Shown: positions 1 through 64,000 of the stretch, in pieces
Position numbering within the stretch: position 1 is the first letter of the stretch
How the letters are laid out: each line of letters starts with the position of its first letter
Source: an uncultured Phycisphaerales bacterium
Lineage (GTDB): Bacteria; Planctomycetota; Phycisphaerae; Tepidisphaerales; Tepidisphaeraceae
DNA: 64,000 bases
NCBI GenBank assembly: GCA_963844715.1
Contig: CAWJPJ010000006.1
Coordinates: 512,001 to 576,000 of the forward strand
Reading direction: 5' to 3'
Made by a program: the position numbers and the translations under genes
Notes under the pieces: generated by a model
What the model was told of the DNA's origin: nothing
Databases searched by the model: none
The model's input: only the letters and a program-made list of their open reading frames with translations

Positions 1-54
1 CAGGAAGACCCGCGCGTCATCGAGGCCTATCTGGGCAAACCCCAGCCGGCGTAG
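1..54 (+). CDS. livG: C-terminus of branched-chain amino acid ABC transporter ATP-binding protein (partial)
   Basis: Frame 1 reads QEDPRVIEAYLGKPQPA*, the typical LivG C-terminal motif, directly upstream of livF. Confidence 0.75.
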   Translation, partial: QEDPRVIEAYLGKPQPA

Positions 55-65
55 AATAGCGCCCC

Positions 66-827
66 ATGCTCCTCTCCGTCCGAAATCTAACCGTCTCCTA
101 CGGCGCGATCACCGCCCTCCAGGATGTCTCGGCCGATATCGAGCGCGGCGAGATCGTCACCCTCATCGGCGCAAACGGGGCCGGCAAAACCACTCTCCTC
201 CGCACCATCAGCGGACTCCTGAAGCCTTCTTCCGGCAGCATCGCCTGGAACCCCCCTACCCAAACGCCCGGCGAGCCGGAGAACCTGCTGCACTACCACG
301 TCCCCGATGCCGAACTGGTCGGTCTACGTCCCGACAAAATCGTGAGGCTCGGAATCAGCCACGTCCCTGAAGGCCGCCAAATCTTCGCGAATCTCACCGT
401 CCATGACAATCTTCTCCTCGGCGCTTTCCAACGTCGCCAAAAAAAGGAAATCCAAGCCGGACTGGAGAAATGCTTCGCTTTCTTTCCGGTACTCGCCGAG
501 CGAAAACACCAGCGCGGCGGCACACTCAGCGGCGGCGAACAACAAATGCTCGCCATCGCCCGCGCCCTCATGGCCCAGCCAAAACTGCTCCTCCTGGACG
601 AACCGTCGCTAGGTCTGGCCCCCATTTTCGTCCAAAAGATCTTCCAGATCATCCAGCAGATCAACAAAGAAGGCGCAACCGTATTCCTGGTCGAACAAAA
701 CGCCCACATGGCCCTGACGATCGCACACCGGGCCTACGTGCTCCAAACCGGAAAGATTATTCTGGCCGATCAAGCCGCGCGGTTGCTCGAAAACCCCGAG
801 GTGAAACGAGCTTATTTGGGAGGATAA
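66..827 (+). CDS. livF: Branched-chain amino acid ABC transporter ATP-binding protein
   Basis: Walker A GANGAGKT, signature LSGGEQQM, LLLDEPSLGLAP, C-terminal AYLGG. Confidence 0.93.
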   Translation: MLLSVRNLTVSYGAITALQDVSADIERGEIVTLIGANGAGKTTLLRTISGLLKPSSGSIAWNPPTQTPGEPENLLHYHVPDAELVGLRPDKIVRLGISHVPEGRQIFANLTVHDNLLLGAFQRRQKKEIQAGLEKCFAFFPVLAERKHQRGGTLSGGEQQMLAIARALMAQPKLLLLDEPSLGLAPIFVQKIFQIIQQINKEGATVFLVEQNAHMALTIAHRAYVLQTGKIILADQAARLLENPEVKRAYLGG

Positions 828-830
828 AGA

Positions 831-896
831 GAATGATGAGTGATGATTGCTGAATGATGATTTAAACTCAGCATTCAGCATTCATCAATCAGCATT
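831..896. repeat. Heptamer-based imperfect inverted repeat (GAATGAT / CATTCAG type)
   Basis: gaatgatgagtgatgattgctgaatgatga followed by tcagcattcagcattcatcaatcagcatt; intergenic. Confidence 0.6.
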
Positions 897-931
897 TTGC
901 CTCGTCTCCCTCGCGCGTTAACCTATCCCGC

Positions 932-1315
932 ATGTCCACCCCTCCCATCTCGTACCAAACTCCCTTCGCCCACATCCCCGTCACCACAACCTTCACGGTC
1001 GACGGCTACCGCATCGTCCGCTATCTCGGCGTCGTGCGCGGACTCATCGTTCGCTCGCCCACCATCGCCCAGGGTTTCCTCGGGGGTCTCAAATCCATCA
1101 TCGGCGGCAACATCGGAGCCTACACGGAGATGTGCGAGCAAACCCGCCAGCAGGCGTTTGAGCTGCTCGTTCAGCACGCCCTATCACTTGGCGCAAACGC
1201 CGTCGTGGGATTCCGATACGATGCTTCGGAAATCGGCGGCGGGCGCGGGGTCTCGGCGACGGAAGTGCTCTGCTACGGAACCGCCGTGGTCATCGCCCCG
1301 CAAAGCAACTCGTAG
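932..1315 (+). CDS. YbjQ/UPF0145 family protein
   Basis: GYRIVRYLGVVRG, LKSIIGGNIGAYT, LGANAVVGFRYD, EVLCYGTAV motifs. Confidence 0.88.
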   Translation: MSTPPISYQTPFAHIPVTTTFTVDGYRIVRYLGVVRGLIVRSPTIAQGFLGGLKSIIGGNIGAYTEMCEQTRQQAFELLVQHALSLGANAVVGFRYDASEIGGGRGVSATEVLCYGTAVVIAPQSNS

Positions 1316-1693
1316 ATGCTGCGCATCCGCAAAACCTTGCAGCGAAGGCTGATCCTGCTCGCGTTCGTCGCCGCCATCGGGTTCGGGTCGCGGCTTTATC
1401 CGATCGGGAACCGCCTCTGGGACAAATCCGCCGGCGACGTCACCTGGGCGGCGGCGATCTATCTGCTCCTCGGGATCATCTTCCCCATCCGCCGCCCGGT
1501 CACTCTCGCCGTGGCGGCCTCCGCGATCGCCGTCGCCGTCGAGTTCTTCAAACTGACCGATCTGCCCGCGCATTGGGTTCACTGGGCGATCAGCCGACTG
1601 ATTTTCGGAACCACTTTCTCATGGGAAAACCTGGCGTGCTACGCGGTGGGAATCACGGGGATCGCCTTCATTGATACTTTTTGGCGCAAATGA
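1316..1693 (+). CDS. DUF2809-like membrane protein
   Basis: Hydrophobic; GDVTWA, VEFFKL, RLIFGTTFSW.. motifs. Confidence 0.7.
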   Translation: MLRIRKTLQRRLILLAFVAAIGFGSRLYPIGNRLWDKSAGDVTWAAAIYLLLGIIFPIRRPVTLAVAASAIAVAVEFFKLTDLPAHWVHWAISRLIFGTTFSWENLACYAVGITGIAFIDTFWRK

Positions 1694-1718
1694 ATCGCGT
1701 CGGCCGGCGTGACGAATC

Positions 1719-2015
1719 TTACGTCATCGCCGCGGCCCGTTTTTCGATCCTTGGATCCGCATCCGGAGTGGTGTGCAAATCGTAATAGTTTTGCAAATTC
1801 AGCCAAAGTTCCGGGCTCGTTCCCAGCGCCAAACCAATGGCCTTGGTGGTTTCGCCGGTGATGCTCTTTTTGTTATTGACGATCTCATTCACCGCTTGAA
1901 GCGGCCGGCCAATGATCTTCGCAAAGTCAACTTGTGACCATCCCCGAGATTCGATTTCATCGCGAAGATAATCGCCGGGAGGAAACACTTCCGCGGGTTT
2001 GAATTTCCGGTTCAT
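1719..2015 (-). CDS. higA: HigA-family XRE antitoxin/regulator with no adjacent toxin
   Basis: EVFPPGDYLRDEIESRGWSQ, HTH, LGTSPELWLNLQ; ATG at 2015. Confidence 0.8.
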   Translation of the reverse strand: MNRKFKPAEVFPPGDYLRDEIESRGWSQVDFAKIIGRPLQAVNEIVNNKKSITGETTKAIGLALGTSPELWLNLQNYYDLHTTPDADPRIEKRAAAMT

Positions 2016-2046
2016 GACGACTCCGAATCGATTTCGACCCACGGAC

Positions 2047-2094
2047 GCCGCCCCTCACCCTTACCCTCTCCCCGAGTACAGGGAGAGGGGATAA
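2047..2094. repeat. REP-like palindromic element (CCCTCACCC-CCCTCTCCC-N-GGGAGAGGG family)
   Basis: ccctctcccc gagtaca gggagaggg hairpin; homologous copies at 29643-29765 and 31983-32056. Confidence 0.75.
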
Positions 2095-2109
2095 GTCGGG
2101 ATCGCTCGG

Positions 2110-3495
2110 TCAGTGCCCGTGCGCCGGCTCCCCCAAGTATTTCTTCACCTCGGCATACTTCTCATCCAGCATCGCCTTTGTTTTCGCCTCCAGATTCAAT
2201 CGCAATAGCGGCTCGGTATTACTCTTCCGCACATTGAACCACCACTCCCCCGCATCGACGGTTATGCCGTCGAGATAATCGACATGCATTTTCTTGTACG
2301 CATCGGCCAATTCCCGAATCTTGCCTTCCTTGTCCTCCACCTGGAAATTGATCTCCCCGCTTTGGCTGTAACGATTCAAAGGCGCAACCAACTCGCTCAA
2401 AGTCCCGCGCTGCGATGAAAGCACCGATAACACCCGCGCAAAGGCGATCGCCCCGCTATCGGCATAAAAATTGTCCCGGAAATAAAAATGCCCCGAAAGT
2501 TCCCCGCCAAAGACAGCCTTGGTGTCGGCCAGCGTTTTTTTCAGAAATGCGTGCCCAACACGATCCCGCCGAGGAACTCCGCCTGCTGCCTTCACCTCAT
2601 CTGCCACGACATGACTCGAGCGCAAATCGTAAACGATCGTCGAACCCTTGTTCTCCGGCTTCTTGAGAAAATCCTTCGCCAATAGCGCGGTAATGATGTC
2701 GCAGCCAATCGTGCTCCCCTTCTCATCGACGAAAATGCATCGATCCGCGTCCCCGTCAAAGCAAACGCCCAGATCGCACTTTTGGCCCGCCATCTTTTGC
2801 TTCAATTTCGCCAGGTTCGCTTCCACGAGCGGGTTCGGGTCGTGGACAAAACTGCCGGTGATCTCGAACAGCAATGGCACGATCTGCAGATTGGGCAACC
2901 CCTCAAAAATCGCCGGCACCATCTTCCCCGCCATCCCATTGCTCGCATCAATGACCACCTTCACCGGCCTCTTTAAATCGAGAAATTGCAATACGTGCTT
3001 CTTGTAGTCGCTCCACAAGTCTTGCTGCGTGACCTTTCCCTCGAGCCCCGTCTGCCCCGGCCGCAGCAGCGACGCGATGCGCTTGATGTCATCCAACCCG
3101 CTCGCAGCCCCAATCGGCTTGGCCTTGGGGCCGGAAATCTTGAATCCGTTGTATTGAATGGGATTATGCGAAGCGGTTGTCTGAATGCCTCCCACCGCAT
3201 CCAAGTGATTGATCGCAAAATAGATCATCGACGTATCGATCATGCCGATATCGACGACGTTCATCCCCGTGCTGCGCAGCCCCTCGATAAGCGCCTTAGC
3301 CAGCGACGGCGAACTCGGCCGCATGTCGCGACCCACAACCATCGTATCTTCCAGCTTCACCTTCTCAGCGGCATTTTGACGGCTTCGTTTCAGATATTGC
3401 CCCGTCGCGTGTCCGATTTTCCACGCGCCGTCCTCGTTCAGCGGCGTCGGATAGGTCGCGCGCACGTCGTACGCCTTGAATAGCTTGTCGATCAT
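2110..3495 (-). CDS. Phosphomannomutase/phosphoglucomutase
   Basis: Starts MIDKLFKAYDVR; TASHNP phosphoserine loop, FDGDADR metal loop, GELSGHFYF. Confidence 0.93.
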   Translation of the reverse strand: MIDKLFKAYDVRATYPTPLNEDGAWKIGHATGQYLKRSRQNAAEKVKLEDTMVVGRDMRPSSPSLAKALIEGLRSTGMNVVDIGMIDTSMIYFAINHLDAVGGIQTTASHNPIQYNGFKISGPKAKPIGAASGLDDIKRIASLLRPGQTGLEGKVTQQDLWSDYKKHVLQFLDLKRPVKVVIDASNGMAGKMVPAIFEGLPNLQIVPLLFEITGSFVHDPNPLVEANLAKLKQKMAGQKCDLGVCFDGDADRCIFVDEKGSTIGCDIITALLAKDFLKKPENKGSTIVYDLRSSHVVADEVKAAGGVPRRDRVGHAFLKKTLADTKAVFGGELSGHFYFRDNFYADSGAIAFARVLSVLSSQRGTLSELVAPLNRYSQSGEINFQVEDKEGKIRELADAYKKMHVDYLDGITVDAGEWWFNVRKSNTEPLLRLNLEAKTKAMLDEKYAEVKKYLGEPAHGH

Positions 3496-3541
3496 GGTCG
3501 AAAGTTTAGCGGTAGCCCCGATGCCCGGCAACGAATCAGAG

Positions 3542-4917
3542 TCAATGCACTCCCCGAAGCCGCGCCAGCCGCTCGTACAACGCCGCCGCCGTTCGCGTGC
3601 CGCAGTGCAGCGCGTCGAGATCGAATTTCTCATTCGGCGAATGCACCCGATCATCCGGAAGCCCGAAGCCGAGCAGGAGCGTGTCGATCCCGAGCACGGA
3701 CTTGAACATTTCCACGACGGGAATGCTCCCTCCGCCGCGGATGAGCGCCGGTGCTTTCCGAATCCCACTTCAACCGCCTCCGACGCCAACTCCATCGCCG
3801 GCGAATGCATCGGCACCAGCGCCGCGGGAGTATAACTGTGGCAGCTCACCTCCACGCTCGCATATTTCGGGCACCGCTCCTTAATGGTCTTGATGAATGC
3901 ATCCCGAATCTTGATCGGGTCCTGCTTTGGGACCAGGCGCATCGAGACTTTCGCCGACGCCTTTGCCGGGATCACCGTCTTCGCCCCGGGGCCCTGATAC
4001 CCGGCCGTAATCCCGTTGATATCACACGTCGGCCGCGCCCAGCACTGCTCCAGCGGAGTATAGCCCTTTTCCCCAAACAGCCCCGCCGCCTTTACTTCGT
4101 CGGCATACTTCTTCTCATCGAACGGCAATCCCTTCCACATTTTCCGCTCCTCATCCGACACCGGCAGCACATCATCATAAAACCCCGGAATTATGACCCG
4201 CCCGTCCTTATCGTGGAGCGTGGCCAGAATCTCGCTCAGCACATTCGCCGCATTCGGAACCGAACCGCCGTACAACCCACTGTGCAAATCGTGCCCCGCT
4301 CCGGTAACGGTTAATTCCATATACACCAGTCCGCGGAGTCCGTAGGTAATCGCCGGCACCCCCGGCGCAAACTGATTCGTATCGCTCACCACGGCGATGT
4401 CCGCCTGCAATTCCTTCTTATGCTTATGTACAAAATCCGCCAGGTTCTCTGATCCAATCTCCTCTTCCCCCTCGATGAGCAACGTCACATTCAGGGGCAC
4501 TCCTCCATTCGCCTGCCAGGCCAGAAGCGCCTCGATATGCGCCCACACCTGCCCCTTGTCATCCGCCGCCCCGCGCGCGTAAATCGCTCCGCCGCGAATC
4601 GTCGGCTCAAACGCCGGCGTCTTCCAAAGTTCCAGCGGCTCAGGGGGCTGCACATCGTAATGCCCATAAAACAGAACCGTCGTGCGCCCCTCGACATGTT
4701 TATTCTTGGCCAGAACCACCGGATGCCCGCGCGTCGGCACCACCTTCACATCGAAACTGGCCACCTTCAGCCAATCCGAGATCCACTGCGCACACCGCTG
4801 CATGTCCTCCTTATGCCCAGGCTGCGTGCTGACGCTCGGAATCGACAGCAATTCCTTCAGCGTCTCCACCGACCGGGACTTATTGGCTTCGATCGTTTCT
4901 AATACTTTGGCAAGCAT
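3542..4917 (-). CDS. M20 family dipeptidase (one apparent frameshift near 3755)
   Basis: YGHYDVQPPEP, RGAADDKG, EGEEEIGS; the C-terminus (GGSIP, HSPNEKF) is in the adjacent frame ending at 3542. Confidence 0.88.
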
Positions 4918-5016
4918 AAAGATTAGATTAACCGCGCGGCAACGCCCGAACAAACGTAGGCCGGTCGCACGCCGAATGTTATGATCTCTCCCACCGCTTC
5001 CGTCAAAGGAAATTCT

Positions 5017-7386
5017 ATGGATTCGCCTCTCACCTCGGAACTCCTCAATAAAATGGACGCCTATTGGCGTGCCGCCAATTATCTTTCCGTTGGGCAAATC
5101 TATCTGTGGGACAACCCGCTATTGCGCACGCCCCTTAAACCCGGCGACATTAAGCCCATGCTCCTCGGCCACTGGGGCACCACGCCGGGCCAGAATTTTA
5201 TCTACGTGCATCTCAACCGCATCATCAACATCTTCGACCTCAACATGATTTACGTCGCCGGCCCCGGTCACGGCGGCCCGGCGCTCGTCGGCAACACCTA
5301 CCTCGAAGGCACCTACAGCGAAATCTATACCAACATCACGCAGGACGAAGCCGGGCTCAAAAAGCTTTTCACCCAATTCTCCTTCCCCGGCGGAATCCCC
5401 AGCCATGTCTCCCCCGAATGCCCCGGTTCCATCCACGAGGGAGGCGAACTCGGCTACTCCCTCAGCCATTCCATCGGCGCCGTTTTGGACAACCCCGATC
5501 TCGTCGTCGCCTGCATCATCGGCGACGGCGAAGCCGAAACCGGCCCGCTCGCCACCGCCTGGCAGTCCAACAAATTCCTAAACGCCGCCACCGACGGAGC
5601 CGTCCTCCCCATCCTACATCTCAACGGCTACAAGATCGCCAATCCCACGGTTCTCGCCCGCATCCCCCGCGCAGAACTCCAAAAATTCCTGGAAGGGTGC
5701 GGCTGGACTCCCATTTTCGTTGAAGGCCACGAACCAGCGAAGATGCACCAAGCCATGGCCGCCGCGCTGGACACGGCCATCCAACAAATCAAACACATTC
5801 AACTCGATGTGCGCAAGCGAAAAATCACCCTCCGGCCGGCGTGGCCCGTCGTCGTCCTCATCAGCCCCAAGGGATGGACCGGCCCCAAGGAAGTAAATGG
5901 CCTCCCCGTCGAAGGGACATTCCGCGCCCATCAAGTCCCCATCACAGACCCGGCAACCAATCCCCATCATCTGGCCCAACTCGAGCGCTGGCTGAAAAGC
6001 TACAAACCCGAGGAGCTGTTCGACGAGAACGGAAAATTCAATAAAGAATTGGCCGACCTCGCCCCCAAAGGCGAGCGCCGCATGGGCGCGCAACCCGCAC
6101 GCCAATGGCGGCATCCTGCCTGCGCGATCCCGCATGCCCGATTTCCGCGACTACGCCGTCAAAATCCCCTCCCCCGGCGCCGTCGATTCCGAAGACACTC
6201 GCGTTTTAGGAACTTTCATCCGTGATGTCATAAAATTAAACCAGGACCAGCGCAACTTCCGCGTCTTCGGCCCGGACGAAACGATTTCCAACAAACTCAC
6301 CGCCGTCTTCGAAGTCACCCCGCGCCAATGGGAAGGCAAGATGATCAAGATCGACGAATACCTCGCCCACGACGGCCGCGTTCTCGAAGTCCTCAGCGAA
6401 CACCAATGCGAAGGGTGGCTCGAAGGGTATCTCCTCACCGGCCGCCACGGCCTGTTCAACTGCTACGAAGCCTTCATCCACATTGTCGATTCCATGTTCA
6501 ATCAGCACGCCAAGTGGCTCAAGGTGACGCTTGGACTCCCTTGCGCAGAAAAATCGCCTCCCTCAATTACCTCCTCTCCTCCCACGTCTGGCGGCAAGAC
6601 CACAACGGCTTCACCCACCAGGACCCCGGCTTCATCGACCTCGTGGTGAATAAGAAAGCCGAAGTCATCCGCGTCTATCTGCCGCCCGATTCCAACTGCC
6701 TGCTTTCGGTGATGGATCACTGCCTGCGCAGCCGGCACTATGTGAACGTCGTCGTCGCCGGCAAACACCCCGCGCCTCAGTGGCTGAGCATGGAAGCGGC
6801 GATCGAGCACTGCTCGCAAGGCATCGGCATCTGGGAATGGGCCAGCAACGACAAGGGGTCGGAGCCGGACCTGATCATGGCCTGCGCAGGCGATGTCCCC
6901 ACGCTGGAAATCCTCGCCGCCGTCTCGATCTTGCGCAAAAATCTCCCGGAACTCAAAATCCGCGTCGTCAATGTCGTCGACCTGATGAAACTCCAGCCCG
7001 CCACCGAGCATCCCCACGGCCTGACCGACAAGGATTTCGATTCTCTCTTCACGACGGGCAAGCCGATCATCTTCGCTTTCCACGCCTACCCTTGGTTGAT
7101 TCACCGCCTCACCTACCGCCGCACCAATCACGACAACCTCCACGTTCGCGGCTACAAAGAGGAAGGCACCATCACCACCCCCTTCGATATGACCGTCCTC
7201 AACGACATGGACCGTTTCCATCTCGTCCAGGACGCCATCGACCGCCTGCCGCAACTAAAGGGAAAGGGCGATTACCTGAAACAGGAAATGCAAGACAAGC
7301 TGGTTCAGCATAAGCAATATATCTATAAAGAGGGGCGTGATATGCCGGAGGTGAGAGATTGGAAATGGAATTCGAGCGGAACGTAA
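5017..7386 (+). CDS. xfp: Phosphoketolase (frameshifts near 6090-6130 and 6542)
   Basis: [28 protein letters not shown] ThDP motif, [18 protein letters not shown], spread across three frames. Confidence 0.93.
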
Positions 7387-7432
7387 CGACGCGAGTGTCA
7401 GACCAATCGGATAGTTCCAGGCGGCGGCAACT

Positions 7433-9172
7433 ATGGGCGTGATTCTCCAAGCATTCTTTAAAGCCGATCAAAAGGGCGTTCCTTCCCCCACCGACGGAAA
7501 TTCTGCCATCCCCTGGTGGTGGGATCATCTGGCCCGCCAAGCGCAAACGTTTCGCGCCGCGGGTTTCACCGCGATCTGGCTCCCGCCCTGCTGGAAAGGA
7601 GCGGCCGGGCGCAATCCCTCGGCTACGACCTTTTCGACGATTACGACCTTGGTTCGAAAGACCAGAAAGGTTCGATTCCAACCCGATACGGCTCGCGCGA
7701 GCAGCTCCAGCGATGCGTCGCCATGATGCGCGCCAATGGCCTGGACGTTTATCTAGACCTGGTTGAAAACCAGCCGCAATGGCGGTAGTGGACCCGGCGA
7801 ATTCACCTTCCGTTACAAAGACGCCTTCGGCAATCCCACCGGCGGCCGATTCGAAAAAGACCCGCCCGATTTCCATTTCAACGTCCCCGAAGACCCCGGC
7901 GTCTTCGGATACCCAAACACCAAGGAAATGACCTTCGGCCCCGACCTGGCGCCCATCAACGGCCAGCCTTACCACCACATCTTTGACGGCTTGATCGACA
8001 GCGCTGATTGGGTCACCCGAGCGCTCGACGTCCAGGGCTATCGCATCGATGACGTCAAAGGCATTTCCACGTACTTTCTTCTCGCATTTCTGAACAGCAA
8101 GTCGATGGACGGTAAATTCGCGGTCGGGGAATTCTTTGACGGAAATGAAGACCTGCTTCGGCAATGGGTCTTGGACCCGCGCGGCATGCGCAGGCGCGCC
8201 AGCGCCTTCGATTTTCCATTACGATACCTGCTGACGGCCATGTGCAACCAGCCGGGGCACTTCAACATGGCGCTGCTCGACCACGGCGGTCTGGCGGGGA
8301 CCGATCCGATGTCGGCCGTCACGTTCGTCGAGAATCACGACACCGACACCAGCCCATCCCTCGCCCCCATCGTCGAGAACAAAGCCTTGGCTTACGCGTA
8401 CATCCTCACCTCTGAAGGCTACCCCTGCGTTTTTTACCGCGACTACAGCTCCGACCCGGGCTGCTATAACCTCAAGCCTCAGATCGATAACCTCGTCTGG
8501 ATCCACGAGAACCTGGCGTTCGGTCCGACTCAGCAGAGATGGAAAGACCTGGACGTCTTCGCCTACGAGCGCCTCGGCGGCCCGCATCTCCTGGTCGGCC
8601 TCAACAACGATCCCGCCACGCCCTACACGATCTCCGTGGATACCGGATTCGGCCCAAACGTTTCGCTGCATGATTACACCGGCCACGCCCCCAACATCGC
8701 CACGGACGGCGCCGGGCGCGCCACCTTCACCATTCCCCGCAATCAAAATGGCGCCGGCTATGTCGCGTTTTCAATAAATGATATCGACGACCCGATTGAG
8801 ATCGAAACAAAACCCGTCACTCAGGTATTTGAGGGCGCCAAAGACCTCGACATCCGCCCGGCGGTCAACGGGCAGACGATCCAGATCTGCCGCGTCTGGT
8901 GCGAAGTGAATACGCCGATCACCGCCAAATTGGATTTCGACGCATCAAGCCTCCCGCCGACGGGTTTGCTCACCCTGCAACTCCTCGATCCAAATCACGC
9001 GATCATTGCAAAGCAAAGTTACCGAAATTCCAACGACCCAAAAACCAACCTTGACGCAAACGCCCCTACGAGAGGATTCTTTACCTTCGAAGTAAGCCTA
9101 TCCGGCGCTCCGGACGGCACTTCGCAGTTGCCTTACGTCCTGACCGTAACGTATCAGGCCGCAAAGTTTTGA
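7433..9172 (+). CDS. GH13 alpha-amylase with C-terminal extension (frameshifts near 7608 and 7775)
   Basis: GFTAIWLPP, GYDLFDDYDLG, GYRIDDVKG, AVGEFF, TFVENHDT, EGYPCVFY. Confidence 0.87.
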
Positions 9173-9231
9173 CTGAAAAATGTCTGCCGCTCCGTTTTCC
9201 AAATAACCAAAACACCGAAGGAACGCCCCAC

Positions 9232-9942
9232 ATGGAATATTTCCCCCTCGCCTGGCCGTTCCTGCTTCTCTTGGGCATCTTCTTCCTTATCGCCCTGGCG
9301 ATGATCGAATTGGAGGTCCTCACCTTCGCCTACATGCGAATGGGGATTCACCCGCGCTATGTGATGACCATTCTGGTTCTCTCGTTTTTCGGCAGCTACA
9401 TCAATATCCCCGTCGGCAGGCTGCCCCCGGAGCACATCGTCTCCAATTCCGTCGTCGAATTCTTCGGCGTTCAATACGTCGTCCCCACCGTCCGGCAATG
9501 GCCGCAAACGGTCATTGCCGTCAACGTCGGCGGGGCTATCATCCCCACGCTTCTCTCCCTTTACCTGATCGTAAAGAACCAGCTTTATATTCGCAGCGTC
9601 ATCGGCGTGACACTCCTGGCCCTCATCGTGCATCATCTGGCCAAACCCGTGCACGGGATCGGGATCAGCGTCCCGATTTTCGTCCCGCCCCTATGCGCTG
9701 CCGGCATTGCCATGGTTCTCGCCTGGCGGTGCGCCCCGCCGCTGGCGTATATCTGCGGCTGTCTCGGCACGCTCATCGGCGCCGATTTGATGAACCTCGA
9801 TAAAATCCAGGGACTCGGGGCGCCCGTAGCTTCCATCGGCGGCGCCGGAACCTTTGACGGGGTTTTTCTCTGCGGCATCATCGCAGTTCTCCTCCCTCCT
9901 TTCGTCCCGCGATCCGGCCGAAGACGGTATAGTTCCCCATAA
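9232..9942 (+). CDS. DUF1614 family membrane protein
   Basis: GSYINIP, IAVNVGGAIIP, GTLIGADLMNL, SIGGAGTFDGVFL. Confidence 0.8.
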   Translation: MEYFPLAWPFLLLLGIFFLIALAMIELEVLTFAYMRMGIHPRYVMTILVLSFFGSYINIPVGRLPPEHIVSNSVVEFFGVQYVVPTVRQWPQTVIAVNVGGAIIPTLLSLYLIVKNQLYIRSVIGVTLLALIVHHLAKPVHGIGISVPIFVPPLCAAGIAMVLAWRCAPPLAYICGCLGTLIGADLMNLDKIQGLGAPVASIGGAGTFDGVFLCGIIAVLLPPFVPRSGRRRYSSP

Positions 9943-9947
9943 GCACC

Positions 9948-10552
9948 ATGAGCACTGCCCCTCAATCCCCGTTCATCTATCTTGCCCGCCACGGCGAGAC
10001 CGCCTGGAGCATCTCCGGCCAGCACACCGGCCTCACCGACATTCCCCTGACTGCGCGAGGCGAACGCAACGCCCGGCAACTTGCGATATCTCTCAAAGGC
10101 ATCACCTTCTCGCGCGTCTTCACCAGCCCCCTCCAGCGAGCCAGACAAACCTGCCGCGCTGGCCGGCTTCGCTTCCGTCGCCGAGCCCGACCCCGACCTC
10201 GTCGAATGGAACTACGGCGATTACGAAGGCAAGACCACCGCCCAGATTCACCAAGCTCGCCCCGGCTGGGAAATCTTCCGCGACGGCTCCCCCTACGGCG
10301 AATCCCCCGCCGACATCGGTGCCCGCGCCGATCGCGTCGTCGCAAAACTGCGCACCGCCACCGGCAATGTCCTCCTCTTCTCCCACGGTCATTTTCTGCG
10401 CAGTTCTCGCCGCAAGATGGCTCTCCCTTGAGCCCGCGGCCGGAAAATTATTTCTCCTCGACACCGCCGCACTCAGCATCGTCGGCTATGAGCACGGCGC
10501 GAGCGATTCGGTCATTCGTCTTTGGAATGATTGCCGCCACACGCAAGATTGA
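9948..10552 (+). CDS. Histidine phosphatase (phosphoglycerate mutase-like), two frameshifts
   Basis: RHGETAWS, SPLQRARQT, EWNYGDYEG, FSHGH across frames. Confidence 0.85.
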
Positions 10553-10564
10553 AGGAGTTGAATC

Positions 10565-12207
10565 ATGCCCATCAGTCTCCTGGCCGGAAAGCCTGCTACT
10601 CCCGACATGCTCATCGATGTCGCGAAACTCACCCGCGACTATTTCGAACGCGAGCCGGATTTCGCCGACCCCAATCAGCGCGTCATCTTCGGCACCAGCG
10701 GCCACCGAGGCTCCTCCTCGCTCGGAACTTTCAACGAATCCCACATCCTCGCCATCGCCCAGGCCGTCTGCGATTACCGAAAATCCCGCGCAATTGACGG
10801 CCCGGTTATGGTCGCCAAGGACACCCATCTCCTCTCTCGCCCGGCTGAGCGATCCGTCCTGCAGGTCCTCGCCGCCAACGGCGTCGAAGCCCTCATCGCA
10901 AGCAAAGATGGCTTCACCCCCGTCCCCGTCATCTCCCGCGCCATCCTGAATTTCAATCGCAATCGGCGCGAGCATCTGGCCGATGCGCTCATTGCCACGC
11001 CGTCCCACAATCCCCCATCCGATGGCGGCTTAAAATACAACCCCCCCGACGGCGGCCCCGCCGGCGCCGATGTCACCACGTGGATTCAAGACCGCGCCAA
11101 CGCCCTGCTCGAATCCGGCAATCGCGATATCCGCAGAATCCCAATTGAAAAAGCCATCGCCGCCGCAACAACGCACGAAACCGATTTCATCACGCCGTAT
11201 GTGCAAGACCTGAAGCTCGCCATCGACATGGAAGCCATCAAATCCGCCGGCCTCAAGCTTGGCGTCGATCCCCTCGGCGGCGCAGCCCTCTTCTGCTGGG
11301 AACCCATCAATTCCATCTATGGACTGAACATCGAAGTCGTCAACAAAATCGTTGACGTGAGATTTTCATTCATGACCGTCGATTACGACGGCAAGATTCG
11401 CATGGACTGCTCGAGCCCCTATGCCATGGCCAACCTTGTACGCCTCAAGGACCGATTTCAGGTCGCCTTCGGAAACGATCCCGATTCCGATCGCCACGGC
11501 ATAGTCACGCCCTCGGCGGGCCTCATGAATCCCAATCACTATCTCGCCGTCGCCATTCGGTACCTCCTGACACATCGCCCGAACTGGTCGCCTCAATCCG
11601 CGGTCGGCAAGACCCTCGTCTCCAGCAGTATGATCGATCGAGTTGTGGCCGGTTTCGGCCGGAAGCTGGCCGAAGTTCCCGTCGGCTTCAAATGGTTCGC
11701 CGACGGGCTCTTCACCGGAAAAATGTGCTTCGGCGGTGAAGAAAGCGCCGGGGCAAGCTTCCTGCAAATGGACGGCGCCCCTGGACCACCGACAAGGACG
11801 GCCCCGTCATGGATCTCCTTGCCGCCGAACTCACCGCCAAAACCGGCAAAGACCCCGGCCTCCACTATCAGGAATTGACGGCGAAATACGGAACGTCGTA
11901 CTACACGCGCATCGATGCCCCGGCCACCCCGCAGCAAAAAGCCGTGCTCAAGAAGCTCTCCCCCGAAGCCGTCCGCGCCACGGAACTCGCCGGCGAACCG
12001 ATCACCGCCAAGCTCACCCGCGCCCCTGGCAACGACGCCCCCATCGGCGGCCTGAAAGTCGTCACCGCCAGCGCCTGGTTCGCCGCCCGCCCGTCAGGAA
12101 CCGAAAACGTGTACAAAATCTACGCCGAGAGCTTCAAGGACGAGGCCCATCTCGACGCGATCGTGACTGAAGCCCAAAAGATCGTGAACGAGGCCCTCGG
12201 CTCGTAA
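10565..12207 (+). CDS. pgm: Phosphoglucomutase (frameshift near 11780)
   Basis: [48 protein letters not shown]. Confidence 0.92.
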
Positions 12208-12211
12208 ACCC

Positions 12212-13382
12212 ATGCCCGATTCCGACCGCTTTATCCTCACCATCAACGGCGGCTCCTCGAGCATCAAGCTCGCCATCTTCACGACCACAACCCCGCCCCA
12301 GCACACGCTTAGCGGCCAAATAGAACGCATCGGCAAACCCGGCACCCGTTTGATCGCGGGCGACGAAACCCACCAGATCGACGCCGGCACGTACAAACAT
12401 GCCGCCCAGAATCTCGCCGACTATCTCAAGGGAAAAATCGGCAAATCCGCCATCGCCGGAATCGGCCACCGCGTCGTCCATGGCGGTATTCATCTTCTGG
12501 ATCACCAACTCGTCACACCCGATCTCATCGCGGAACTTAAGCGAACCCAGCCCCTCGATCTGGCTCATCTCCCGCGCGAAATCTCCCTCATCGAGACCTT
12601 CCGCGACGCGTTCCCCAATCTCCCGCAAGTCGCCTGTTTCGACACCGCGTTTCACCGCGATCTCCCCCGCCTCGCGGCACTGCTCCCCATCCCGCGGCAC
12701 TATTATGAATCCGGCATCCGCCGCTTCGGCTTCCACGGCCTTTCATTCACTTATCTCATGAGCCGCCTCGCGGAGATCGATCTCGCCGCCGCGAAGGGCC
12801 GCGTTATCCTCGCCCATCTCGGCTCCGGCGCCAGCATGGCCGCCGTCCGCGACGGCAAACCCATCGACACCACCATGGCCTTCACCCCCACCGCCGGCCT
12901 CGTCATGGGCACCCGCCCCGGCGATCTCGATCCCGGCCTGCTCGTTTACCTCATGCGCGTCGAAAAGCTTTCGCCCGATCAGATGGATGAATTTATTTCC
13001 AAACAATGCGGCCTGATCGGTGTCTCGGAAACCAGTTATGACATGCGCGATTTATTGAATCGCCGGGCCGCGGATGAAAGAGCCGCCGACGCGGTCGAAT
13101 TGTTTTGCTATCAGGCAAAGAAGTTCATCGCGGCCCTGGCCGCGGCGCTCGGCGGGATCGACACTCTGATATTCTCGGCCGGCATCGGCGAAAACGCCCC
13201 CGAAGTGCGCATCCCTGATTTGCCGCGGCTTGGAGTACATGAATCTGACGCTCGACGAAGAGCGAAACAAATCCGATTCACCCGTGATTTCCGCGCCGGA
13301 CAGCAAGGTCACCGTCCGCGTGATTCCAACGGACGAGGAGATCGTCATCGCGAAGGCTGTTCGATCGTTTCTGAAGATGTGA
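12212..13382 (+). CDS. ackA: Acetate kinase (frameshift near 13211)
   Basis: INGGSSSIK, GHRVVHGG, FDTAFH, FGFHGLS, HLGSGAS, GIGEN; corrected end reads VIPTDEEIVIA..*. Confidence 0.9.
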
Positions 13383-14326
13383 GATTCACGGTTTTGCGAA
13401 TGTCCGCTGGCGGCGGAACCGATGGCACCCCCATCGTCCTGCGCAGCAGAAAGTTGAACAATCTCTCGGGAATGAATCTTCGCGCCAGCGTCCCGACACT
13501 CGCTTCCCATCCCACCCGATATCGCGCTCGCGGCCGGTGCGCGGTCAGACTTCGCTCGACCACTTTCGCCACGCGCTCCGACGGGGCCGCGCCGGCGGCG
13601 CAGCTAAAGACGTATTGCGAAACGCTCCGGATCATTTGCTCATCGCGCTCGCATGCCTTGGGATCCTCCAAGATGGCCGCCACGCCCTCTTTTTCCTTTC
13701 GCCAGATTTCGGATTGAATCGTCCCCGGCACGATCGTGCTGACCCAAATCCCCTCGGCTTGCAGTTCCAGCCGCAATGCGTCGCCCATCGCCCGCAGCGC
13801 GAATTTGCTGGCGCTGTACGCCCCGAACAAAGGCGTGGCGATCTCCCCCGTAACCGATCCCATATTGACGATCCGCCCCGTGCCCCGGCCGCGAAGCGCA
13901 ACATGCCGCCCGCACCAGAGGCAGCATCGCCTGCGTGACGGCCAGCACGCCGAAGAAGTTCACCTCAAACTGACGCCGCCAATCGTGAAGTGAAACGCAC
14001 TCGACCGGCCCCACAACGCAAATCCCCGCATTATTCACCAGCCCATAAAGCCCAGCCTCGCCCACCATCTCCCGAACCGAAACCGCCGCCCGCGCGATGG
14101 AACCGGCGTCGGCAACATCAATCAAAACCGCGCGAATTCCGCCGGGAGTTCCGGCCCCCGCCGCTTCGACGGCCTCGGCATCCCCGTCGTCTCGCACCCC
14201 GGCGATCACGCCAAAACCCCTCGCCGCCAGATGCACCGCACACGCCCACCCGATCCCGGTGCTCGTTCCTGTGATTAAAACGTATTGCTTGTGAAGATCA
14301 GCCGAATTGGACAGCAAAGCAACCAA
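13345..14326 (-). CDS. SDR family oxidoreductase (frameshift near 13910)
   Basis: ITGTSTGIG, VNNAG, YSASKFAL. Confidence 0.87.
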
Positions 14327-14516
14327 GGCAACATCCGATCAAAAACCCAATCTCGCAGATTTCCGCGACCCGCGTAACCCCTAATCCGGCTCGGTAGAAA
14401 CAAATTCCGACAAAACTTTACACTTTGGTCGCTCTTTTGATTCTAGGCGGGTTGGATGACCTGCGCGGGTTTAATGTTTCTTAGACGTTGAATCGTGAAG
14501 CTCGCCAAGCCGACGC

Positions 14517-15429
14517 TTGCGTGCACCGTCCGGCGCTGCCGGAATATGCCTTGATCGCCAGACGACGATGGTCTTAGAATCCGGCTCGAACGCAGACCGA
14601 CTATTAGATGGCGCAGAATATCAACAAGCCCGTGGATGGAAGGGGTGCAATCTCCCCCCCGCCGTCAAACTCGAGGACGAAAGCGCCAATCGCCCCGGTT
14701 GGTTTCGCGCTCTTTTTCCCCCGTGGGTTATCTGGTCGATATTGATTTTTATGCTTGCCATCGGCGGTTGGGCCTACTGGCTGGGGAATGTCCTGGCCGA
14801 AGGCCGCGCCCCGGCCTTGCCTGACGATTTCTCTTTCGTTCCTCATCTGCCCCATTTGCCCATCGTCTTCCCTGCGTTTGCCCTACACGACCAGGATAAC
14901 CAGGTTCTCCGCGCCTCGGATCTGGTCGGACACACGTGGATCGCCGATTTCATCTACACCGAATGCAGCGGCACCTGCGTCACCCTCAATGGCTACATGA
15001 CCGATCTTCAAAAAGACCCTTCATTGGCCGGCGTGCACTTTGTTTCCTTTTCCGTCGGTCCCGACGATGGTCCCAACATCCTCAAGCAATATCTAAACTA
15101 CTATGCTCTGGCCGACAGCTCGCGCTGGCGCAGTTCTGGCCGCCGATGATCACTACTTTCCTCAAGCCGCCGTAACGCTCGGCCTGGCTCCCTCGATCGA
15201 CGAAATCCACCAGGGCCTCCTACCGTACAGCACCGATTTTTTTCTTGTTGACGCCGGCGGCGAATTGCGCGGAATCTATCACGTTCTCGACCCTGCCGAG
15301 TTGCAACGCATGCGGGTCGATCTGCGAAACATGAATGATACAACGCGCCCGTCGATGGAGGCGTCCATCGCATTCGATCCGATTCCTCGGCTGATCAATC
15401 CGACTCCGCGTCGGCCGGGATCGCCATGA
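14517..15429 (+). CDS. SCO family copper chaperone (frameshift near 15132; start uncertain)
   Basis: TM segment, then DQDNQ..WIADFIYTECSGTC (CxxxC), FVSFSV, FFLVDAGGELRGIY. Confidence 0.75.
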
Positions 15430-16598
15430 CGACGGTCAAGCGCCGAATCCTTTCCGCGACCGTCGGGATCTCCATCGCTGTGCTCCTTGCCCTGGCCGCC
15501 CTGCTTACGCTGCGAATCGTTTCTCGCTCCGAGGCCTCCAGACTTCCCATCGATGCCGGCCCGACTCCCGCCGTCGTGGGCGATCTGCCGGTCCTTTTCG
15601 ACGTTCCCCATTTCGGCTATCCCGATCAGGATGGAAAGCTCGTCACCGAGCACGACCTCAAAGGCGCCGTCTGGATCTGCGATTTCATCTACACACGATG
15701 CACGACCGCCTGCCCGGTCCTCACTGCCCGCATGACTCTCCTCCAGCATTCGATCCGCAATCCCGCAATCAAATTTGTCTCCTTCACGGTTGATCCGTCC
15801 TATGACAACCCCGCTGTGCTCAAGGCCTATGCGCGGGAATGGCACGGTGACGAAACGCGCTGGCGGCTCCTGGCGACCGGCACCGACGACGCCGTCCACG
15901 CCACCGCCTCGGCCATGCATTTGGCCGTCCAGCACGTCAACGATCCCAACAATCCGATCCTTCACAGCAATCGCTTCGTCCTGTTCGACTCATCCGGACT
16001 GGCCCGCGGCATCTACGACAGCACTGACTCCGACGCCATGACACAGCTCGTTAAAGACGCCAACACCCTCGCCGGCAGCGACCATACCGAACTTCTCGCC
16101 TCGGCTTCCGGTTCCGATGCCGCCGACGCCATTTCGTCCGGCGCCAGCGGCGGCCACCAACTCTTCATGATCATGGGATGCGCCGCCTGCCACACGCGCC
16201 CCGCCGTCGCCCCCCCACTCGAAGGCGTCGCCGGCTCCCAGGTCCACCTCAGCGACGGCCGCACCGTCCTCGCTGGCGACGCCTATCTCCGTGAATCCAT
16301 AGTCGATCCCAACGCGAAGATCGTTGCCGGTTATTCCCCGGTCATGCCCAGCTACCGCGACCATCTCAGCGATGCCCAGATCGACGGCATCATCGCCTAC
16401 ATCAAAAGCATCGCCGCCGATCATTCCTCTTCCGGCAACTCCCCGCGCTTCGTAGCCACCGACCCCGTCTGCGGCATGCAGGTCTCCGCCGGCTCCGACA
16501 CTCCCTGCATCACCTACGGCATAAAAACCTATTACTTCTGCAGCGAAACCTGCCGCCAGAAATTTCAAGCGGATCCGGCGAAGTATGCCAAGCCGTGA
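15426..16598 (+). CDS. SCO domain - cytochrome c - YHS domain fusion protein
   Basis: FIYTRCTTACP and ILHSNRF (SCO); CAACH and YLRESIVDP..MP (cytochrome c); DPVCGM..YYFCSETC (YHS). Confidence 0.85.
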   Translation: MTTVKRRILSATVGISIAVLLALAALLTLRIVSRSEASRLPIDAGPTPAVVGDLPVLFDVPHFGYPDQDGKLVTEHDLKGAVWICDFIYTRCTTACPVLTARMTLLQHSIRNPAIKFVSFTVDPSYDNPAVLKAYAREWHGDETRWRLLATGTDDAVHATASAMHLAVQHVNDPNNPILHSNRFVLFDSSGLARGIYDSTDSDAMTQLVKDANTLAGSDHTELLASASGSDAADAISSGASGGHQLFMIMGCAACHTRPAVAPPLEGVAGSQVHLSDGRTVLAGDAYLRESIVDPNAKIVAGYSPVMPSYRDHLSDAQIDGIIAYIKSIAADHSSSGNSPRFVATDPVCGMQVSAGSDTPCITYGIKTYYFCSETCRQKFQADPAKYAKP

Positions 16599-16888
16599 GA
16601 TGAATTTTGAACGAATGAACTAAATGTCACGGGACCGTTTGCCGCGTTGTCAAAGCGAGCCGCAACCGCAATCTAACTTCGCGAAATAGGAAGTATTGAC
16701 GAAATTCTGCCGGAAGAAACATCGCTTCAGTCTCTAATGCCCGCCTTGCGGCGAGCTTTTCTGACCATGTCATTGCGTCCGGTCAAGAATTGCGATTCGC
16801 CATCCCTGACGTGAGAACCCACAAATGGGCTTGGAACTGAACGATGTGACGCTCTGCGTGGCCCGTCCAAAGAACGGAATGCATCGGA

Positions 16889-17772
16889 CTATGCCAACCG
16901 GCGCGGGATCGATCGAATCCGCATCGCAGTCTGGACCTGATGCGCCAGAGGAAAGATCGTTTCGTCGATCACTTCATCGAACAGCTCGTTGCGCTTCATC
17001 AGCGTGTCGTAATCGTACGGCTTCGAAATATCCGACCGGCCACGACGCAGTTTTCTGTCCAGTTCTTCCCAAGACCGAGAGTAGTAGTGATTAATTCGCA
17101 GCAAGTCGACCGCCGTCATATCGTCGGAGAAGGCCCCTTTGACAATATTCCGATTCGCATTGACGCCGTGGCGACCCTCCTTGTACGCGAAGTAGTGTGT
17201 ACAGGGAACGATATCCACGAAGGCCTCGCAATTGACAATCGACTTTACGTGCGCGCATACCGGGTGGTAGTTGGCCGGGTCGCTCGGGTCCAATTGGGGA
17301 TTCTTAAGAAGTCCGCGCTCGAAAGTGCATAGGTTCGTCGGGCAGCGCCGATTGAAGTTCAGCAGGGACAGTCCCGGTGCTTTTGTTCGATGCCCGTTGG
17401 CGCCGAACATCAACCAGTTGGCCACAACAGCCACCTCGTTCTCATACCCGCTCAGGAACTTCCGCAGGTCCGGCTCCCGCGGTGAAAACAGAAATTCGTC
17501 CAGATCCACGATCATCATCCACCGCGACTCAGAGCCGTGCGTCTGGAGGCAATGGCGATAGGCGTAAAGTTGCATGTAAGGCTCTGGGGCCACATAGAGC
17601 TTGACCCGTCCAGCGGACAGCCAGGGTTGCAGAACCTCCACGCAGCGGTCGGTCTGCCGTTGTCGAACAGGACGAAGCGTTCGACGCCGACCAGGTCGTA
17701 GAAACGCAGCCACTCGTCCAGATAGTCGGCTTCGTCCCTGAAAATGGCGCATAGGGTCAGGTAGTGCTTCAT
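16889..17772 (-). CDS. Glycosyltransferase family 92/GT-A-like protein (frameshift near 17655)
   Basis: LCAIFRDEADYLDEWL, FDNG(S)TD, VDLDEFLF, INHYYSRS. Confidence 0.78.
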
Positions 17773-17896
17773 CTTGATACGACCATTCTATTCCCGATTC
17801 CGCCAAATTCTCTCGTCTGAACTCCAGAACAATGGAGTCCAGGTCGATTGAAACGCCGCAATTCCAGGTTCAATGGCCGGGAGCGAAATCAGAATA

Positions 17897-19768
17897 TCAT
17901 GGGTCATAATAAAGATAGATGCAGCCCCCCAGCACCTCTGCCGGCGCGGCGCCGCGCAGCGACTGGAACTCTTCCTGTCCGGTGCCGTTCATATGCGGTC
18001 CGAATTGCAATCCTACCACGCTGACCGCCCAGCAAATCTTCTGCCCCGTGGGCCCCGCCTCATCTATCGGCGCCATGCTGCCCGCAAAGCTTCCATAATG
18101 GATGCCGTAATATTCCGGGTCACCCGAACCAAAATAGTACAGAACTAACTGGTATTCCGGATTGCCCGCTTGCCATTTCGCCAGCGCCGGGAGATCCTGC
18201 CCCCAATCGATATTCGAGTCGCTCAGCAGCCCAGCCCCCCCGCGAGATCCCCCTACGGCCACGTTGAAAAACGGGATGTAATTCGGAAAGGCCGCATAAA
18301 CCTCGACGCCCAACCCCACGAACAAGATCGCTAGGACAGCTATTATGGGCTTACCGAATCTCCTGAACGCACGCGCGACCGAAATACCCAACAAAATATA
18401 GAGAAACGCGAAAACGGGGAACATGTGCCGGATCCCAATGTCCACTGCGCTATGCATCAGCGACGCCATGTAAATGATAGGCGGAACCGTCAACGCGCAT
18501 AGTGACCATAAATTGCGAGGGCGAGGCAAAAAACAGTTAGCAATTGCCGCCAGTGCAAGGGCCAGCAGGGTCGCCACGGGAGTTTTGAAGCAGATGGCCA
18601 GAGGGAAGTAATACCACCACCCGCGCAGCGACAACTGGCCCATCAGAAATGAGTAGCGAACCTGCGTAAACGACGCCGCCAGGATGAATCCGGTCAGGAA
18701 GGATTGAGGAAGCAAATGATGCGAATCGATCCAGCGAATGGATTGGACCAGGTGATCCGGCTTCCACAGGCCCACCTCATGCCTGAACTCGTCCGCGGGA
18801 GTGTAGAGAGTGACATTGTACGTACAGACCGTGTCGGACTTGGCGTAAGTCTGTACTGCACGGTCCAAATCCGAGACGACGCCGCGGGTCGGCTCATATT
18901 GGAAATCAAACGACGCCCATATGACCGGCCAAGCTAGAAGAATTGCATAAAGCCCGATGGCGACGCCGGCGAGAAAACGAGCGCGGAACAGGCTCGCGTG
19001 AAATCGCAACACCTGCCAAGGCGCCGGATCGAGCGCACGCAAAAATAGTAAAACCGCAATCACGGGAATACACAAAATCCCGGAGTACTTAGTGCACATC
19101 GCCGCGCCCAGGATCACCCCCGCGAGTGTGCAATTCGCCGGCGTTGCCCTACGCCCAATTCGCCAAAGCACAATAGACAATGTCAGAAATAGCATCGCGA
19201 TGGCTAGGTCGTTCTTGACCAACGGGCCATGAGCAAGGAAGTTGGGATCCAGACTGAAAGCCGCCGTGGCGACGCAAGCCGCCAGCGGACCCGCCAACCG
19301 CCACGTCCACCACCCGATCAGTCCGCCCAAAACGAGTGCCACAAGAAGCATCCGGACCCGCCCAGTCCTGATCAATGCTGCGGCGTCGTTCCCCGGAGTG
19401 CGGTAAATCACGTCCGTCACATACTGAAGGATGCTTGGCGATCGCGGCATCGGCCTTGAATCTCCGCCCGGCGGAGGCCCCAGCTTCAAATTCATCGCAG
19501 GATTCCACAGGGCGAGATAGTACTTCCACAACGGAAGATTCTCCGGGTCGATTCGGAAATTCGACTCGCGGACTTGAACCGCCGCGGCAACGAAATGGAC
19601 CGGTTCGTCGAACGTGATCCCCTTGTTTTCCCATGCCATCCAGCTCGTGATGGCATAAGTCGCCAGAAGCAGCGCACAAGCGAGCACCGCAAACATGTTT
19701 CGCTTCATTCGCCCCAAGTCTAATTCCGCATTGCAGACGCGGCAACAGGCACTGAACACACCGGTCAC
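17897..19768 (-). CDS. GT-C (ArnT/PMT, GT39-like) membrane glycosyltransferase; start uncertain
   Basis: TFDEPVH, PNFLAHGPLVKND, KYSG, LSDSNIDWGQDL, multiple TM helices. Confidence 0.8.
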   Translation of the reverse strand: MTGVFSACCRVCNAELDLGRMKRNMFAVLACALLLATYAITSWMAWENKGITFDEPVHFVAAAVQVRESNFRIDPENLPLWKYYLALWNPAMNLKLGPPPGGDSRPMPRSPSILQYVTDVIYRTPGNDAAALIRTGRVRMLLVALVLGGLIGWWTWRLAGPLAACVATAAFSLDPNFLAHGPLVKNDLAIAMLFLTLSIVLWRIGRRATPANCTLAGVILGAAMCTKYSGILCIPVIAVLLFLRALDPAPWQVLRFHASLFRARFLAGVAIGLYAILLAWPVIWASFDFQYEPTRGVVSDLDRAVQTYAKSDTVCTYNVTLYTPADEFRHEVGLWKPDHLVQSIRWIDSHHLLPQSFLTGFILAASFTQVRYSFLMGQLSLRGWWYYFPLAICFKTPVATLLALALAAIANCFLPRPRNLWSLCALTVPPIIYMASLMHSAVDIGIRHMFPVFAFLYILLGISVARAFRRFGKPIIAVLAILFVGLGVEVYAAFPNYIPFFNVAVGGSRGGAGLLSDSNIDWGQDLPALAKWQAGNPEYQLVLYYFGSGDPEYYGIHYGSFAGSMAPIDEAGPTGQKICWAVSVVGLQFGPHMNGTGQEEFQSLRGAAPAEVLGGCIYLYYDP

Positions 19769-19931
19769 TTATCGCGCCGGATGCGAGCGAATTCATCTTA
19801 TCCTGGTTAACATTTCCCCATAATGCATCGATTCAGCAGTTGGCCATACGGGACCATTATTTCAATTCAGCCCAAAATAATCCCTCAGCAGCGCAATGAA
19901 CTAGCCTAAACTCCGCTCGCGCGGCGGCGGC

Positions 19932-19958
19932 CAACTGGGGAACTAGGATTCGAACCTA
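19932..19958 (-). repeat. att site: duplicated 3' end of tRNA-Gln
   Basis: Identical to 28872-28898 (T-arm plus acceptor 3' strand). Confidence 0.92.
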
Positions 19959-20074
19959 CGTTCGTGGCATTGGGCACGCATTGCGATTGCGTTGTAAATA
20001 TCCAATTCGCCGACAATTGCGCAAAATTGTATTGCGGTTGTCCTAGATAAGCATTGGGCTTGTATTGCCAGTAT

Positions 20075-20094
20075 TGCTCCCAATTTGCTCCCAA
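20075..20094 (+). repeat. Putative integrase arm-type sites (TGCTCCCAA x2)
   Basis: The same 9-mer pair with 11-bp spacing recurs at 28772-28791 near the other att. Confidence 0.65.
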
Positions 20095-20283
20095 ATTTCA
20101 TCTTTGGTGCCCAAGGCGAATTGCCCGCGCTCCGAGATAAATCCTATCGGCTTGTGAAAACCAACACTTGTTGTTCGCGAGTATACTGTCGCGGGGCGCG
20201 CCAAAACCGGCCAGTGTTGTGACGCTTCGTATACATCATCCGTTCAGTTCCATGCAACTTTCTGTTGAGTTATCAGCCGCGCA

Positions 20284-21165
20284 TCAGGACGCCTGATCGG
20301 CGGGCGCCCCAGCACAAGAAGAGACCGTGCTTTCTGCCACGGTGTCTTCCGGAGGGGAGCACCCTCCATCGTCGGCGGTACTCCGCCGTCCTTTTGAATT
20401 TGCCTTTGTGGAAGGCTTCGCCTCCACGGCCTCCCCGGCGCCGCCATGGCGCAAACGATAACTTTTGCCGGTGATGTTGAGGAGGGTGGCGTGCTGAAGG
20501 AAGCGGTCGAGGATCGCCGTGGCCGCCGGGACGTCGCCGATCAGCTTGGCCCAGTCTTCCAGCGGCCGGTTGCTGGTCATCATCGTCGAGCGGTTCTCAT
20601 GGCGGCGCATGATGATCTCCAGCAGGCATTCGCCGGAGCGACGCGGAAGTTGTCGCATTCCCATGTCGTCGATGATGAGCAGGTCGGGTTTGAGATAACG
20701 ATTCAGCGTTTTGTCCTGCTGGCCGAGTTCGTCGTCGCCGAGGAAGTCGCGGGCCAGATCGAAGATGGAGCGGTACAGAACCAGGTGTCCGGCTTTGATC
20801 GCCTGATGCCCGATGGCCTGGACCAGGAACGTTTTGCCGACGCCGGGTGGGCCCAATAGAAGCACGTCGGCTTTTTCGCGGATGAACTGACAGCCGGCCA
20901 GGTCGTGGATCTGCTTGCGTTTGATGGAGGGATTGAAGGAGAAGTCGAACTCGTCGAGGTTTTTGACTTCGCCGAACAGGGCGGCCTTGACGCGGCGGCT
21001 CACCAATCGGCTGGACCGCACGTTCAGTTCGTCCTGGAGAATCAGTTCCAAAAACTCGGCGTGATCGAGCCGATTGCCAGCCGCCTCGCTCAATCGGACT
21101 TCAAGGCTCTGGGCCAGGCCCGAAAGCCGAAGCTGTTTGAGCGTCTGTAACAATGAAGGTCTCAT
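20284..21165 (-). CDS. istB: IS21 helper ATPase IstB
   Basis: LKQLRLSG, FDFSFNP, GPPGVGKT, LLIIDDMG, TSNRP, ILDRFL. Confidence 0.93.
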   Translation of the reverse strand: MRPSLLQTLKQLRLSGLAQSLEVRLSEAAGNRLDHAEFLELILQDELNVRSSRLVSRRVKAALFGEVKNLDEFDFSFNPSIKRKQIHDLAGCQFIREKADVLLLGPPGVGKTFLVQAIGHQAIKAGHLVLYRSIFDLARDFLGDDELGQQDKTLNRYLKPDLLIIDDMGMRQLPRRSGECLLEIIMRRHENRSTMMTSNRPLEDWAKLIGDVPAATAILDRFLQHATLLNITGKSYRLRHGGAGEAVEAKPSTKANSKGRRSTADDGGCSPPEDTVAESTVSSCAGAPADQAS

Positions 21166-22695
21166 GGAATGGACTCCTGTGAAGGTGGTTGTTGGGTAAT
21201 GGCCTGTCGCACGAATCGGCCGTAGTCGCCCAGGTCGCGGATGATCGGATGTTCTTGGACGAACTCGAAGTTCCGCTGAAGGGCGGGCGGATTCTGTTGT
21301 TCGAGGAGTTGGCGCAATGAACGGAGGTGATACGCCCCATGCCCCTGGGCGACTTGGCAGGCCTGCTCGATGACGCGGCGGGAATGCTTGTTCGTCAGGG
21401 ACATAAGGCCCAGGAGCACGCGCACGCCCTCGATGCCGCGATTCTGGAGCATGGACCGCGCCCACTGCGTGGCGTGCGGTCCGATGGATTCGACCCGGCG
21501 CAGGAGCCAGGCCGTTCCTTTTTCGATCCCGCTGATCTTCTCCGGCAGGATATGGGCATCCAGCGTGGAGAAGGTCCCCGGCGGACGCTGCACGTGCACC
21601 GCGACGGGGCGCATCTTCTGATCCAGCAAGCGGATCAGGCGCCCATCCCAGCGCGCCCAAAGCTGCCGGCCCAAAAACTCCGGTGGGACCGAGTAATACG
21701 CGCCTTTGACCTGCACGTGTCCGTCCCGGCTGACGCTGCGCAACGCTTCGGCAAACAGATCGAATCTCGCCGCCGGCAACGGCAAGAGCGCCGGCTGCTC
21801 CGCCTGCTGGAACACTTCCTTCACCTGCCGGCGCGTCGTTCCATGGATGCGCGTATCGGCGACGGTCGCTTCCCAGGCCTGAAGATGCTGGTTCTGATCG
21901 GCCAGAGAACTGAAGGTCCGTCCCTTGAGGGCGTTGCCCTTCACATAGCCGATGCCCCGTTCGATCTTCCCCTTGTGCCGGGGCGTGTAGGGCTTGGTCG
22001 GCAGAATGGCGATTCCGTAATGCTCGGCAAACGAGCGGACCTTGGGACACAACTCCGGGTCGAACCAGTCCGCCCGCTTCACCGCCGCCCGAAGATTGTC
22101 GATCACCAGCGTCCGCGGCAATCCGCCGAAGTGCGCGAACGCATTCTCCAGGCAACGCAGAAAGTCATCGGTGGTCTGACGGTGCACCGCCTCGGCGTAC
22201 CCCTTGCGGCTGTGGCTCAGCACGATGCGGAAGACCCAGGTGCTTCTCCTCTTGCCGTCGGAACCGACGATGGGCGCGCGCCCGTCCAAAATCGACCTGG
22301 GCCTCGGCGACCGGCTCGCACTCCATCCGCCGGAATGGCGTTGGCGCCGCCGAGGTCAACTTCCCAACCAGCCGGCGAACACTGTAATAGCTGCCGGCAT
22401 AACCGTGATCGGAGCAGAGGTCCTGGTAAATCCGCTGGGCGGTCAGCCCCATGCCCAGCTTCTGAACGATCACTTCACGCCAGGCGCTGGCGGCGCTGAC
22501 CAACCCGGTGGGCGCGCCCTCCGAGCCGAGGGGCGCACTGGCCGGTTTTGAATCTTCCCGCGCCGCCAGCCGGAGATGGCGTCCAACCGTCTCGCGGTGA
22601 ACGCCAAGCTGGCGGGCGATGTGCCGGTTGGACCAACCATTGCGTGCAAGTGAAAGAATTGCTTGAACTTCCGCCATTTTGAGCTGATTCGCCAT
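21162..22695 (-). CDS. istA: IS21 transposase IstA (frameshift near 22280)
   Basis: N-terminal HTH, EAQVDFG, VIDNLRAAV, KGKIERGI, RIHGTT. Confidence 0.9.
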
Positions 22696-22814
22696 CGTGC
22701 CGTCGTCTCCCGGTTAGAACCGGGAACCAACGGTAATGATCGAATCTCCTGTGCTTCAAAATGGCCGGTTTTGGCGCGCACCCCTCAGTGGCCGGTTTTG
22801 CGCCACCGCTGACA

Positions 22815-22855
22815 GTCAGGACCTGCTGCGATTGACCAGTTGTTATGTGCTGTAG
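22815..22855 (+). pseudogene. C-terminal remnant of a probable DUF6883-like toxin truncated by IS21
   Basis: Reads QDLLRLTSCYVL* from the IS end, directly upstream of DUF4926. Confidence 0.5.
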
Positions 22856-22896
22856 CGGCGGACAACGCCTCAACGATTACAGACGGGAGAAGTGAT

Positions 22897-23112
22897 ATGA
22901 ACACCATTCAACTGCTCGATGTCGTCGCCCTCACCGCCGATCTGCCGGACAAGGGGCTACTTCGCGGCCAGGTCGGAACCATCGTGGAGACGCTCGCACC
23001 CGGCGTCTTTGAAGTCGAGTTCTCCGATGACCAGGGGCGTGCCTATGCACAATTGGCCATCAAGGAACACCAGCTTTTGGTCCTCCACTACCAGCCGCAG
23101 CAGGCCGCTTGA
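22897..23112 (+). CDS. DUF4926 domain protein (putative antitoxin/immunity protein)
   Basis: LLDVVALTADLP..GLLRGQVGTIVE..FEVEFSDDQGRAYA. Confidence 0.85.
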   Translation: MNTIQLLDVVALTADLPDKGLLRGQVGTIVETLAPGVFEVEFSDDQGRAYAQLAIKEHQLLVLHYQPQQAA

Positions 23113-23145
23113 TGAACATCGGCGCACGGCGAACATGCGGGGACA

Positions 23146-23487
23146 ATGGACGGATACAGGCGGATGGCCGAGCTGCGCAAGGCCCGCAACATCACCCAGG
23201 TCCAACTCGCGCAGACGTTGGGCACGACGCAACGCGCCATCACCTACTACGAGAACGAAGCCGACTATCCCCCGGTGGACGCGATCATCAGACTGGCCGA
23301 CGCCCTGGGCGTCAGCGCCGATGAACTGCTTGGCATGAAGAACGGCAAGACGACTAAAGGAAGAAGCGAGCAGGACGATCCCAACGTGCGCCGGCTCTGG
23401 AAGAAGTTCCGCCAGGTCACGCGCCTGCCTCACAAGGATCAGCGCACCGTCATTCGTCTCATCAACTCACTGGCCAAAGCATCCTGA
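23146..23487 (+). CDS. XRE-family HTH transcriptional regulator
   Basis: LRKARNITQVQLAQTLGTTQRAITYYENE..LADALGVSADELLG. Confidence 0.88.
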   Translation: MDGYRRMAELRKARNITQVQLAQTLGTTQRAITYYENEADYPPVDAIIRLADALGVSADELLGMKNGKTTKGRSEQDDPNVRRLWKKFRQVTRLPHKDQRTVIRLINSLAKAS

Positions 23488-23550
23488 ACAACCGCGGCTA
23501 AAAAAGAAGTGGGTTGAACGCTCAACACGCGCACGCCGGCGGGCGCGGTG

Positions 23551-24944
23551 GACCACTCGGTTTTTTCTTTAGCCGCCGATCCCGATTCAGCGGAAGCCTC
23601 AGCGCTCCGCTCTGGAGGTACCAGGGAATCATCGCCCTTGCACTCCATCGCCTCGTCATCGGCCCCCGGCGCTGCGCTCCTGGGCGAGGGCCGACGCCGA
23701 CGCGACGGAGCTACAGAAACTATGAAGCCGAGCCTTCCTCGGGACGTTGAACACGGAGCATAAAATCTCCGGTTATTACACGAGCTCACCCCGCGTGGGG
23801 CGGCTCAAACGTCATCCTTTGAGAAAGGACTCGGCCATGAAGATTCTCGCCATCGATCTCGGTAAGAACAAGAGCGTTTTTGTGGATTACATCACCGATC
23901 ACGGCACGATGGAAGGCAAAGCCGCCGAACATGAGTTCGGCAAGGTGGCCACTGATCCCGCTGCCATTCACGACTTGCTCACCCACCGCGCCCCCGACCG
24001 CCTGGTGATTGAGGCGGGACCGGCGGCGGGATGGGTGCACGACCTAGCCGAAACACTGGGCATCCCGATCCAGGTCGCCAACGCCAACGACCAGCGTTGG
24101 CAGTGGAAGCTGGTGAAGAACAAGACCGACCGCACCGATGCCCTGAAGCTGGCGCAGATGTCGGAGATGGGATGCCTGCCGACGGTTCACATGCCGGCGA
24201 CGAAGGTGAGGCAATGGCGGTCGTTTATCGAATACCGCCACGGCCTGGTGGGCCGAAGAACCATGATCAAGAACAACATCCGCGCCATCTTCGAGCGCAG
24301 GGTTTGAAGCTGCCCGCCGGTGACAAAGCCTGGGCGGCGGCGGGAATCGTCGAATGGAGCAAGGCGGCGCAGGATGCGTCACGCCGGCGGAACAGTTGTG
24401 GCGTTTCCAGTTGCATGTGGAACTCAAGCTGCTGGAGGGATTGGAAGAACAGATCAGGCAGGTGGAATTGAAGCTGGCGGAACTGGCCAGGGCGGATCAG
24501 CGCGTCAGGCAATTGAGGACCGCCCCGTGGGTCGGCCCGCGCCTCAGCGAGGCGGTGGTCACGATCATCGACGATCCCCATCGTTTCAAGAGTGCCCGGC
24601 AGGTCAGCAGCTATTCGGGCCTGACACCACGGCGCTGGCAGAGCGGCGAAAGCGATCGCCAGGGCCACATCAGCCACGCCGGCAACCGCCTGCTGCGGGG
24701 ATTGCTGGTGGAGGTCGCCTGGCTGGGCGTGCGTGCCAACACCTGGATGAAGCAGGTGTATGAGAACGTCCGCCGCGGCAGCGACAAGCGAAAGAAGATT
24801 GCCATCGTCGCCGTGGCCCGGAGGCTGCTGGTCAAGCTGTGGGCCATGTTGCGCGATGGAACCGATTGGAAAGACCACGCGGCGGCGACGGGAATGCCGA
24901 CGCCGGCGTGATGATCGGAAGAAGGCAGCTAAAGAGGAAAGGTC
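23551..24944 (+). mobile_element. IS110-family element (ends approximate)
   Basis: IS110 recombinase flanked by 17-bp imperfect inverted repeats (23561-23577 and 24924-24940, 14/17 match); ~260 bp structured 5' non-coding region. Confidence 0.75.
23837..24911 (+). CDS. IS110 family transposase/recombinase (frameshifts near 24298 and 24378)
   Basis: RuvC-like DEDD: AIDLG, VIEAG, KTDRTDA; C-terminal YSGLTP..QSG, GNRLLR, AVARRL. Confidence 0.9.
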
Positions 24945-24949
24945 AATGA

Positions 24950-26030
24950 TGTTGCGTTGGCGTCGTAGGTGTAGGTGGTCTCGCCGCCATATTGATCATA
25001 CGAATCGATCTTCTGGCCGAGGGTGTTGTAGTCGATGTGAGAAGTCTGGACAGTCGGAGTGGGAGTGTAAACCGTGACGTAGTGAGGGTCACTGGTGTTG
25101 GTATCGACCTGAATTCCGGCAAGACCGCCGGAAGTCACCGGGAGGATGTTGGACGTGATGCCATTTTTTGTGCCGGTGTACGGCGTTATCACCTCATAAG
25201 TCGCCTGATATGTGTCGGTCAATCGGCCAGCCGAATCATAGACGCTGGTCGTACCGACCCAGCCGTTGACCGTCGCTCCCGTGGGAGAAGTCCAAGTCTT
25301 GTAAACATATTGAAGCACGGTCTGCCCGGCGGCGTTGTAGGCGTAGAACGTTTCCTGACCTGCTGCGTTGGTTGAGAACTCCGCGCACCGTACAACGCGC
25401 CAGCGTCAGGGACCCATTGCTCGGATGTGCCGTTGTATGTGTAATCACTCGTCCCGTAGTAGCCGTCCGTCGACAGCGTGGCCTCAAGAGCAGCGCCTGT
25501 GACTTGGCCGGAGGCGGTAATAATCGCCGTTACCTGCTGAGTTAGATCCACCTCACCCGGGGCCGTGTTCTGGGTAGAGTTCGTGTAGGTGTTCGCCGTT
25601 CCTTGCGCCAGCCAGGCGCCGGCCAGGGACGGGTCGGGTGCCACGCCGGTAAGGGAATAGAGCACATTTCCGCCGGCGGAATAGTCCGTGACGCTTTCAG
25701 ACTGAACGACGGGAGCGTAGCCGGTGCTCGGGCCGCTAATATCAACTTGAGTGAACTCCGGCTTCGCGACGTCGAGCGTTTGTGTAAAGTTGGGCGCGAC
25801 TGAAGTTGGGTCGAGACCTGACGGGTCGCCCAATCCCGCGTCAGCCAGGCTGTTGTCCGACGGCTCAGCCACGTATACGTAATCGAGGTAGTTCGTTGTT
25901 TTGATCGTGCCGCTGGAATCAACTTGCTGCGAAATGGACGAGACCAAACCATTTCCCGGATCGTCGGAACTGTTGGACGTATCAAATTGCTCTTGAGCCG
26001 TCCAGGAGTCGGCGGCGGGCTGCGCGGAAA
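24950..26030 (-). pseudogene. Internal fragment of an RHS/YD-repeat protein
   Basis: YNAAGQ, VYDSAGRLT, YNTLGQKIDSYDQYGGETTYTYDA repeats; no start; ends at the IS110 boundary. Confidence 0.7.
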
Positions 26031-26220
26031 TCCTCCCTTTGGCTGGTTTATCGGTTGTCGTGCTTACATTCGTTGCGCAAGCTTACCAGCAATCCAAAAG
26101 CATTGTTATCTTGATGTTTTCGGGCTTTAGTCGGGGAGATGGAATACGTGGCTTTCTTATCCCTTCTTTAGTGTTGATAACCTATTTTATCTGTAGTACC
26201 GGCCGTGCTAGTCTGAAGGG

Positions 26221-26575
26221 GTGAATCCTCTGGATCAAAATGAAGATGGACTCAACTTCACGGCCGGCCGCGAGCATGGGGTCGTCCGTCGGCGCCGCCA
26301 CGCTCTCTCTCCCACCGAGTTCTGGAAGCTGGCCGACGTGCCTCCCGAAGCGGAGTGGTTCGGAAACATTCAAAATAAAAACACACGCCGAGCGTACCGC
26401 AACGATGTTCTAGAATTTATTTCCTTCACCCGTTTGAAGAATTCGGAAAGCTTGCGAACTGTCACGCGTGCCCATGTCATAGCATGGCGAAAAAGTTTGG
26501 AAGCACGGGAACTTGAGCCGGCGACGATCCGGCGGAAGCTTGCTGCCGTGTCGAGTTTGTACGAATCGCTGAGCA
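26221..26575 (+). pseudogene. N-terminal (core-binding) fragment of a tyrosine recombinase
   Basis: NTRRAYRNDV..VTRAHVIAWR..ATIRRKLAAVSSLY; catalytic domain absent. Confidence 0.7.
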
Positions 26576-26594
26576 CGCACAAGACTTCCACTGT

Positions 26595-26957
26595 GTGTTC
26601 GATGCGAATACCCCATTTCGCTTCATGCAAGCCGGTCGGCGTGTTGACGCGGATGCCTACGAATACCTTCTCGAATACTACAGCAAGTTTTTGTCATCAA
26701 CCACTGGCGGGACGCGAGCCGACGAAATCGTTCTAGCCCTGGGTGCCGCGCATCACGGCTTAGTGGTTTCAAATGACAGGTTCCGTCATTCCGACCAGCG
26801 TCGTCAACACCCTTGGATCGCTGATGATAGGCGCGTGCTGCGAGTTAACCGGGTCCGGGATTCCCTTTACTTCAATGGCCGGTTTCTCCGAATCTGCGGC
26901 ATTCAGGCTGCGATGAATCGCCTTGAGGCCGTGATCAATCGAAGATTCACGGTGTAG
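26595..26957 (+). CDS. NYN/Zc3h12a-like PIN ribonuclease fragment (probably 5'-truncated)
   Basis: ADEIVLALG..GLVVSNDRFRH resembles the conserved D..VSNDxF motif. Confidence 0.5.
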   Translation: MFDANTPFRFMQAGRRVDADAYEYLLEYYSKFLSSTTGGTRADEIVLALGAAHHGLVVSNDRFRHSDQRRQHPWIADDRRVLRVNRVRDSLYFNGRFLRICGIQAAMNRLEAVINRRFTV

Positions 26958-27176
26958 GAGGTTCCGCCATGACACGATCTCAGAGCCCTGGTGCTTCGAG
27001 TCACCGGCCGGTGCCGGACGACGAACCAATTGAAATCATCGCGCACGCACTGTTGTTGATTAATGCGGGCACACCCCTCCGTTCCATGTGCCGAGAGCTG
27101 CGCGACTCGATGCGCTCCTTAGCCCGCCCGATGTTATGCAAGCGCACACAGCGCGGATGATTGAGGAGCAACAGAA

Positions 27177-27503
27177 ATGAAGAATATTCTTACATCCCGT
27201 GGTGTCGAGACCGAGTTGCTAGACCGGCTGACGCGGATCGAGGAATTGATGAACACCCTTGCCGGCAGGCAAATGGTCAAAGACTTTTACACTGTCGAGG
27301 AAGTTGCAAAGCTCATGAACCGCTCGGCCTATTGCGTCAGAGAATGGTGTCGGGGCCGTCGCGTTCACGCAACGAAAGCAGCGTCGGGGCGCGGGCGAAG
27401 CTGCGAATGGCGCCTCTCACATGCCGAATTGCAGCGGCTCCGCAACGAAGGGCTCTTGCCTCTCCTCAGAAAAAGCAACACGACGATGCGTGTTGCAAAA
27501 TGA
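27177..27503 (+). CDS. Excisionase-like helix-turn-helix protein
   Basis: FYTVEEVAKLMNRSAYCVREWCRGRRVHA; convergent with the integrase. Confidence 0.75.
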   Translation: MKNILTSRGVETELLDRLTRIEELMNTLAGRQMVKDFYTVEEVAKLMNRSAYCVREWCRGRRVHATKAASGRGRSCEWRLSHAELQRLRNEGLLPLLRKSNTTMRVAK

Positions 27504-27513
27504 AATGTCCAGA

Positions 27514-28734
27514 CTATTTTCCAAAAAGCAGTTTCATCGCCTGCCTTTCCTGGCTTGGGAAAAAATGACGATACCTGGCCTGCATTTCGGACGTTTGATG
27601 GCCTAACCAATAGTCGATCGTGCGCTGATCAATTCCTGCTGCCGCCGCGTTGCTGGCAAACGAATGGCGGAAGACATGCCAGCCCTTCAAATTTGCCCAG
27701 CGACTACCCTCAAGCGCCCAGGAAAATGATGCGTGATCATCTGCGGTGAGAGCGGCTCGTCCACTCGCTCGCAAAAGGCATACCGGCCGCCGGGGTAATG
27801 GCCGAACCAATCCTTCATCACGTTCATTAAAAGAGGCGACATCGGGACGGTACGGATCGTAAAATCTTTCGTCCGATCCCGCTTCTTTTCGCGTATCCGA
27901 ACAATCGCATTGCGGAAATCGAAATCCGTCACTTCCGCTCGTAATAGTTCGCCACGACGACTGCCGGTGTGAGTGATGAAAACGAACGCCGGATACAGAA
28001 AGCCGAAACGACTATGTTCCTTCACCCAGGTCAGGCACTCGTCGATTTGCGACAAATTGAGAAACACGCTTTCCCAGAGCCGACCCTTTTCTTCCGGTGA
28101 CAACCCACCTCTGTGTACCCGCTGCTCGATTTCATCTAACGTGATAAACGGCAATTTACTTTTTGTTTTTGGGAAAATCAGACCCGTCGTCGGCGCCGGG
28201 CCGCTGACCAATCCCTTCACGACGCCCCACCGGTTCCATACGCTACTAAACGAACCGATTTCTTTCTTTATTGTGACTTGGCTCACCGGTAAGCCGTTGC
28301 GTCCGATTTCCTTCGCACGACTGTCGACGTACCGCTGCATCACTTCCATCGTAATTGAGCGAACCCCGGTCCGTGGGCCAATTATCCGTTCCAAATGTCC
28401 GAGGTGGATCGTCTCAGTATAGAGCGTGCTTTTCTCCTTCGCGCCGGCGGTGAACTCCGCTCGGTAGCGACGGAAGAAAGTAGACAGCGTCACGGACTCC
28501 GCGACTTTCGGCTTGTCGGTAATCTTGCCGTCCGTAAGAAGAAACAGTCCGAGATTGCCGTCAGGCGGCGGCGCTAGCTTTCCCCGCTCCAGCAGGATTA
28601 AGTTTTCCTCTACGTGTCCGAGCAAGGCGTTGGCTTCGCGCTCGCTCTCGGTTTTCAAGGTCTGGTGGTAAGTCTTGCCGTTGTAGCGGAAAGCTGACAC
28701 GATAGTTGTCGCCCCGCTTTTCGATCCATGCCAT
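27514..28734 (-). CDS. Tyrosine integrase (frameshifts near 28690 and 27722)
   Basis: Arm domain MAWIEKRG..; TGSRRGE (R), HVFRH (HxxR), LGH, RYRH (Y). Confidence 0.9.
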
Positions 28735-28771
28735 GGAACCTCCCCATGCAGATGCGACGCAATCGCAATAC

Positions 28772-28817
28772 TGCTCCCAAATTGCTCCCAAAATACATTG
28801 GACGGCCTTTGGGAGCA
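28772..28817. repeat. Putative integrase arm-type sites (TGCTCCCAA x2 plus one inverted copy)
   Basis: Copies at 28772 and 28783; TTGGGAGCA at 28809-28817. Confidence 0.65.
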
Positions 28818-28874
28818 AAAGCAGATTAGTCAATTTCTGTCTGCAATACTAACGAATTGAGTGTGGAAAAGCAA

Positions 28875-28945
28875 CTGGGGAACTAGGATTCGAACCTAGA
28901 CAAGCAGATCCAGAGTCTGCTGTGCTACCGTTACACCATTCCCCA
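28875..28945 (-). tRNA. tRNA-Gln(CTG)
   Basis: tggggaa/ttcccca acceptor stem, gcaga-ctCTGga-tctgc anticodon arm, ggttcgaatcc T-loop; CCA not encoded. Confidence 0.95.
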
Positions 28946-29021
28946 AACAATCCAGCGCAGATCGGGCTGATCTGCGCGGCGTATTCTGATTTTACAGAAA
29001 TGGCTGGCCACTTGGCCAGAA

Positions 29022-29621
29022 TCAGCGCACGGTGCACGTACACAAAAGACCCGGTGATGAAGACGGGCGGATAGGGCTGCGGGCCCCAGTATGGGCCGTA
29101 GCCGTAGTAGTACGGGAAGACCCGCGTGAAATAGCAGGATTGCGGGAAGACCTGGCTGCCGATCTCCTCGGCCCAGCGAGGGTCAGGGGAGACATCTTCA
29201 TGTTGTCCAAATCCGACCCGGGGAGGAATGGGAAATAGACGACCAGCGTGATGCTCTGCCCCGGCGAGATGGACATCGGCTGAACCGGAACGCCCGCCGG
29301 CGGCAAAAAGTTGATCATCGAGCCGTCGCTCAAAACCAGTGTGCGCGGATCGAAGGTCATCATTTCCGGCGCGGTGTTCTGCAATTGGAAATGAACTTCC
29401 ACGGAGAACGGAATTCCCGCGTCACGATCGGCGCGGCGAACGCCTTCGACGGTCGCCCAAGCCGTCGCGGCGGGCGGCGCTTGAGGCTCGGTGGTTGGAA
29501 CCTGTGCGATCGCCGGCCTCGGCACGTAATCGTAGTCGCCGATGTAGGCGGAGCAGCCACCGGCTAAGAGCATCACACTGAGAAGGCATATTGAAATGCG
29601 AGACATAGGAGCCTCCGTCAT
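29022..29621 (-). CDS. Hypothetical lipoprotein (probable frameshift near 29178)
   Basis: Signal peptide with LAGGC lipobox-like motif. Confidence 0.55.
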   Translation of the reverse strand: MTEAPMSRISICLLSVMLLAGGCSAYIGDYDYVPRPAIAQVPTTEPQAPPAATAWATVEGVRRADRDAGIPFSVEVHFQLQNTAPEMMTFDPRTLVLSDGSMINFLPPAGVPVQPMSISPGQSITLVVYFPFLPGSDLDNMKMSPLTLAGPRRSAARSSRNPAISRGSSRTTTATAHTGARSPIRPSSSPGLLCTCTVR

Positions 29622-29642
29622 CCGACCGTTCCGGAGAATTTT

Positions 29643-29765
29643 TCCCCTCGCCCCATGTACTCCTTTAGTTTCGGCACGATGGGCAAGGGTGAGGGGCGAT
29701 TTTCGGTCTTCGAAAGCCGCCCCTCACCCTTGCCCTCTCCCCGGATTACCGGGGAGAGGGGATAA
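29643..29765. repeat. Paired REP-like palindromic elements
   Basis: gggcaagggtgaggggcg / cgcccctcacccttgccc inverted pair plus ccctctccccgg-atta-ccggggagaggg hairpin. Confidence 0.78.
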
Positions 29766-30443
29766 ATGCTGGCGCAACCTCCTGTACGAGCCAACCGCAA
29801 AGCCGTCGTAACCCTTCGCGCCGACCGTTTGCATGGCGGTCGCGGTTACCCGGCGTTCGCGGGCGATCATTTCATTCAGCCGTCGAACGCCCTGCACGGC
29901 GGCGTCCGGGCTTTTCGCATTGATCACCTCGCCCTCGCGGACCACGTTGTCCACGACAATCAGCGTACCGCGCCGGGCGAGTTTCAGGGACCATTGGAAA
30001 TACTCGGCATTGTTGGGCTTATCCGCATCAATGAATACCAAATCAAACGGCCCGCGTTTTTCCTTCGCAAGGACTGGAAGAGTATCGAGGGCCTTGCCGA
30101 CGCGGATCTCGACCTGATCGGCCAATCCAGCGCGGCTGATGTTTTGGCGGGCGATTTCCGCATGGCGCGGGTCGGATTCGAGAGTCACGACGTGCCCGCC
30201 CGGCACTAGGCCGCGGGCCAGCCAGATTGTGCTGTACCCGCCGAGGGTGCCGATCTCGAGGATATTTGTGGCCGAGATGGCTTTGGCCAAAATCATGAGG
30301 AGCTTTCCCTGATTGGCCGACACGTTAATCGCCGGCAAACCTGCCGCGGCGCTGGCCTTCAGCGTCTCATCCAGCGCGGGATCGGGCCCGATCAATACAT
30401 CGACCAGGTATCGATCCACGGCGGACCATTGTTCTTCAGACAT
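29724..30443 (-). CDS. O-methyltransferase (Methyltransf_3 family); 3' end uncertain
   Basis: ILEIGTLGGYSTIW, FDLVFIDADK, VVDNVV, KGYDGF. Confidence 0.88.
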   Translation of the reverse strand: MSEEQWSAVDRYLVDVLIGPDPALDETLKASAAAGLPAINVSANQGKLLMILAKAISATNILEIGTLGGYSTIWLARGLVPGGHVVTLESDPRHAEIARQNISRAGLADQVEIRVGKALDTLPVLAKEKRGPFDLVFIDADKPNNAEYFQWSLKLARRGTLIVVDNVVREGEVINAKSPDAAVQGVRRLNEMIARERRVTATAMQTVGAKGYDGFAVGSYRRLRQHLSPLPGNPGRGQG

Positions 30444-30451
30444 AGACACCC

Positions 30452-31042
30452 TCAGCTGTTCACCGTTAGCATCGCCATCAGCCGGTCGTGCAAGCCGGAG
30501 CATTCCGCCGACAAAGTTCTCAGAAATTCCTTCCGCTGGGGGTTCCGCTCATGGTCGCGCAACGCATCGCACAAGGCCACCGCGTATCCCATCGCCTGCG
30601 CTTGGGTGAAGAGTAGGTGCAATTGGAATTTCTTGCCATCGGAAAAAAGAAGCTCCCGCGCAGTCAGGCTGGCGGTGATGTCCCGGCTGCGCTGTTCGAT
30701 TTCCGGAAGATTCGTGTCACCCAAATTCAGCGCCGGATCGGAGACCGAAAAAGATTGCAGCTTGGCCTGGGCGGCTTTGCAGGTATCACCGACTTGTCGA
30801 ACCAGGTCCCCCACCGAGTCCGGGGCGTGTTTGATGACGAAGATTTGCCCGACTTTCGATTCGTCCTTCATCAGGCCATAGAGAATCCCGTAGCCATCGA
30901 CTTGCTGTTGGAGGATCCCCGTATCCGGGGGCGCGGGCCTGCATGTACACGCATTGAGGAGGAAACCAATTAGAACAGCACCATACACGCGGCAGGTTCG
31001 GGCCATCAATCGCTTATACCGATGTGAGTGCAATTCAGCCAA
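30452..31042 (-). CDS. Hypothetical exported/lipoprotein, predicted helical
   Basis: ORF co-oriented with neighbours; hydrophobic N-terminus ending LNAC. Confidence 0.55.
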   Translation of the reverse strand: MAELHSHRYKRLMARTCRVYGAVLIGFLLNACTCRPAPPDTGILQQQVDGYGILYGLMKDESKVGQIFVIKHAPDSVGDLVRQVGDTCKAAQAKLQSFSVSDPALNLGDTNLPEIEQRSRDITASLTARELLFSDGKKFQLHLLFTQAQAMGYAVALCDALRDHERNPQRKEFLRTLSAECSGLHDRLMAMLTVNS

Positions 31043-31051
31043 TGGCTACAT

Positions 31052-31840
31052 TCAGACCTGCGTGGGCGGACTCTTGGACGAACTCTCCGTCTCCCGCTCC
31101 TTGATCCGGTCGCGCAAACGGGCGGCTTCCTCATAGCGCTCCGCGCGCACGGCTCGCTCCAGGTCATTTTGCAGCTTGGTCATGGGATCAATCGGCATCT
31201 TCTTGCGGATGTCCGCGCGAAACGCTTCAGCACCCGCACTTCGCTGGACCGATTAAAAGACTCCTCCTGCCCAAAGCGGGTGAAGAACATGCGAATCGAT
31301 TGGAGGCCCTTTTTGACGGCCTTGAGGGCGCCGGGGTAGTCCTTTTGATTGTAAGCCAGCGAGGCCTGCCCGCGCAGCGTTCATCATGACGATGTACGGG
31401 CGGTATTGCTCAAGGATGAGCCGGTCGTGTTCATCCGTGGCGTAGCGTCCGCATAAGTCGAGCACGCGCAGATTCCGCGCGGTGTCGCGGACCACGCCGG
31501 GGAAATCCTCCAGGACGAACAGGCTCAGATATCGATGATAGTACATCACCGCTTCGTCGCGCAGCGACTGGCATTGCTCGGCCGTCAGCTGAAAGCCCAG
31601 TTCCGTGCCGTTGCGCACGCGATGTTCATTGAGTTCGCGTTCGAAATAATCGAGCAGCGATTCGCACCCATAAGGCCGTGCGCCGTCGGGCCGGCCGGTC
31701 AGTTCCATCTGCAATAGCCCGAGGTCCAGGCGCATCTGCAGCTTGGGCTGGCCGTCCGCGCCGTTGATCTTGCGAACGTTGATGGTCCCAGGCTCGTAGT
31801 CCCAACCTCGCAAAACGCCGGCGATATCCTTATTCGGCAT
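31052..31840 (-). CDS. UvrB/UvrC-motif containing protein (frameshifts near 31370 and 31215)
   Basis: LQMRLDLGLLQMELTGRPDG, YYHRYL; C-terminal UVR motif LERAVRAERYEEAARLRDRI in another frame. Confidence 0.75.
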
Positions 31841-31982
31841 TTTTCCCTCGTTGGGCGTGGGTGAACGACTCATTGCACAAACTCCCGAGATTCCTTTCAG
31901 TAGCCGGGTTCATTATAGCATCATTGCGCAGATTTTCCGTCGAACTTTTGGCGCGGGCGACAGGCTGCGCATTTTTACTTCT

Positions 31983-32056
31983 CCCCTCTCCCCGGTAATC
32001 CGGGGAGAGGGTTAGGGTGAGGGGCGGTTTTCGAAGACCCCTCACTCCTGCCCTCT
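31983..32056. repeat. REP-like palindromic element
   Basis: ccctctccccgg-taat-ccggggagagggttagggtgagggg..cccctcac. Confidence 0.75.
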
Positions 32057-32099
32057 ACCGCAAGCCCTCGATCTTGCCTATCCTAATGGTGAAGCAATT

Positions 32100-33299
32100 A
32101 TGGAAGAGACCTTACCAAACTCGCCCGCCGAATTGGCATTGCCTAATCCGCTACACGATTTGCACGAGCGGGCGGAGGCGGAATTTCAGCTTTATGGGGG
32201 CGTGGAAATCGTTTGCACTTTCGGCCAGCCCCAAGCCGAATATTCGGCACTACATAAGGGATGCGCGCTGATGGATTTGCCGCAACGCGGCATCCTGCAA
32301 GTCGGCGGGAAAGATCGGCTCGATTTTCTGAACCGATTGCTCACGAACCAGCTTATTAATAAGGAGACGAAAAAGCCGCTCGCCGCGGGTGAGGGGGTTT
32401 ATGCGTTCCTTCTGAACCAAAAGGGGCGGATCATTGCAGATTTGAATGTCCTGGAGCGAGGCGAATTTACCTATCTTGAGACGGATGCCCGGATGATCGC
32501 GCCGGTGGAGGTTGAACTCAAGAAATATCTCTTTCGGGAAAAGGTGACGTTCGCATCCCAGATTGGGCAATTACACCAGATTGCCCTGCACGGCCCGCAA
32601 GCCGCGGCGATTATGAATGAGTTCGCCGCCGATGTTCCCTTGGCGGGGCCGTTGAGATCGTTTAGCGCCAAAGTCCTCGAGACCGACGTAACTGTGTGGC
32701 GTGACGACATCACCGCCTCCCCCGGGCTTTTCATAATATTGCCATTGGATTCGGCGGCCCAGTTCTGGCGGAAATTGCTGGAGCGATTTTCTCGCCCCGA
32801 ATCGCTGGCAGCCAGCCCCACGGCTCAGCCCGCCAAGCGCGGCGTCTGGCCCTGCGGCTGGGCCGCGTTTAACGCGGCACGCATCGAGGCTGGCCGCGCC
32901 TTGTTCGGGATCGACTTCGACGGCACCGTCCTCCCCGCCGAAACCGGCCAATTCAACCGCGCCGTGAGCGTCACCAAGGGGTGCTACGTCGGCCAGGAGG
33001 TCGTCGCCCGCATGCATGCCCGGCAGCAGGTTCCCCGCCTCGTCGTTGGGATCAAAATGGAACTCGACGCTCTGCCCGTGGCGGGCGCGGGCATTTTTGA
33101 TGCGGAGCAAAATCGCGTCGGGCAAATCACCAGCAGCACGATCTCTCCGATCATGTCCAACGCCGCCATCTGTCTGGGAATGGTAAAAAAACCGTTCATG
33201 GCGTCCGGAACGCAACTGCACATCGCGGCGGAGGGCGCCATCCGCACCGGGTTCGTCGTCGATCTGCCGTTCGTATTGCGGCGGGAGCAGGAAAAGTGA
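32100..33299 (+). CDS. ygfZ: YgfZ/GcvT-like folate-binding protein
   Basis: KGCYVGQEVVAR signature; GKDRLDFLNRLLTN. Confidence 0.85.
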   Translation: MEETLPNSPAELALPNPLHDLHERAEAEFQLYGGVEIVCTFGQPQAEYSALHKGCALMDLPQRGILQVGGKDRLDFLNRLLTNQLINKETKKPLAAGEGVYAFLLNQKGRIIADLNVLERGEFTYLETDARMIAPVEVELKKYLFREKVTFASQIGQLHQIALHGPQAAAIMNEFAADVPLAGPLRSFSAKVLETDVTVWRDDITASPGLFIILPLDSAAQFWRKLLERFSRPESLAASPTAQPAKRGVWPCGWAAFNAARIEAGRALFGIDFDGTVLPAETGQFNRAVSVTKGCYVGQEVVARMHARQQVPRLVVGIKMELDALPVAGAGIFDAEQNRVGQITSSTISPIMSNAAICLGMVKKPFMASGTQLHIAAEGAIRTGFVVDLPFVLRREQEK

Positions 33300-34102
33300 T
33301 TGATTCGGCCTACTGGGCAAAACCCGGCAAACGGATCGATCTCTCCAAATTCGCGACCGGCGACACCGGTCCATTCAAGCACAAGGATAACGCCGCCCCG
33401 CTCGTCGAGAAGAATCTCACGAAACTCATCGAGCTACAGGACAGGCTTTACGCCGCGGGCACGCACGCGCTGCTGATCGTCCTTCAGGCACTCGACGCCG
33501 GCGGGAAAGACGGCGCCATCCGCCACGTCTTCAGCGGCGTCAACCCGCAGGGCTGCCAGGTCACCGGATTCAAAGTCCCCACGCACGAGGAACTGGCCCA
33601 CGATTATCTATGGCGCTATCACAAAGCCTGCCCGAAACGCGGAATGATCGGCATCTTCAACCGCTCCCACTATGAAAGCGTCCTGGTCGAGCGCGTGCAC
33701 AAGATCGCCCCGAAGAAGGTCTGGTCGCGCAGGTATGACCAGATCAACCATTTCGAGCAAATGCTGACGGCCGAGAAAACCGTCATCCTCAAATTCTTCC
33801 TCCACATCTCCAAAGAAGAACAAAAACGCCGCCTGAAAGCGCGCTTGGCCGACAAATCCAAGAACTGGAAATTCCAGCCCAGCGATCTGCATGAGCGCGA
33901 GTATTGGGACGATTACGTGGAGGCATGGCAGGACCTGCTCCAGAAATGTTCCACAGAGGAATCTCCGTGGTTCGTCGTGCCGTCCGATCATAAATGGTTC
34001 AGGAATTGGGTCCTGTCCGACACGATCGTGCGGACCCTGGACAAGCTCGATCTGAAATACCCGCCGGCGGCGAAGGGGTTGGATAAGGTGAAAATTAAAT
34101 GA
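33296..34102 (+). CDS. ppk2: Polyphosphate kinase 2 family protein
   Basis: QALDAGGKDG, FNRSHYE, KFFLHISKEEQ, KWFRN. Confidence 0.9.
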   Translation: MIDSAYWAKPGKRIDLSKFATGDTGPFKHKDNAAPLVEKNLTKLIELQDRLYAAGTHALLIVLQALDAGGKDGAIRHVFSGVNPQGCQVTGFKVPTHEELAHDYLWRYHKACPKRGMIGIFNRSHYESVLVERVHKIAPKKVWSRRYDQINHFEQMLTAEKTVILKFFLHISKEEQKRRLKARLADKSKNWKFQPSDLHEREYWDDYVEAWQDLLQKCSTEESPWFVVPSDHKWFRNWVLSDTIVRTLDKLDLKYPPAAKGLDKVKIK

Positions 34103-34324
34103 TGAGCGGGAATTCCCATTTACGGATAGACACTCCGTTTGTCGCTACGGCACAGGAACCGGCCTGACCTACGCCCAAGTTTTTCCCGGCAAGCCAATAA
34201 TCCCAAGATCGAGTCTGGGGTGGATTCCCGCTCATCGGGTAGCTGGATTCGCGACTGTTTGCCGCAGGAACAACCTGCCGTCCGCGATTCTCTGTTGCCC
34301 GGGAACGTGCTAAACTGAGCAGCA

Positions 34325-34791
34325 ATGGCCAAGGTCTATTTGGAAACCAGCTTTTTCAGCGCTTGCGTCGCCGGCAGATCGGACGCCGCCAGCATATTCC
34401 GCAAGCAAGAAAGTCAGCGGTGGTGGACACTTCAAAGGACCGCGCACGAGTTGTCGCTCTGCGCCGAAGTGCTGCGCGAGCTGTCCGATCCGGCGTTTGC
34501 GCAACGCGACCTCGCCCTGGCCATGACGGCAGGCCTCAACCTACTACCGCTCGACGATGACGTGGTAGGATTCGCGAAAGTTCTGGTGGGGAGCAGGTGA
34601 TGCCCGGTCCGGAAAGCTCAGGCGACTCGCTGCATGTGGCGGCGGCAACCGTTCATTCCATGCAATATCTCCTGACCTGGAACGTGAAGCACCTGGCCAA
34701 TGTGAACAAAGTGAGGCATTTGCAGGAGGTCTGCCGCCGCGTGGGATACCTGCCCCCGGCAATTGTCACCCCGGATCTGCTTTGGACATGA
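34325..34791 (+). CDS. PIN-domain (VapC-like) toxin (frameshift near 34590)
   Basis: VYLETS, EVLREL, DSLHVAAA, LLTWNVKHLAN, IVTP. Confidence 0.8.
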
Positions 34792-34805
34792 TAGAATGGG
34801 GACGT

Positions 34806-35069
34806 ATGAACAGGCCCTCCCATGGCGGCGAAGAAGCGGACCCCCTTATCGAAGAAGTGAGGGCGATTCGCCGTTCTATCTGCGACCTCTACGGGCGGGA
34901 CCTGGATAAGCTCGCCGGGCACCTTCGTGCCATCGAAGAAGAGTTTCGGCAGCGCTCCGGCCGCTTTTCCAGCGTTCCGCTCGAAGCAGGGGAAGAACTT
35001 TTTCCCGGCGCATTGCAGCGCGAGGCCGATCCATTCCTCTCCGACTTACGAAAACTCCGCAAGGGTTAG
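34806..35069 (+). CDS. Small putative antitoxin partner of the PIN toxin
   Basis: DPLIEEVRAIRR motif; immediately downstream of the PIN gene. Confidence 0.6.
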   Translation: MNRPSHGGEEADPLIEEVRAIRRSICDLYGRDLDKLAGHLRAIEEEFRQRSGRFSSVPLEAGEELFPGALQREADPFLSDLRKLRKG

Positions 35070-35242
35070 AGCTGGCCACGCTTACTTCTCGCCTCGGGGT
35101 CGTCGTCGGTCAAATCCCTTTGACTTCGATCCAATGTTCCGCCACGGATTAACCCCGCTTGTTTCGCTGCGGAGTTCGCAGAGAGTGCAAATATGAGAAT
35201 GCCGAATGCTGAATTAATTCATCATTCAGTGCTCGGCAATTC

Positions 35243-35672
35243 TTATCGAGGTGGTTTTCGCAGCCGCGAGGTCGCGCTTCGCACTTCCCGCCATTGAGAC
35301 ATGTCGTATTTCGAATCTTCCCCCGCGACGCCCGCCAGCGATTCTTCGTCTTCGGAATCTTCCGAATGCGATTCCCAGTCGTAGGCTCGCCCTTCGAGGG
35401 CCGCGAGTTCCTGGCGCGTGACGAGGTCTTCGCCGCCGCGCGGCGGTGGCGGCGCTGAGATCGGCGGCGGGGCCATCACCGGGTCGCTGTCCTCAACAAA
35501 GTCGCCGCTTGGGTTTCACCGGTTCGGCGACCGAGCCAAACGCCACTTCGACAAGGAGAAATCCCCCTTCAATTCGGGAAGGAATGCTGCCGTTGCGAAC
35601 GGCTTCGAGAATCTGATCAATCCCACAGTGCCACATCTCGGCGGCGACGGCGGGAGCTACCCAGCAAGACAT
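35243..35672 (-). CDS. Hypothetical protein, HTH-like N-terminus and acidic C-terminus (probable frameshift)
   Basis: Two adjoining ORFs (MSCWVAPAVAAEMW.. and ..WREVRSATSRLRKPP). Confidence 0.45.
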
Positions 35673-35729
35673 CCAAACGCCTCCAAATCTACTTGTGATT
35701 GTCATCGGCACAGGCGCACCCCATGCTGA

Positions 35730-35820
35730 AGATAATGAGAAATGACGAGCGATGAATCGCGAGCGATAAACTAAAAACCGCAAGTTTTAGCTCATCGTTC
35801 ATAATTCATCGTTCATCGTT
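35730..35820. repeat. Heptamer-based imperfect inverted repeat
   Basis: aatgaga/aatgacg/cgatgaa followed by tcatcgt/tcataat/tcatcgt; a similar element at 35196-35242. Confidence 0.55.
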
Positions 35821-35856
35821 CCCTCCATCATTTCCCCTACGTCCGGTAACCCCGAT

Positions 35857-37004
35857 TTAATCCAACCAATCCTTCTTCTTCAATCGATCCGGAACGTACT
35901 CTTCCGTCACGTACGAAATGCTCTTGCTGATCAACGATTCGACTTCCATCTTGAAGCCGTTTTTCAAAAGCTTGGCAATCTCTTTTTGCCATTCTTTCTT
36001 TTCCTTGAACCATTCGTAGTTGGCAATTTGCTGGTGCGCTTGCGGTCGCCGTCGTCGAGGGTGATTTTCACATCGTCGCGCAGCGAGCATCGTTCGTAAT
36101 CCAGACTGCGCAGTCCCAGATATTTCGCCTCGGGGATGGCCATGCGCTGCGATTCATACGCGAGATTGATCGAGCCGGTTTTGATGACGCTGTAGATGTA
36201 GTACCCCCACGGATCGTTATCGAGCAGGCAATAAATCGGCAAGCCCAGATCGTTATGTAATCGCTGCAACAAACGCCGAACGCCGCGTGGCGGCTGGCCG
36301 CCCCCTTCGGTCAAAATGCAATTGTGCTTTTCCCAGAACCGATCTTCATTGAATCGATTCCAAACCGTGTCCTTTTCGACATGCAGGACGAACTTCGCCT
36401 CGCACTTCCCGAACTTGATGACGTCCGGCTCCACGATCGACGGAATGGCGTAACCCCCCGTGCCCATGCGGCGGCAGTCGATCACGTCGCCGTTGTCTTC
36501 AACGGTGATGTTCCCGACGAGGGTCCCTTTCTTCTTCGCGAAGACGTGCAGCTCCTCGCGGAAGCTGCCAAGGGAAACCTCCAAATCCTCGATAATGCCG
36601 TCCGATTCCTCCTGTCCGGCGAAGGTCTTTTCGTTCGTTCCGGGAATGGTGTGCAGGCTTTTATAAAAGAGTCCGCGGAGGCTGGTCGTCTTCCCCTCGT
36701 CGATCAGATCGTGAGCCCCCTCGGCGATCACGACCGTTTGCATGAACTTCTTGGCCTGCCCGAGATTGAAAAAATTCCGCGTCTGCTTGTTTCCGCCCAT
36801 CTGAATGATGCGCTTGCGGGTGTTATAGCTGACGTTGGAAAGATTGCGCGTGGGGATGTCCAGGCCCGGGTCTTTCTGCCGCGAGGCTACATCCCAAATC
36901 TCCCCCGCCAATACTTCGATCTTTTTCGCCGTCGCCTTGCCGCGGGTGACTGCCTTGCCGCCCACATCGGTGCGGCCGTCTTTTGTCGGTTTACGTTTTG
37001 CCAT
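35857..37004 (-). CDS. top6A: DNA topoisomerase VI subunit A (Spo11-like; frameshift near 36033)
   Basis: TSLRGLFY (catalytic Tyr region), QEESD, HVEKD, GGGQP, LLDNDPWG Toprim, KMEVESL. Confidence 0.9.
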
Positions 37005-37012
37005 GACAACTC

Positions 37013-38947
37013 CTATGCCGCATCGGTTTCAAAAAGTTTCGCCTGACGATAGCCCCCCGCCGGCTGCTTCTTGTCCGCCGCCGCGTCTTCCGGCGCATCC
37101 GGCACCGGCGCCGTCTCGATGACGACCACGTTCTTATCCCCGTCGATCTTTCCGGCCTTGACCGGCTTCCCGCCCGGCGGGAGCCGATTCCCATCCTCGT
37201 CCAGTTCCACATCCGCCTGGAGCGTGAACTTCTTGGCCGTTTTCATCATCGCCTCATACAGTTCCTTGCGCTTCTTCTCGCTCTGCCCGGTTATTTTGCC
37301 GATCGCAGTGACAACTTCACCGACATATTTTTCAAAGATGCCGCGGCGGGCCTGCTCGCGGGCGATTCTCTGCCGCTTTCGCACGTACGCATTCAGCTTC
37401 CGCCCGCATTCCTGAATCGCCAGCTTGATCTCTTTGCGAATCTCATCGTAATCGGCAATCGCTTCCTTCGATTCGCTCGTGAACGGCACCCAAACCGACG
37501 CCATGTGCACAAAGATCACAATCGGCCCCTCAGGCATCCCATTTCGCGGCTGGCTCAAGCCATAATTCCGCCAATTCGTGTCGATGACGCTCTTGGTGAT
37601 GCAACAAGCCGACGGCTGATAGAGCAGCGGCACGCGATTGGCAAAGCGAATTACCCGGGCCGTGTCTTCAATCGGCAACTGCCCGCCGTACGCGACGCCC
37701 ACCTCGATCTGAAAGGGATTCCCGCGATAAACAGCCGGGTCGCGCGTGTCGGCCGTATAAAACTCCGCCTTAATCTCCTTGAGCAAACCCTTAAGAATCT
37801 GCTGCGGCCCGATGGGAACCAGGCAATCCGTCGGCGGCGCGATGATCCGCGTATTTTGGATCGCATGATGCAGCCGATCCGCCTCCTCGCGCGCGACCTG
37901 GGCGCACCATGTGTTTGGCGTAAGCCCCGCCTTCTCGCAAATCTCCTTCGAAACCTTCGGACTCACCCGGCTGAATTCGCCCTGTAAGAATCCGCCCAGA
38001 TGCTTGTGGTCCGTCTCCTTGAGCATCCGGATCAGAACGCCAAGCTCCACCCCATAAGGATGCGGCTTGATCGACTTGGGAGAGTCCGGCACATCGTGCA
38101 CCTCGCGCGGAAAATCCCGAACCAGCCCGTCCGGCGCCGTCCAATGAATGGCCGCGTGCGGATTGGCGATCGCCGTCTGCTCGAGATACTCATCCACGCT
38201 CGCCCGCCCGCGCTGGAACCGCGCTTCGAGGGTGATGCTCACTTCCGTGCCGTGTTCCATCTCAACGCCGTCGGCGTTCCAGATCGCCATCTCCTGATCG
38301 GAAATGATCTCCGGCCGATTTTTCTGCGTATCCATCTGCAACTCAAACCGATGCGCCGGCTTCTTCTTCCCCGTCCGGCTCACAATCTGCACCGATTGCC
38401 CCGTCGTCAGCAAGCCATACATCCCCGCCGCGCTGATCCCAATCCCCTGCTGGCCTCGGCTCATGCGCAGTCGATGAAACTTGCTCCCGTATAACAACCT
38501 TCCGAAGACGTTGGGAATCTGCGCTTTCACGATGCCCGGCCCGTTGTCGCGCACGGTGACGCGAAAACGCGTCGCGTTGGCGAGCGCCGGGGCCGCGGCT
38601 TCGCTCGATTCAATCAGCGCCGGCTGCTCCGCCTTCTTCTTCGGCTTCGCCTCCAACGGCGGCGCGGCCTTCCCTCCATTGAGCGCATCGATCTTGATCC
38701 AGATCTGGGGAAGGATTTGCCCCTCTTCACACGCGTCGAGCGAATTATCGACGGCTTCCTTGACGGTCGTCAGCAACGCCTTGCGTGGATTGTCAAAACC
38801 CAGGAGATGGCGGTTTTTTGCGAAAAACTCGCTTACCGCGATTTCCTTCTGCTGCCCGGCCATGGATTCGGCGGTTTCCGCCCTGGATTTGGGCGGGCGG
38901 GCAGCCGGTTTTTCGGGGGTGGATTTGGCGCCGGATTTCTTGGCCAT
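37013..38947 (-). CDS. top6B: DNA topoisomerase VI subunit B
   Basis: SEFFAKNRHLLGF, KEAVDNSLDACEE, DNGPGI, SRGQQGIGIS, KPHPYG, RFANRVPLLY, VPFTSESKEAI. Confidence 0.93.
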   Translation of the reverse strand: MAKKSGAKSTPEKPAARPPKSRAETAESMAGQQKEIAVSEFFAKNRHLLGFDNPRKALLTTVKEAVDNSLDACEEGQILPQIWIKIDALNGGKAAPPLEAKPKKKAEQPALIESSEAAAPALANATRFRVTVRDNGPGIVKAQIPNVFGRLLYGSKFHRLRMSRGQQGIGISAAGMYGLLTTGQSVQIVSRTGKKKPAHRFELQMDTQKNRPEIISDQEMAIWNADGVEMEHGTEVSITLEARFQRGRASVDEYLEQTAIANPHAAIHWTAPDGLVRDFPREVHDVPDSPKSIKPHPYGVELGVLIRMLKETDHKHLGGFLQGEFSRVSPKVSKEICEKAGLTPNTWCAQVAREEADRLHHAIQNTRIIAPPTDCLVPIGPQQILKGLLKEIKAEFYTADTRDPAVYRGNPFQIEVGVAYGGQLPIEDTARVIRFANRVPLLYQPSACCITKSVIDTNWRNYGLSQPRNGMPEGPIVIFVHMASVWVPFTSESKEAIADYDEIRKEIKLAIQECGRKLNAYVRKRQRIAREQARRGIFEKYVGEVVTAIGKITGQSEKKRKELYEAMMKTAKKFTLQADVELDEDGNRLPPGGKPVKAGKIDGDKNVVVIETAPVPDAPEDAAADKKQPAGGYRQAKLFETDAA

Positions 38948-39069
38948 GCGTGCGTCCTCCGTGACCTTTATCGTCGAGGGCCGAGTGTAAATCGTTAGCT
39001 TTTCCGATGCAACATTGAGCGGAACCAATCGCCCCGTTACCATCCTGCGGCTCACTTGGAGGTGGCGAA

Positions 39070-41012
39070 ATGGGCAAACCCGCCGGCCCGGCTGATTTGG
39101 CGCTCCTGAAAGCGATGTCGCAGCAGTATCCGACCGCCGCCGCCGCTGCGCAGGAACTCGCCGCCGAGCGCGCCGAACTGCTCCTTCCCGCCCCCGCGAT
39201 CCACGTCATCAGCGACGTACACGGCGAAGCCGCCAAGCTCCGGCATGTCATCAACAACGCCTCGGGAAGATTGCGGCCGCTGGTCGACCGCCTCTTCACC
39301 AGCCGCGTCGTCGAGCGCGAGCGGCAGGAACTCCTGGCGCTGCTTTATTATCCGCAGGAGCAGATGCAGCATCTGAAGGATTGGCTCAGCCAGCCCCGGC
39401 GCCGCAAGCAGTGGGCCGCCGCCATGCTCCGCCGGCAATTCGAAATGATCCGCGAAATGTGCGGCCAGCGCCGGCTTTCGCAAGTTACGGCCCTGATCGC
39501 GCCGGTGCATCGCGAGTTGTTCGCCGAATTGCTCGCCGAGCCGCTGGTGAGATGGGAGAGCGCGTATATCGACGAAATGCTCAGCGCTCTGGGCGATAAC
39601 GATCAGGATTTGGCGGCCGTCCGCGCCGCGTCACACTTGATCCGCAATCTCGCCTACGGCGAACTGATCGTGGCCGGGGATCTCCCCGATCGTGGCCCCC
39701 GCACGGACGGCGTGATCGAATATCTCCGCCAGCAGCCCAACACGACCATCGTCTGGGGAAATCACGATGCTCATTGGATGGGGGCGTGCCTGGGGCAGGA
39801 GGCGCTAATCGCCTCCGTACTCCGTTTCTCGGTCAAGTACGCCCGCCTCGAACAGCTTGAAGAAGGATACGGCATTTCGCTTGAACCTCTGAAGAAACTC
39901 GCCCGCGAGATCTACGGAAGCGACCCCTGTCAACAATTTGCCGCGGCCGGCAATACCCCGCGCGATCCGCAACTTCTACGGCGGATGCACAAGGCGATCT
40001 CCATCATTCAATTCAAATTGGATGGCCAGACGATCACGCGCAATCCGCAATGGCACATGGAGAATCGGAACCTGGTTCCGAATATCAACTTGGCCGCCGG
40101 AACGGTGACGATCGAAGGAAAGAGCTATCCACTGCTCGACAAGAATTTCCCGACGATCGACAAATCAGACCCCAACGCCCTCTCCCCCGCCGAGCGCGAG
40201 TGCTTCAGCGCGTTCCGCCAATCGTTCACCACCAGCCCCCGCCTGTGGGAACACATGCGATGGGTCAACGAGCGCGGCCACATGTGGCAGCGGCGCGATC
40301 CCGCGCTGATCTTCCACGGTTGCCTACCGGTCGATGCCTCGGGCAAGCCCCTGCCCTTGAACGTCGACGCGAAGGAATGCGTTGGCCGCCAGTTAATGGA
40401 CGCGCTGGAAATGGTAGTCCACCGCGCGTTCGGCTCGGGCGGCGGGAATGCCGGGGCGGATGCGGACTGGTTCTGGTATCTCCGCTGCGGACCGCGATCG
40501 CCGCTCTCCGGAGTAGATAAGGTTGCGGCGTTCGAGGGGTACTTCGTCGCCGATGCCGCCGCAAAAAAGAAAATCAGGAACCCCTATTTCCAGCTCATCA
40601 ACGACGCGAATTTCTGCAAACGGATCGGCAAGGATTTCGGCATGTCCGATGACGTCCTCATCGTCAACGGGCACGTGCCAGTAAAAATCGAGCAAGGAGA
40701 GAACCCGGTCAAGAGAGGCGGCAACGCCGTCACTATCGACGGGGCATTCTCCGAAGCGTACGGCGATCGCGGTTATACGCTTATTCTCGACGCCGCGGGA
40801 ATCAGCCTGGCCGAGCATGCGCATTTCCAGTCGATCCAGCAGGTGATCGAAAAGGGAATCGACATGGTGCCGACGCTGACTTCTCTGCGGACCTATGATC
40901 CGCCGCGGACGTGCGCCAGACGGATCACGGGCAGGCCCTGAAAGCCAATATCGAAATCCTTCAAAATCTCATCGTCGCTTATCGGAACGGGCAAATTTCC
41001 GAAGCGAAGTGA
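39070..41012 (+). CDS. fbp: Class III fructose-1,6-bisphosphatase (frameshift near 40910)
   Basis: SDVHGE, NNASG, GDLPDRGP, WGNHD, FHGCLP, VNGHVPVK, IDGAFSEAY. Confidence 0.85.
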
Positions 41013-41068
41013 GACAAATCACCGTCCGATTAAGCCTGTGGGCTGAATAACTTTAAGACGCTCTATTT

Positions 41069-41875
41069 ATGAACCGATCTCTAGCCCATGGGAAGGCGTC
41101 TGTGCGCTGGTCATTTTCGCGGGATATTACCGGCCCGTTGGTTCTGGCGCTCGTGGCCGCGCTGGTGCTGCTGGCTCCCGCCGCGGCGTGCGCGGAAACG
41201 GCCACCTATGATTCCGCCACCGGCCTCCTCCCGACCGATCCCCCCTTCCGATACGTCGATACCTCTTCGCTCTTCGGCTCGCCCGTCAATCCAACCATCT
41301 CCGACGACGTCGCCTCCCTCGGCCCCACCAGCGACCTTGGCCGCTCCTTCTGGTACACCGACGAAATGATCCTGTCTGATGAGACCGGCTTCGAAATCTC
41401 CGCGACCCTCAAACTCGATTCCGAATCCTCAACCGATCCCACCGACCAGGCCGGCCTGGCGATCGCCTTTTCCGACGATCAGGATCTCTATCAGAATCTT
41501 TTCATCACCCCCACGGAAGTCTTCTTCAGCAAGCTCAACCCCAGCCAGACCGACATCGTGCCCGACACCAGCTACGCGATGGACACGACCACCTGGAACA
41601 CGTTTACCATCCAGGTTCAAGACGGCGACGTTGACTTGAGCGTGGACGGCACCCCCGAGATTTCCTCCACGATGTTTAATCTCTCGGCCACCGGCCAGCT
41701 CGTTCTCCCCGATTATGCCGCCCTCGGCGACATTTCCCCAGTCGCAAATTCGCAGTTCGATTTCACATCGTTCTCGGTCGTAGTCCCCGAACCCTCCTAC
41801 GCCGGCGCCACCGCCGTCGCAATCGCGCTCATCATCGCCTCGCGCGTACGACGATCGCACGCGCAGCACGCCTAG
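41069..41875 (+). CDS. PEP-CTERM sorting domain protein
   Basis: Signal peptide; C-terminal VPEPS, TM helix, RVRR. Confidence 0.8.
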   Translation: MNRSLAHGKASVRWSFSRDITGPLVLALVAALVLLAPAAACAETATYDSATGLLPTDPPFRYVDTSSLFGSPVNPTISDDVASLGPTSDLGRSFWYTDEMILSDETGFEISATLKLDSESSTDPTDQAGLAIAFSDDQDLYQNLFITPTEVFFSKLNPSQTDIVPDTSYAMDTTTWNTFTIQVQDGDVDLSVDGTPEISSTMFNLSATGQLVLPDYAALGDISPVANSQFDFTSFSVVVPEPSYAGATAVAIALIIASRVRRSHAQHA

Positions 41876-41876
41876 G

Positions 41877-41938
41877 GCCATTCGGTCATTCGGTCATTCG
41901 GATTTGATTCGGATTTCGGGTTTCTGGTTTCGGATTTC
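41877..41938. repeat. Short 7-8 nt tandem repeats (cattcggt / ttcggat)
   Basis: cattcggtcattcggtcattcggatttgattcggatttcgggtttctggtttcggatttc. Confidence 0.55.
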
Positions 41939-41953
41939 CGCCGCAACGGCGGC

Positions 41954-42241
41954 TCACGCCGTCAAGTCCAGATGTGGGTTCTCTTCGTCTTGCGAATCCT
42001 CAGCCTTTCCCTTGGACTTGCGATTCTCTTTCTTCGGATTCTTCGGATTGGAATGATCATCGTCCATGGCGGCCGGCTCTTCGGTGTTCTCCACCTGATC
42101 CTCCGAGCCATCCTCCCGGGCAGCGACGTTTTTGCGGAGCTGCTGGGCGTGATGAAGCTGCCGGGCCTTGTCGCCAGACTGCTGCTTCTGGACCACTGAG
42201 GTCTGTAGAATCGATCCCGTGACCGGATTCATCTGGCTCAT
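41954..42241 (-). CDS. Hypothetical charged protein
   Basis: MSQMNPVTGSILQ..HLDLTA. Confidence 0.55.
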   Translation of the reverse strand: MSQMNPVTGSILQTSVVQKQQSGDKARQLHHAQQLRKNVAAREDGSEDQVENTEEPAAMDDDHSNPKNPKKENRKSKGKAEDSQDEENPHLDLTA

Positions 42242-42731
42242 AATTCCATCCCCGTGCTCGTCACTCCCCGCTAAGAATAATATCGGCAAAAGCCCTTTCC
42301 CGCGCACGGTTGCAACACCGGCGAATCGTGAAATTAATTCCTCCCTTTATGGGACGCCGATGGAAAGCTTTACCCGCCAATAAGTAACGCGCCTGCATGT
42401 GTCGCCCGCGCCGTTTCTGCGCTTTGTACGGTTTATACGGGCCATGCACGGGAGCAATCGGGCCCCGGCGGCTGATAACCCCGCGCCCCCCTTTTCGGAA
42501 CCTCGCGCATATCCGGCAACTCAATCCCCGCTTGTTAAAAAATCCGCCGGGCCCGGCGTTTTCCCCCCTTTTTTTCGACACGCTCAAATTCCTGGGGCAT
42601 ATTCCAGCATCGAGTTCACGTCGAACAGCCATCTCGCCAGATCGGCTCGACGTTGACCAAGTCAGGGAAGAATTTGCCGGGGACTTTTGTCGTACTTGCG
42701 TGATGTTGTTTTTTCGAAAGAGGGTGTTGGT

Positions 42732-43196
42732 ATGAGGACCTACTTGGGCGCCGCTATCGCGTGTCTCACGCTGATGCTGACCGGCATCGCCCGCGCGGAC
42801 CACTTTTCAGATTTCAATTCCCAGTGCAACGCGCGGAATAAATCGGTCTTCCTGGACTACCAGGTCTGCTCGGACGACCTCAACAATCATCAGGGCAACA
42901 ACGGAAAAAACGACAACCAGGGAGGGAACGGCGATTGCAATAACGGCGGAAACAACAGCGACCCGGGCAACAACATCTGCCCGCCCCCCGTCGATAACGG
43001 CGGCGGTTGCGATACGGACAACAACAACGGCTGCGGCGACAACCATGGGTGCGACCCCAAGCCCCCGTGCCCGCCCCCGTGCCCGCACGATCCCGCGGTG
43101 GTTCCTTTGCCGGCGTCGTCAGCGCTGGGTGGGGTTGGCCTCGCTGCCCTGGCTCTCATCGGCTGGGTCAAGTCTCGCCGCGTGGCCCGAGCCTAA
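42732..43196 (+). CDS. VPLPA-CTERM (PEP-CTERM variant) protein, Asn/Gly/Cys/Pro-rich
   Basis: Signal peptide; C-terminal VPLPASS, TM helix, KSRR. Confidence 0.78.
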   Translation: MRTYLGAAIACLTLMLTGIARADHFSDFNSQCNARNKSVFLDYQVCSDDLNNHQGNNGKNDNQGGNGDCNNGGNNSDPGNNICPPPVDNGGGCDTDNNNGCGDNHGCDPKPPCPPPCPHDPAVVPLPASSALGGVGLAALALIGWVKSRRVARA

Positions 43197-43229
43197 GTAA
43201 CGATTCTTGATCGAGTCCCACACCGACTC

Positions 43230-43264
43230 GAGCCGGAAGGCACCCGCCTTCCGGCTCTTTTTTT
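43230..43264 (+). terminator. Rho-independent terminator
   Basis: gagccggaaggc-accc-gccttccggctc followed by T7. Confidence 0.85.
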
Positions 43265-43307
43265 GCGCAAGGAATGGTGCCGGCGGGAAGCGAATTATTC
43301 AAAATCG

Positions 43308-43414
43308 TTGGCACAGAGGACACGGAGGCCACAGAGGACACAGAGAAAGAATAAATTTAGTTTGATTGTTTTTTCTCTCTGTGCCCTCTGTGGTCTCTGC
43401 GGGCTCTGTGCCAA
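43308..43414. repeat. Long inverted repeat built from 9-nt CACAGAG-type units (MITE-like)
   Basis: ttggcacagagg..cacagagaaa / tttctctctgtg..ctctgtgccaa; homolog at 45689-45817. Confidence 0.78.
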
Positions 43415-43419
43415 TGTTT

Positions 43420-44334
43420 TTAAGAACTACCGATCCCCGACATGCGTACCAACACCTCATGTTCCGTGGTCCCCCAATCGGCGGCGATCTGTGCTTCTGT
43501 CAATCCATCCCCCAACAGCACCACTTCATCCCCAGCCGAATCGCCCGGGCCAGTTTCCGCGAACGCTGTCTGCATTCCCACTTCCAGAATCCGACGCCAT
43601 GCGCCGTTAATCAAGCACGGTCCCTTTCGAATTCCGTGCAGATATCCGCAGGGAATGACGCCGAAGTGCGGAACGTTAAACCCGCTATAACCGGCGGGCT
43701 TCCCGCCGGAATGTGTCTCCAATAAACGAGTCGAGACGCGGGCCGCGCCACGATATAGCGCGATCCCCGGGCGAACGGCATCCAGCCGCGCAGCGGGATC
43801 ATCCAGGAGCGCTGATCCCGCCGCGTGTAACTTCAGCCCTCGCCCTCCGAGCAATTTCTTAAGCTCCAACGCCTGCTCCCGATTTATCGCATGCGTAAGC
43901 GCCTCATCGCATCCTCCTGCCGCTAGGACTGCTTCGATGTTCTCCGCCGGACACGCAAACCGTCTCATCCCGGTATCGACGCAAAGAACCGGATGCGCAG
44001 ACCTCAGTCTCTTTGCCTCCCCCGCCGTCCAAACCGAAGGCCGCACACCCGCCGCGATAAATTCTCCCGGCTCGACATCCGGATGCGGACCCAGCGCCAA
44101 AATCCGCTTCGACGTAATTCCACTCAGCCCCGCGCCGATGGCTTCGGCCAAACCGAAAACCACAAACCCCTCAACTACATCCGCCAGCGCCCCCGCCACT
44201 TCGCGCGCTCCCAGTCCGTATGCATCGGCTTTGACGACCGCCAGAACCCCCACGCCGCAGCGGCTGCGGATTTCCTCGGCCGATCGTCTGATCCGGCCTA
44301 AATCCACCGTCACCGTGACTCGCTGCGATTTCAC
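43420..44334 (-). CDS. alr: Alanine racemase
   Basis: AVVKADAYGLG (PLP Lys), VDTGMRR, VRPGIALY. Confidence 0.85.
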   Translation of the reverse strand: MKSQRVTVTVDLGRIRRSAEEIRSRCGVGVLAVVKADAYGLGAREVAGALADVVEGFVVFGLAEAIGAGLSGITSKRILALGPHPDVEPGEFIAAGVRPSVWTAGEAKRLRSAHPVLCVDTGMRRFACPAENIEAVLAAGGCDEALTHAINREQALELKKLLGGRGLKLHAAGSALLDDPAARLDAVRPGIALYRGAARVSTRLLETHSGGKPAGYSGFNVPHFGVIPCGYLHGIRKGPCLINGAWRRILEVGMQTAFAETGPGDSAGDEVVLLGDGLTEAQIAADWGTTEHEVLVRMSGIGSS

Positions 44335-45602
44335 GATTTCAACGCCTGATGCCCAATGTCCTTGCGGAAGTGCATGCCCTCGAAATGAATTTTTTCCATA
44401 GCCGTGTAAGCGCGCTGCCGCGCGTCAAGAATATCGCGGCCGATCGCGGTGACCCCCAGCACGCGCCCGCCGTCCGTTACCACACGTCCGCCGACTGATC
44501 GCGTCCCGCTGTGGAAGACTTTCACGTCCGGCATCGCGTCCGCATCGTCCAATCCTTCGATCGGCACGCCGGTTTTGTATTGACCCGGATATCCCTTGCT
44601 CGAAGCGATGACGCAAATGGAGGGCCGCCGATCCCAGCGCAGCTCCACTTGATCCAACCGATTTTCCGCCACGGCGACCATCACTTCCGCCAGGTCCGAC
44701 TGCAATCGCATCATCAGCGGCTGGGTCTCCGGATCGCCAAACCGGCAATTGAATTCCAAAACCTTCGGCCCGCTCGGCGTCAGCATCAACCCCGCGTACA
44801 AACACCCGCTGTATTCGATCCCCTCGCGCAAAAGCCCATCCACGGCCGGGACGAAAATATCCTTCTCCACCTGCGCCAAAAGCTGCGGAGACATCACCGG
44901 CGTCGGAGAATACGCCCCCATCCCCCCCGTCATCGGCCCCGTATCCCCATCATCAATCGGCTTGTGATCCTGGGCCGGCTCCATGATGTAAATCGTCCGC
45001 TTGCAGACCAGCGCAAGCACCGAACATTCCGGCCCCTGCAAAAACTCCTCAATGAGAATCCGCGACCCCGCATCCCCGAATACCCGCTCCCGCATGATCT
45101 GATTGATCGTCTCCAGCGCATCAGCCGTTCGATAACAGATCGAAACGCCCTTCCCTTTCGCCAAACCGGCCGCCTTGACCACAACCGGCTCCTGCCGCGT
45201 GCTCACGTATTCCTCCGCCGCCAGCGGGTCCGTAAAACTGCGCGACTCGGCGGTGGGAATCGCCTGCTGCCGAAGGATTTCCTTGGCGAACCATTTGTCG
45301 GCTTCAATCTGCGCCGCGGCTTTGCTGGGCCCGAAGACACGCGCCCCCGTATTCACGAGCCGGTCCGTCAGCCCCATGGCCAGGGGATCTTCCGGGCCAA
45401 TGACGACCAGTTCGATGAGATTCTGGCGAACGAATCTTTCGATCTTATCGAAATCGGTGACCGCAATCGGAACCAGGTCCGCGACATCCGCGATCCCCGG
45501 GTTCCCCGGCGCACAATAAAGTTCCGTAACTCGCGGCGAAGCCGCCAGTTTCCAAGCCAACGCGTGCTCACGACCGCCGCTGCCGATGACCAATACTTTC
45601 AT
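44331..45602 (-). CDS. purD: Phosphoribosylamine-glycine ligase
   Basis: GSGGREHAL, APGNPG, QDHK, TGGMGAYSP, EFNCRFGDPETQ, GGRVL. Confidence 0.96.
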   Translation of the reverse strand: MKVLVIGSGGREHALAWKLAASPRVTELYCAPGNPGIADVADLVPIAVTDFDKIERFVRQNLIELVVIGPEDPLAMGLTDRLVNTGARVFGPSKAAAQIEADKWFAKEILRQQAIPTAESRSFTDPLAAEEYVSTRQEPVVVKAAGLAKGKGVSICYRTADALETINQIMRERVFGDAGSRILIEEFLQGPECSVLALVCKRTIYIMEPAQDHKPIDDGDTGPMTGGMGAYSPTPVMSPQLLAQVEKDIFVPAVDGLLREGIEYSGCLYAGLMLTPSGPKVLEFNCRFGDPETQPLMMRLQSDLAEVMVAVAENRLDQVELRWDRRPSICVIASSKGYPGQYKTGVPIEGLDDADAMPDVKVFHSGTRSVGGRVVTDGGRVLGVTAIGRDILDARQRAYTAMEKIHFEGMHFRKDIGHQALKS

Positions 45603-45688
45603 GCCCTGAGCTTCCCAATTAAATGTGACGAGCAGAGAGTAACAGCCTATTTGCGCAAGGCAAGGAGTCGCTCACTCGCTCAAAATCC

Positions 45689-45817
45689 TTGGCACAGAGG
45701 GCATAGAGATCGCAGAGGGCACAGAGAAAGATAAGGTAAACGAAAACGCAAAACCAAAGCAATTAACAAAACGCATTTTCTCTGTGCCCTCCATGTCCTC
45801 CTTGTCCTATGTGCCAA
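45689..45817. repeat. Long inverted repeat of the CACAGAG family
   Basis: ttggcacagagggc..cacagagaaa / ttttctctgtgccc..tgtgccaa. Confidence 0.78.
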
Positions 45818-45915
45818 TGCTTTTTTGGCGAGCGCACAAGCCGCTCTCGGCGGCAATCGAGGGCAAATCGCGATCGAGACTTGCTTCCCCCCTCCCCACA
45901 CGCGACGATTCCGCC

Positions 45916-46776
45916 ATGCCCGCGCCGGCCATCAATATCCTCCACATCACCACCAACGAACACACCGCAATCTTCGACGACCTCCTCGAACTCCTCACCG
46001 ACACGCTCGAGCAACTCGGCCATGCCGTGCAGCGGACGACAACTCATTTCGACCGCAGCCGCATCAACATCCTCGTCGGCCACACGGCCGCTCTCGAAAA
46101 AGAAGCCTACGACTCCATCCGGAGCAGCGGCGCGAAATACATCATCTTCCAAATGGAGACCCTCACCGACCGCCCCGGCATCCCGCGCCCGTCGCAGGCT
46201 TATCTCGACGTCCTGTCCCATGCCAACCAAGTCTGGGATTATTCGAAAAACAACCTGGCGTTCCTGGCCGCCCGCGGCTGCCGCGATTTGCAATTTATTC
46301 CCCTGGGCTATTCCCGCCGCCTCGAACGAATCGCGCATGCGGAACAAAAAGACATGGACGTCCTCTTCTACGGCGCCGGCAACGCACGCCGATTGAAAAT
46401 CGTCGATGCCCTCCGCGCCCGCGGCTTGCGCGTCGACGCCTTCTTCAAAGCCTACGGCTCCGCCCGCGACCAGGCCATCGCGCGAGCCAGGATCGTTCTC
46501 AATCTGCACAAGTTCGACCATTCAGAATTGGAACAGGTGCGCATTTCGTACCTGTTGAACAATCGCGTTTTCGTCATTTCCGAATCAGCCGAGGGAAACC
46601 CCTGGGGGGATGGCGTCGTCTTCAGCGACTACGACAAAATCGTCGATTGCTGCGTCGAATCTGCCCAGCCCGGCAAAGACGCCGCCCGCGTAGAAATCGC
46701 AACAAAGGGCTATGAGGCCCTAAAATCATTGCCGATCGGCGCGAGCCTCGAGGCCGCGCTCGCAAGGATCCAGTGA
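45916..46776 (+). CDS. Glycosyltransferase-like (GT-B) protein
   Basis: VWDYS, DVLFYG..RR, IARARIVLNLH, EQVRISYLLNN..VISE. Confidence 0.65.
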   Translation: MPAPAINILHITTNEHTAIFDDLLELLTDTLEQLGHAVQRTTTHFDRSRINILVGHTAALEKEAYDSIRSSGAKYIIFQMETLTDRPGIPRPSQAYLDVLSHANQVWDYSKNNLAFLAARGCRDLQFIPLGYSRRLERIAHAEQKDMDVLFYGAGNARRLKIVDALRARGLRVDAFFKAYGSARDQAIARARIVLNLHKFDHSELEQVRISYLLNNRVFVISESAEGNPWGDGVVFSDYDKIVDCCVESAQPGKDAARVEIATKGYEALKSLPIGASLEAALARIQ

Positions 46777-46779
46777 GAT

Positions 46780-46808
46780 TTGACGCGACCGACGGAGGGA
46801 AGTAGCCT
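46780..46808 (+). promoter_or_regulatory. Sigma70-type promoter of the tRNA-Pro/GIY-YIG locus
   Basis: TTGACG (46780-46785), 17-bp spacer, TAGCCT (46803-46808). Confidence 0.65.
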
Positions 46809-46827
46809 GCTCATCCGGAAGTTTTTC

Positions 46828-46877
46828 CGGGGCGTGGCGCAGTTTGGTTTAGCGCGGTCGCTGCGGCGACAGGCCGC
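46828..46877 (+). other. 5' pseudo-tRNA-Pro with anticodon arm replaced by GTCGC-tgcg-GCGAC
   Basis: cggggcgtggcgcagtttggtttagcgcg matches the tRNA 5' part; followed by the hairpin and aggccgc. Confidence 0.85.
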
Positions 46878-46915
46878 TTTTCCGCAGGAGGCTCAGTTCG
46901 TTGTGACTTTATTTC

Positions 46916-46992
46916 CGGGGCGTGGCGCAGTTTGGTTTACGCGCGCTTGACTGGGGGTCAAGAGGTCGCAGGTTCGAATCCTGTCGCCCCGA
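46916..46992 (+). tRNA. tRNA-Pro(GGG)
   Basis: cggggcg/cgccccg acceptor stem, cttga-ctGGGgg-tcaag anticodon arm, ggttcgaatcc; one extra C at 46940 is probably an error. Confidence 0.93.
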
Positions 46993-46993
46993 T

Positions 46994-47233
46994 TTGTTTC
47001 ACCTATACGTCTTGCGAAGCCAGAAAACCGGCCGCAGATATGTCGGCTCGTGCGAGGACATCATCAACCGCCTTGATCAGCACAACCGTGGCGAGTCCAA
47101 ATCCACCAGACACGGCGTGCCCTGGAAATTGATCCACCACGAAGAATATGCGACCCGAGCGCAGGCAACGCAGCGAGAACGATATTTCAAAACTGGAAAG
47201 GGCCGAGAGGAACTCGACCACCTCAAGGTTTAG
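46994..47233 (+). CDS. Small GIY-YIG nuclease (UPF0213/SLX1-like), copy 1
   Basis: LYVLRS..YVGS..RLDQHN.G..KSTR..PWKLI..EE..A..RERYFK; TTG start inferred. Confidence 0.88.
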   Translation: MFHLYVLRSQKTGRRYVGSCEDIINRLDQHNRGESKSTRHGVPWKLIHHEEYATRAQATQRERYFKTGKGREELDHLKV

Positions 47234-47282
47234 CGCGGTCGCCGCGGCGACAGGTCGCAGGTTCGAATCCTGTCGCCCCGAT

Positions 47283-47522
47283 TTGTTTCACCTATACGTC
47301 TTGCGAAGCCAGAAAACCGGCCGCAGATATGTCGGCTCGTGCGAGGACATCATCAACCGCCTTGATCAGCACAACCGTGGCGAGTCCAAATCCACCAGAC
47401 ACGGCGTGCCCTGGAAATTGATCCACCACGAAGAATATGCGACCCGAGCGCAGGCAACGCAGCGAGAACGATATTTCAAAACTGGAAAGGGCCGAGAGGA
47501 ACTCGACCACCTCAAGGTTTAG
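47283..47522 (+). CDS. Small GIY-YIG nuclease, copy 2
   Basis: Identical to copy 1, offset by 289 bp. Confidence 0.88.
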   Translation: MFHLYVLRSQKTGRRYVGSCEDIINRLDQHNRGESKSTRHGVPWKLIHHEEYATRAQATQRERYFKTGKGREELDHLKV

Positions 47523-47571
47523 CGCGGTCGCCGCGGCGACAGGTCGCAGGTTCGAATCCTGTCGCCCCGAT

Positions 47572-47745
47572 TTGTTTCACGTATACGTCTTGCGAAGCCA
47601 GATAACTGGCGGCCGATACGTCGGGTTCTTGCGAGGACTACGCCGCCCGCCTTGATCAGCACAACCGAGGCGAATCCAAGTCGACCAGACATGGCGCGCC
47701 CTGGAAATTGGTCTACCAGGACGAATATACGACCCGGCCAGCGCG
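47572..47745 (+). pseudogene. GIY-YIG nuclease copy 3, diverged and truncated
   Basis: FHVYVLRSQITGGRYVG / SCEDYAARLDQHNRGESKSTRHGAPWKLVYQDEYTTR, then abuts the stop codon of the next gene. Confidence 0.8.
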
Positions 47746-48768
47746 TCAGAATCCGCTCAAAGTTACTTTCCCGATTGCCTTGCCGCTCTCCGATATGGCG
47801 TGGGCCTTCTTCAGGTTTTCGACATTGATGGGGCTGAGTGTCTGCGTCTGCGTGGAGCGCACTTCGCCTCGGTCAACCAGGTCTGAGACGCGAGTGAGCA
47901 GTCGTCCTTGCTCGGCCATATCCGGTGTCTGCCACATCGAGCGGGCGAACATGAACTCCCAGTGAAGCGATGCCGATTTTCGCTTTAGCGGCACTACGTC
48001 CAGCGATTCCGGATCATCGATCAGTCCAACCTTTCCCTGCGGAGCCAGAACTTCGATCAATTGCGGAAAGTTCCGTGCGGTCGCCGTCAGGCTGGCGATA
48101 TATTTCACCGGAGGGGCGGCCAGCGCCTTCACCTGGTCGGCCAGCGGTTTGGTGTGATCGACCACATGGTGGGCGCCCATTTCAGTCACCCATCGCACCG
48201 TTTCCGGCCGCGATGCAGTTGCGATGACGGTCAGCCCCGTGAGCCGCCGCGCCAGTTGCAAAAGGATTGATCCCACGCCGCCCGCGGCTCCGCTGACCAG
48301 CAAAGACGCGCCGCTGTCGCCCTCGCGAACCCCAAATCGATCGAACAATAACTCCCAGGCGGTGATGCTAGTCAGCGGCAGCGCGGCGGCTTCGGCGAAG
48401 CCGATCGATTTGGGTTTGCGTCCCACCAGCCGTTCGTCCACCGCCTGATATTCCGCATTTGATCCGGGACGATCCAGTTCGCCGGCGTAGTAGACTTCAT
48501 CTCCGACCGAGAACCCACTCACGGCGGCGCCTTTGCCTACGACGACGCCTGCCGCATCCCACCCGAGCACACGCGGCTTCCCCGCGACGGGCGACGCCGA
48601 GCCTTGATGCCGCGCGCCGCGTACTTTCGTATCAACCGGATTCACCGAAACCGCCCGCACCGCAACCAGCAAGTCGCGCGGCCCCGGCTCCGGCCGAGGC
48701 AGATCCATCTCCACCAGCGAATCCTGGACCTCAAGCGGCCCCGGCCGAGTAAAGGCAATCGCTTTCAT
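47746..48768 (-). CDS. Zinc-binding alcohol dehydrogenase family (quinone oxidoreductase-like)
   Basis: SVNPVDTK, LGWDAAG, ALPLTSITAWE, GAAGGVGS, SLHWEFMF. Confidence 0.92.
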   Translation of the reverse strand: MKAIAFTRPGPLEVQDSLVEMDLPRPEPGPRDLLVAVRAVSVNPVDTKVRGARHQGSASPVAGKPRVLGWDAAGVVVGKGAAVSGFSVGDEVYYAGELDRPGSNAEYQAVDERLVGRKPKSIGFAEAAALPLTSITAWELLFDRFGVREGDSGASLLVSGAAGGVGSILLQLARRLTGLTVIATASRPETVRWVTEMGAHHVVDHTKPLADQVKALAAPPVKYIASLTATARNFPQLIEVLAPQGKVGLIDDPESLDVVPLKRKSASLHWEFMFARSMWQTPDMAEQGRLLTRVSDLVDRGEVRSTQTQTLSPINVENLKKAHAISESGKAIGKVTLSGF

Positions 48769-48945
48769 GCTCTCTCCGGCATTGATCGGCCTCTCAGTAT
48801 AGCCCTAATTCAGGTGTGTGAGTCAAACTATCGGTTTGAGTCCAGAAGTCACGCCCCCTACCCTTCAACGTTTTCCAGGCCTCTTCAACTTCAACGACGC
48901 CCCGTGTTGTTCCCAATACTTCGCAAAATGACCGATTACTGCTCC

Positions 48946-49015
48946 GTCGCCCCGATTTGTATCACTTCCACTTCCCGCGACGCCAGACAACCGGCCGCAT
49001 CGTAGCGCGGGTCGC
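48946..49015 (+). repeat. Degenerate, internally deleted fourth copy of the tRNA/GIY-YIG unit
   Basis: gtcgccccgatttgt.tcac..gcga.gccaga.aaccggccgca, then tagcgcgggtcgc (unit end). Confidence 0.75.
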
Positions 49016-49028
49016 GTTTTAGTTCGAC

Positions 49029-50400
49029 CTACGCCGCAATAGCCCTAGGCGTATATCCCCCGTGGGCCAGGTAAACCTTCAGAGCCTCGAATACCTCCGG
49101 GCAAATTCCGTCGCCGGCCGTCCGGGTCAGAATGCTCATCACTTCCTCCGAGGTCAGGTCTTTCCGATACGGCCGCTGCGCCGCCAGCGCCTCGAACATA
49201 TCCGCAACGCACAGGATTCGATCCGCAATCGATAACTGATCCGCAACCAATCCACGATGGTATCCCTTCCCATCGAGCCGTTCGTGGTGCGAAGCCGCCA
49301 GCGATGCCAAATCTCGGAACCCCGCCACCTGGTGCAGCAACTGGTACGTATACGCCGGATGCTTTCGCATTTCGACAAACTCTTGCGGCGTCAGCTTCCC
49401 CGGCTTGTCGAGAATCAGATTGGAAATCCCCAGCTTTCCGATGTCATGCAGCAAACCCGCGCGGCGGAGGATTCGATTTTCCGCCGGGCTGAATCCCATC
49501 GTGGCCCCAATGCCCGCCGCGATTTCCGCAACGCCTTCGGAATGCTTGAACGTCCATGGGCTCTTGGCGTCGATCACCTGCGCGAAACCATGAGCGATGC
49601 GATCAAGCGTTGCCGGGTCAGCAGTTAGGGACTGATCTTGCGGTTCAACCGCCGCTATGGCTTGTTTCGGATCTTCGGCGAAAAACGTCACCCAGAATTG
49701 CTCGTCATTTCGGAATGACGTCATCGCCTGCACCAGATTGGGATCGAACCACGTCCCGCTGCGGTTTTTGGCCACTTCGTAAGCGGCATCGATTCCGTCG
49801 GTGCGGGCAAAAACTTCCACCGTCTGCGACAGCCCAAGAATCCGCGCCAGCAGCGGAATCGCCTGGCCGCGCAAACCTTCCGGATGGCCGTGCCCGTCCC
49901 AATGTTCGTCGAGCGATCGAATCGCCCCGGCGGTGGCCTCGGGAAAATGCAGCTCGCGGGCGATCTTCGCCCCGCGCTCGCATCGCAATTCAACCAGCTC
50001 GCGCGCCCTTTTCGGCCCCGCCAGGGCAACCCTCGCAAGCTGCTCCGCTTTTTTCAGAATCGATCCCTCTGGTCTAACCACGCCCGCCGCATACGCGATT
50101 GCCGACGGCATGCTCGACCAGTTAACGGTCTTGATCCCCCCCTTCACTTTGCGATCATCCGCACCAAATAGAAAGCACATTTTCGAAGCGTTGGTCGAAC
50201 ACCCCAGATCTTTCATCAGCAGCGCATAGAAAAGGGCTGAACTTTGATCCGGCGTCAGCTTCAATTCCCGCGCTCAGCGCATCCCGAAACAACAACTTCG
50301 CGCCGCATGCCCCAGCGGCTGCCCCTCGGTCAAATCCAGCGCATACGAAAGCGCCCCGATGACCTCCGAAAATCGGACTTCAACCTTGTCATTTAGGCAT
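49029..50400 (-). CDS. Tandem HD-GYP domain phosphodiesterase (indels near the 5' end)
   Basis: ALSYALDLTEGQP.GH, KDLGC, EHWDGHGHP, HDIGK, HHERLDGKGY. Confidence 0.85.
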
Positions 50401-50541
50401 GCTATTGGGGAGGTGCGCAATAGGGAAGACATCGCAGACGTGCATCGACTGAACCCACCGCCGCCATCAATTCGCCGGCCGCTTTTCCCGGCCGGCGAAG
50501 AGTTCAGGCGCCCGTTGACCCCGTCACAGCCGTGCCAGCCG

Positions 50542-52017
50542 TTATAATCCTGTCAGAATAACCCCAGCGCGCCCGTCGCTTTCGGGTGCTCCAACATCCG
50601 CCCTTTTTCTAAGCCGACGCTTGCACGACTGAACCGGCAGCTTCCCCGCTTCCCATCCCGCAATCCCAGCCGCAATTTCGCTCACGTGCGGAAACCCGCG
50701 CCTCTTCAGCAAACTCGCGGCAATGGACGACCGATACCCGCCCGCGCAATAAACCACGACCGGACGATCCTTCGGCAGTTTTTCCGCGCTTTCAGCCAGG
50801 CGATTGAGCGGAATGCTCAAACTCCCGGCGATGTGCTTTTTTTCGCGCTCGCCCGGCGTGCGAACGTCGATCAGCAGTGGCGCGCCCGACGAGGATAGAT
50901 ACTCCGCCGCGAGCGGGGCGCTCAGCCGCTTCGTATCGGCCGTGAGGTCCGGGCGCGATTTCAGGCTTTCCAAACCGTCTTTCAAATATCCGGCAATGTG
51001 ATCGAATCCAATGCGCCCCAGGCGAACCGCCGCCTCGCGCTCGCGGCCGGGGGTTGCGATGATCACGATCGGATGCTCGCGATCCAGCACGGTCCCAACC
51101 CAGGTCGCATATTGGCCGCCCAGACCGATATTGATGCTTCCCGCCAAATGCGCGGAAGCAAATTCGGCGGGATCGCGCGTGTCGAGAATCTGAGCGCCCT
51201 TGACCCTGCAACCGCAACACGTCATCCAGTGTGAGGGCGATCATCTCGCGCGCCAAGGCTTCGTCGAGCGTGGGGCGCTCCGCGCTGTTCAGAACCGCAT
51301 CGTAATTAAAATACGCGGGAGCCTCCGGCTGATCCGCGGTGACCACCTGAATAAACGCTTCCTTACCCATCGGCTGCAAGGCGTAATTCGAACGCCGCTG
51401 CTCGCCAAGCGTCGACACCGTCTCCTTGCTCAGCGCCTTCCCGCACAGCGAGCCGGCGCCGTGAGCGGGATAAACCAAACTTTCGTCCGGCAGCGCCAGC
51501 AGCTTGGTGTGCAGTGAATCGAAAAGCATGCCGGCAAGATCCGTCGCCGACCAACCCAGCGCCGCGCAGATCGGGCCGACCCACGTCGCCAATGAATAGC
51601 GTGTCCCCCGTGAGCACGGCGTGGGGGCTGCTCACCGCTGACGCTCAGGTCGTAGATAACGATCGAGATCGATTCCCGCGTATGCCCCGGCGTTTCCAGA
51701 ACCTTCAATCGTACCCGCCCGAACTCCAGAACATCCCCATCGCCAAAAGCAGTAAATGCGTAGGATGCCTTCGCGGCCGCCCCCAGGCAGATCGCGGCGC
51801 CGGCGCGATCGCGCAATTCAAGATGCCCGGCAACGAAATCGGCGTGCAGATGCGTCAGGAACACGTACTTGATCGCCAGCCCATTCTCGCCGGCAAACGC
51901 AACGTATTGGTCCGTGTCGCGCTGCGGATCAACAACGACGGCGGTACCCGTCTCCTCATCCCCAATGATGTACGACGCATGCGCCAGGCATGGCAGGTAG
52001 AACTGCTTGAGGATCAA
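50542..52017 (-). CDS. MBL-fold metallo-hydrolase with two rhodanese domains (three frameshifts)
   Basis: THLHADFVAGH, TPGHT, TGDTLF, YPAHGAGSLCG, YCAGGYRS. Confidence 0.87.
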
Positions 52018-52043
52018 CAGACACCATCCTCGCTTGCAAATTT

Positions 52044-52700
52044 CTACTTCGGCTGCGGGACCAGCCGCAGATAGGGCCGCGGCGCCTTCCAGCCGCCGGG
52101 GTATTTCTGTTTCGCTTCGTCATCCGAAACGGCCGGCAGAATGATCACGTCTTCCCCCTGCTTCCAGTTCACCGGCGTCGCGACCTTATGCTTGGCCGTT
52201 AGTTGCATCGAATCCAGAATGCGCATCACTTCGTCAAAATTGCACCCCGTGCTCATAGGGTAGACGAGCATCAGCTTAATCTTCTTGTCCGGGCCAACCA
52301 TGAACACCGTGCGAACTGTCGCATTGTCCGCCGCGGTGCGCCCCTCGCAGGATTCCCCGCTCTCAGCCGGCAGCATTCCGTACATCTTGGAAATCTTGAG
52401 ATCCGGATCGCCGATCATCGGATAGTTCACTTTGTGGCCCTGCGTCTCCTCGATGTCCGACGCCCACGATTTGTGCTTGCTTACCGGGTCCACGCTCAGT
52501 CCAATGATCTTGCAATTGCGCTTCTCAAACTCCGGCTGCAACCCGGCCATATAGCCCAGCTCGGTCGTGCAGACCGGCGTGAAGTCCTTGGGATGCGAAA
52601 ATAGGATCGCCCAGCCATTCCCGATCCACTCGTGAAAGTTAATCGTTCCCTGCGAAGTCTCGGCGGTAAAATTGAGGGCTATATCGTTGATGCGCAACAT
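52044..52700 (-). CDS. 1-Cys peroxiredoxin (Prx6 family)
   Basis: FSHPKDFTPVCTTE, ATPVNWKQG. Confidence 0.92.
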   Translation of the reverse strand: MLRINDIALNFTAETSQGTINFHEWIGNGWAILFSHPKDFTPVCTTELGYMAGLQPEFEKRNCKIIGLSVDPVSKHKSWASDIEETQGHKVNYPMIGDPDLKISKMYGMLPAESGESCEGRTAADNATVRTVFMVGPDKKIKLMLVYPMSTGCNFDEVMRILDSMQLTAKHKVATPVNWKQGEDVIILPAVSDDEAKQKYPGGWKAPRPYLRLVPQPK

Positions 52701-53006
52701 GCTGTGGCTCCAGGTAGGTAATGCCGGTTCGAAAAGCCGCTCCGCCGCCGCGGCGTCGCGCTGAGCCCGGCAGTCTGCCAAGCCAGACGTACGACAGGCA
52801 AACTTTTTCGGGGGGCAAGGGCAATTCTTGCGAGGGAAATGAAGGGCGCGGTGACTCTATCCAGTCAGGCCACACAAAATCTTGATTTTGGCTTTGAAAA
52901 TTGAGAAAAGCTTTCAGTGGCGTCCCCAGCCGAGCCCATAAGGGCTAGATTGTAACACGTGCCGTTTTCCTTCGCCCCATGAAACGCCATCGAAAGAAGC
53001 CGGTCG

Positions 53007-53585
53007 ATGCCGAAACCCTGGCCTTCTGGCAGGCGCGGGGTCCTTATTCGGCAGCGGCTCCATGACACGCCCGCCGCGGCAGATGCCTGGTTTTGGAAAA
53101 TCCAGTGCGACATCATCGACTTTTTGCTCAATCGTTACAGCGAAACAAATGTTCGCCCGACCGCAAACCCCGCTGCCTCAATTGCTGCCGATTTAGCCAA
53201 GACGTTAGCTCCCGCGCCGGTTGAGTCGTCGCGCTCCGATTCCTTTCCCGACAGCGCCGACGTCAGCAAGATGCCGCGAAAATCCGAGAAGATCGCGCCG
53301 CTCCTTCAGAAGATTTCGCAAGCCAACCAGGATCGTTATGAGTTGGCGCACCGCCTCGAGGCGGAGGCAAAGGAGGCACTGCGCTTGCAGATCAAGGAAA
53401 GCCGCGCGGTCACGGAGCGGGTTCTGCAGCTCATCGAAAAATACGACCTGCGGTACGATCCAGACGCGGAAAACAGACCCCCGCCGGATTTCATCGAAAC
53501 TGACGAAGAGTTGCCCGAGGAAATCCGGCGGGTTTTGGCACTGGATTCACCTCCGCGATCCGACCGTACGGACCAAGAACAATAG
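53007..53585 (+). CDS. Hypothetical protein (start uncertain)
   Basis: 192-aa ORF; no recognised motif. Confidence 0.4.
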   Translation: MPKPWPSGRRGVLIRQRLHDTPAAADAWFWKIQCDIIDFLLNRYSETNVRPTANPAASIAADLAKTLAPAPVESSRSDSFPDSADVSKMPRKSEKIAPLLQKISQANQDRYELAHRLEAEAKEALRLQIKESRAVTERVLQLIEKYDLRYDPDAENRPPPDFIETDEELPEEIRRVLALDSPPRSDRTDQEQ

Positions 53586-53716
53586 CTCACGCCCGCTGCG
53601 TAGTGCCGAGACGCCCCAACAGCTTGCTTTTGTAACCTTTTATTGCTACATTCGCTGGCTGCGCTTTGAATACTCTTTTCGCACGTCGGGTGTTTGCACG
53701 GGCGCAAGGGACGTCT

Positions 53717-55048
53717 ATGCATTTCACGATATCACTTCTCGCAATCGTGGCAATCGCCGTCATCCTGGCCTTGGCAGGCTGCACTTCCAATCAGCCTTTT
53801 CGAACCAACTTCGAGCCGACCGGCGGCGATCCCAACAAAGCCGTCATCGAATCCAACGCCGATTTCAAGCTCGGCTACATCGAATTCGACGATCAGGGTT
53901 GCCTGTGGGATGACCGGCAGCGCACCGTCGTCGAACAAATGATCCGCGACGAAGCGGGCATCGGCTCCTCCAATCCCCAGGGAATTATTCTCGTTGCGTT
54001 CGTGCACGGCTGGAAAGACAACGCCTCATATGACGGCGCCGGCGTCTCCGCCTGCAAACAAATTCTGACGCAACTTAGCGCCGCCGAGCAGGTCCAGACC
54101 GATCATCCGGCGAGAAAAGTTGTCGGCGTCTATCTCGGCTGGCGAGGATTGTCCGAAACCATCGAGCCCTTTGAGGAACTCAGCTTCTGGGGCCGAAAAA
54201 ATACCGCCCACAAGGTAGGCGGTTACGGCGCGATGACCGCTTTGCTCGTCGATTTGGAAAATATCCAGAAGGCGAGCCTCATTTCTCTCCCGGTGAACGC
54301 GCCGCGGACCGAATTCATTATCATCGGCCACAGCTTTGGCGGGGCCGCGGTCTACTCCGCCCTATCCCAAATCATCACCGAGCGGTTCGTCAACACCCTC
54401 CAAAAGCAACCGCCACAGCGCTTAAGCCCGCTTGGCGACCAGATCATTTTGCTCAACCCCGCTTTCGAGGCCCTTCGCCACTGGGATTTGAACCAGATGG
54501 CCCTGGCCATCCAGCAATATCCCCAGGACCAAAGACCAGTTCTTTCCATTTTCACCAGCCAGGGAGATTGGGCGACGCATTATATGTTTCCCATCGGACA
54601 ATTCTTTTCAACGCTGCTCGATAGAAGCCGCGATAGCGAACAATGGACCGCGGGCTCGGAAACCGTCGGCTGGTATAAGCCATTTTTAACTCACGATCTG
54701 GAATACAAAACCCCAGCCTCGCCCGCCGATATGCAAACCAGCACGCTCAATCCCACCACTCACAAACACGAATTCCACAACCGCACGCAGTTAATGCTTT
54801 CCCTGAACAACGTGAAAGCTCAGCGGGCGAAATGGAATCCCAATGGGCCGGCCGCCCGAACCTACACTTTCGACGACACGGTATTGAAACCCATCGCAAG
54901 CTTCCATCCGGGCGACCCGTTCCTGATCGTTTCCGTCGACCCCCACATCATGGCCGATCACAGTGACATCGCAAACCCGGTGCTGATCAATTTTATTCGC
55001 GAATACGTGCAGTTCTGCCAGATTGACGCCAAGGACCACACGAAATAG
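53717..55048 (+). CDS. Alpha/beta-hydrolase lipoprotein
   Basis: LAGC lipobox, IEFDDQG, FVHGW, GHSFGG nucleophile elbow. Confidence 0.75.
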   Translation: MHFTISLLAIVAIAVILALAGCTSNQPFRTNFEPTGGDPNKAVIESNADFKLGYIEFDDQGCLWDDRQRTVVEQMIRDEAGIGSSNPQGIILVAFVHGWKDNASYDGAGVSACKQILTQLSAAEQVQTDHPARKVVGVYLGWRGLSETIEPFEELSFWGRKNTAHKVGGYGAMTALLVDLENIQKASLISLPVNAPRTEFIIIGHSFGGAAVYSALSQIITERFVNTLQKQPPQRLSPLGDQIILLNPAFEALRHWDLNQMALAIQQYPQDQRPVLSIFTSQGDWATHYMFPIGQFFSTLLDRSRDSEQWTAGSETVGWYKPFLTHDLEYKTPASPADMQTSTLNPTTHKHEFHNRTQLMLSLNNVKAQRAKWNPNGPAARTYTFDDTVLKPIASFHPGDPFLIVSVDPHIMADHSDIANPVLINFIREYVQFCQIDAKDHTK

Positions 55049-55153
55049 CCGCCGCACGAAATTGCCACCGTGCGGAATAGCCGCAATGCCAGCCGCAATC
55101 TCCGCTTAATCCGAGCCGCTGTCCTTGCATGGCGACACAAATCCAAAATCGGC

Positions 55154-55203
55154 TTGACACTCCGTAACCATCCAGTTACCGTATAGGTAACCATATGGTT
55201 ACC
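55154..55203 (+). promoter_or_regulatory. Promoter and tandem ArsR operator
   Basis: TTGACA-17bp-TACCGT; GTAACCATCCAGTTAC (55164-55179); perfect palindrome GGTAACCATATGGTTACC (55186-55203). Confidence 0.75.
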
Positions 55204-55524
55204 GTTCGCCCCCGGAATCCCGACGCCGTGTTCAAAGCCCTCGCCGATCCCACGCGCCGCCAGATCCTGGGTATTCTTCGCGGCGGGGGGACCACCGTCG
55301 GCGAAATCGCCCGGAATTTCCGCACCAGCCGCCCCGCTATTTCCAGGCATCTGCGCCTCCTGCGCTCCGCGGGCTTGGTCGCCACGCACAAATGCGGCAC
55401 CGCGCGGATTTGCCGGCTCAACGCCAAACCCCTCCGCGTCGTCCAACATTGGATCGCCGATTATGAAACCTACTGGAATGACAATCTGCGCAGCTTGAAG
55501 AAATTCATCGAGGAAAACCCATGA
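55195..55524 (+). CDS. ArsR/SmtB family regulator
   Basis: VFKALADPTRRQIL, SRPAISRHLRLL..AGLV. Confidence 0.9.
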   Translation: MVTVRPRNPDAVFKALADPTRRQILGILRGGGTTVGEIARNFRTSRPAISRHLRLLRSAGLVATHKCGTARICRLNAKPLRVVQHWIADYETYWNDNLRSLKKFIEENP

Positions 55525-55969
55525 CTACTCCCACCAGCGAAAACGCCATAGTCGCCGAAATTGTCATCGGCTCCACCCCAGAGCCGCATTTTCCGGGCCC
55601 TCACCGATCCGGGACAGCGCACCCAATGGTGGGGATCGAAAGGCAAATTCGAAGTCAACCACATGGAATCCGACCTTCGTGTCGGCGGCGGCATGGCTCA
55701 TGAGCGGCATGGGAATGGAAGGAAAACCTTTTACGCTCCGCGGCCAGTATCGAGCCATCGATCCCCCTCGCCTCCTCGAATTCACATGGGTAACCGAATG
55801 GGGAGACGCGCCGACAATTGTCCGGTTCGATCTCGAGCGAGCCAACGGAGCCACCACCGTTCGCGTCACCCACTTTGGTTTCAAGGAAGAGACCGCCAAA
55901 CAGTTTTACCGTGGCTGGCCGCTCCTTCTGGCAAACCTGCGGGCCCACTCCGAAAAGAACCCCTTATGA
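55521..55969 (+). CDS. SRPBCC (AHSA1-like) protein (two compensating-type indels)
   Basis: RIFRALTDP..QWWG, DLRVGG, IDPPRLLEFTW, VTH..GW. Confidence 0.8.
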
Positions 55970-56358
55970 AATCAAACCCAACCATCTATTGGATCACCAC
56001 CGCCGTCGTCGCGTTCGTCCTTATCTCCGGCGGCCTCGCCTACCTCATGCGCATCCCACCCGTCCTGGCGGGAATGGCCAAGCTGGGTTACCCGCCCTAC
56101 TTCGTGACGATCCTGGGAATCTGGAAAGTGCTCGGCGGAATCGTTTTGCTTGCCCCAGGCCTGTCACTTCTGAAGGAATGGGCTTACGCCGGTGCAATAT
56201 TCGACCTGACCGGCGCCGCAGCCTCGCATCTTGCCGTCGGCGATCCCGCCATCAAGATCGCCGTGCCGATTATCATTGCGGTAATCACACTCGCTTCGTG
56301 GTATTGGCGGCCCGTTTCGCGCCGCCTCGTCGTGTTCCCCCGCCCCTCACCAGCCTGA
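55966..56358 (+). CDS. DoxX family membrane protein
   Basis: LGYPPYF..LGIWKVLG, LKEWAYAG..FDLTGAAASH. Confidence 0.87.
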   Translation: MKSNPTIYWITTAVVAFVLISGGLAYLMRIPPVLAGMAKLGYPPYFVTILGIWKVLGGIVLLAPGLSLLKEWAYAGAIFDLTGAAASHLAVGDPAIKIAVPIIIAVITLASWYWRPVSRRLVVFPRPSPA

Positions 56359-56385
56359 TGAGACGGTCCCCGCCGCAATTGGCGA

Positions 56386-56931
56386 TCACTTGTGCTTGAT
56401 CGCGCCGAACATAGTCCTTCTCGTCCTGATCTGCCCCGCATGATAGACATCGTGCATCGCCATCACCCAAAAGAAATTCGCCGCCGACTTTTTACCGTGA
56501 TGATTGGGAATCGGCCGTTCCAGCGCCTCGTCGCCGCAAGATTCCAGGCACACCGTCAAAACTTTTTGCGCTTCTTCCAGGAGCCGGATCGCCCCGCCTA
56601 TTCCGTCGGCTAACTTCCAACCCCAAGCCGCCCCGCAAGGAAACTCTGACGGCAAATTCGCGGAATCCCCCTCGTCGTTCACATTCGGGTCAACCAACGG
56701 CATCGCCGTCCCAAACCCCTGCCGGCAAAACCGCGCCTTCGCCCAACCCACGTGCCGCACGATTTGCTCAATCGTCGGCATGGTCTCATCGACCCGCCAA
56801 GACGCCTCCTCTTGTGTGACCCCATCCAAAGAAGCCATCAAAGACATATCCGGCCGGCCGCGAAAGGCTTCGGCGGTTTCCTTGATGAGCAACTCTTTTG
56901 CGCTGAACATGCGATCGGAGATGGTAAGCAA
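56386..56931 (-). CDS. DinB family protein
   Basis: TIEQIVRHV, HDVYHAGQI. Confidence 0.75.
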   Translation of the reverse strand: MLTISDRMFSAKELLIKETAEAFRGRPDMSLMASLDGVTQEEASWRVDETMPTIEQIVRHVGWAKARFCRQGFGTAMPLVDPNVNDEGDSANLPSEFPCGAAWGWKLADGIGGAIRLLEEAQKVLTVCLESCGDEALERPIPNHHGKKSAANFFWVMAMHDVYHAGQIRTRRTMFGAIKHK

Positions 56932-56988
56932 CCGAGCAAAGTTGCACCAGACACGGCTGTCTCCGGAATGGCTTACAGAGGCGAGCGA

Positions 56989-58044
56989 TTATTCCTTACC
57001 CTGCAACTGCAAAACCGTCCGCTGCTTGAGCTGCACGTTCGTGAACGAAAACCCCGTCATGATTCCCGTCCGCTTGTCATATTCCCAATCGCGCTCCCCG
57101 CACGGGCTCCCCTGGGTGATCACGACCGAGTTCCCGTTCACGCTCGACACGACCGTCTTCTGTTGCGTGATCGAATCCTGATCGATCACCTGGCCCTGCT
57201 GTAGATTCGCCAGCGACGCCGGTCCAAGCCACACGCCGCCGATTTGCGCGGCTCCGCTGGCGAACACGCTCTGGCTCGGTATCGGCGGGCTGTTGCCGAC
57301 CTGCACCTGCGTCGAATCGGTAAACAGCAGCCACCCGTTCCCGCGATCCGTGACGGTCATATCCAACGCCACGTTCGTCGGGACATTAACAAACGCGTTC
57401 TGATACTGAACGCTCCCGCGATAATGCAAAACCTTCACCGTCTTCACCCAATCGGGCGGCGGATCGTTCGCCCACGGAAGGCCCAGATCGCGCATCCCCA
57501 GAAAATCCCCATCCGCGGCCGTCCCGCCGGCGCCCTGCGTCGCAAAGTGATAGCAAAACCCCGTCTTGGCATCGAAGACGTGATTCTCATAACTCGTCGG
57601 CGTCTGCACCACCCACTGAATGCAGTCCACATTCCCGCCCGGAGTCTTCCACGAGACGTGCGCCACCGTCTGCCCCTGGCTCGGGTCGTTCGGCAGCGTC
57701 GCCAGCTTCGACGGCGCAATCCAATAATCCGTGTACTGTTCCAGCGTCCCCACAAATCCGTTGATCCCCTCCATCGGCACGGGAGCCGCGAATCCCATCG
57801 TCCGCAGATCGGCAAACGTCTGGCTCACGCCGATCACTTTATCCCCATCCACCGCCACGATCGTCGCCTCGGCGATTCCGCCCCCGGCCACGCCCCGGCC
57901 GTCGGGGCTCAGTTTTCCCGATTGCCATGTGCCGCAAAATGTCAGCCCGGGATGCTCCCAATTCTGATCGGCCCGCGCAATTCGCGGGCCAACCAGAAAT
58001 AGAGTTACCAAAATCGCCCCAAACGCCGTCGAAGCCCGCCGCAT
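56989..58044 (-). CDS. Hypothetical secreted protein
   Basis: Signal peptide ending ARA; beta-rich body. Confidence 0.6.
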   Translation of the reverse strand: MRRASTAFGAILVTLFLVGPRIARADQNWEHPGLTFCGTWQSGKLSPDGRGVAGGGIAEATIVAVDGDKVIGVSQTFADLRTMGFAAPVPMEGINGFVGTLEQYTDYWIAPSKLATLPNDPSQGQTVAHVSWKTPGGNVDCIQWVVQTPTSYENHVFDAKTGFCYHFATQGAGGTAADGDFLGMRDLGLPWANDPPPDWVKTVKVLHYRGSVQYQNAFVNVPTNVALDMTVTDRGNGWLLFTDSTQVQVGNSPPIPSQSVFASGAAQIGGVWLGPASLANLQQGQVIDQDSITQQKTVVSSVNGNSVVITQGSPCGERDWEYDKRTGIMTGFSFTNVQLKQRTVLQLQGKE

Positions 58045-58078
58045 GTTCATCGAACTGCCTCCCGAATGTCATCCCCTT

Positions 58079-58885
58079 CTATTTTCCGACCGGCTGCAAT
58101 TCCTTCCCTTCGAGCGTGATCGCGACCCGCCGGCCAAACCACGACCGCTCCCCGCCGCCGTACATCTCCTCGAGCACCAGTGCGACCTGCGCCATATCCC
58201 CATCCGCCGCGACCCATCCACCAGCCACGTCCGGAAAATCCGTCGCGCAGTTCGCGCATTTTTTGCTGTGGTCAAACCGGATCGGGCACCAGAACGACTC
58301 GACGTTGCGAAGCATCTCCGAGCCGAGCGACCACACTCCGGTCATCCAATCGCAATAAAGGCACCAGATTCGATCGTGCCCGACAAGTCCGCGAAACTTA
58401 TGCCGCGACACATTCACCCACTGGGCCGATTCATACTTGGGCAATCCGACGAGCTTCGAAATAATCGGGTACACAATCAACTCGGCGACTCGTACGACCC
58501 AAAACATCGGCGTCAGCGTGGCCGTCGTCCAAAGCGCGGCATGATTTCGCCATCTCCCGACGATTCGATTAAGCACCTTCACAATCCTCGGCCCGCGCAT
58601 CGACTTTCGATTCGCCAACTCGTGCACATAAGTCCAGATCAGCACCCCGGCCACCTGCCCGACAATCGCCCCGGCAAATCCGCGCCACCCCGCCACAATC
58701 GGCCCAAAAAACAACGGCGCAATCGTGAAATATGTGATCAGAAGATCCAACCCCGGCGCCCGGCACAGCGCCGCCGCCGCTTTCCGCCCGGGACGCCCCA
58801 GCGTTGGAAGCACATGCAAAAACCCCGCTCCGACCAGCAGCGCCGCGCAAACTTCGCCCGCCACCGTCAAGAATGGTAAGTGCAT
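58079..58885 (-). CDS. Hypothetical membrane protein with Cys motifs
   Basis: Several TM segments; WCLYCDW, FWCPIRF, KCANC. Confidence 0.65.
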   Translation of the reverse strand: MHLPFLTVAGEVCAALLVGAGFLHVLPTLGRPGRKAAAALCRAPGLDLLITYFTIAPLFFGPIVAGWRGFAGAIVGQVAGVLIWTYVHELANRKSMRGPRIVKVLNRIVGRWRNHAALWTTATLTPMFWVVRVAELIVYPIISKLVGLPKYESAQWVNVSRHKFRGLVGHDRIWCLYCDWMTGVWSLGSEMLRNVESFWCPIRFDHSKKCANCATDFPDVAGGWVAADGDMAQVALVLEEMYGGGERSWFGRRVAITLEGKELQPVGK

Positions 58886-59049
58886 TTATTCAGCTTACCC
58901 GGCAAGGCCGCCCATTGACACCCGATCGCCGCGTCTCCCCGGTGCGCCGCAGCCACGTCCGCGAGCTATTCGCTTTCCAAAACTAGGACATAACTCTTCA
59001 TTTACGTATCATCCGGCCCCGAGGCATTTCACAACCTGGGAGCATCCCC

Positions 59050-60051
59050 ATGATCTGGATTTGGATCGGCTTCATGCTCCTGGTGATCGGCATGCTCGCC
59101 CTCGACCTGGGCGTCTTCCGTCGCAAAGACCACGTCGTCGGAACCAGGGAGGGCCTGATCTGGACCGCCGTCTGGATCGGCATGGGGCTGGCCTTCAGCA
59201 TTTTCGTCTACTACGCCTACGGGCACCACTGGGCCGGCCTGGGGAACGACATTGACGAAGTCACCGGCGCGACCACTGGCGGCGGCGAAGCGGTCCTCAA
59301 ATATCTCACCGGCTACGTCCTGGAGAAATCCCTCTCTGTCGACAACATCTTCGTCATCTCCATGATCTTCACGTCCTTTGCGATCCCGGCCCAATATCAG
59401 CACCGCGTCCTCGTCTGGGGCGTCATCGGCGCGATCGTCATGCGCGCCGTCATGATCCTCGTCGGCGCCGAGATCATCGAGGAGCACCATTGGGTCATCT
59501 ACGTCTTCGGCGTTCTGCTCGTCGCCACCGCGATCAAAATGCTTTCGATGAAAAGCGCCCCCTCTCGGCCCGCGGACAACCCAATCGTCAAAATCGTCCG
59601 CAAGCTCTTCCCCGTCGCCAATGAATTCCACGGAAATCACTTCTTTGTGAATCTCCCCAACGTCGGCTGGGCGCTGACGCCCCTGGCACTGGCGCTGATC
59701 GCCGTCGAGGCGACCGATCTTCTCTTTGCCGTCGATTCAGTTCCCGCGATTTTCGCCGTCACGTCCGATCCGTTTCTCGTTTTCACCAGCAACGTCTTCG
59801 CCATGCTCGGACTCAGAGCCCTCTATTTCGCGCTGGCAGGCCTTATCACGCGCTTCAAATACCTAAAGACGTCCCTCGCCCTGGTCCTGGCCGTCGTCGG
59901 GGTCAAGATGCTCGTCGCCTCCTGGCTCAAGGAAGTTTTCGGTTCCTGGATCCAAATTGTGCTCCTGGCCGTCGTCCTGCTGATTGTGGGCGGCGGAGTC
60001 GCCCTTTCCTGGATCGCCGATCGGCGCCTCTCGCGCCCGGGAGCCCCCTGA
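59050..60051 (+). CDS. TerC/Alx family membrane protein
   Basis: GYVLEKSLSVDNIFV, QHRVL.WG, DLLFAVDSVPAIFA, FTSNVFA.LGLR. Confidence 0.92.
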   Translation: MIWIWIGFMLLVIGMLALDLGVFRRKDHVVGTREGLIWTAVWIGMGLAFSIFVYYAYGHHWAGLGNDIDEVTGATTGGGEAVLKYLTGYVLEKSLSVDNIFVISMIFTSFAIPAQYQHRVLVWGVIGAIVMRAVMILVGAEIIEEHHWVIYVFGVLLVATAIKMLSMKSAPSRPADNPIVKIVRKLFPVANEFHGNHFFVNLPNVGWALTPLALALIAVEATDLLFAVDSVPAIFAVTSDPFLVFTSNVFAMLGLRALYFALAGLITRFKYLKTSLALVLAVVGVKMLVASWLKEVFGSWIQIVLLAVVLLIVGGGVALSWIADRRLSRPGAP

Positions 60052-60458
60052 TGCTCGCCTGGCTGAGAATCCACGGCTGGTGGCTGGCCATCCTCTCGAG
60101 CATCCTCAGCATCGCCGTCGGCGCGATCGGCCTCTGGCTTCTGGTCCGCCTTCCCGAAGATCACTTCCTCCGCTCCGGCGAAGACCCCGCCCCGCCGGGA
60201 CGCCACCCCGCTCTTCATCTCGCCCTGATGATTTTGAAGAATCTAATCGGCGGGATGATCGTCCTTCTTGGCGCACTCATGTCCCTCCCCCTAGTCCCCG
60301 GACCCGGCATCGTCATGCTGATCCTCGGCCTATCCCTGATGAGCTTCCCCGGAAAACGGAAATTGGAATTGAAACTCCTGAAAATCCCCCTGGCCCTCGA
60401 CGCCGTAAACTGGCTGCGCCGCCGCAATGGCCGTGCGCCGTTTCGCCTGCCAGACTAG
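60051..60458 (+). CDS. PGPGW-like membrane protein
   Basis: KNLIG..VPGPGIVMLILGLSL..FPGKR. Confidence 0.7.
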   Translation: MLAWLRIHGWWLAILSSILSIAVGAIGLWLLVRLPEDHFLRSGEDPAPPGRHPALHLALMILKNLIGGMIVLLGALMSLPLVPGPGIVMLILGLSLMSFPGKRKLELKLLKIPLALDAVNWLRRRNGRAPFRLPD

Positions 60459-60468
60459 CTGGTAAGTC

Positions 60469-63400
60469 TTAAGCCGCCCGCCGCCGCCGTCGGCTCACCA
60501 GCATCATTCCCGCCGCGCCCAGCAGCGTCAGCGATCCCGGCTCCGGCACAAGCTCCGTGAACTCCACGTACGCCGTCGTCCCGGTGTATCCGGTCTCGAA
60601 CTGGCCGTTGGAATAGGATTGGCTCTGATCCAGGTTGAAGCCCTGCATGAGGTCCACCGCATCCGGCGCGTTGATCACGACAAAGGTATCGCCGATCTGC
60701 GGCACATATGCCGGATTCAGGTCCAGATAGAGCGTTCCGCCGTCGATCAGAGCATCCCCTGTGGGAACCAGCAGGGAATCGGAACTTCCTAATCCCTCGA
60801 TGCCAATCGAGAGCGTCCCGCCGGCTTCCTGCGAGAATCCGCTTGAAATCGTCAGCACGCTGCTGTTCACGTCGATCCCGCCGGGATCAACCGTTCCGCC
60901 GGAGTTATCGACGGTGCCGTTGATGGTTCCGCCGCCGTCGATCGTGCCGCCCTGGTTGGAGACGCTTCCGTCCATCGTGCCGTCGACCTGCGTGCTTCCG
61001 CCGGTCTGCTTATAAGTATCGGCGTCTAGAATGCCGTCCGGCTCAACCGTCACGGTCCCGGCGGTCGTGATGCTCGGTGGATCGACATCGCCAAATCGAC
61101 CCACGTACAAATTCGCCGTCGCGGCGATGGTCCAGTTCCCGTTGCTGTTGACCTTGCTGATCGAACCGGGAAGGCCCTGCACGGTCACCGCCGCCCCGGT
61201 GGTGGACATATTGCCGTTCAAATTCAGCACGGCGTTTCCGCCGGAAACGTTTACCGTCGCGCTATTGTTCAGATCGCCGTCGATCGTCATGGTCGTATTG
61301 GCCGCTCCTATCCCGGCCCCGATGACGTTCAGCGTACCCTTGCCTTCGTTGACAACGTCCTCGGCGAAAGTCACGGTGCCGGTGTTGAGGGCCGTGATCA
61401 CGCCATCGTTCGTATCGGCCGTATTTCCTATGTCGAAGCTGAAGAACGACCCGCCTGAATCCGCGGTCACATTACCGTAGCCGTTGTAGGACCCGACAGT
61501 AACGCTGCCGCCCGCGGAAGCATCGACGTTACCGCCGTCATTGCTGAGCAGGCCATTCTGCCCGGACAGCCCCAGAGGATCGACGTTCAGCGCGCTGTTC
61601 GTGCCCGAGACCGTGACCGTGCCGGCGTTGTTCAAGGACCCGGCGGTGGCCGTCCCGGCTGAGGTGATCGAAAGACTGGCGCCGATCATGTTGCTCAGAT
61701 TGCCCATGTTCCCGGCGTTGGGGCCGGTGTTGAACGCCGAGGCGGCGCCAGATACCAGAATCGTGCCGTTGTTCGCCGCGCCGACTTTGGCGGTCTGGAT
61801 GATTCCGCCCGGATCGACAACGATCGTACCCATATTATTCAGCAACCCACCGGCAGCCAAAGTGATCGTGCCGCCGGAATTGCTCTTCAATGTGGCCAGC
61901 GCCGTATTGGTCAGATTAAGGGTGTTCAGCGCGCTGGTGGCGCCCTGAACGACAACCAGGCCGGTGCCATTGTTGGTGAACGTCGTGGCGGCGGCATTGG
62001 CCGTCATGACCGAGCCGCCCTGGATCGTGATATTCCCCGCCGTGTTGACGTTATTGTTCGTATTGAGGATCCCGCCGGAGTCGAGCAGGATTTGCCCAAC
62101 GATCGCGCCGTCGTTGTTGTTAGTCAGCACGCCCGTATTGGTCAGCGTCCCGCCATTTTCGGCGGTGATCTGCCCGCCGGTATTGTTCAGCGAATTGACC
62201 GTAACCGTGGACCCCGCGCCCGCGATGTCCATGGTTCCGTCGGCGTTGCTGTCGGGACCCGTATTGGACGTGAAAGTCGAGCCGCTTTCCACGTCCATGG
62301 TGCCGGTATTGGTCAGCGAAGCCGCGGTGATTGAAGAAGCGCCGCTGAGAGCAGTCACGGCGTCCGCCCCGCTGTTCGTGAATGAACTCGAACCCGTCAT
62401 CGTCGCCCCGTTCAACAACGTAAGGGTGCCGTCGGTGAGGCTGAAGGCGCCCGGACATTCAGAGTCGGCCGTCCCGCCAGGGCGGAATTGTTGTTCAGGA
62501 CAATCGCCCCACCGCTGCTGGTGAATGCAAGCGTATCCGCCGCCGCCCCGCCGCCCACCGTAATGGTCCCGCCGGTCTGGGTGGTTGTGCCGACGTCGAG
62601 AAGGGCCGAGGCGCCGACACTGACCACGCCCAGGTTGTTCGTGAAGTTGGAATAAGCCGCATTGCCGTTGGTGGCAAACTTGGAATTGGCGCCCGACAGG
62701 GTCAGGGCGCCGCCATTGGTGACAGCCCCGGTTGAGACGAACGTCGACCCGCCGGACATCGTGATGCTGCCGTTGTTCGTGATGGCGCCGGTCGCAGTGA
62801 AGGCCGATGCCCCCGATTCCGTCACGTCCCCGGAGTTAATCAGATTGCCGGTCGTGGTCAAACTGAGTGTGGCCCCGGCCAGCAGATCCACCGCCCCCGA
62901 GTTCGTCAAATCGCCGCGCACCTTGAAAGTCGGCCGATTCGCAAGCGTTGACGCGCTGTTCAATGTCAGCGTGCCGCCGTTGTTCGTGTAATCGAACGAA
63001 TCGCCCGCCGACCCGGACGAAATCGAAACCGTTCCGTCATTCTGAGTCACGTCGCCGACATCCCACAGAGAAGCCCCGGTCGCCGAAACCGACCCGGACC
63101 CGGCATTCATCGTGAAATCGCTGTACGCGTCGGGCCCATCCAGATCCGTCGCGAACGTGGACCCGCCGGAAAGGATTACGCTCCCCGAACTGGTCACGTC
63201 GTCCGACGTCGTCAGCGTTCCCCCATTGGTCACTTCAATCAATCCATCCGCGCCCCCCGAGGAACCGTTGGAGAGCGTTCCGCTGATGTTCACTTTTCCC
63301 TTGGCCAGGCTGAGCAGGCCGCCGTCGTTGTCGAAGTCATCCGTGTTCAGCACGCTGCTCGATCCCCCGATGGTCACCGTTCCCCCGTCGTTGGTGAACG

Positions 63401-64000
63401 TGTCCGTGTTCATCACGGTTGACGTCAAACTCAAGGTCCCGTCGGTATCGTCGAAATCGTCGGTCGTGGCGGTGGTGGATGTCAGGCCGACCGTGCCCCC
63501 GTTGTTGTCAAAGTCGTCGGTGGTCAGCGTCGCGTTCGCGCCGGTCATCGTCAGAGTGCCGCCGTCCGTGTTGTCGAAATCCCCCGTCTGGATCGTCGAC
63601 GCGCCCGCCGCGATGATCGTACCGTTCCCGGAGTTATCCACCTGGCCTGTGCCCGAAAGGGTGGCCGTGTTTAGACTGATAAAGTTGTTGTTGTTCAACC
63701 CCGCATTCGGATACGACAACGCCGATCCCGAATTGAGCGTCATCGTCCCGTTGTTGGTCATGCCATTTCCCCAAACCAAGGCGTTCCCGGTTCCGGTGAC
63801 GACCACCTGGCCCGTGTCGCTGTTGGTGAACTCATTCCCCGCCCCGTTATCTGAGAGGGTCCCGTTCCCGGCCTGGAAGTTGATTGTCCCGTCATTCTCG
63901 AAATCCGTCATGTCCGGAATCAATACCAGCGCATTGCTTTGAATATTGATCGTCCCGGTCTGGTCTTCATTGCTCACGTCATTATGAAGGGCAAGACTCC
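60469..64000 (-). CDS. Large beta-strand-repeat PEP-CTERM surface protein (5'-partial; frameshift near 62450)
   Basis: G/N/T-rich repeats (TTDDFDNxGG, NxGTITL); C-terminal VPEPGS, TM helix, RRRRR. Confidence 0.83.

Follow-up and report, generated by a model that had tools for sequence, protein, structure and literature searches.

The 64,000-nt stretch of DNA analysed here (the window) carries, directly behind an intact tRNA-Pro(GGG) gene, a small nuclease gene in tandem copies that are interleaved with pieces of the same tRNA, which raises the question of what kind of element is built in this way. The preliminary description, made from the letters of the window, had listed an intact tRNA, two identical 289-bp units, a diverged copy and a distal remnant, and all of these were recovered with ARAGORN, TRF and a repeat comparison (Table 1). 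TRF reported a period of 289 with 2.7 copies at 46963-47736. The units at 46963-47251 and 47252-47540 were 100% identical, their number being two as assembled, and the frameshifted third copy, 93% identical to the unit across its initial 84 nt, contained an early stop and a 1-nt insertion before its terminus near 47736. One unit consists of an ORF for a 79-aa GIY-YIG protein, the palindrome GTCGCCGCGGCGAC and an exact copy of the last 30 nt of the tRNA. The last codons of the ORF and its TAG stop are tRNA D-loop sequence, and in the broken 3' tRNA copies the palindrome stands in place of the anticodon arm. The D loop of the intact tRNA has one C more than in relatives. In the region 46600-49200 the Rfam tRNA model matched nothing besides the intact gene, the broken 5' copy included.

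The unit as drawn in the preliminary description held for the downstream copies, but its upstream half had been missed. Upstream of the intact gene we found an exact 28-nt repeat (46824-46851 equals 46912-46939), which covers 4 bases of the flank and bases 1-24 of the tRNA and is followed by the palindrome with one mismatch, the broken copy belonging to the 32-nt repeat family D4. The native promoter-side flank now runs into this palindrome-bearing 5' tRNA copy and not into the intact tRNA. The tRNA-derived direct repeats of 28-30 nt could be either long target duplications or products of repair.

Table 1. Features of the tRNA-Pro(GGG) locus (positions of the window).
Feature	Position	Strand	Details
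Native 5' flank of the tRNA gene	46780..46827	+	Promoter-like TTGACG (46780-46785), 17 nt, TAGCCT (46803-46808), 19 nt
Broken 5' tRNA copy	46828..46873	+	tRNA bases 1-24, GCGCG, palindrome variant GTCGCTGCGGCGAC (46857-46870), AGG
42-nt spacer between broken 5' copy and intact tRNA	46874..46915	+	Ends in TTTC, a 4-nt duplicate of the native flank
Intact tRNA-Pro(GGG), 77 nt	46916-46992	+	ARAGORN; Rfam tRNA 58.4 bits
GIY-YIG ORF copy 1, 79 aa, TTG start	46994-47233	+	Ends in D-loop-derived GGTTTAG; Pfam PF01541
Broken 3' tRNA copy	47227..47281	+	D-loop/D-stem piece 47227-47237, GTCGCCGCGGCGAC 47238-47251 (perfect), variable loop/T arm/acceptor 47252-47281 (exact)
GIY-YIG ORF copy 2	47283-47522	+	Identical to copy 1
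Second broken 3' tRNA copy	47516..47570	+	Palindrome (perfect) at 47527-47540
ORF copy 3, diverged frameshifted pseudogene	47572..47736	+	Truncated beside the dehydrogenase gene (its 3' end)
Old remnant, repeat family D2	48946..49020	+	tRNA acceptor end and ~65 nt from the start of the ORF; 64% identity with the unit (aligned piece 48926-49009)

The assignment of each unit's ORF to the GIY-YIG nucleases was borne out by Pfam (PF01541, E 1.5e-12, 48 bits with a cut-off of 22.6, residues 3-70). This single domain fills the whole 79-aa protein and no DNA-binding domain is added to it. Residues Y5, Y16, R26, H30, N31 and E62 were invariant in an alignment of five sequences (A1), and we take these to be the catalytic set of the fold (two Tyr, Arg, His/Asn, Glu). 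By sequence, the nearest solved structures were PDB 1YWL (E 1.4e-4) and 1ZG2 (E 0.08). The only match in NCBIfam was a sub-threshold one to a group I intron endonuclease (21.8 bits vs 56.05), and the search of viral contigs returned one weak match only, at 35% identity. Between the ORF and the homologs L028, L050 and L031, dN/dS was 0.13-0.14, and of 10 pairs the 5 with computable dS gave 0.07-0.15; as judged from these alignments, the ORF is under purifying selection. A low dN/dS suits a host function equally well.

Since only 1 nt separates the TTG start from the 3' end of the tRNA, the ORF must be co-transcribed with it, in agreement with the earlier suggestion that its expression is borrowed from the tRNA. 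The TTGACG/TAGCCT motif of the native flank, with the same spacing, also precedes the empty tRNA-Pro(GGG) genes of two relatives (G019, where the locus is syntenic, and G002). A consensus promoter scan of 46600-49100 gave 0 sites, so that the motif is called promoter-like solely for its conservation with relatives. The 42-nt spacer contains no TTGACG-type motif.

We consider it probable (roughly 0.6) that the locus holds a minimal selfish cassette, consisting of a gene for a GIY-YIG nuclease of ~80 aa and its cognate 14-bp palindrome, which sits between copies of a tRNA gene that it has colonised and, in the manner of an Ssn-like nuclease-hairpin pair, persists and multiplies by break repair. 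The observations that this reading takes in are the architecture, its recurrence across isotypes and phyla, the co-variation of the flanks with the local tRNA, the conservation of ORF and palindrome, the empty and remnant sites, and the purifying selection on the ORF.

That the nuclease unit is tied to tRNA genes, as had been proposed from this one locus, was borne out across homologs. A co-oriented intact tRNA lay within 100 nt at 35 of 49 homologous genome loci, 33 of which had extra fragments of the same tRNA and 29 a palindrome abutting a fragment. Likewise, 41 of 75 metagenome loci were tRNA-adjacent (36 with fragments, 30 with the palindrome), and none of the 75 had an antisense tRNA within 100 nt. 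Among relatives of the source genome (G000), a co-oriented tRNA or tmRNA was located at most 200 nt upstream at 12 of 22 places. Adjacency by chance is expected at ~0.2% by simple arithmetic (75 tRNA genes in 4.55 Mb), to be read with the relatedness, and hence non-independence, of the genomes and contigs compared. The association extended, as predicted, across tRNA isotypes, of which the tRNA-adjacent cassettes span at least 10, in at least five phyla. Loci with no intact tRNA within 100 nt made up 14 of 49 in genomes and 34 of 75 in metagenomes; 5-6 of the former and 8 of the latter were at contig ends, and several others had only broken copies.

These loci also bear on the possibility that the ORF is a domesticated host gene, i.e. 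a small structure-specific nuclease co-transcribed with the tRNA for housekeeping (e.g. to resolve structures where stable-RNA genes are heavily transcribed), with the array arising from a one-off unequal crossover. Strong purifying selection, obligatory co-transcription with the tRNA and the confinement of ORF copies in G000 to the tRNA-Pro(GGG) locus would all fit such a gene. It would not be expected, however, to be as patchy as this one (homolog in 15 of 61 relatives), to sit at different tRNA isotypes in close relatives, to leave pseudogene copies and remnants, or to nest across phyla in the ORF tree, where verrucomicrobial ORFs fall within the planctomycete Pro clade. A housekeeping gene has no need, moreover, of the palindrome-disrupted tRNA copies that recur with the ORF. 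We regard this explanation as unlikely, though it is the strongest of the alternatives.

The same palindrome was present in pseudo-copies of Pro, Arg, Lys and Asp tRNAs in Planctomycetota, Verrucomicrobiota, Acidobacteriota and Saccharibacteria; the flanks track the local tRNA, and the ORF and palindrome are conserved between phyla. Variant palindromes stay symmetric through paired changes. The exact palindrome occurred 13 times in G000 (0 for the reversed control), and relatives with a homolog had 2.6 per genome on average, those lacking one 0.54, these genomes being related and therefore non-independent. Paired changes of this kind would also suit an RNA hairpin, and the ORF has its stop within tRNA-derived sequence, with a hairpin and T arm after every ORF, as if the palindrome-bearing tRNA-like pieces were processing or stabilising signals of the ORF mRNA, or tRNA-like decoys, and the repeats reflected a role in RNA and not DNA mobility. 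But the 14-mer is kept as a sequence between phyla, beyond what mere pairing would require, 11 other palindrome sites of G000 lie away from any ORF copy, and the broken 5' copies upstream of the tRNA cannot serve the 3' end of the ORF mRNA. In addition, SsnA, a GIY-YIG nuclease discussed below, is described as not binding RNA (main text of PMC11893778). A function at the RNA level thus seems improbable, more so than a host gene.

Empty sites in relatives, the comparison called for in the preliminary description, were found. The tRNA-Pro(GGG) gene is 96-99% identical in seven relatives (G020, G061, G065, G030, G036, G002 and G019), and in six of them (G020, G061, G065, G036, G002 and the syntenic G019) it is without a cassette. 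At the tRNA-Pro(CGG) locus, G002 carries a tandem array, and only a D-piece-plus-palindrome remnant is left in G000. The conserved target gene is therefore polymorphic for filled and empty sites, as for a free-standing homing endonuclease of the Seg type.

Integrase-borne islands also target tRNA genes, regenerating an intact tRNA and leaving a direct tRNA repeat; the classic att signature is an intact tRNA with its 3' end repeated farther downstream. Together with the isolated tRNA-Pro 3' fragments present in relatives, this would suit a locus of integrase-island scars (attL/attR repeats at tRNA-Pro) in which the GIY-YIG gene is left-over cargo. Such an origin is very unlikely, because the unit is a mere 289 bp and not kilobases, the repeat also has the D-loop piece and the palindrome in place of the anticodon arm, there is a 5' tRNA copy upstream, and the same design recurs with one ORF family at 10 isotypes or more. 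Nor was any integrase or transposase domain detected in the eight ORFs scanned at 43.4-52.0 kb, which upholds the earlier statement that none is adjacent; the neighbours scanned included an alanine racemase, PurD, an unknown 330-aa protein, a Zn-dehydrogenase, an HD protein, a rhodanese and a metallo-beta-lactamase-fold protein. Of the marks of an insertion sequence (a transposase, terminal inverted repeats and a target-site duplication), the scanned ORFs showed no transposase domain; a palindrome stands at both ends of the locus.

An assembly artefact in which a repeat was wrongly expanded into tandem copies is scarcely credible: public short-read contigs (Logan contigs from four soil runs of one study) stop at the repeats and none bridges both identical units, but an independent 317-nt contig matches 47254-47570 without a difference and joins the diverged third copy to unit 2, the cassette forms tandem arrays in other assemblies as well (locus L007 of G002, and L034), and the window belongs to a 1.26-Mb contig. 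One contig joins 46851 to 46941, which would put the canonical tRNA straight after the native flank; it was given no weight because it extends only 27 letters past the joint and 33 nt are common to the tRNA of other organisms. The exact 25-nt native flank had 0 matches in metagenome contigs.

The preliminary description knew of no named system with this layout. That statement needs qualifying because the Ssn family, described in 2025, has both the GIY-YIG domain and the flanking hairpins; it stands for the link to tRNA, the word "tRNA" occurring 0 times in the main text of the paper (Chenal 2025, PMC11893778). According to this main text, Ssn proteins are small GIY-YIG nucleases paired with hairpin repeats (NTS/SRM) that flank their own genes. 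They cleave sequence-specifically and act on single-stranded DNA only, and membership requires a length below 150 aa with either cd10448 as the top CDD hit or a BLASTP hit at E<1e-10 to the SsnA of N. meningitidis that covers 75% of its length; the authors point out an IS-like layout (PMC11893778). Like the Ssn proteins described there, the protein studied here is a single-domain GIY-YIG protein of <100 aa, its gene has a hairpin-forming repeat on the 5' and the 3' side, and the repeat is dispersed in the genome and commoner where the gene is present (PMC11893778). Unlike the published Ssn repeats, however, the hairpin of the cassette is a 14-bp GC-rich palindrome outside the SRM consensus; none of the 23 palindrome-type sites of G000 has a match to that consensus within 80 nt. 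The palindrome lies inside tRNA copies, where it takes the place of the anticodon hairpin, an intact tRNA adjoins the ORF, and there are 13 repeat copies per genome where the Ssn genomes described have hundreds.

The phage protein SegB is much larger than the 79-aa protein and has DNA-binding parts. In the available text of PMC2330249 and PMC13096335 it is described as a free-standing GIY-YIG homing endonuclease in a tRNA gene cluster of T-even phages, and thus shares with the cassette a nuclease gene among tRNA genes. A unit made up of a tRNA and segB, 718 bp long in T6, was reported to amplify in tandem through short homology between the tRNA and the gene end, a process that depends on SegB (PMC13096335). 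SegB cuts double-stranded DNA and comes without a palindrome or palindrome-disrupted tRNA copies. Stand-alone prokaryotic "Slx1-like"/UPF0213 proteins, for which 1YWL and 1ZG2 are the structures, are likewise minimal GIY-YIG proteins without extra domains, with weak sequence similarity to ours; in the paper on them tRNA comes up three times, always over a TrmH fusion, and no connection with tRNA genes is reported (Dunin-Horkawicz 2006, PMC1564403). IS200/IS605 and REP/RAYT elements similarly combine a small gene with short dispersed palindromes that act in single-stranded DNA, but they rely on HUH/Y1 transposases, which perform the strand transfer (in part from the main text of PMC11893778). 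In the literature searched, which comprised open journals and main texts, we found no account of bacterial tRNA genes in which small GIY-YIG genes are nested.

Returning to the selfish cassette, we can outline how it might multiply. By analogy with the Ssn nucleases, the protein may bind to the hairpin that the palindrome would form in single-stranded DNA, and nick beside it. A GIY-YIG hydrolase is unable to rejoin DNA, so that this step would fall to host repair. The anatomy of the locus suggests that the tRNA-derived repeats, here of 28-30 nt, would serve to mend the breaks through homologous recombination or strand annealing, by which units could be gained or lost in tandem and the cassette copied into similar tRNA genes. 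Conserved tRNA sequence would thereby offer ready-made homology arms, and the survivors would be those outcomes that retained one working tRNA. The ORF would have no promoter of its own and be read from the tRNA transcript. At the locus one tRNA copy is intact, and the others carry the palindrome at the position of the former anticodon hairpin. Overall, the interpretation offered in the preliminary description is partly supported.

A broader view, which we put forward tentatively and at somewhat less than even odds, is that these cassettes form a distinct minimal class of mobile elements, in which a hairpin-specific nuclease of ~80 aa and a 14-bp hairpin colonise tRNA, tmRNA, 16S and 23S rRNA genes in at least five bacterial phyla. 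Target duplication would let the element survive in tRNA genes, and conserved tRNA would act as universal homology arms between species and phyla. If the cassette reading holds, it would be among the smallest self-propagating gene units known (~290 bp, one 79-aa enzyme, one hairpin), and a hydrolytic nuclease unable to join DNA would spread by means of host repair and tRNA gene conservation. Ssn-type nucleases would gain a natural role, a question left open outside Neisseria by their discoverers, and many unexplained pseudo-tRNAs and tRNA fragments of uncultivated bacteria would be accounted for. Matched nuclease-hairpin pairs with several palindrome variants are also candidates for new ssDNA-cutting specificities. 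A separate observation, which counts against the cassette reading, is that a homing model leaves the intact tRNA copy cleavable.

The sole Rfam tRNA match between 46600 and 49200 of the window was an intact tRNA-Pro(GGG), and one base past its 3' end lies the TTG start of an ORF encoding a small GIY-YIG protein. The final codons and TAG stop of this ORF are tRNA D-loop/D-stem sequence (GGTTTAGCGCG), which is followed by a perfect palindrome, GTCGCCGCGGCGAC, at the place of the 17-nt anticodon arm, and then by an exact 30-nt copy of the tRNA variable loop, T arm and acceptor end. The arrangement given in the preliminary description, in which an intact tRNA precedes 289-bp units (two identical, a third diverged and truncated, and a distal remnant), each holding the last 30 nt of the tRNA, the ORF, the D-loop/D-stem end and the palindrome, was recovered. 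A dehydrogenase gene between the third copy and the remnant suggests an insertion or rearrangement within a once longer array. On the upstream side, 46824-46851 exactly repeats 46912-46939 (tRNA bases 1-24 and the four flank bases before them), and this broken 5' copy is followed by the palindrome with one mismatch, AGG, a 42-nt spacer and the intact tRNA. No ORF copies were found elsewhere in this genome (4.55 Mb, 8 contigs, 85% complete).

Features of the tRNA-Pro(GGG) locus and of a remnant elsewhere in the same genome (G000)
Feature	Position	Strand	Remarks
Intact tRNA-Pro(GGG)	46916-46992	+	58.4 bits, Rfam
GIY-YIG ORF, copy 1	46994-47233	+	79 aa, TTG start, Pfam GIY-YIG E 1.5e-12
289-bp unit, two copies	46963-47251 and 47252-47540		No difference between copies (sequence comparison)
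Third copy	ends near 47736		1-nt insertion, many substitutions, early stop
Zn-dependent dehydrogenase gene	47746-48768	-	Between third copy and older remnant
Older remnant	~48946-49020		Acceptor end and ORF start
ORF-less D-loop piece and palindrome	contig C6:973236-973249		Outside the window; 25 nt after tRNA-Pro(CGG), C6:973286-973362 (-)

The tRNA-Pro(GGG) of the window is the lineage's own gene, 96-99% identical to tRNA-Pro(GGG) in other Tepidisphaeraceae genera, and this native gene is split. Empty sites, which the preliminary description had proposed to look for in relatives, do exist: neither palindrome nor GIY-YIG ORF was present beside tRNA-Pro(GGG) in the relatives' genomes G020, G061, G065, G036, G002 and G019, the last of which is syntenic with the window upstream (purD and a 330-aa gene). 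In G002, a member of the same genus, the empty gene (locus L084) adjoins the same two genes but faces the other way with respect to them. A TTGACG-17 nt-TAG(C/T)TT motif stands 19 nt ahead of tRNA-Pro(GGG) in G019 and G002. The window has TTGACG-17 nt-TAGCCT at equal spacing, but ahead of the broken 5' copy and not of the intact tRNA, so that the latter is probably transcribed by read-through from the native promoter; a consensus promoter scan of the window locus flagged none. The intact tRNA also carries an extra C in its D loop (46940; 77 nt versus 76 in all aligned relatives), and the D pieces of the cassette units retain the canonical sequence without it.

The preliminary description had further proposed to test whether homologs of the ORF generally lie beside tRNA genes and tRNA fragments across isotypes, and the association was recovered. 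Among 60 relatives and the window's own genome, 15 genomes carried a homolog; 12 of the 22 homolog places outside the latter were preceded, at 200 nt or less, by a tRNA or tmRNA in the same orientation, and two lay within 23S rRNA genes. Scanning one genome per species for the pattern yielded 49 loci (5 coinciding with the relatives' places), and 35 of them had an intact tRNA in the same orientation no more than 100 nt away. Further fragments of the same tRNA were found in 33 of these 35, and a perfect palindrome abutting a tRNA fragment in 29. Metagenome counts, which are not independent as several contigs are near-duplicates, were 41/75 for tRNA adjacency, with fragments in 36 and a palindrome in 30 of the 41; no antisense tRNA occurred within 100 nt. 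At a density of 75 tRNA/tmRNA genes per 4.55 Mb, adjacency by chance was calculated at ~0.2%. Among the isotypes are Pro (three anticodons), Arg, Lys, Ala, Asp, Asn, Met, Val, Gly, Phe and Ser, and among the host phyla Planctomycetota, Verrucomicrobiota, Acidobacteriota, Saccharibacteria/Patescibacteria and Bacteroidota. The tRNA-nested ORF-palindrome layout is general. Three more distant homologs (L011, L015, L022) follow tmRNA genes at a distance of 95-190 nt and share their strand.

Across these loci the tRNA-derived flanks always have the sequence of the neighbouring tRNA (in G002, the D piece and 30-nt end match its own tRNA-Pro(CGG)), and the ORF and palindrome are conserved between genomes. 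One 14-mer palindrome is common to Pro, Arg, Lys and Asp pseudo-copies in four phyla, and its variants retain symmetry through paired changes, with the central two bases variable. It replaces the entire anticodon arm in Pro, Asp and Ala copies, and six bases at the D stem/anticodon stem junction in Arg and Lys copies; more distant clades have different palindromes and different junctions. In Met/Asn elements, for example, the ORF stop is a TAA within the anticodon loop. A frequent full design runs from broken 5' copy through spacer, intact tRNA and ORF to broken 3' copy, and at some loci the ORF precedes the intact tRNA.

Turnover was visible at the tRNA-Pro(CGG) locus, where G002 has a tandem array versus only a D piece and palindrome at the syntenic locus of the window's genome; this remnant shares 26 exact nucleotides with the end of the G002 element. 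The exact 14-mer occurs 13 times in the window's genome versus 0 for the reversed control, and averages 2.6 copies in relatives with a homolog versus 0.54 in those without. Eleven of these 13 copies are dispersed in the window's genome away from any ORF copy (e.g. C3:48502, C3:48558, C8:269164, C7:1064804), some after tRNA-Ser or a tRNA-like 3' fragment and others within short repeats of the GAATGACGAAT or CTACTG type. Outside the window the same genome also has ~27 tRNA genes densely packed into 3.4 kb (C6:952626-956065), including one odd call with a two-base anticodon. In the ORF tree, clades track tRNA isotype and verrucomicrobial sequences nest in the planctomycete Pro clade, with moderate support because the alignment is short. 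The ORF is under purifying selection: of 10 pairs, the 5 whose dS was not saturated gave dN/dS of 0.07-0.15. Two metagenome loci (L110, L111) agree almost completely in the ORF and fully in the downstream flank but differ upstream: one contig has a broken 5' copy and intact tRNA-Pro(CGG), and on the other the tRNA breaks off 5' of the anticodon loop, where unrelated DNA takes over.

We next compared the cassette with known systems. Ssn proteins (cd10448) are single-domain GIY-YIG proteins of ~94 aa that bind hairpin repeats flanking their own genes and cut single-stranded DNA a few bases off the hairpin, with no cutting of dsDNA or RNA, as shown by Chenal et al. 2025 (PMC11893778), whose main text does not mention tRNA. 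By analogy the cassette may work like an Ssn-hairpin pair; its palindrome misfits the published consensus of the Ssn repeat, SRM, and it is treated as a candidate rather than a proven Ssn member. The nearest behavioural parallel is SegB of T-even phages (PMC2330249, PMC13096335), a GIY-YIG gene among tRNA genes; through its activity, a tRNA-plus-segB unit becomes amplified in tandem. No description of a tRNA-nested nuclease-hairpin design was found in the literature searched.

Beyond the observed anatomy, generality, turnover and selection, we infer that the nuclease would nick adjacent to the palindrome while the DNA is single-stranded, either at a replication fork or, where a gene is heavily transcribed, on its displaced strand. 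Break repair on the 28-30-nt tRNA-derived repeats would then gain or lose units and might place a copy of the cassette in another tRNA gene of similar sequence, with selection retaining solely products that have one working tRNA. The long tRNA-derived direct repeats could stem from repair or be target duplications of great length. Homologs also lie inside rRNA genes (L012 and L013 in 23S, L062 in 16S) as insertions of ~350-390 nt, bounded by 21-33-nt inverted repeats that all start CCCAGC.C.TATTTT. No duplication was seen at these 16S/23S insertions, which fits the same logic of nuclease, repair and selection.

Follow-up and report, generated by a model that had tools for sequence, protein, structure and literature searches.

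The closest known system to the locus described here is the Ssn family of nucleases (PMC11893778). SsnA of Neisseria meningitidis is a 94-aa single-domain GIY-YIG protein and a hairpin-dependent nuclease of single-stranded DNA (Chenal et al. 2025, PMC11893778). The Ssn enzyme binds the NTS hairpin in single-stranded DNA and cuts just upstream of it, and the NTS-ssnA-NTS layout has been termed IS-like (PMC11893778). Chthoniobacter flavus and Opitutus terrae are each listed with a cd10448 homolog in Supplementary data 4 of that paper, and the word 'tRNA' occurs 0 times in its main text. Other minimal GIY-YIG proteins, the UPF0213/Slx1-like group (BH0048, 1zg2; EF2693, 1ywl), have, according to the accessible text of an earlier survey, an unknown function and a vertical mode of inheritance (Dunin-Horkawicz et al. 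2006, PMC1564403). In the same portion of that survey the only tRNA link of the group is fusion to a TrmH-like methyltransferase, and adjacency to tRNA genes is not mentioned. GIY-YIG genes near tRNA genes are represented by the free-standing homing endonuclease SegB of the phage T4 tRNA cluster, according to the accessible part of its description a phage-encoded site-specific endonuclease that leaves mostly 2-nt 3' overhangs (PMC2330249). Our literature search found no paper on small GIY-YIG genes abutting bacterial tRNA genes.

A locus in the window, the whole 64,000-nucleotide stretch of DNA analysed here, belongs to a family of miniature elements attached to tRNA genes that is widespread but has been little described. 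Its parts are as follows.

46780..46808, plus strand: candidate tRNA-operon promoter (TTGACG, 17 nt, TAGCCT), picked out by eye and absent from the consensus scan
46828..46873, plus strand: upstream pseudo-tRNA, U (direct repeats D5 and D4; hairpin listing)
46916-46992, plus strand: intact tRNA-Pro(GGG) (ARAGORN; Rfam tRNA, 58.4 bits, E 1.1e-11; cloverleaf as minimum free energy fold)
46994..47233, plus strand: GIY-YIG nuclease ORF, copy 1, 79 aa, TTG start, TAG stop at 47231-47233 (Pfam PF01541)
47227..47281, plus strand: downstream pseudo-tRNA, F1 (sequence, direct repeats, hairpin listing)
47283..47522, plus strand: GIY-YIG ORF, copy 2, same as copy 1 (ORF list, repeats)
47516..47570, plus strand: pseudo-tRNA F2, with palindrome at 47527-47540 (repeats, hairpin listing)
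47572..47736, plus strand: degenerate ORF, copy 3, 83-93% identical, with an in-frame stop and an indel (repeats, translation)
48946..49016, plus strand: isolated relic, an internally deleted cassette beyond the dehydrogenase gene (sequence comparison)

The locus is a tandem array. Tandem Repeats Finder gave a 289-nt period with 2.7 copies (46963-47736). Each unit holds, in order, a tRNA 3' half, the ORF, a D-arm piece and a 14-nt palindrome in the place of the anticodon arm. Units 1 and 2 match each other at 100% identity, their number being as given by the assembly. The tandem period also shows that the further starts proposed in the initial annotation, at 47283 and 47572, are genuine, the latter belonging to the degenerate copy. 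In copy 3 the in-frame stop follows 27 codons, and the copy breaks off close to the 3' end of a convergent dehydrogenase gene (47746-48768, minus strand). The relic on the far side of this gene retains a tRNA 3' end (GTCGCCCCGA) and ~45 nt from the beginning of the ORF, which are followed by TAGCGCGG and a portion of the hairpin.

Partial tRNA copies lie on both sides of the gene. Upstream, U comprises the tRNA-Pro 5' acceptor strand and D arm, the palindrome GTCGCTGCGGCGAC (46857-46870), which replaces the anticodon arm, and AGG, and is followed by ~39 nt of unrelated sequence. Direct repeat D5 joins 46824-46851 to 46912-46939 at 100% identity, and D4 joins 46846-46877 to 47227-47258 at 94%. 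Downstream, F1 comprises the D-arm piece GGTTTAGCGCG with the stop codon, the palindrome GTCGCCGCGGCGAC (47238-47251), which stands for the anticodon arm, and the tRNA 3' half (47252-47281). The pseudo-tRNA pieces showed no significant fold (z -1.4 to +0.9) and no covariation support. The palindrome 3' arm plus AGG could pair with CCUGUCGCC in the 3' half, but L003 does not preserve this pairing, which was dropped. The idea that the 5'-half and 3'-half copies form a split tRNA or anneal in trans found no support and was rejected. Several crossover, homing and staggered-cut schemes that would derive the upstream 5'-half and downstream 3'-half relics from one event were considered, and none of these fits all loci. 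ARAGORN labelled one hairpin-tRNA 'tRNA-Ser'.

The initial annotation had both ends of the ORF defined by tRNA sequence, and this is confirmed. The intact tRNA-Pro(GGG) has no encoded CCA, and its D loop carries one C more than the relatives' (GGTTTACGCGCG). The sequence then reads GTCGCCCCGA (ending at 46992), T (46993) and TTG, which places the start codon (46994-46996) one base past the discriminator. The open frame 46922..47233 has this TTG in phase (46994-46922 = 72), and the N-terminus is not much further downstream because the Pfam match spans profile positions 2-73 of 78. The stop TAG (47231-47233) falls within the D-arm-derived GGTTTAGCGCG (47227-37), which in relatives is D-loop/D-stem sequence of tRNA-Pro(GGG). 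Setting of both ORF ends by tRNA-derived sequence is conserved across related loci. GGAG, GAGG and AGGA are absent from the 23 nt before TTG 46994, as expected from the earlier claim that no Shine-Dalgarno sequence (SD) precedes the start. A consensus scan of 46600-47900 returned 0 promoter-like and 0 terminator-like sites, and an Rfam search of 46500-48000 at E up to 1 matched tRNA only. The candidate promoter at 46780..46808 lies upstream of every tRNA-like part. Because a promoter and SD of its own are absent, the ORF would have to be co-transcribed with the tRNA.

The encoded protein is a conserved member of the GIY-YIG nuclease family. Its translation from 46994 matches Pfam GIY-YIG (PF01541) with E 9.6e-13 and 48.7 bits (cut-off 22.6), and the domain takes up residues 2-70 of the 79 aa of this single-domain protein. 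Seven residues are invariant in 18 homologs (Y5, Y16, G18, R26, H30, E62 and K66), and they include the catalytic Tyr/Tyr/Arg/His/Glu. The nuclease ORF is under purifying selection, with dN/dS of 0.06-0.2 overall (window versus L002, 0.14; L018 versus L039, 0.063). A profile of the 18 homologs, compared with structures, matched UPF0213 proteins best (1zg2, 3.3e-14; 1ywl, 5.5e-13) and then SLX1 (5e-8). The best solved relatives of the window protein are UPF0213 proteins, not Ssn, and like them it is a minimal domain without auxiliary domains. PHROGs matched in 0 families, NCBIfam gave nothing beyond a sub-threshold group I intron endonuclease match, PADLOC gave only weak homing-endonuclease-like matches, and tblastn against plasmids at 1e-5 gave no match. 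SegB is larger and has a separate DNA-binding part; unlike such endonucleases, the window protein is the 79-aa catalytic domain only. The window and SegB share a GIY-YIG nuclease gene among tRNA genes, and selfish inheritance through DNA cleavage and repair would be a further likeness, while the SegB locus is, in the accessible text, without tRNA pseudo-copies or a hairpin (PMC2330249). The likeness to Ssn lies in size (single-domain GIY-YIG, ~80-95 aa) and layout (PMC11893778).

The palindrome also has a counterpart in Ssn. It lies on both sides of the gene (46857-70 and 47238-51), with a further copy at 47527-40, and the identical 14-mer is found in the window and at 9 tRNA-Pro loci (L002, L003, L018-L020, L022, L024, L039 and L040). 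Exact or near-exact copies number 14 in the genome. On contig C6, 9 were observed versus 0, 0 and 0 in Markov simulations. Outside the locus, 4 of the 11 copies stand within ~100 nt downstream of tRNA(-like) 3' ends with no ORF. As in Ssn, a GC-rich palindromic hairpin thus flanks the gene on both sides and is also dispersed in the genome, GTC stands at or beside the hairpin 5' edge, and the layout is IS-like. GTC opens every hairpin class on the tRNA-sense strand. Similar proteins do not always go with the same hairpin class: L021 encodes a protein 59% identical to that of the window, yet has a TCCGCC...GGCGGA hairpin. By analogy with Ssn, the palindrome is most likely the nuclease's own recognition hairpin. 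Several features are unlike Ssn. The published SRM degenerate motif had 0 matches in 142,818 nt searched on both strands (window region and 52 related loci), so that the window hairpin is outside it. The hairpin stands in for the anticodon arm within partial tRNA copies, the gene lies directly beside a tRNA and takes its stop from tRNA sequence, and the genome carries 14 hairpin copies, not hundreds.

The same layout (intact tRNA, ORF, D-arm piece, hairpin, tRNA 3' half) recurs at Pro(GGG), Pro(CGG), Pro(TGG), Asn, Arg(ACG) and Met tRNAs in Chthoniobacterales, Acidobacteriota and Sedimentisphaerales. At each locus, the tRNA-derived flanks agree with the resident tRNA. A variant with a 42-nt leader occurs at a tRNA-Ser (metagenome locus L042). 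The mirrored order (pseudo-tRNA 5' half, hairpin, ORF, intact tRNA) is also found, for example at the tRNA-Ser of an Ignavibacteriales MAG (L023). One copy sits inside a 23S rRNA intervening sequence (L006/L007). Locus scans with a single protein gave 9 and 7 loci.

A search with the window protein gave the close-relative set, 30 loci besides its own. In 13-14 of the 30, a tRNA or pseudo-tRNA 3' end lies 0-27 nt before the start: an intact tRNA in 10 (0-23 nt) and a pseudo-tRNA in a further 3-4 (1-10 nt). Spacers of 0-1 nt with TTG or GTG are seen in the window and in L002, L004, L008, L013 and L026. These loci cover Pro(GGG), Pro(TGG) and Asn, and their proteins are only 37-72% identical. Because the same abutment recurs at other tRNAs and in other genomes, it is not due to chance. 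The stop is a D-loop TAG in the window and 9 loci (L002, L003, L008, L020, L021, L022, L024, L039 and L040), an anticodon-loop TAA in 4 (L013, L026, L067 and L075), and neither in 2 (L018 and L019). The proposed tie between start codon and tRNA end, checked on homologs, holds for a narrow subclade; it does not extend across the phylum, where the gap is 30 nt or less in only 2 of 69 loci. There, 57 of the 66 loci with an assigned start codon use ATG, and most loci either have ATG with a leader of ~40-170 nt or lie upstream of the tRNA. A tRNA or tmRNA lies within 200 nt on the same strand in 31 of the 69 phylum-sample loci and on the opposite strand in 0. Homologs are carried by 155 of 401 genomes of the phylum, at 0-11 copies per genome.

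Occupancy also differs between relatives at one site. The tRNA-Pro(GGG) gene is occupied in G000 and G001 and unoccupied in 9 relatives, including the same-genus G002, which has a tandem cassette at Pro(CGG) instead. Such presence and absence at homologous sites is like that of free-standing homing endonucleases. Between G000 and G001, the Pro(GGG) ORF has diverged about as much as purD (dS 1.35 versus 1.2), which points to long vertical residence rather than recent mobility. The orientation of the tRNA relative to its neighbours is inverted between G000 and G002 and the G001 contig stops at the tRNA; insert boundaries are not fixed by synteny.

We propose that the ORF is the nuclease gene of a ~290 bp miniature cassette living on a tRNA gene. 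This full explanation, which joins nuclease, hairpin, tRNA copies and recombination, is in our judgement probably correct. The cassette would have three parts: a single-domain GIY-YIG nuclease of the bacterial Slx1-like/UPF0213/Ssn kind, which would act on single-stranded DNA; the GC-rich palindrome, most likely the recognition hairpin by analogy with Ssn-NTS pairs; and partial copies of the host tRNA, with the palindrome in place of the anticodon arm. It would be built on a partial tRNA duplication, the ORF filling the gap between a tRNA(-like) 3' end and the next D arm. This would be why the start abuts the discriminator and the stop is a D-loop TAG. With no promoter or SD of its own, the cassette may be transcribed as a tRNA trailer. 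Hairpin nicking, with tRNA homology on both sides, would lead to local recombination, by which the cassette may be mobile. Such recombination would explain how copies are amplified in tandem and converted, how relics arise and how the cassette now and then reaches a different tRNA gene.

The abutment may also bear on expression. In mitochondrial tRNA punctuation with leaderless messages, a reading frame opens no more than one base past the tRNA 3' end, with no SD. The window ORF likewise begins within one base of the tRNA 3' end and has no SD; unlike the mitochondrial case, it lies on a bacterial chromosome, has a non-AUG start, and its processing is putative. Cleavage of the CCA-less tRNA precursor just past the discriminator, by RNase Z or a similar enzyme, would yield an mRNA with a 1-nt leader for leaderless translation, and the nuclease level would follow tRNA maturation. 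ORF expression that depends on tRNA processing would add to the cassette explanation, not replace it. Judged from position, it is plausible for a narrow subclade only, and we regard it as possible, a tentative suggestion. The 0-1 nt TTG/GTG spacers of the window and the loci named above are consistent with it, as are the lack of SD in spacers, the lack of a promoter-like site between tRNA and ORF, and the longer spacers where CCA is encoded (9 nt in L021, 11 nt in L040). At least 64 of the 74 tRNA genes of the genome lack an encoded CCA, which fits endonucleolytic 3' cleavage, and their trailers usually open with T. Twenty sequencing runs were matched as Logan contigs, the RNA runs with only 4% of the sampled words. 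An RNA-library contig from a relative joins 5' half, hairpin, 3' half and ORF start, possibly through DNA carry-over. Against such processing, a TTG preceded by a single nucleotide makes a weak leaderless start, and so does a GTG with an extra 5' base. ORF copy 2 would not be releasable like copy 1 because the pseudo-tRNA before it lacks the 5' acceptor strand, and the ORFs of L013, L018 and L039 also follow pseudo-tRNAs without an acceptor stem. The best RNase Z match reaches 79 bits versus a curated cut-off of 293, in an 85%-complete genome. The ATG starts, longer leaders and upstream positions of the phylum-wide homologs likewise argue against it.

The ORF could instead be a domesticated host gene, not now mobile. 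It would carry out Ssn-type restriction of palindrome-bearing single-stranded DNA, for example controlling transformation or recombination, with the tRNA operon serving only as a site of low, constitutive expression. Neisseria SsnA does modulate transformation (PMC11893778), and purifying selection, purD-like divergence at the same tRNA and low-copy dispersal of the palindrome would all suit a resident gene. We nevertheless consider this rather unlikely: the patchy distribution (155 of 401 genomes, 0-11 copies each), partner tRNAs that vary between close relatives, tandem identical copies, decayed copies, ORF-less relics and the copy within a 23S rRNA intervening sequence all argue against it.

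The cassette explanation has a bolder form. The ~290 bp cassettes would be the smallest autonomous mobile DNA units yet seen, made up of a nuclease specific for single-stranded DNA, a hairpin and borrowed tRNA homology. Hairpin nicking and recombination would carry them from one tRNA gene to another, each time with a functional tRNA restored, and they would be expressed purely via tRNA transcription and 3' maturation, with near-leaderless translation and the D-loop TAG as universal stop. We think this bolder form doubtful, and distinctly unlikely as a whole.

In a further alternative, modelled on type III toxin-antitoxin systems, the nuclease would be directed at tRNA and the hairpin pseudo-tRNAs would serve as its RNA decoys or antitoxins. 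Tandem pseudo-tRNA arrays upstream of the gene in L008 and L021 could be read in this way, and so could the RNA-library contig. GIY-YIG enzymes are DNases, however, SsnA is inactive on RNA (PMC11893778), the pseudo-tRNA fold has no covariation support, and PADLOC yields just the weak homing-endonuclease-like matches, all of which makes this alternative highly improbable. That the tRNA fragments are attL/attR leftovers of integrase-mediated islands, with the ORF as incidental cargo, is almost certainly wrong: an intact target tRNA with a displaced 3'-half copy at the far end is, in the accessible text of Islander, the classic signature of tRNA/tmRNA-targeting islands (PMC4383910), but the 289-bp unit holds the GIY-YIG ORF only, no integrase lies in or near it, the fragment also includes D-arm sequence and has a palindrome where a tRNA has its anticodon arm, there are upstream relics of the 5' half, and the same design recurs at many tRNAs, always with a GIY-YIG nuclease.

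Repair-like annotations are attached to thousands of small 'hypothetical GIY-YIG' genes. The window locus and its relatives indicate that many of these genes belong to tRNA transcription units that also hold tRNA copies disrupted by hairpins. This links the Ssn single-stranded DNA nucleases with the question of how tRNA-gene fragments and pseudo-tRNAs, which can mislead annotation, arise. The family may offer a bacterial case of tRNA-punctuated gene expression, and it would be a source of natural nuclease-hairpin pairs, with new specificities for single-stranded DNA tools.

The GIY-YIG nuclease ORF lies between tRNA-derived sequences at both ends and recurs in a tandem cassette. The locus comprises:

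46916–46992, + strand: tRNA-Pro(GGG) (ARAGORN; Rfam tRNA model, 58.4 bits, same span)
47238–47251: perfect palindrome GTCGCCGCGGCGAC, 3′ of the stop, in the anticodon-arm position
47252–47281: exact duplicate of the final 30 nt of the tRNA, then T, then a second TTG
Upstream of the tRNA: pseudo-tRNA made of a duplicate of the tRNA's first 24 nt together with 4 bases of its flank, then D-stem, near-identical palindrome GTCGCTGCGGCGAC (46857–46870) and AGG
48946–49016: internally deleted cassette relic, on the far side of a convergent zinc-dehydrogenase gene

A single T (46993) follows the 3′ end of tRNA-Pro(GGG), and the next bases read TTG (46994–46996), in frame with the open frame 46922..47233. 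The 79 residues from this TTG match the Pfam GIY-YIG profile (E 9.6e-13) from profile position 2, so the protein must start at TTG 46994 or no more than a few codons away. The TAG stop (47231–47233) falls within GGTTTAGCGCG, the tRNA-Pro(GGG) D-loop/D-stem sequence of relatives; the window's own tRNA has one additional C there. Tandem Repeats Finder gave a 289-nt unit in 2.7 copies (46963–47736), the exact copy number being as assembled. Copies 1 and 2 are identical, and copy 3 is 83–93% identical and stop-interrupted. The initial annotation had placed the start 1 nt past the tRNA, the stop in D-loop-derived sequence and a TTG start again in each repeat. These placements are borne out. A consensus scan of 46600–47900 found no promoter or terminator. 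The sole promoter candidate, a weak TTGACG-17-TAGCCT (46780–46808) picked by eye, lies upstream of all tRNA-like parts.

Compared with L029, a locus in the same-genus genome G002, tRNA-Pro(GGG) (46916–46992) is flipped relative to purD/orfX. The flip points to a rearrangement that has one of its breakpoints at the tRNA. Outside the window, about 25 tRNA genes are packed into 2.8 kb of the window's genome (G000 C6:953276-956065), with one odd 2-nt 'anticodon' call; this looks like a tRNA array unit.

The window protein was searched against 40 relatives, species-representative genomes and metagenome contigs, giving 30 loci outside the window's genome; the unpublished genome G004 underlies none of the claims made here. 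In 10 of these the ORF starts 0–23 nt 3′ of an intact same-strand tRNA.

Layouts of the homologous loci (tRNA, spacer, start codon)
L002: Pro-GGG, 1 nt, GTG
L003: Pro-CGG, 5 nt, ATG
L004: Pro-TGG, 0–1 nt, TTG
L008: Asn, 0–1 nt, TTG
L019: Pro-TGG, 6 nt, ATG
L020: Pro-GGG, 23 nt, ATG
L021: Arg-ACG (Acidobacteriota MAG), 9 nt after CCA, ATG
L025: Met, 16 nt, GTG
L026: Asn (Sedimentisphaerales MAG), 0 nt, TTG
L040: Pro-CGG, 11 nt after CCA, ATG
L013, L018, L039 and broken L022 (n = 3–4): start 1–10 nt after a pseudo-tRNA 3′ end
L005, L009, L014, L042, L044 (n = 5): 42–152-nt leader after a tRNA or tmRNA
L006, L007 (n = 2): within a 23S rRNA intervening sequence
L023, L041, L045 (n = 3): ORF upstream, intact tRNA 3′ of it
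L010, L011, L015, L017, L024, L043 (n = 6): partial, or without detected tRNA

A trio recurs 3′ of the ORF, consisting of a D-arm piece, a GC-rich hairpin (5–7-bp stem, short loop) and a tRNA 3′ half. On sequence comparison, the tRNA-derived pieces agree with the resident tRNA in every case. The ORF ends at the D-loop TAG in the window and in L002, L003, L008, L020, L021, L022, L024, L039 and L040, and at an anticodon-loop TAA in L013, L026, L067 and L075; L018 and L019 are exceptions. Upstream 5′-half and hairpin relics also occur in other loci; in L008 and L021 two or three of them stand in a row. The tRNA-abutting cassette is thus a recurrent arrangement and no local oddity, and its partial tRNA duplications leave one tRNA intact.

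Two other contexts were seen. The ORF at L006:1468-1725 (−) and L007:1501-1725 (+) / L047 interrupts a 23S rRNA gene in its 5′ domain, between inverted repeats ...cccagcacctatttta / taaaataggtgctggggg, and looks like an ORF-bearing intervening sequence. At L011 (G013:C56) the family domain lies within a 755-aa open frame, which may be a fusion protein.

We built a profile of 18 homologs and applied it (E up to 1e-10) to 401 genomes sampled from the phylum. A homolog is present in 155, with up to 11 copies in one genome. Among the 69 top-scoring loci from genomes other than the window's (29 plus a further 40 in score order), a same-strand tRNA or tmRNA ends within 200 nt upstream at 19, begins within 200 nt downstream at 14, and lies on either side at 31; none of the 69 has an opposite-strand tRNA within 200 nt. 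These counts make the tRNA-gene association a trait of the family. An upstream gap of at most 30 nt occurs at only 2 of the 69 (L075, L096), and ATG accounts for 57 of 66 assigned starts. The abutting start is therefore characteristic of the narrow subclade to which the window protein belongs. A third layout (tRNA-Ala(GGC) or tmRNA, structured ~140-nt leader, ORF) is found at L060, L065, L068, L070 and L073, and the window's genome has it at a further locus (C6:428880-429400, −), its protein ending ...KRHF(L). The leader is conserved among L060, L065, L068 and L070, opening 'gactccgcgcg...' or 'gacttcgcag...'; the L073 and C6 leaders have different sequences with a comparable long-range stem. 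L074 (tRNA-Pro(GGG)) has this spacing and protein type, but its leader is dissimilar by eye.

Tyr5, Tyr16, Gly18, Arg26, His30, Glu62 and Lys66 are invariant in an 18-homolog alignment. The closest solved relatives are the UPF0213 proteins 1zg2 and 1ywl, with SLX1 next. Nei-Gojobori dN/dS is 0.14 for the window against L002, 0.063 for L018 against L039, and 0.06–0.2 for the remaining unsaturated pairs except L002 against L042 (0.33). These comparisons mark the ORF as a conserved, predicted minimal nuclease under selection. Since dS between the tRNA-Pro(GGG) ORFs of the window's genome and same-genus G001 (1.35) is near that of purD (~1.2), the cassette has probably resided there since the two species split. 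In nine relatives, G002 among them, the same tRNA is unoccupied and runs into ordinary flank or a terminator. The G002 tandem cassette is located at tRNA-Pro(CGG) instead, and in the window's genome that tRNA is followed by a D-arm and palindrome relic without an ORF. The distribution is patchy, multi-copy and multi-tRNA, with relics.

The hairpin travels together with the nuclease gene. The window's exact 14-mer accompanies the Pro-type cassettes of L002, L003, L018 (three copies), L019, L020, L022, L024, L039 and L040; hairpins elsewhere read TCCCGAC..GTCGGGA, TCCCGGC..GCCGGGA, TCCGCC..GGCGGA and similar. GTC opens every class on the tRNA-sense strand. Allowing a C/T variant, the 14-mer occurs 14 times in the window's genome. 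Nine copies are on contig C6, for which three second-order Markov simulations gave 0, 0 and 0. Of 11 out-of-locus copies, 4 follow a tRNA(-like) 3′ end at a distance of no more than about 100 nt.

Several further hairpin contexts were noted. ORF-less palindromes at G000 C3:48440-48640 and C8:269020-269300 share flanks (acagag-palindrome-cgRtctactg) directly 3′ of tRNA-Ser-like ends; ARAGORN missed the C3 tRNA-like sequence. A second palindrome (ATGCGCC gg GGCGCAT) lies in the pseudo-tRNA T loop of L040 (~41 nt past the ORF), L022, L024 and L018, with an apparent 5-bp duplication, TCGAA, and looks like an inserted tiny palindromic element. At L063 (oriented ~1430-1497) hairpin TCCCGACttgtGTCGGGA is repeated three times immediately 5′ of the ORF start, and its 3′ arm gives GGGAG, a possible SD, 8–12 nt 5′ of the ATG. 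The ARAGORN 'tRNA-Ser(GGA)' at L072 (oriented 1296-1379) is a tRNA-Asn copy with hairpin GTCCGCCGGAGGCGGA replacing half the anticodon arm, and L005 1292-1381 is possibly of the same kind. Hairpin-tRNAs can thus pass as tRNAs in annotation.

The nearest described system is Ssn. SsnA is a 94-aa single-domain GIY-YIG protein (cd10448) that binds the NTS hairpin repeat in ssDNA, cuts upstream of it and is inactive on dsDNA and on RNA; GTC, the three bases preceding the palindrome, governs cutting (PMC11893778). Ssn homologs mostly have NTS-like repeats on both sides, which its authors call IS-like. Its Supplementary data 4 records a cd10448 homolog in Chthoniobacter flavus with SRM not enriched (0.96-fold), and a term search of its main text returns no 'tRNA'. 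A scan for SRM, the published motif of Ssn repeats, found no match in 142.8 kb of window region and related loci. At best the cassette hairpins are a divergent class of Ssn-type repeat. Bacterial minimal Slx1-like proteins are regarded as vertically inherited, and a TrmH fusion is the only tRNA link noted for them in the text of Dunin-Horkawicz et al. (2006, PMC1564403) that treats them. Our literature searches found no published account of tRNA-abutting bacterial GIY-YIG genes.

The abutting layout bears on expression. The initial annotation proposed that cleavage after the tRNA discriminator frees a near-leaderless nuclease mRNA, coupling expression to tRNA maturation. In its favor, spacers of 0–1 nt recur at unrelated tRNAs, longer spacers go with an encoded CCA, and at least 64 of 74 tRNA genes in the window's genome are CCA-less. 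The best RNase Z match in this 85%-complete genome scores 79 bits, below the curated cut-off of 293. This reading is weakened by the TTG start codons, by ORFs that follow pseudo-tRNAs without an acceptor stem, and by the absence of the layout from most family members; we regard such cleavage as possible rather than probable. We favor a cassette in which the ORF would be expressed by read-through from the tRNA promoter and the hairpin would be the nuclease's putative ssDNA site. Nicking beside the hairpin, with tRNA homology on its flanks, may then lead to gene conversion, to tandem amplification and, now and then, to transfer.

Follow-up and report, generated by a model that had tools for sequence, protein, structure and literature searches.

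Tandem GIY-YIG nuclease genes beside tRNA-Pro(GGG), and spare tRNA copies in which a 14-nt palindrome replaces the anticodon arm: a putative nuclease-plus-hairpin cassette

The window, that is, the whole stretch of DNA that was analyzed (64,000 nucleotides from an uncultured Phycisphaerales bacterium), lies on contig C6 of a 4.55-Mb assembly (G000) with a G+C content of 59%, the close relatives of which are labelled Tepidisphaeraceae. It contains an intact tRNA-Pro(GGG) gene, the sole GGG isoacceptor gene found in the assembly by ARAGORN, followed by two identical genes encoding a small GIY-YIG protein and by partial copies of the tRNA. The features of the locus are given below with window coordinates, strand and, in brackets, the source of the annotation.

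46826..46876, plus strand: 5'-half copy of tRNA-Pro, comprising the acceptor 5' strand, the D arm, a palindrome variant and AGG (sequence, repeats)
46916-46992, plus strand: intact tRNA-Pro(GGG) (ARAGORN; Rfam RF00005, 58.4 bits)
46994..47233, plus strand: GIY-YIG nuclease gene, copy 1, 79 aa (Pfam PF01541, sequence)
47227-47281, plus strand: tRNA-like copy 1 (sequence, palindrome search, repeats)
47283..47522, plus strand: GIY-YIG nuclease gene, copy 2, identical to copy 1 (tblastn 100%; repeat family D1)
47516..47570, plus strand: tRNA-like copy 2, comprising a D-arm fragment, the palindrome at 47527-47540 and the tRNA 3' part (sequence, repeats)
47572..47737, plus strand: third GIY-YIG copy, decayed, frameshifted near 47625 and truncated at its end (tblastn, repeats)
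47746-48768, minus strand: Zn-dehydrogenase (alcohol-dehydrogenase) gene (Pfam scan)
48942..49010, plus strand: older remnant, with the final 10 nt of the tRNA and then a degenerate GIY-YIG start (repeat family D2)

The core of the locus consists of two units of 289 nt each, 100% identical to one another (46963-47251 and 47252-47540). Copy 1 of the nuclease gene opens with a TTG start 1 nt past the tRNA end and closes with TAG at 47231-47233; the nuclease frame has no stop codon of its own, and the TAG is supplied by the D-loop sequence of the next tRNA copy. The decayed third copy was recovered by tblastn as two fragments that lie in different frames (83% and 76% identical) and in repeat families D2 and D3 (93% and 83% identical, respectively). 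An argument for gene conversion based on the perfect tRNA part in front of this third copy was dropped, as the stretch may stem from a recent duplication. The older remnant at 48942 is the fourth member of repeat family D2 (64% identical), and we infer from its sequence that 48942..49010 is what remains of another cassette. With a decayed GIY-YIG start and a tRNA end beyond it (48926-49040), the dehydrogenase gene would thus be bracketed by cassette remnants. Upstream of the real tRNA, the 5'-half copy belongs to repeat family D9, in which 28 nt match the beginning of the real tRNA at 100% identity, and to repeat family D4, in which 32 nt are 94% identical to both downstream copies. It carries the palindrome variant GTCGCTGCGGCGAC at 46857-46870, with one mismatch.

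The genes neighboring the cassette are housekeeping ones. Nine ORFs between 43.4 and 55 kb were assigned by Pfam to alanine racemase, PurD, the Zn-dehydrogenase, an HD domain, rhodanese, a metallo-beta-lactamase fold, peroxiredoxin and DUF900, with one ORF lacking a family match. No integrase, transposase or methyltransferase was found among the 10 Pfam-scanned ORFs of this interval (nuclease included). In public sequence data the locus occurred in only four low-depth DNA runs of one study, in short contigs which leave the array unspanned, and at most 0.04 of the sampled locus words occurred in any public RNA run. At another place on the contig about 24 tRNA genes, one of them untypable by ARAGORN, are packed into 3.4 kb (G000:C6:952626-956065).

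A preliminary description of this DNA had claimed that the anticodon arm is exactly replaced in the tRNA-like copies with both flanks kept, and direct comparison of the sequences confirmed it. In the real tRNA the anticodon arm is CTTGACTGGGGGTCAAG, placed between ...CGCGCG and AGGTCGC..., and both copies carry GTCGCCGCGGCGAC between ...TTAGCGCG and AGGTCGC..., so that 17 nt have given way to 14 nt and the flanks are retained. The two palindromes are exact and occupy the positions originally assigned to them, 47238-47251 and 47527-47540. tRNA-like copy 1 is composed of 11 nt of the D arm (47227-47237), the palindrome (47238-47251) and a 3' part (47252-47281) that comprises the variable region, the T arm and the 3' acceptor strand and is identical to tRNA positions 48-77 at 30/30 nucleotides. 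Otherwise the real tRNA differs from the copies only in its D loop, which has one C more (46939-46941). The tRNA's own partial copies do without this extra C, and so do the tRNAs of two congeneric genomes (G001 and G002) and a contig of run X1. In the copies the 5' acceptor strand is missing, as is one half of the D stem, and neither ARAGORN nor Rfam (E up to 1, 46700-49100) called a tRNA in them; the real tRNA alone was called.

The 79-aa protein is spanned from residue 2 to residue 70 by PF01541 (E 9.6e-13), with no other domain detected by Pfam. Y5, Y16, G18, R26, H30 and E62 were invariant in an alignment of 11 diverse nucleases (A1); the catalytic residues are intact and the protein is a predicted nuclease. 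Among all PDB chains (phmmer, E up to 1) its relatives were the UPF0213 proteins 1ywl and 1zg2 alone, and the same search gave no match to Eco29kI, structures of which are presumably present in the PDB. The score obtained against TIGR01453 was 21.9 bits, the cut-off being 56. Look-ups of the nuclease in NCBIfam and the ESM Atlas returned generic GIY-YIG labels.

The nuclease was present in 11 of 41 related genomes. In the congeneric genome G001 a tRNA-Pro(GGG) is accompanied by a nuclease 71% identical at the protein level and by a downstream copy with the identical palindrome. In the second congener, G002, the cassette (nuclease 64% identical) sits at a different gene, tRNA-Pro(CGG); the flanks of the copy match the CGG tRNA and the palindrome is again identical. 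The tRNA-Pro(GGG) of G002 is plain, without the cassette, and lies by the ortholog of the upstream gene in the orientation opposite to that gene, and in G000 the tRNA-Pro(CGG) is followed only by a D-arm-plus-palindrome remnant. The cassette thus appears to occur in only some of the congeners.

A scan of one genome per species with a nuclease alignment of three sequences (A2) yielded 35 loci, 30 of them with a same-strand tRNA beside the nuclease gene, spanning Planctomycetota, Verrucomicrobiota, Acidobacteriota, Saccharibacteria, Bacteroidota and others. The palindrome or variants of its central two bases were found in copies of tRNA-Pro (GGG, CGG, TGG), Arg, Ala and Asp. Palindrome-bearing copies are known from the first four of these phyla, and their flanks always match the local tRNA. 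Nucleases of at most 44% identity accompany other GC-rich hairpins. The nucleases from other phyla were 67-71% identical to the window protein, as close as the same-genus ones, which points to horizontal transfer. Phages were considered as a vehicle and dropped, since viral contigs gave only 1 weak relative.

Substituted copies were counted with a script that accepted GC-rich hairpins with both 8-nt flanks matching the neighboring tRNA. It recorded 46 hairpin-substituted copies in 26 of 52 loci; the window itself was missed because of the extra C in the real tRNA. In the metagenome set (the best 80 of 283 relatives, 79 distinct) a same-strand tRNA was present in 68 of 79 loci, and 72 hairpin-substituted copies were found in 54 of 79, with the window palindrome or its 16-nt extension in 35 of the 72. 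Palindromes stand on both sides of the gene in the window (46857, 47238) and also in L021, L022, L024, L025, L028, L030, L035, L036, L039 and L043. Two gene orders were seen, tRNA-nuclease-copy and copy-nuclease-tRNA, and arrays of upstream 5'-half fragments are common among the related loci.

Some other arrangements were noted during this survey. In L032 (Acidobacteriota, 1440-1490) the downstream palindrome-bearing 5'-half copy is inverted relative to the upstream copies. In L006 and L007 (genomes G038 and G040) inverted repeats enclose a homologous GIY-YIG gene that follows tRNA-Ile and tRNA-Ala, and the flanks resemble 23S rRNA by eye, as with an intervening sequence. The homologous gene of L009 (G029) is placed about 95 nt past a tmRNA gene, with its tRNA-like 3' end.

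The extent of the replaced segment differed between tRNA types. The entire anticodon arm is replaced in the Pro, Ala and Asp copies, and the 5' strand of the anticodon stem alone in the Arg and Lys copies. In some lineages a second hairpin stands in place of part of the T loop or D loop, and two or three different hairpins are combined in some copies. On its left side the swap nearly always borders on the end of the D stem. In the clade of the window nuclease no spare copy with an intact anticodon arm was found. In one comparison of tRNA pieces a single piece spans the arm, the palindrome-substituted copy of L042; in the metagenome set 3 of 123 pieces do so, one of them palindrome-substituted and the other two, from a more distant clade, bearing a 20-nt palindrome in the D arm instead. 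Homologous loci with a normal anticodon arm in their copies would contradict the preliminary description; the spare copies there lack it, so no such contradiction arose.

The palindrome is in excess over expectation. At up to 2 mismatches the window holds 8 matches, against a mean of 1.47 in 100 shuffles, none of which (0/100) reached 8. The whole assembly contains 13 exact copies and 0 of the reversed control pattern; G026 likewise contains 13 exact copies, and 39 other relatives 0-5, with 0-1 for the reversed control. The preliminary description had tied the palindrome to the anticodon position of tRNA-like fragments, and genome-wide this held for a part of the copies: 3 of the 13 exact ones are fused to a tRNA D arm (the two in the window and the remnant 25 nt past tRNA-Pro(CGG), G000:C6:973236), and the one-mismatch copy at 46857 is a fourth case, but the others are scattered outside tRNA copies. 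No flank motif common to the dispersed palindromes was found in G000. Most of the scattered ones sit in low-complexity stretches of short repeats (C7:1064804, C6:1242208, C8:269164, C3:48502-48571), and two lie about 20 nt past tRNA-Ser or tRNA-Ser-like 3' ends. In nuclease-free genomes most exact palindromes occur in GC-rich sequence that looks coding, so a part of the scatter appears to be background; these contexts were judged by eye, as a stop-to-stop ORF test did not discriminate in a GC-rich genome. G026, with four nuclease matches, has at least 6 copies of a longer repeat in which the 14-nt palindrome is central (L077, L080, L084-L087).

Taken alone, the palindrome can form the 5-bp stem with a tetraloop that had been proposed for it, but in context the minimum-energy DNA fold pairs its parts with the D-stem and variable-region flanks (z about -2.5). 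With such alternative pairings the hairpin is not the sole predicted fold, and folding neither supports nor excludes it. Some variants among the loci change the center and preserve the stem (GTCGCC-AC/TT/TG-GGCGAC), and in others both arms are altered together (TCCGCC..GGCGGA, TCGGCC..GGCCGA). These asymmetric centers and coupled arm changes fit a hairpin better than a symmetric double-stranded site. CCGCGG forms the center of 33 of the 46 hairpins in the 52-locus set. The palindrome stays constant while the protein diverges down to about 50% identity and the tRNA context varies, which argues for a constraint on the sequence itself and suggests that it belongs to the nuclease and not to the tRNA.

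The closest published system, by analogy of layout, is that of SsnA from Neisseria meningitidis. According to the available text of the report, SsnA is a 94-aa single-domain GIY-YIG protein which binds the NTS hairpin repeat in single-stranded DNA only and cleaves immediately upstream of this repeat (Chenal et al., Nat Commun 2025, PMC11893778). NTS flank ssnA on both sides and are scattered genome-wide in copy numbers reported to reach hundreds, homologs prefer different hairpins, and the authors remark on a resemblance to insertion sequences (PMC11893778). The window cassette shares with this system, as far as that text describes it, a very small single-domain GIY-YIG protein (79 aa versus the 94 aa of SsnA), GC-rich hairpins on both gene sides as in the NTS-ssnA-NTS layout, further hairpins dispersed elsewhere, clade-specific hairpins and an insertion-sequence-like layout. 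It differs in that the hairpins sit in partial duplicates of tRNA genes, where they take the exact place of a tRNA arm (PMC11893778 does not mention tRNA), and in that tens of hairpin copies, 13 of them exact, were found here against the hundreds reported for NTS. The published SRM pattern gave 0 matches at the window locus, where it was rejected as a description of the hairpin, and matched in 2 of 52 loci; on contig C6 it was about 2-fold above Markov controls. In L016 a canonical NTS-like repeat lies near a nuclease 31% identical to the window protein (E 2e-8). For the window clade the likeness to Ssn (CDD cd10448) is one of architecture. A 29-nt SRM-matching sequence recurs at least 10 times across the G000 contigs (e.g., C6:366299, C7:1366143) and probably marks one end of some unrelated repeat or insertion sequence.

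Other known systems resemble the cassette in fewer respects. SegB, a phage protein, is larger and modular and includes a DNA-binding part. The protein of the window consists of the catalytic domain only, without SegB-like modularity, and its cassette is chromosomal, with 1 weak relative in viral contigs. As in the available accounts of SegB from phages T4 and T6, a GIY-YIG gene lies among tRNA genes and is inherited with flanking tRNA sequence (PMC2330249), and nuclease-driven tandem amplification of the locus is described there too (PMC13096335); hairpin-overwritten tRNA copies are not among the SegB features reported in those accounts. With REP/BIME elements and their RAYT enzymes (IS200/IS605-like) the cassette shares a dispersed short hairpin tied to the nuclease gene that it flanks, following the comparison in the available text of PMC11893778. 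The duplicated tRNA 3' part downstream of an inserted element recalls att duplication by integrases; here, however, there is no integrase among the scanned ORFs, the insert is about 290 bp long, a foreign hairpin takes the place of the anticodon arm, and 5'-half copies occur too. RAYT enzymes are HUH tyrosine transposases that act through covalent intermediates. A GIY-YIG hydrolase is unable to join strands, so the cassette, unlike RAYT-linked elements, would have to rely on host repair for its spread. The marks of a GIY-YIG type II restriction enzyme, namely similarity to Eco29kI or Cfr42I and an adjacent methyltransferase, were not found in the PDB search (E up to 1) and among the scanned ORFs, and the copies lack the cloverleaf and anticodon of a functional tRNA according to ARAGORN and Rfam. 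No description of hairpin-overwritten tRNA copies beside GIY-YIG genes was found in the mostly open-access literature searched, the Ssn supplements aside. The tRNA-associated nuclease-plus-hairpin cassette is widespread and apparently undescribed in print.

We favor, with moderate confidence, the reading that the palindrome is the nuclease's own hairpin site and that recombination provoked by the nuclease between tRNA-derived repeats amplifies and spreads the cassette. Three observations argue for a hairpin site: the palindrome follows the nuclease clade and not the tRNA type, it flanks the gene on both sides, and it is dispersed in the genome. Of the three roles that the preliminary description had offered, a recognition hairpin is therefore the best supported, by comparison of loci and by analogy with Ssn. 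The nuclease gene with its hairpin would constitute a selfish cassette of about 290 bp resident in tRNA genes. One tRNA copy stays intact, presumably under selection, and spare partial copies would receive a hairpin-overwritten arm, which in the clade of the window nuclease is the whole anticodon arm. The mode of action is inferred: by analogy with Ssn, the protein would recognize the hairpin as single-stranded DNA and cleave next to it, within the flank derived from the D arm, and recombination or template switching between the tRNA-derived repeats would then mend the breaks. Such repair could yield the tandem units, the upstream 5'-half fragments and both gene orders, as well as moves between tRNA genes and phyla, with the conserved tRNA sequence serving as homology. 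The arm swap would also disable the spare tRNA and interrupt the direct repeat. The hairpin-site reading does not account for the writing of the hairpin into new copies, or for the copies with several hairpins. Further points against it are the poor fit to the SRM pattern, the modest copy number, the dispersed palindromes without a common flank motif in G000 and the predicted fold, in which the simple hairpin is not favored.

The main alternative, possible if rather unlikely, combines homing with the immunity mark that had been suggested at the outset. The natural tRNA gene would be cut at the junction of the D arm and the anticodon arm, perhaps in single-stranded form, the palindrome would be a resistant replacement carried by gene conversion into the spare copies, and the intact tRNA would survive only through the need of the cell. 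The lack of spare copies with an intact arm in the clade and the position of the left edge of the swap, nearly always at the D-stem end, would be expected under this scheme. The upstream fragments (5' half, palindrome and a few bases of the variable region) resemble repairs templated from a palindrome-bearing copy, and the contig of run X1 that joins 46851 to 46941 would be an allele without the upstream fragment, a weak indication at a depth of 4 with a shorter side of 27 nt. The available reports on phage T4 offer a precedent in SegB, a GIY-YIG homing endonuclease in a tRNA cluster (PMC2330249) that drives segmental amplification (PMC13096335). Against these points, an intact and presumably cleavable tRNA beside the nuclease gene would be cut too, a mere mark need not stay identical at 14/14 positions, across phyla, at about 50% protein identity, the palindromes outside tRNA copies are left unexplained, and Pfam detected in the protein no DNA-binding domain of the homing-endonuclease kind. 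The intact spare copies thus missing from the clade speak for an immunity mark, but the intact tRNA beside the gene and the identity across phyla do not.

A role at the RNA level is improbable, and the anticodon-less tRNA mimic, the third of the early suggestions, shares this assessment. It would have the copies co-transcribed with the nuclease gene to act as tRNA mimics, processing signals or hairpins that stabilize or terminate the mRNA. The ORF begins 1 nt past the tRNA and ends at the TAG within the next copy, which makes co-transcription plausible, compensatory changes in the hairpin would suit an RNA stem as well, and L042 and L098 each hold a full-length palindrome-bearing copy that ARAGORN reports as a tRNA of undefined type. 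The window copies, however, are truncated, without a 5' acceptor strand and with only one half of the D stem, and are recognized by neither Rfam nor ARAGORN, many copies elsewhere are 5' halves only, and in several lineages overwriting of the T loop and D loop has also destroyed the tRNA fold; it is this truncation and overwriting that make the role unlikely. The window hairpin, moreover, is not followed by a U tract, and in L044 and L048 a hairpin, terminator-like by sequence reading, separates the tRNA from the nuclease gene. We consider it very improbable that the protein acts in the manner of a restriction enzyme, as a dimer on the double-stranded CCGCGG core. Its attraction lies in the frequent CCGCGG center (33/46 hairpins) and in the GIY-YIG enzymes Cfr42I, which cuts CCGC/GG (PMC2241918), and Eco29kI (PMC1952068), as the available texts describe them; yet asymmetric centers (AC, TT, TG) keep the stem, the phmmer search of the PDB chains (E up to 1) gave no Eco29kI match, no methyltransferase was found among the 10 scanned ORFs at 43.4-55 kb, and the protein has only 79 aa. 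Scarcely credible, finally, is an origin by att duplication in an integrase island, by an assembly artefact or by chance. Integrative elements duplicate tRNA 3' ends, and repeats can confuse assemblies of metagenome-derived genomes, but the unit is only 289 bp long, the scanned ORFs at 43.4-55 kb include no integrase or transposase, the architecture recurs in dozens of independent assemblies, and the palindrome excess goes far beyond the shuffles. The initial view that simple att duplication would not produce the locus was borne out by the comparative data.

We also put forward, tentatively and as a rather doubtful extension, that the cassette, with its gene of about 240 bp and its 14-bp hairpin, would be smaller than any other autonomous homing element seen so far. 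The cloverleaf of a single-stranded tRNA gene would be attacked at the base of an arm, the hairpin would be copied by repair into the spare copies, and the tRNA sequence would serve as a portable homology arm across phyla; in effect, such a cassette would be a programmable hairpin writer acting on tRNA genes.

If the favored reading of the palindrome as the nuclease's own hairpin site is true, Ssn-type nucleases would gain a second way of life, as a minimal selfish cassette in tRNA genes. Beyond the repeats scattered over a genome, such a cassette would settle in tRNA genes, duplicate them and overwrite the spares. It would explain a class of fragmentary tRNAs that mislead tRNA annotation and interrupt metagenome assemblies, and it would show a 290-bp element crossing phyla via tRNA homology. 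The many natural nuclease-hairpin pairs, with their varied specificities, may then be of use for single-stranded-DNA tools. One small protein and a few oligonucleotides would suffice to test the system directly.
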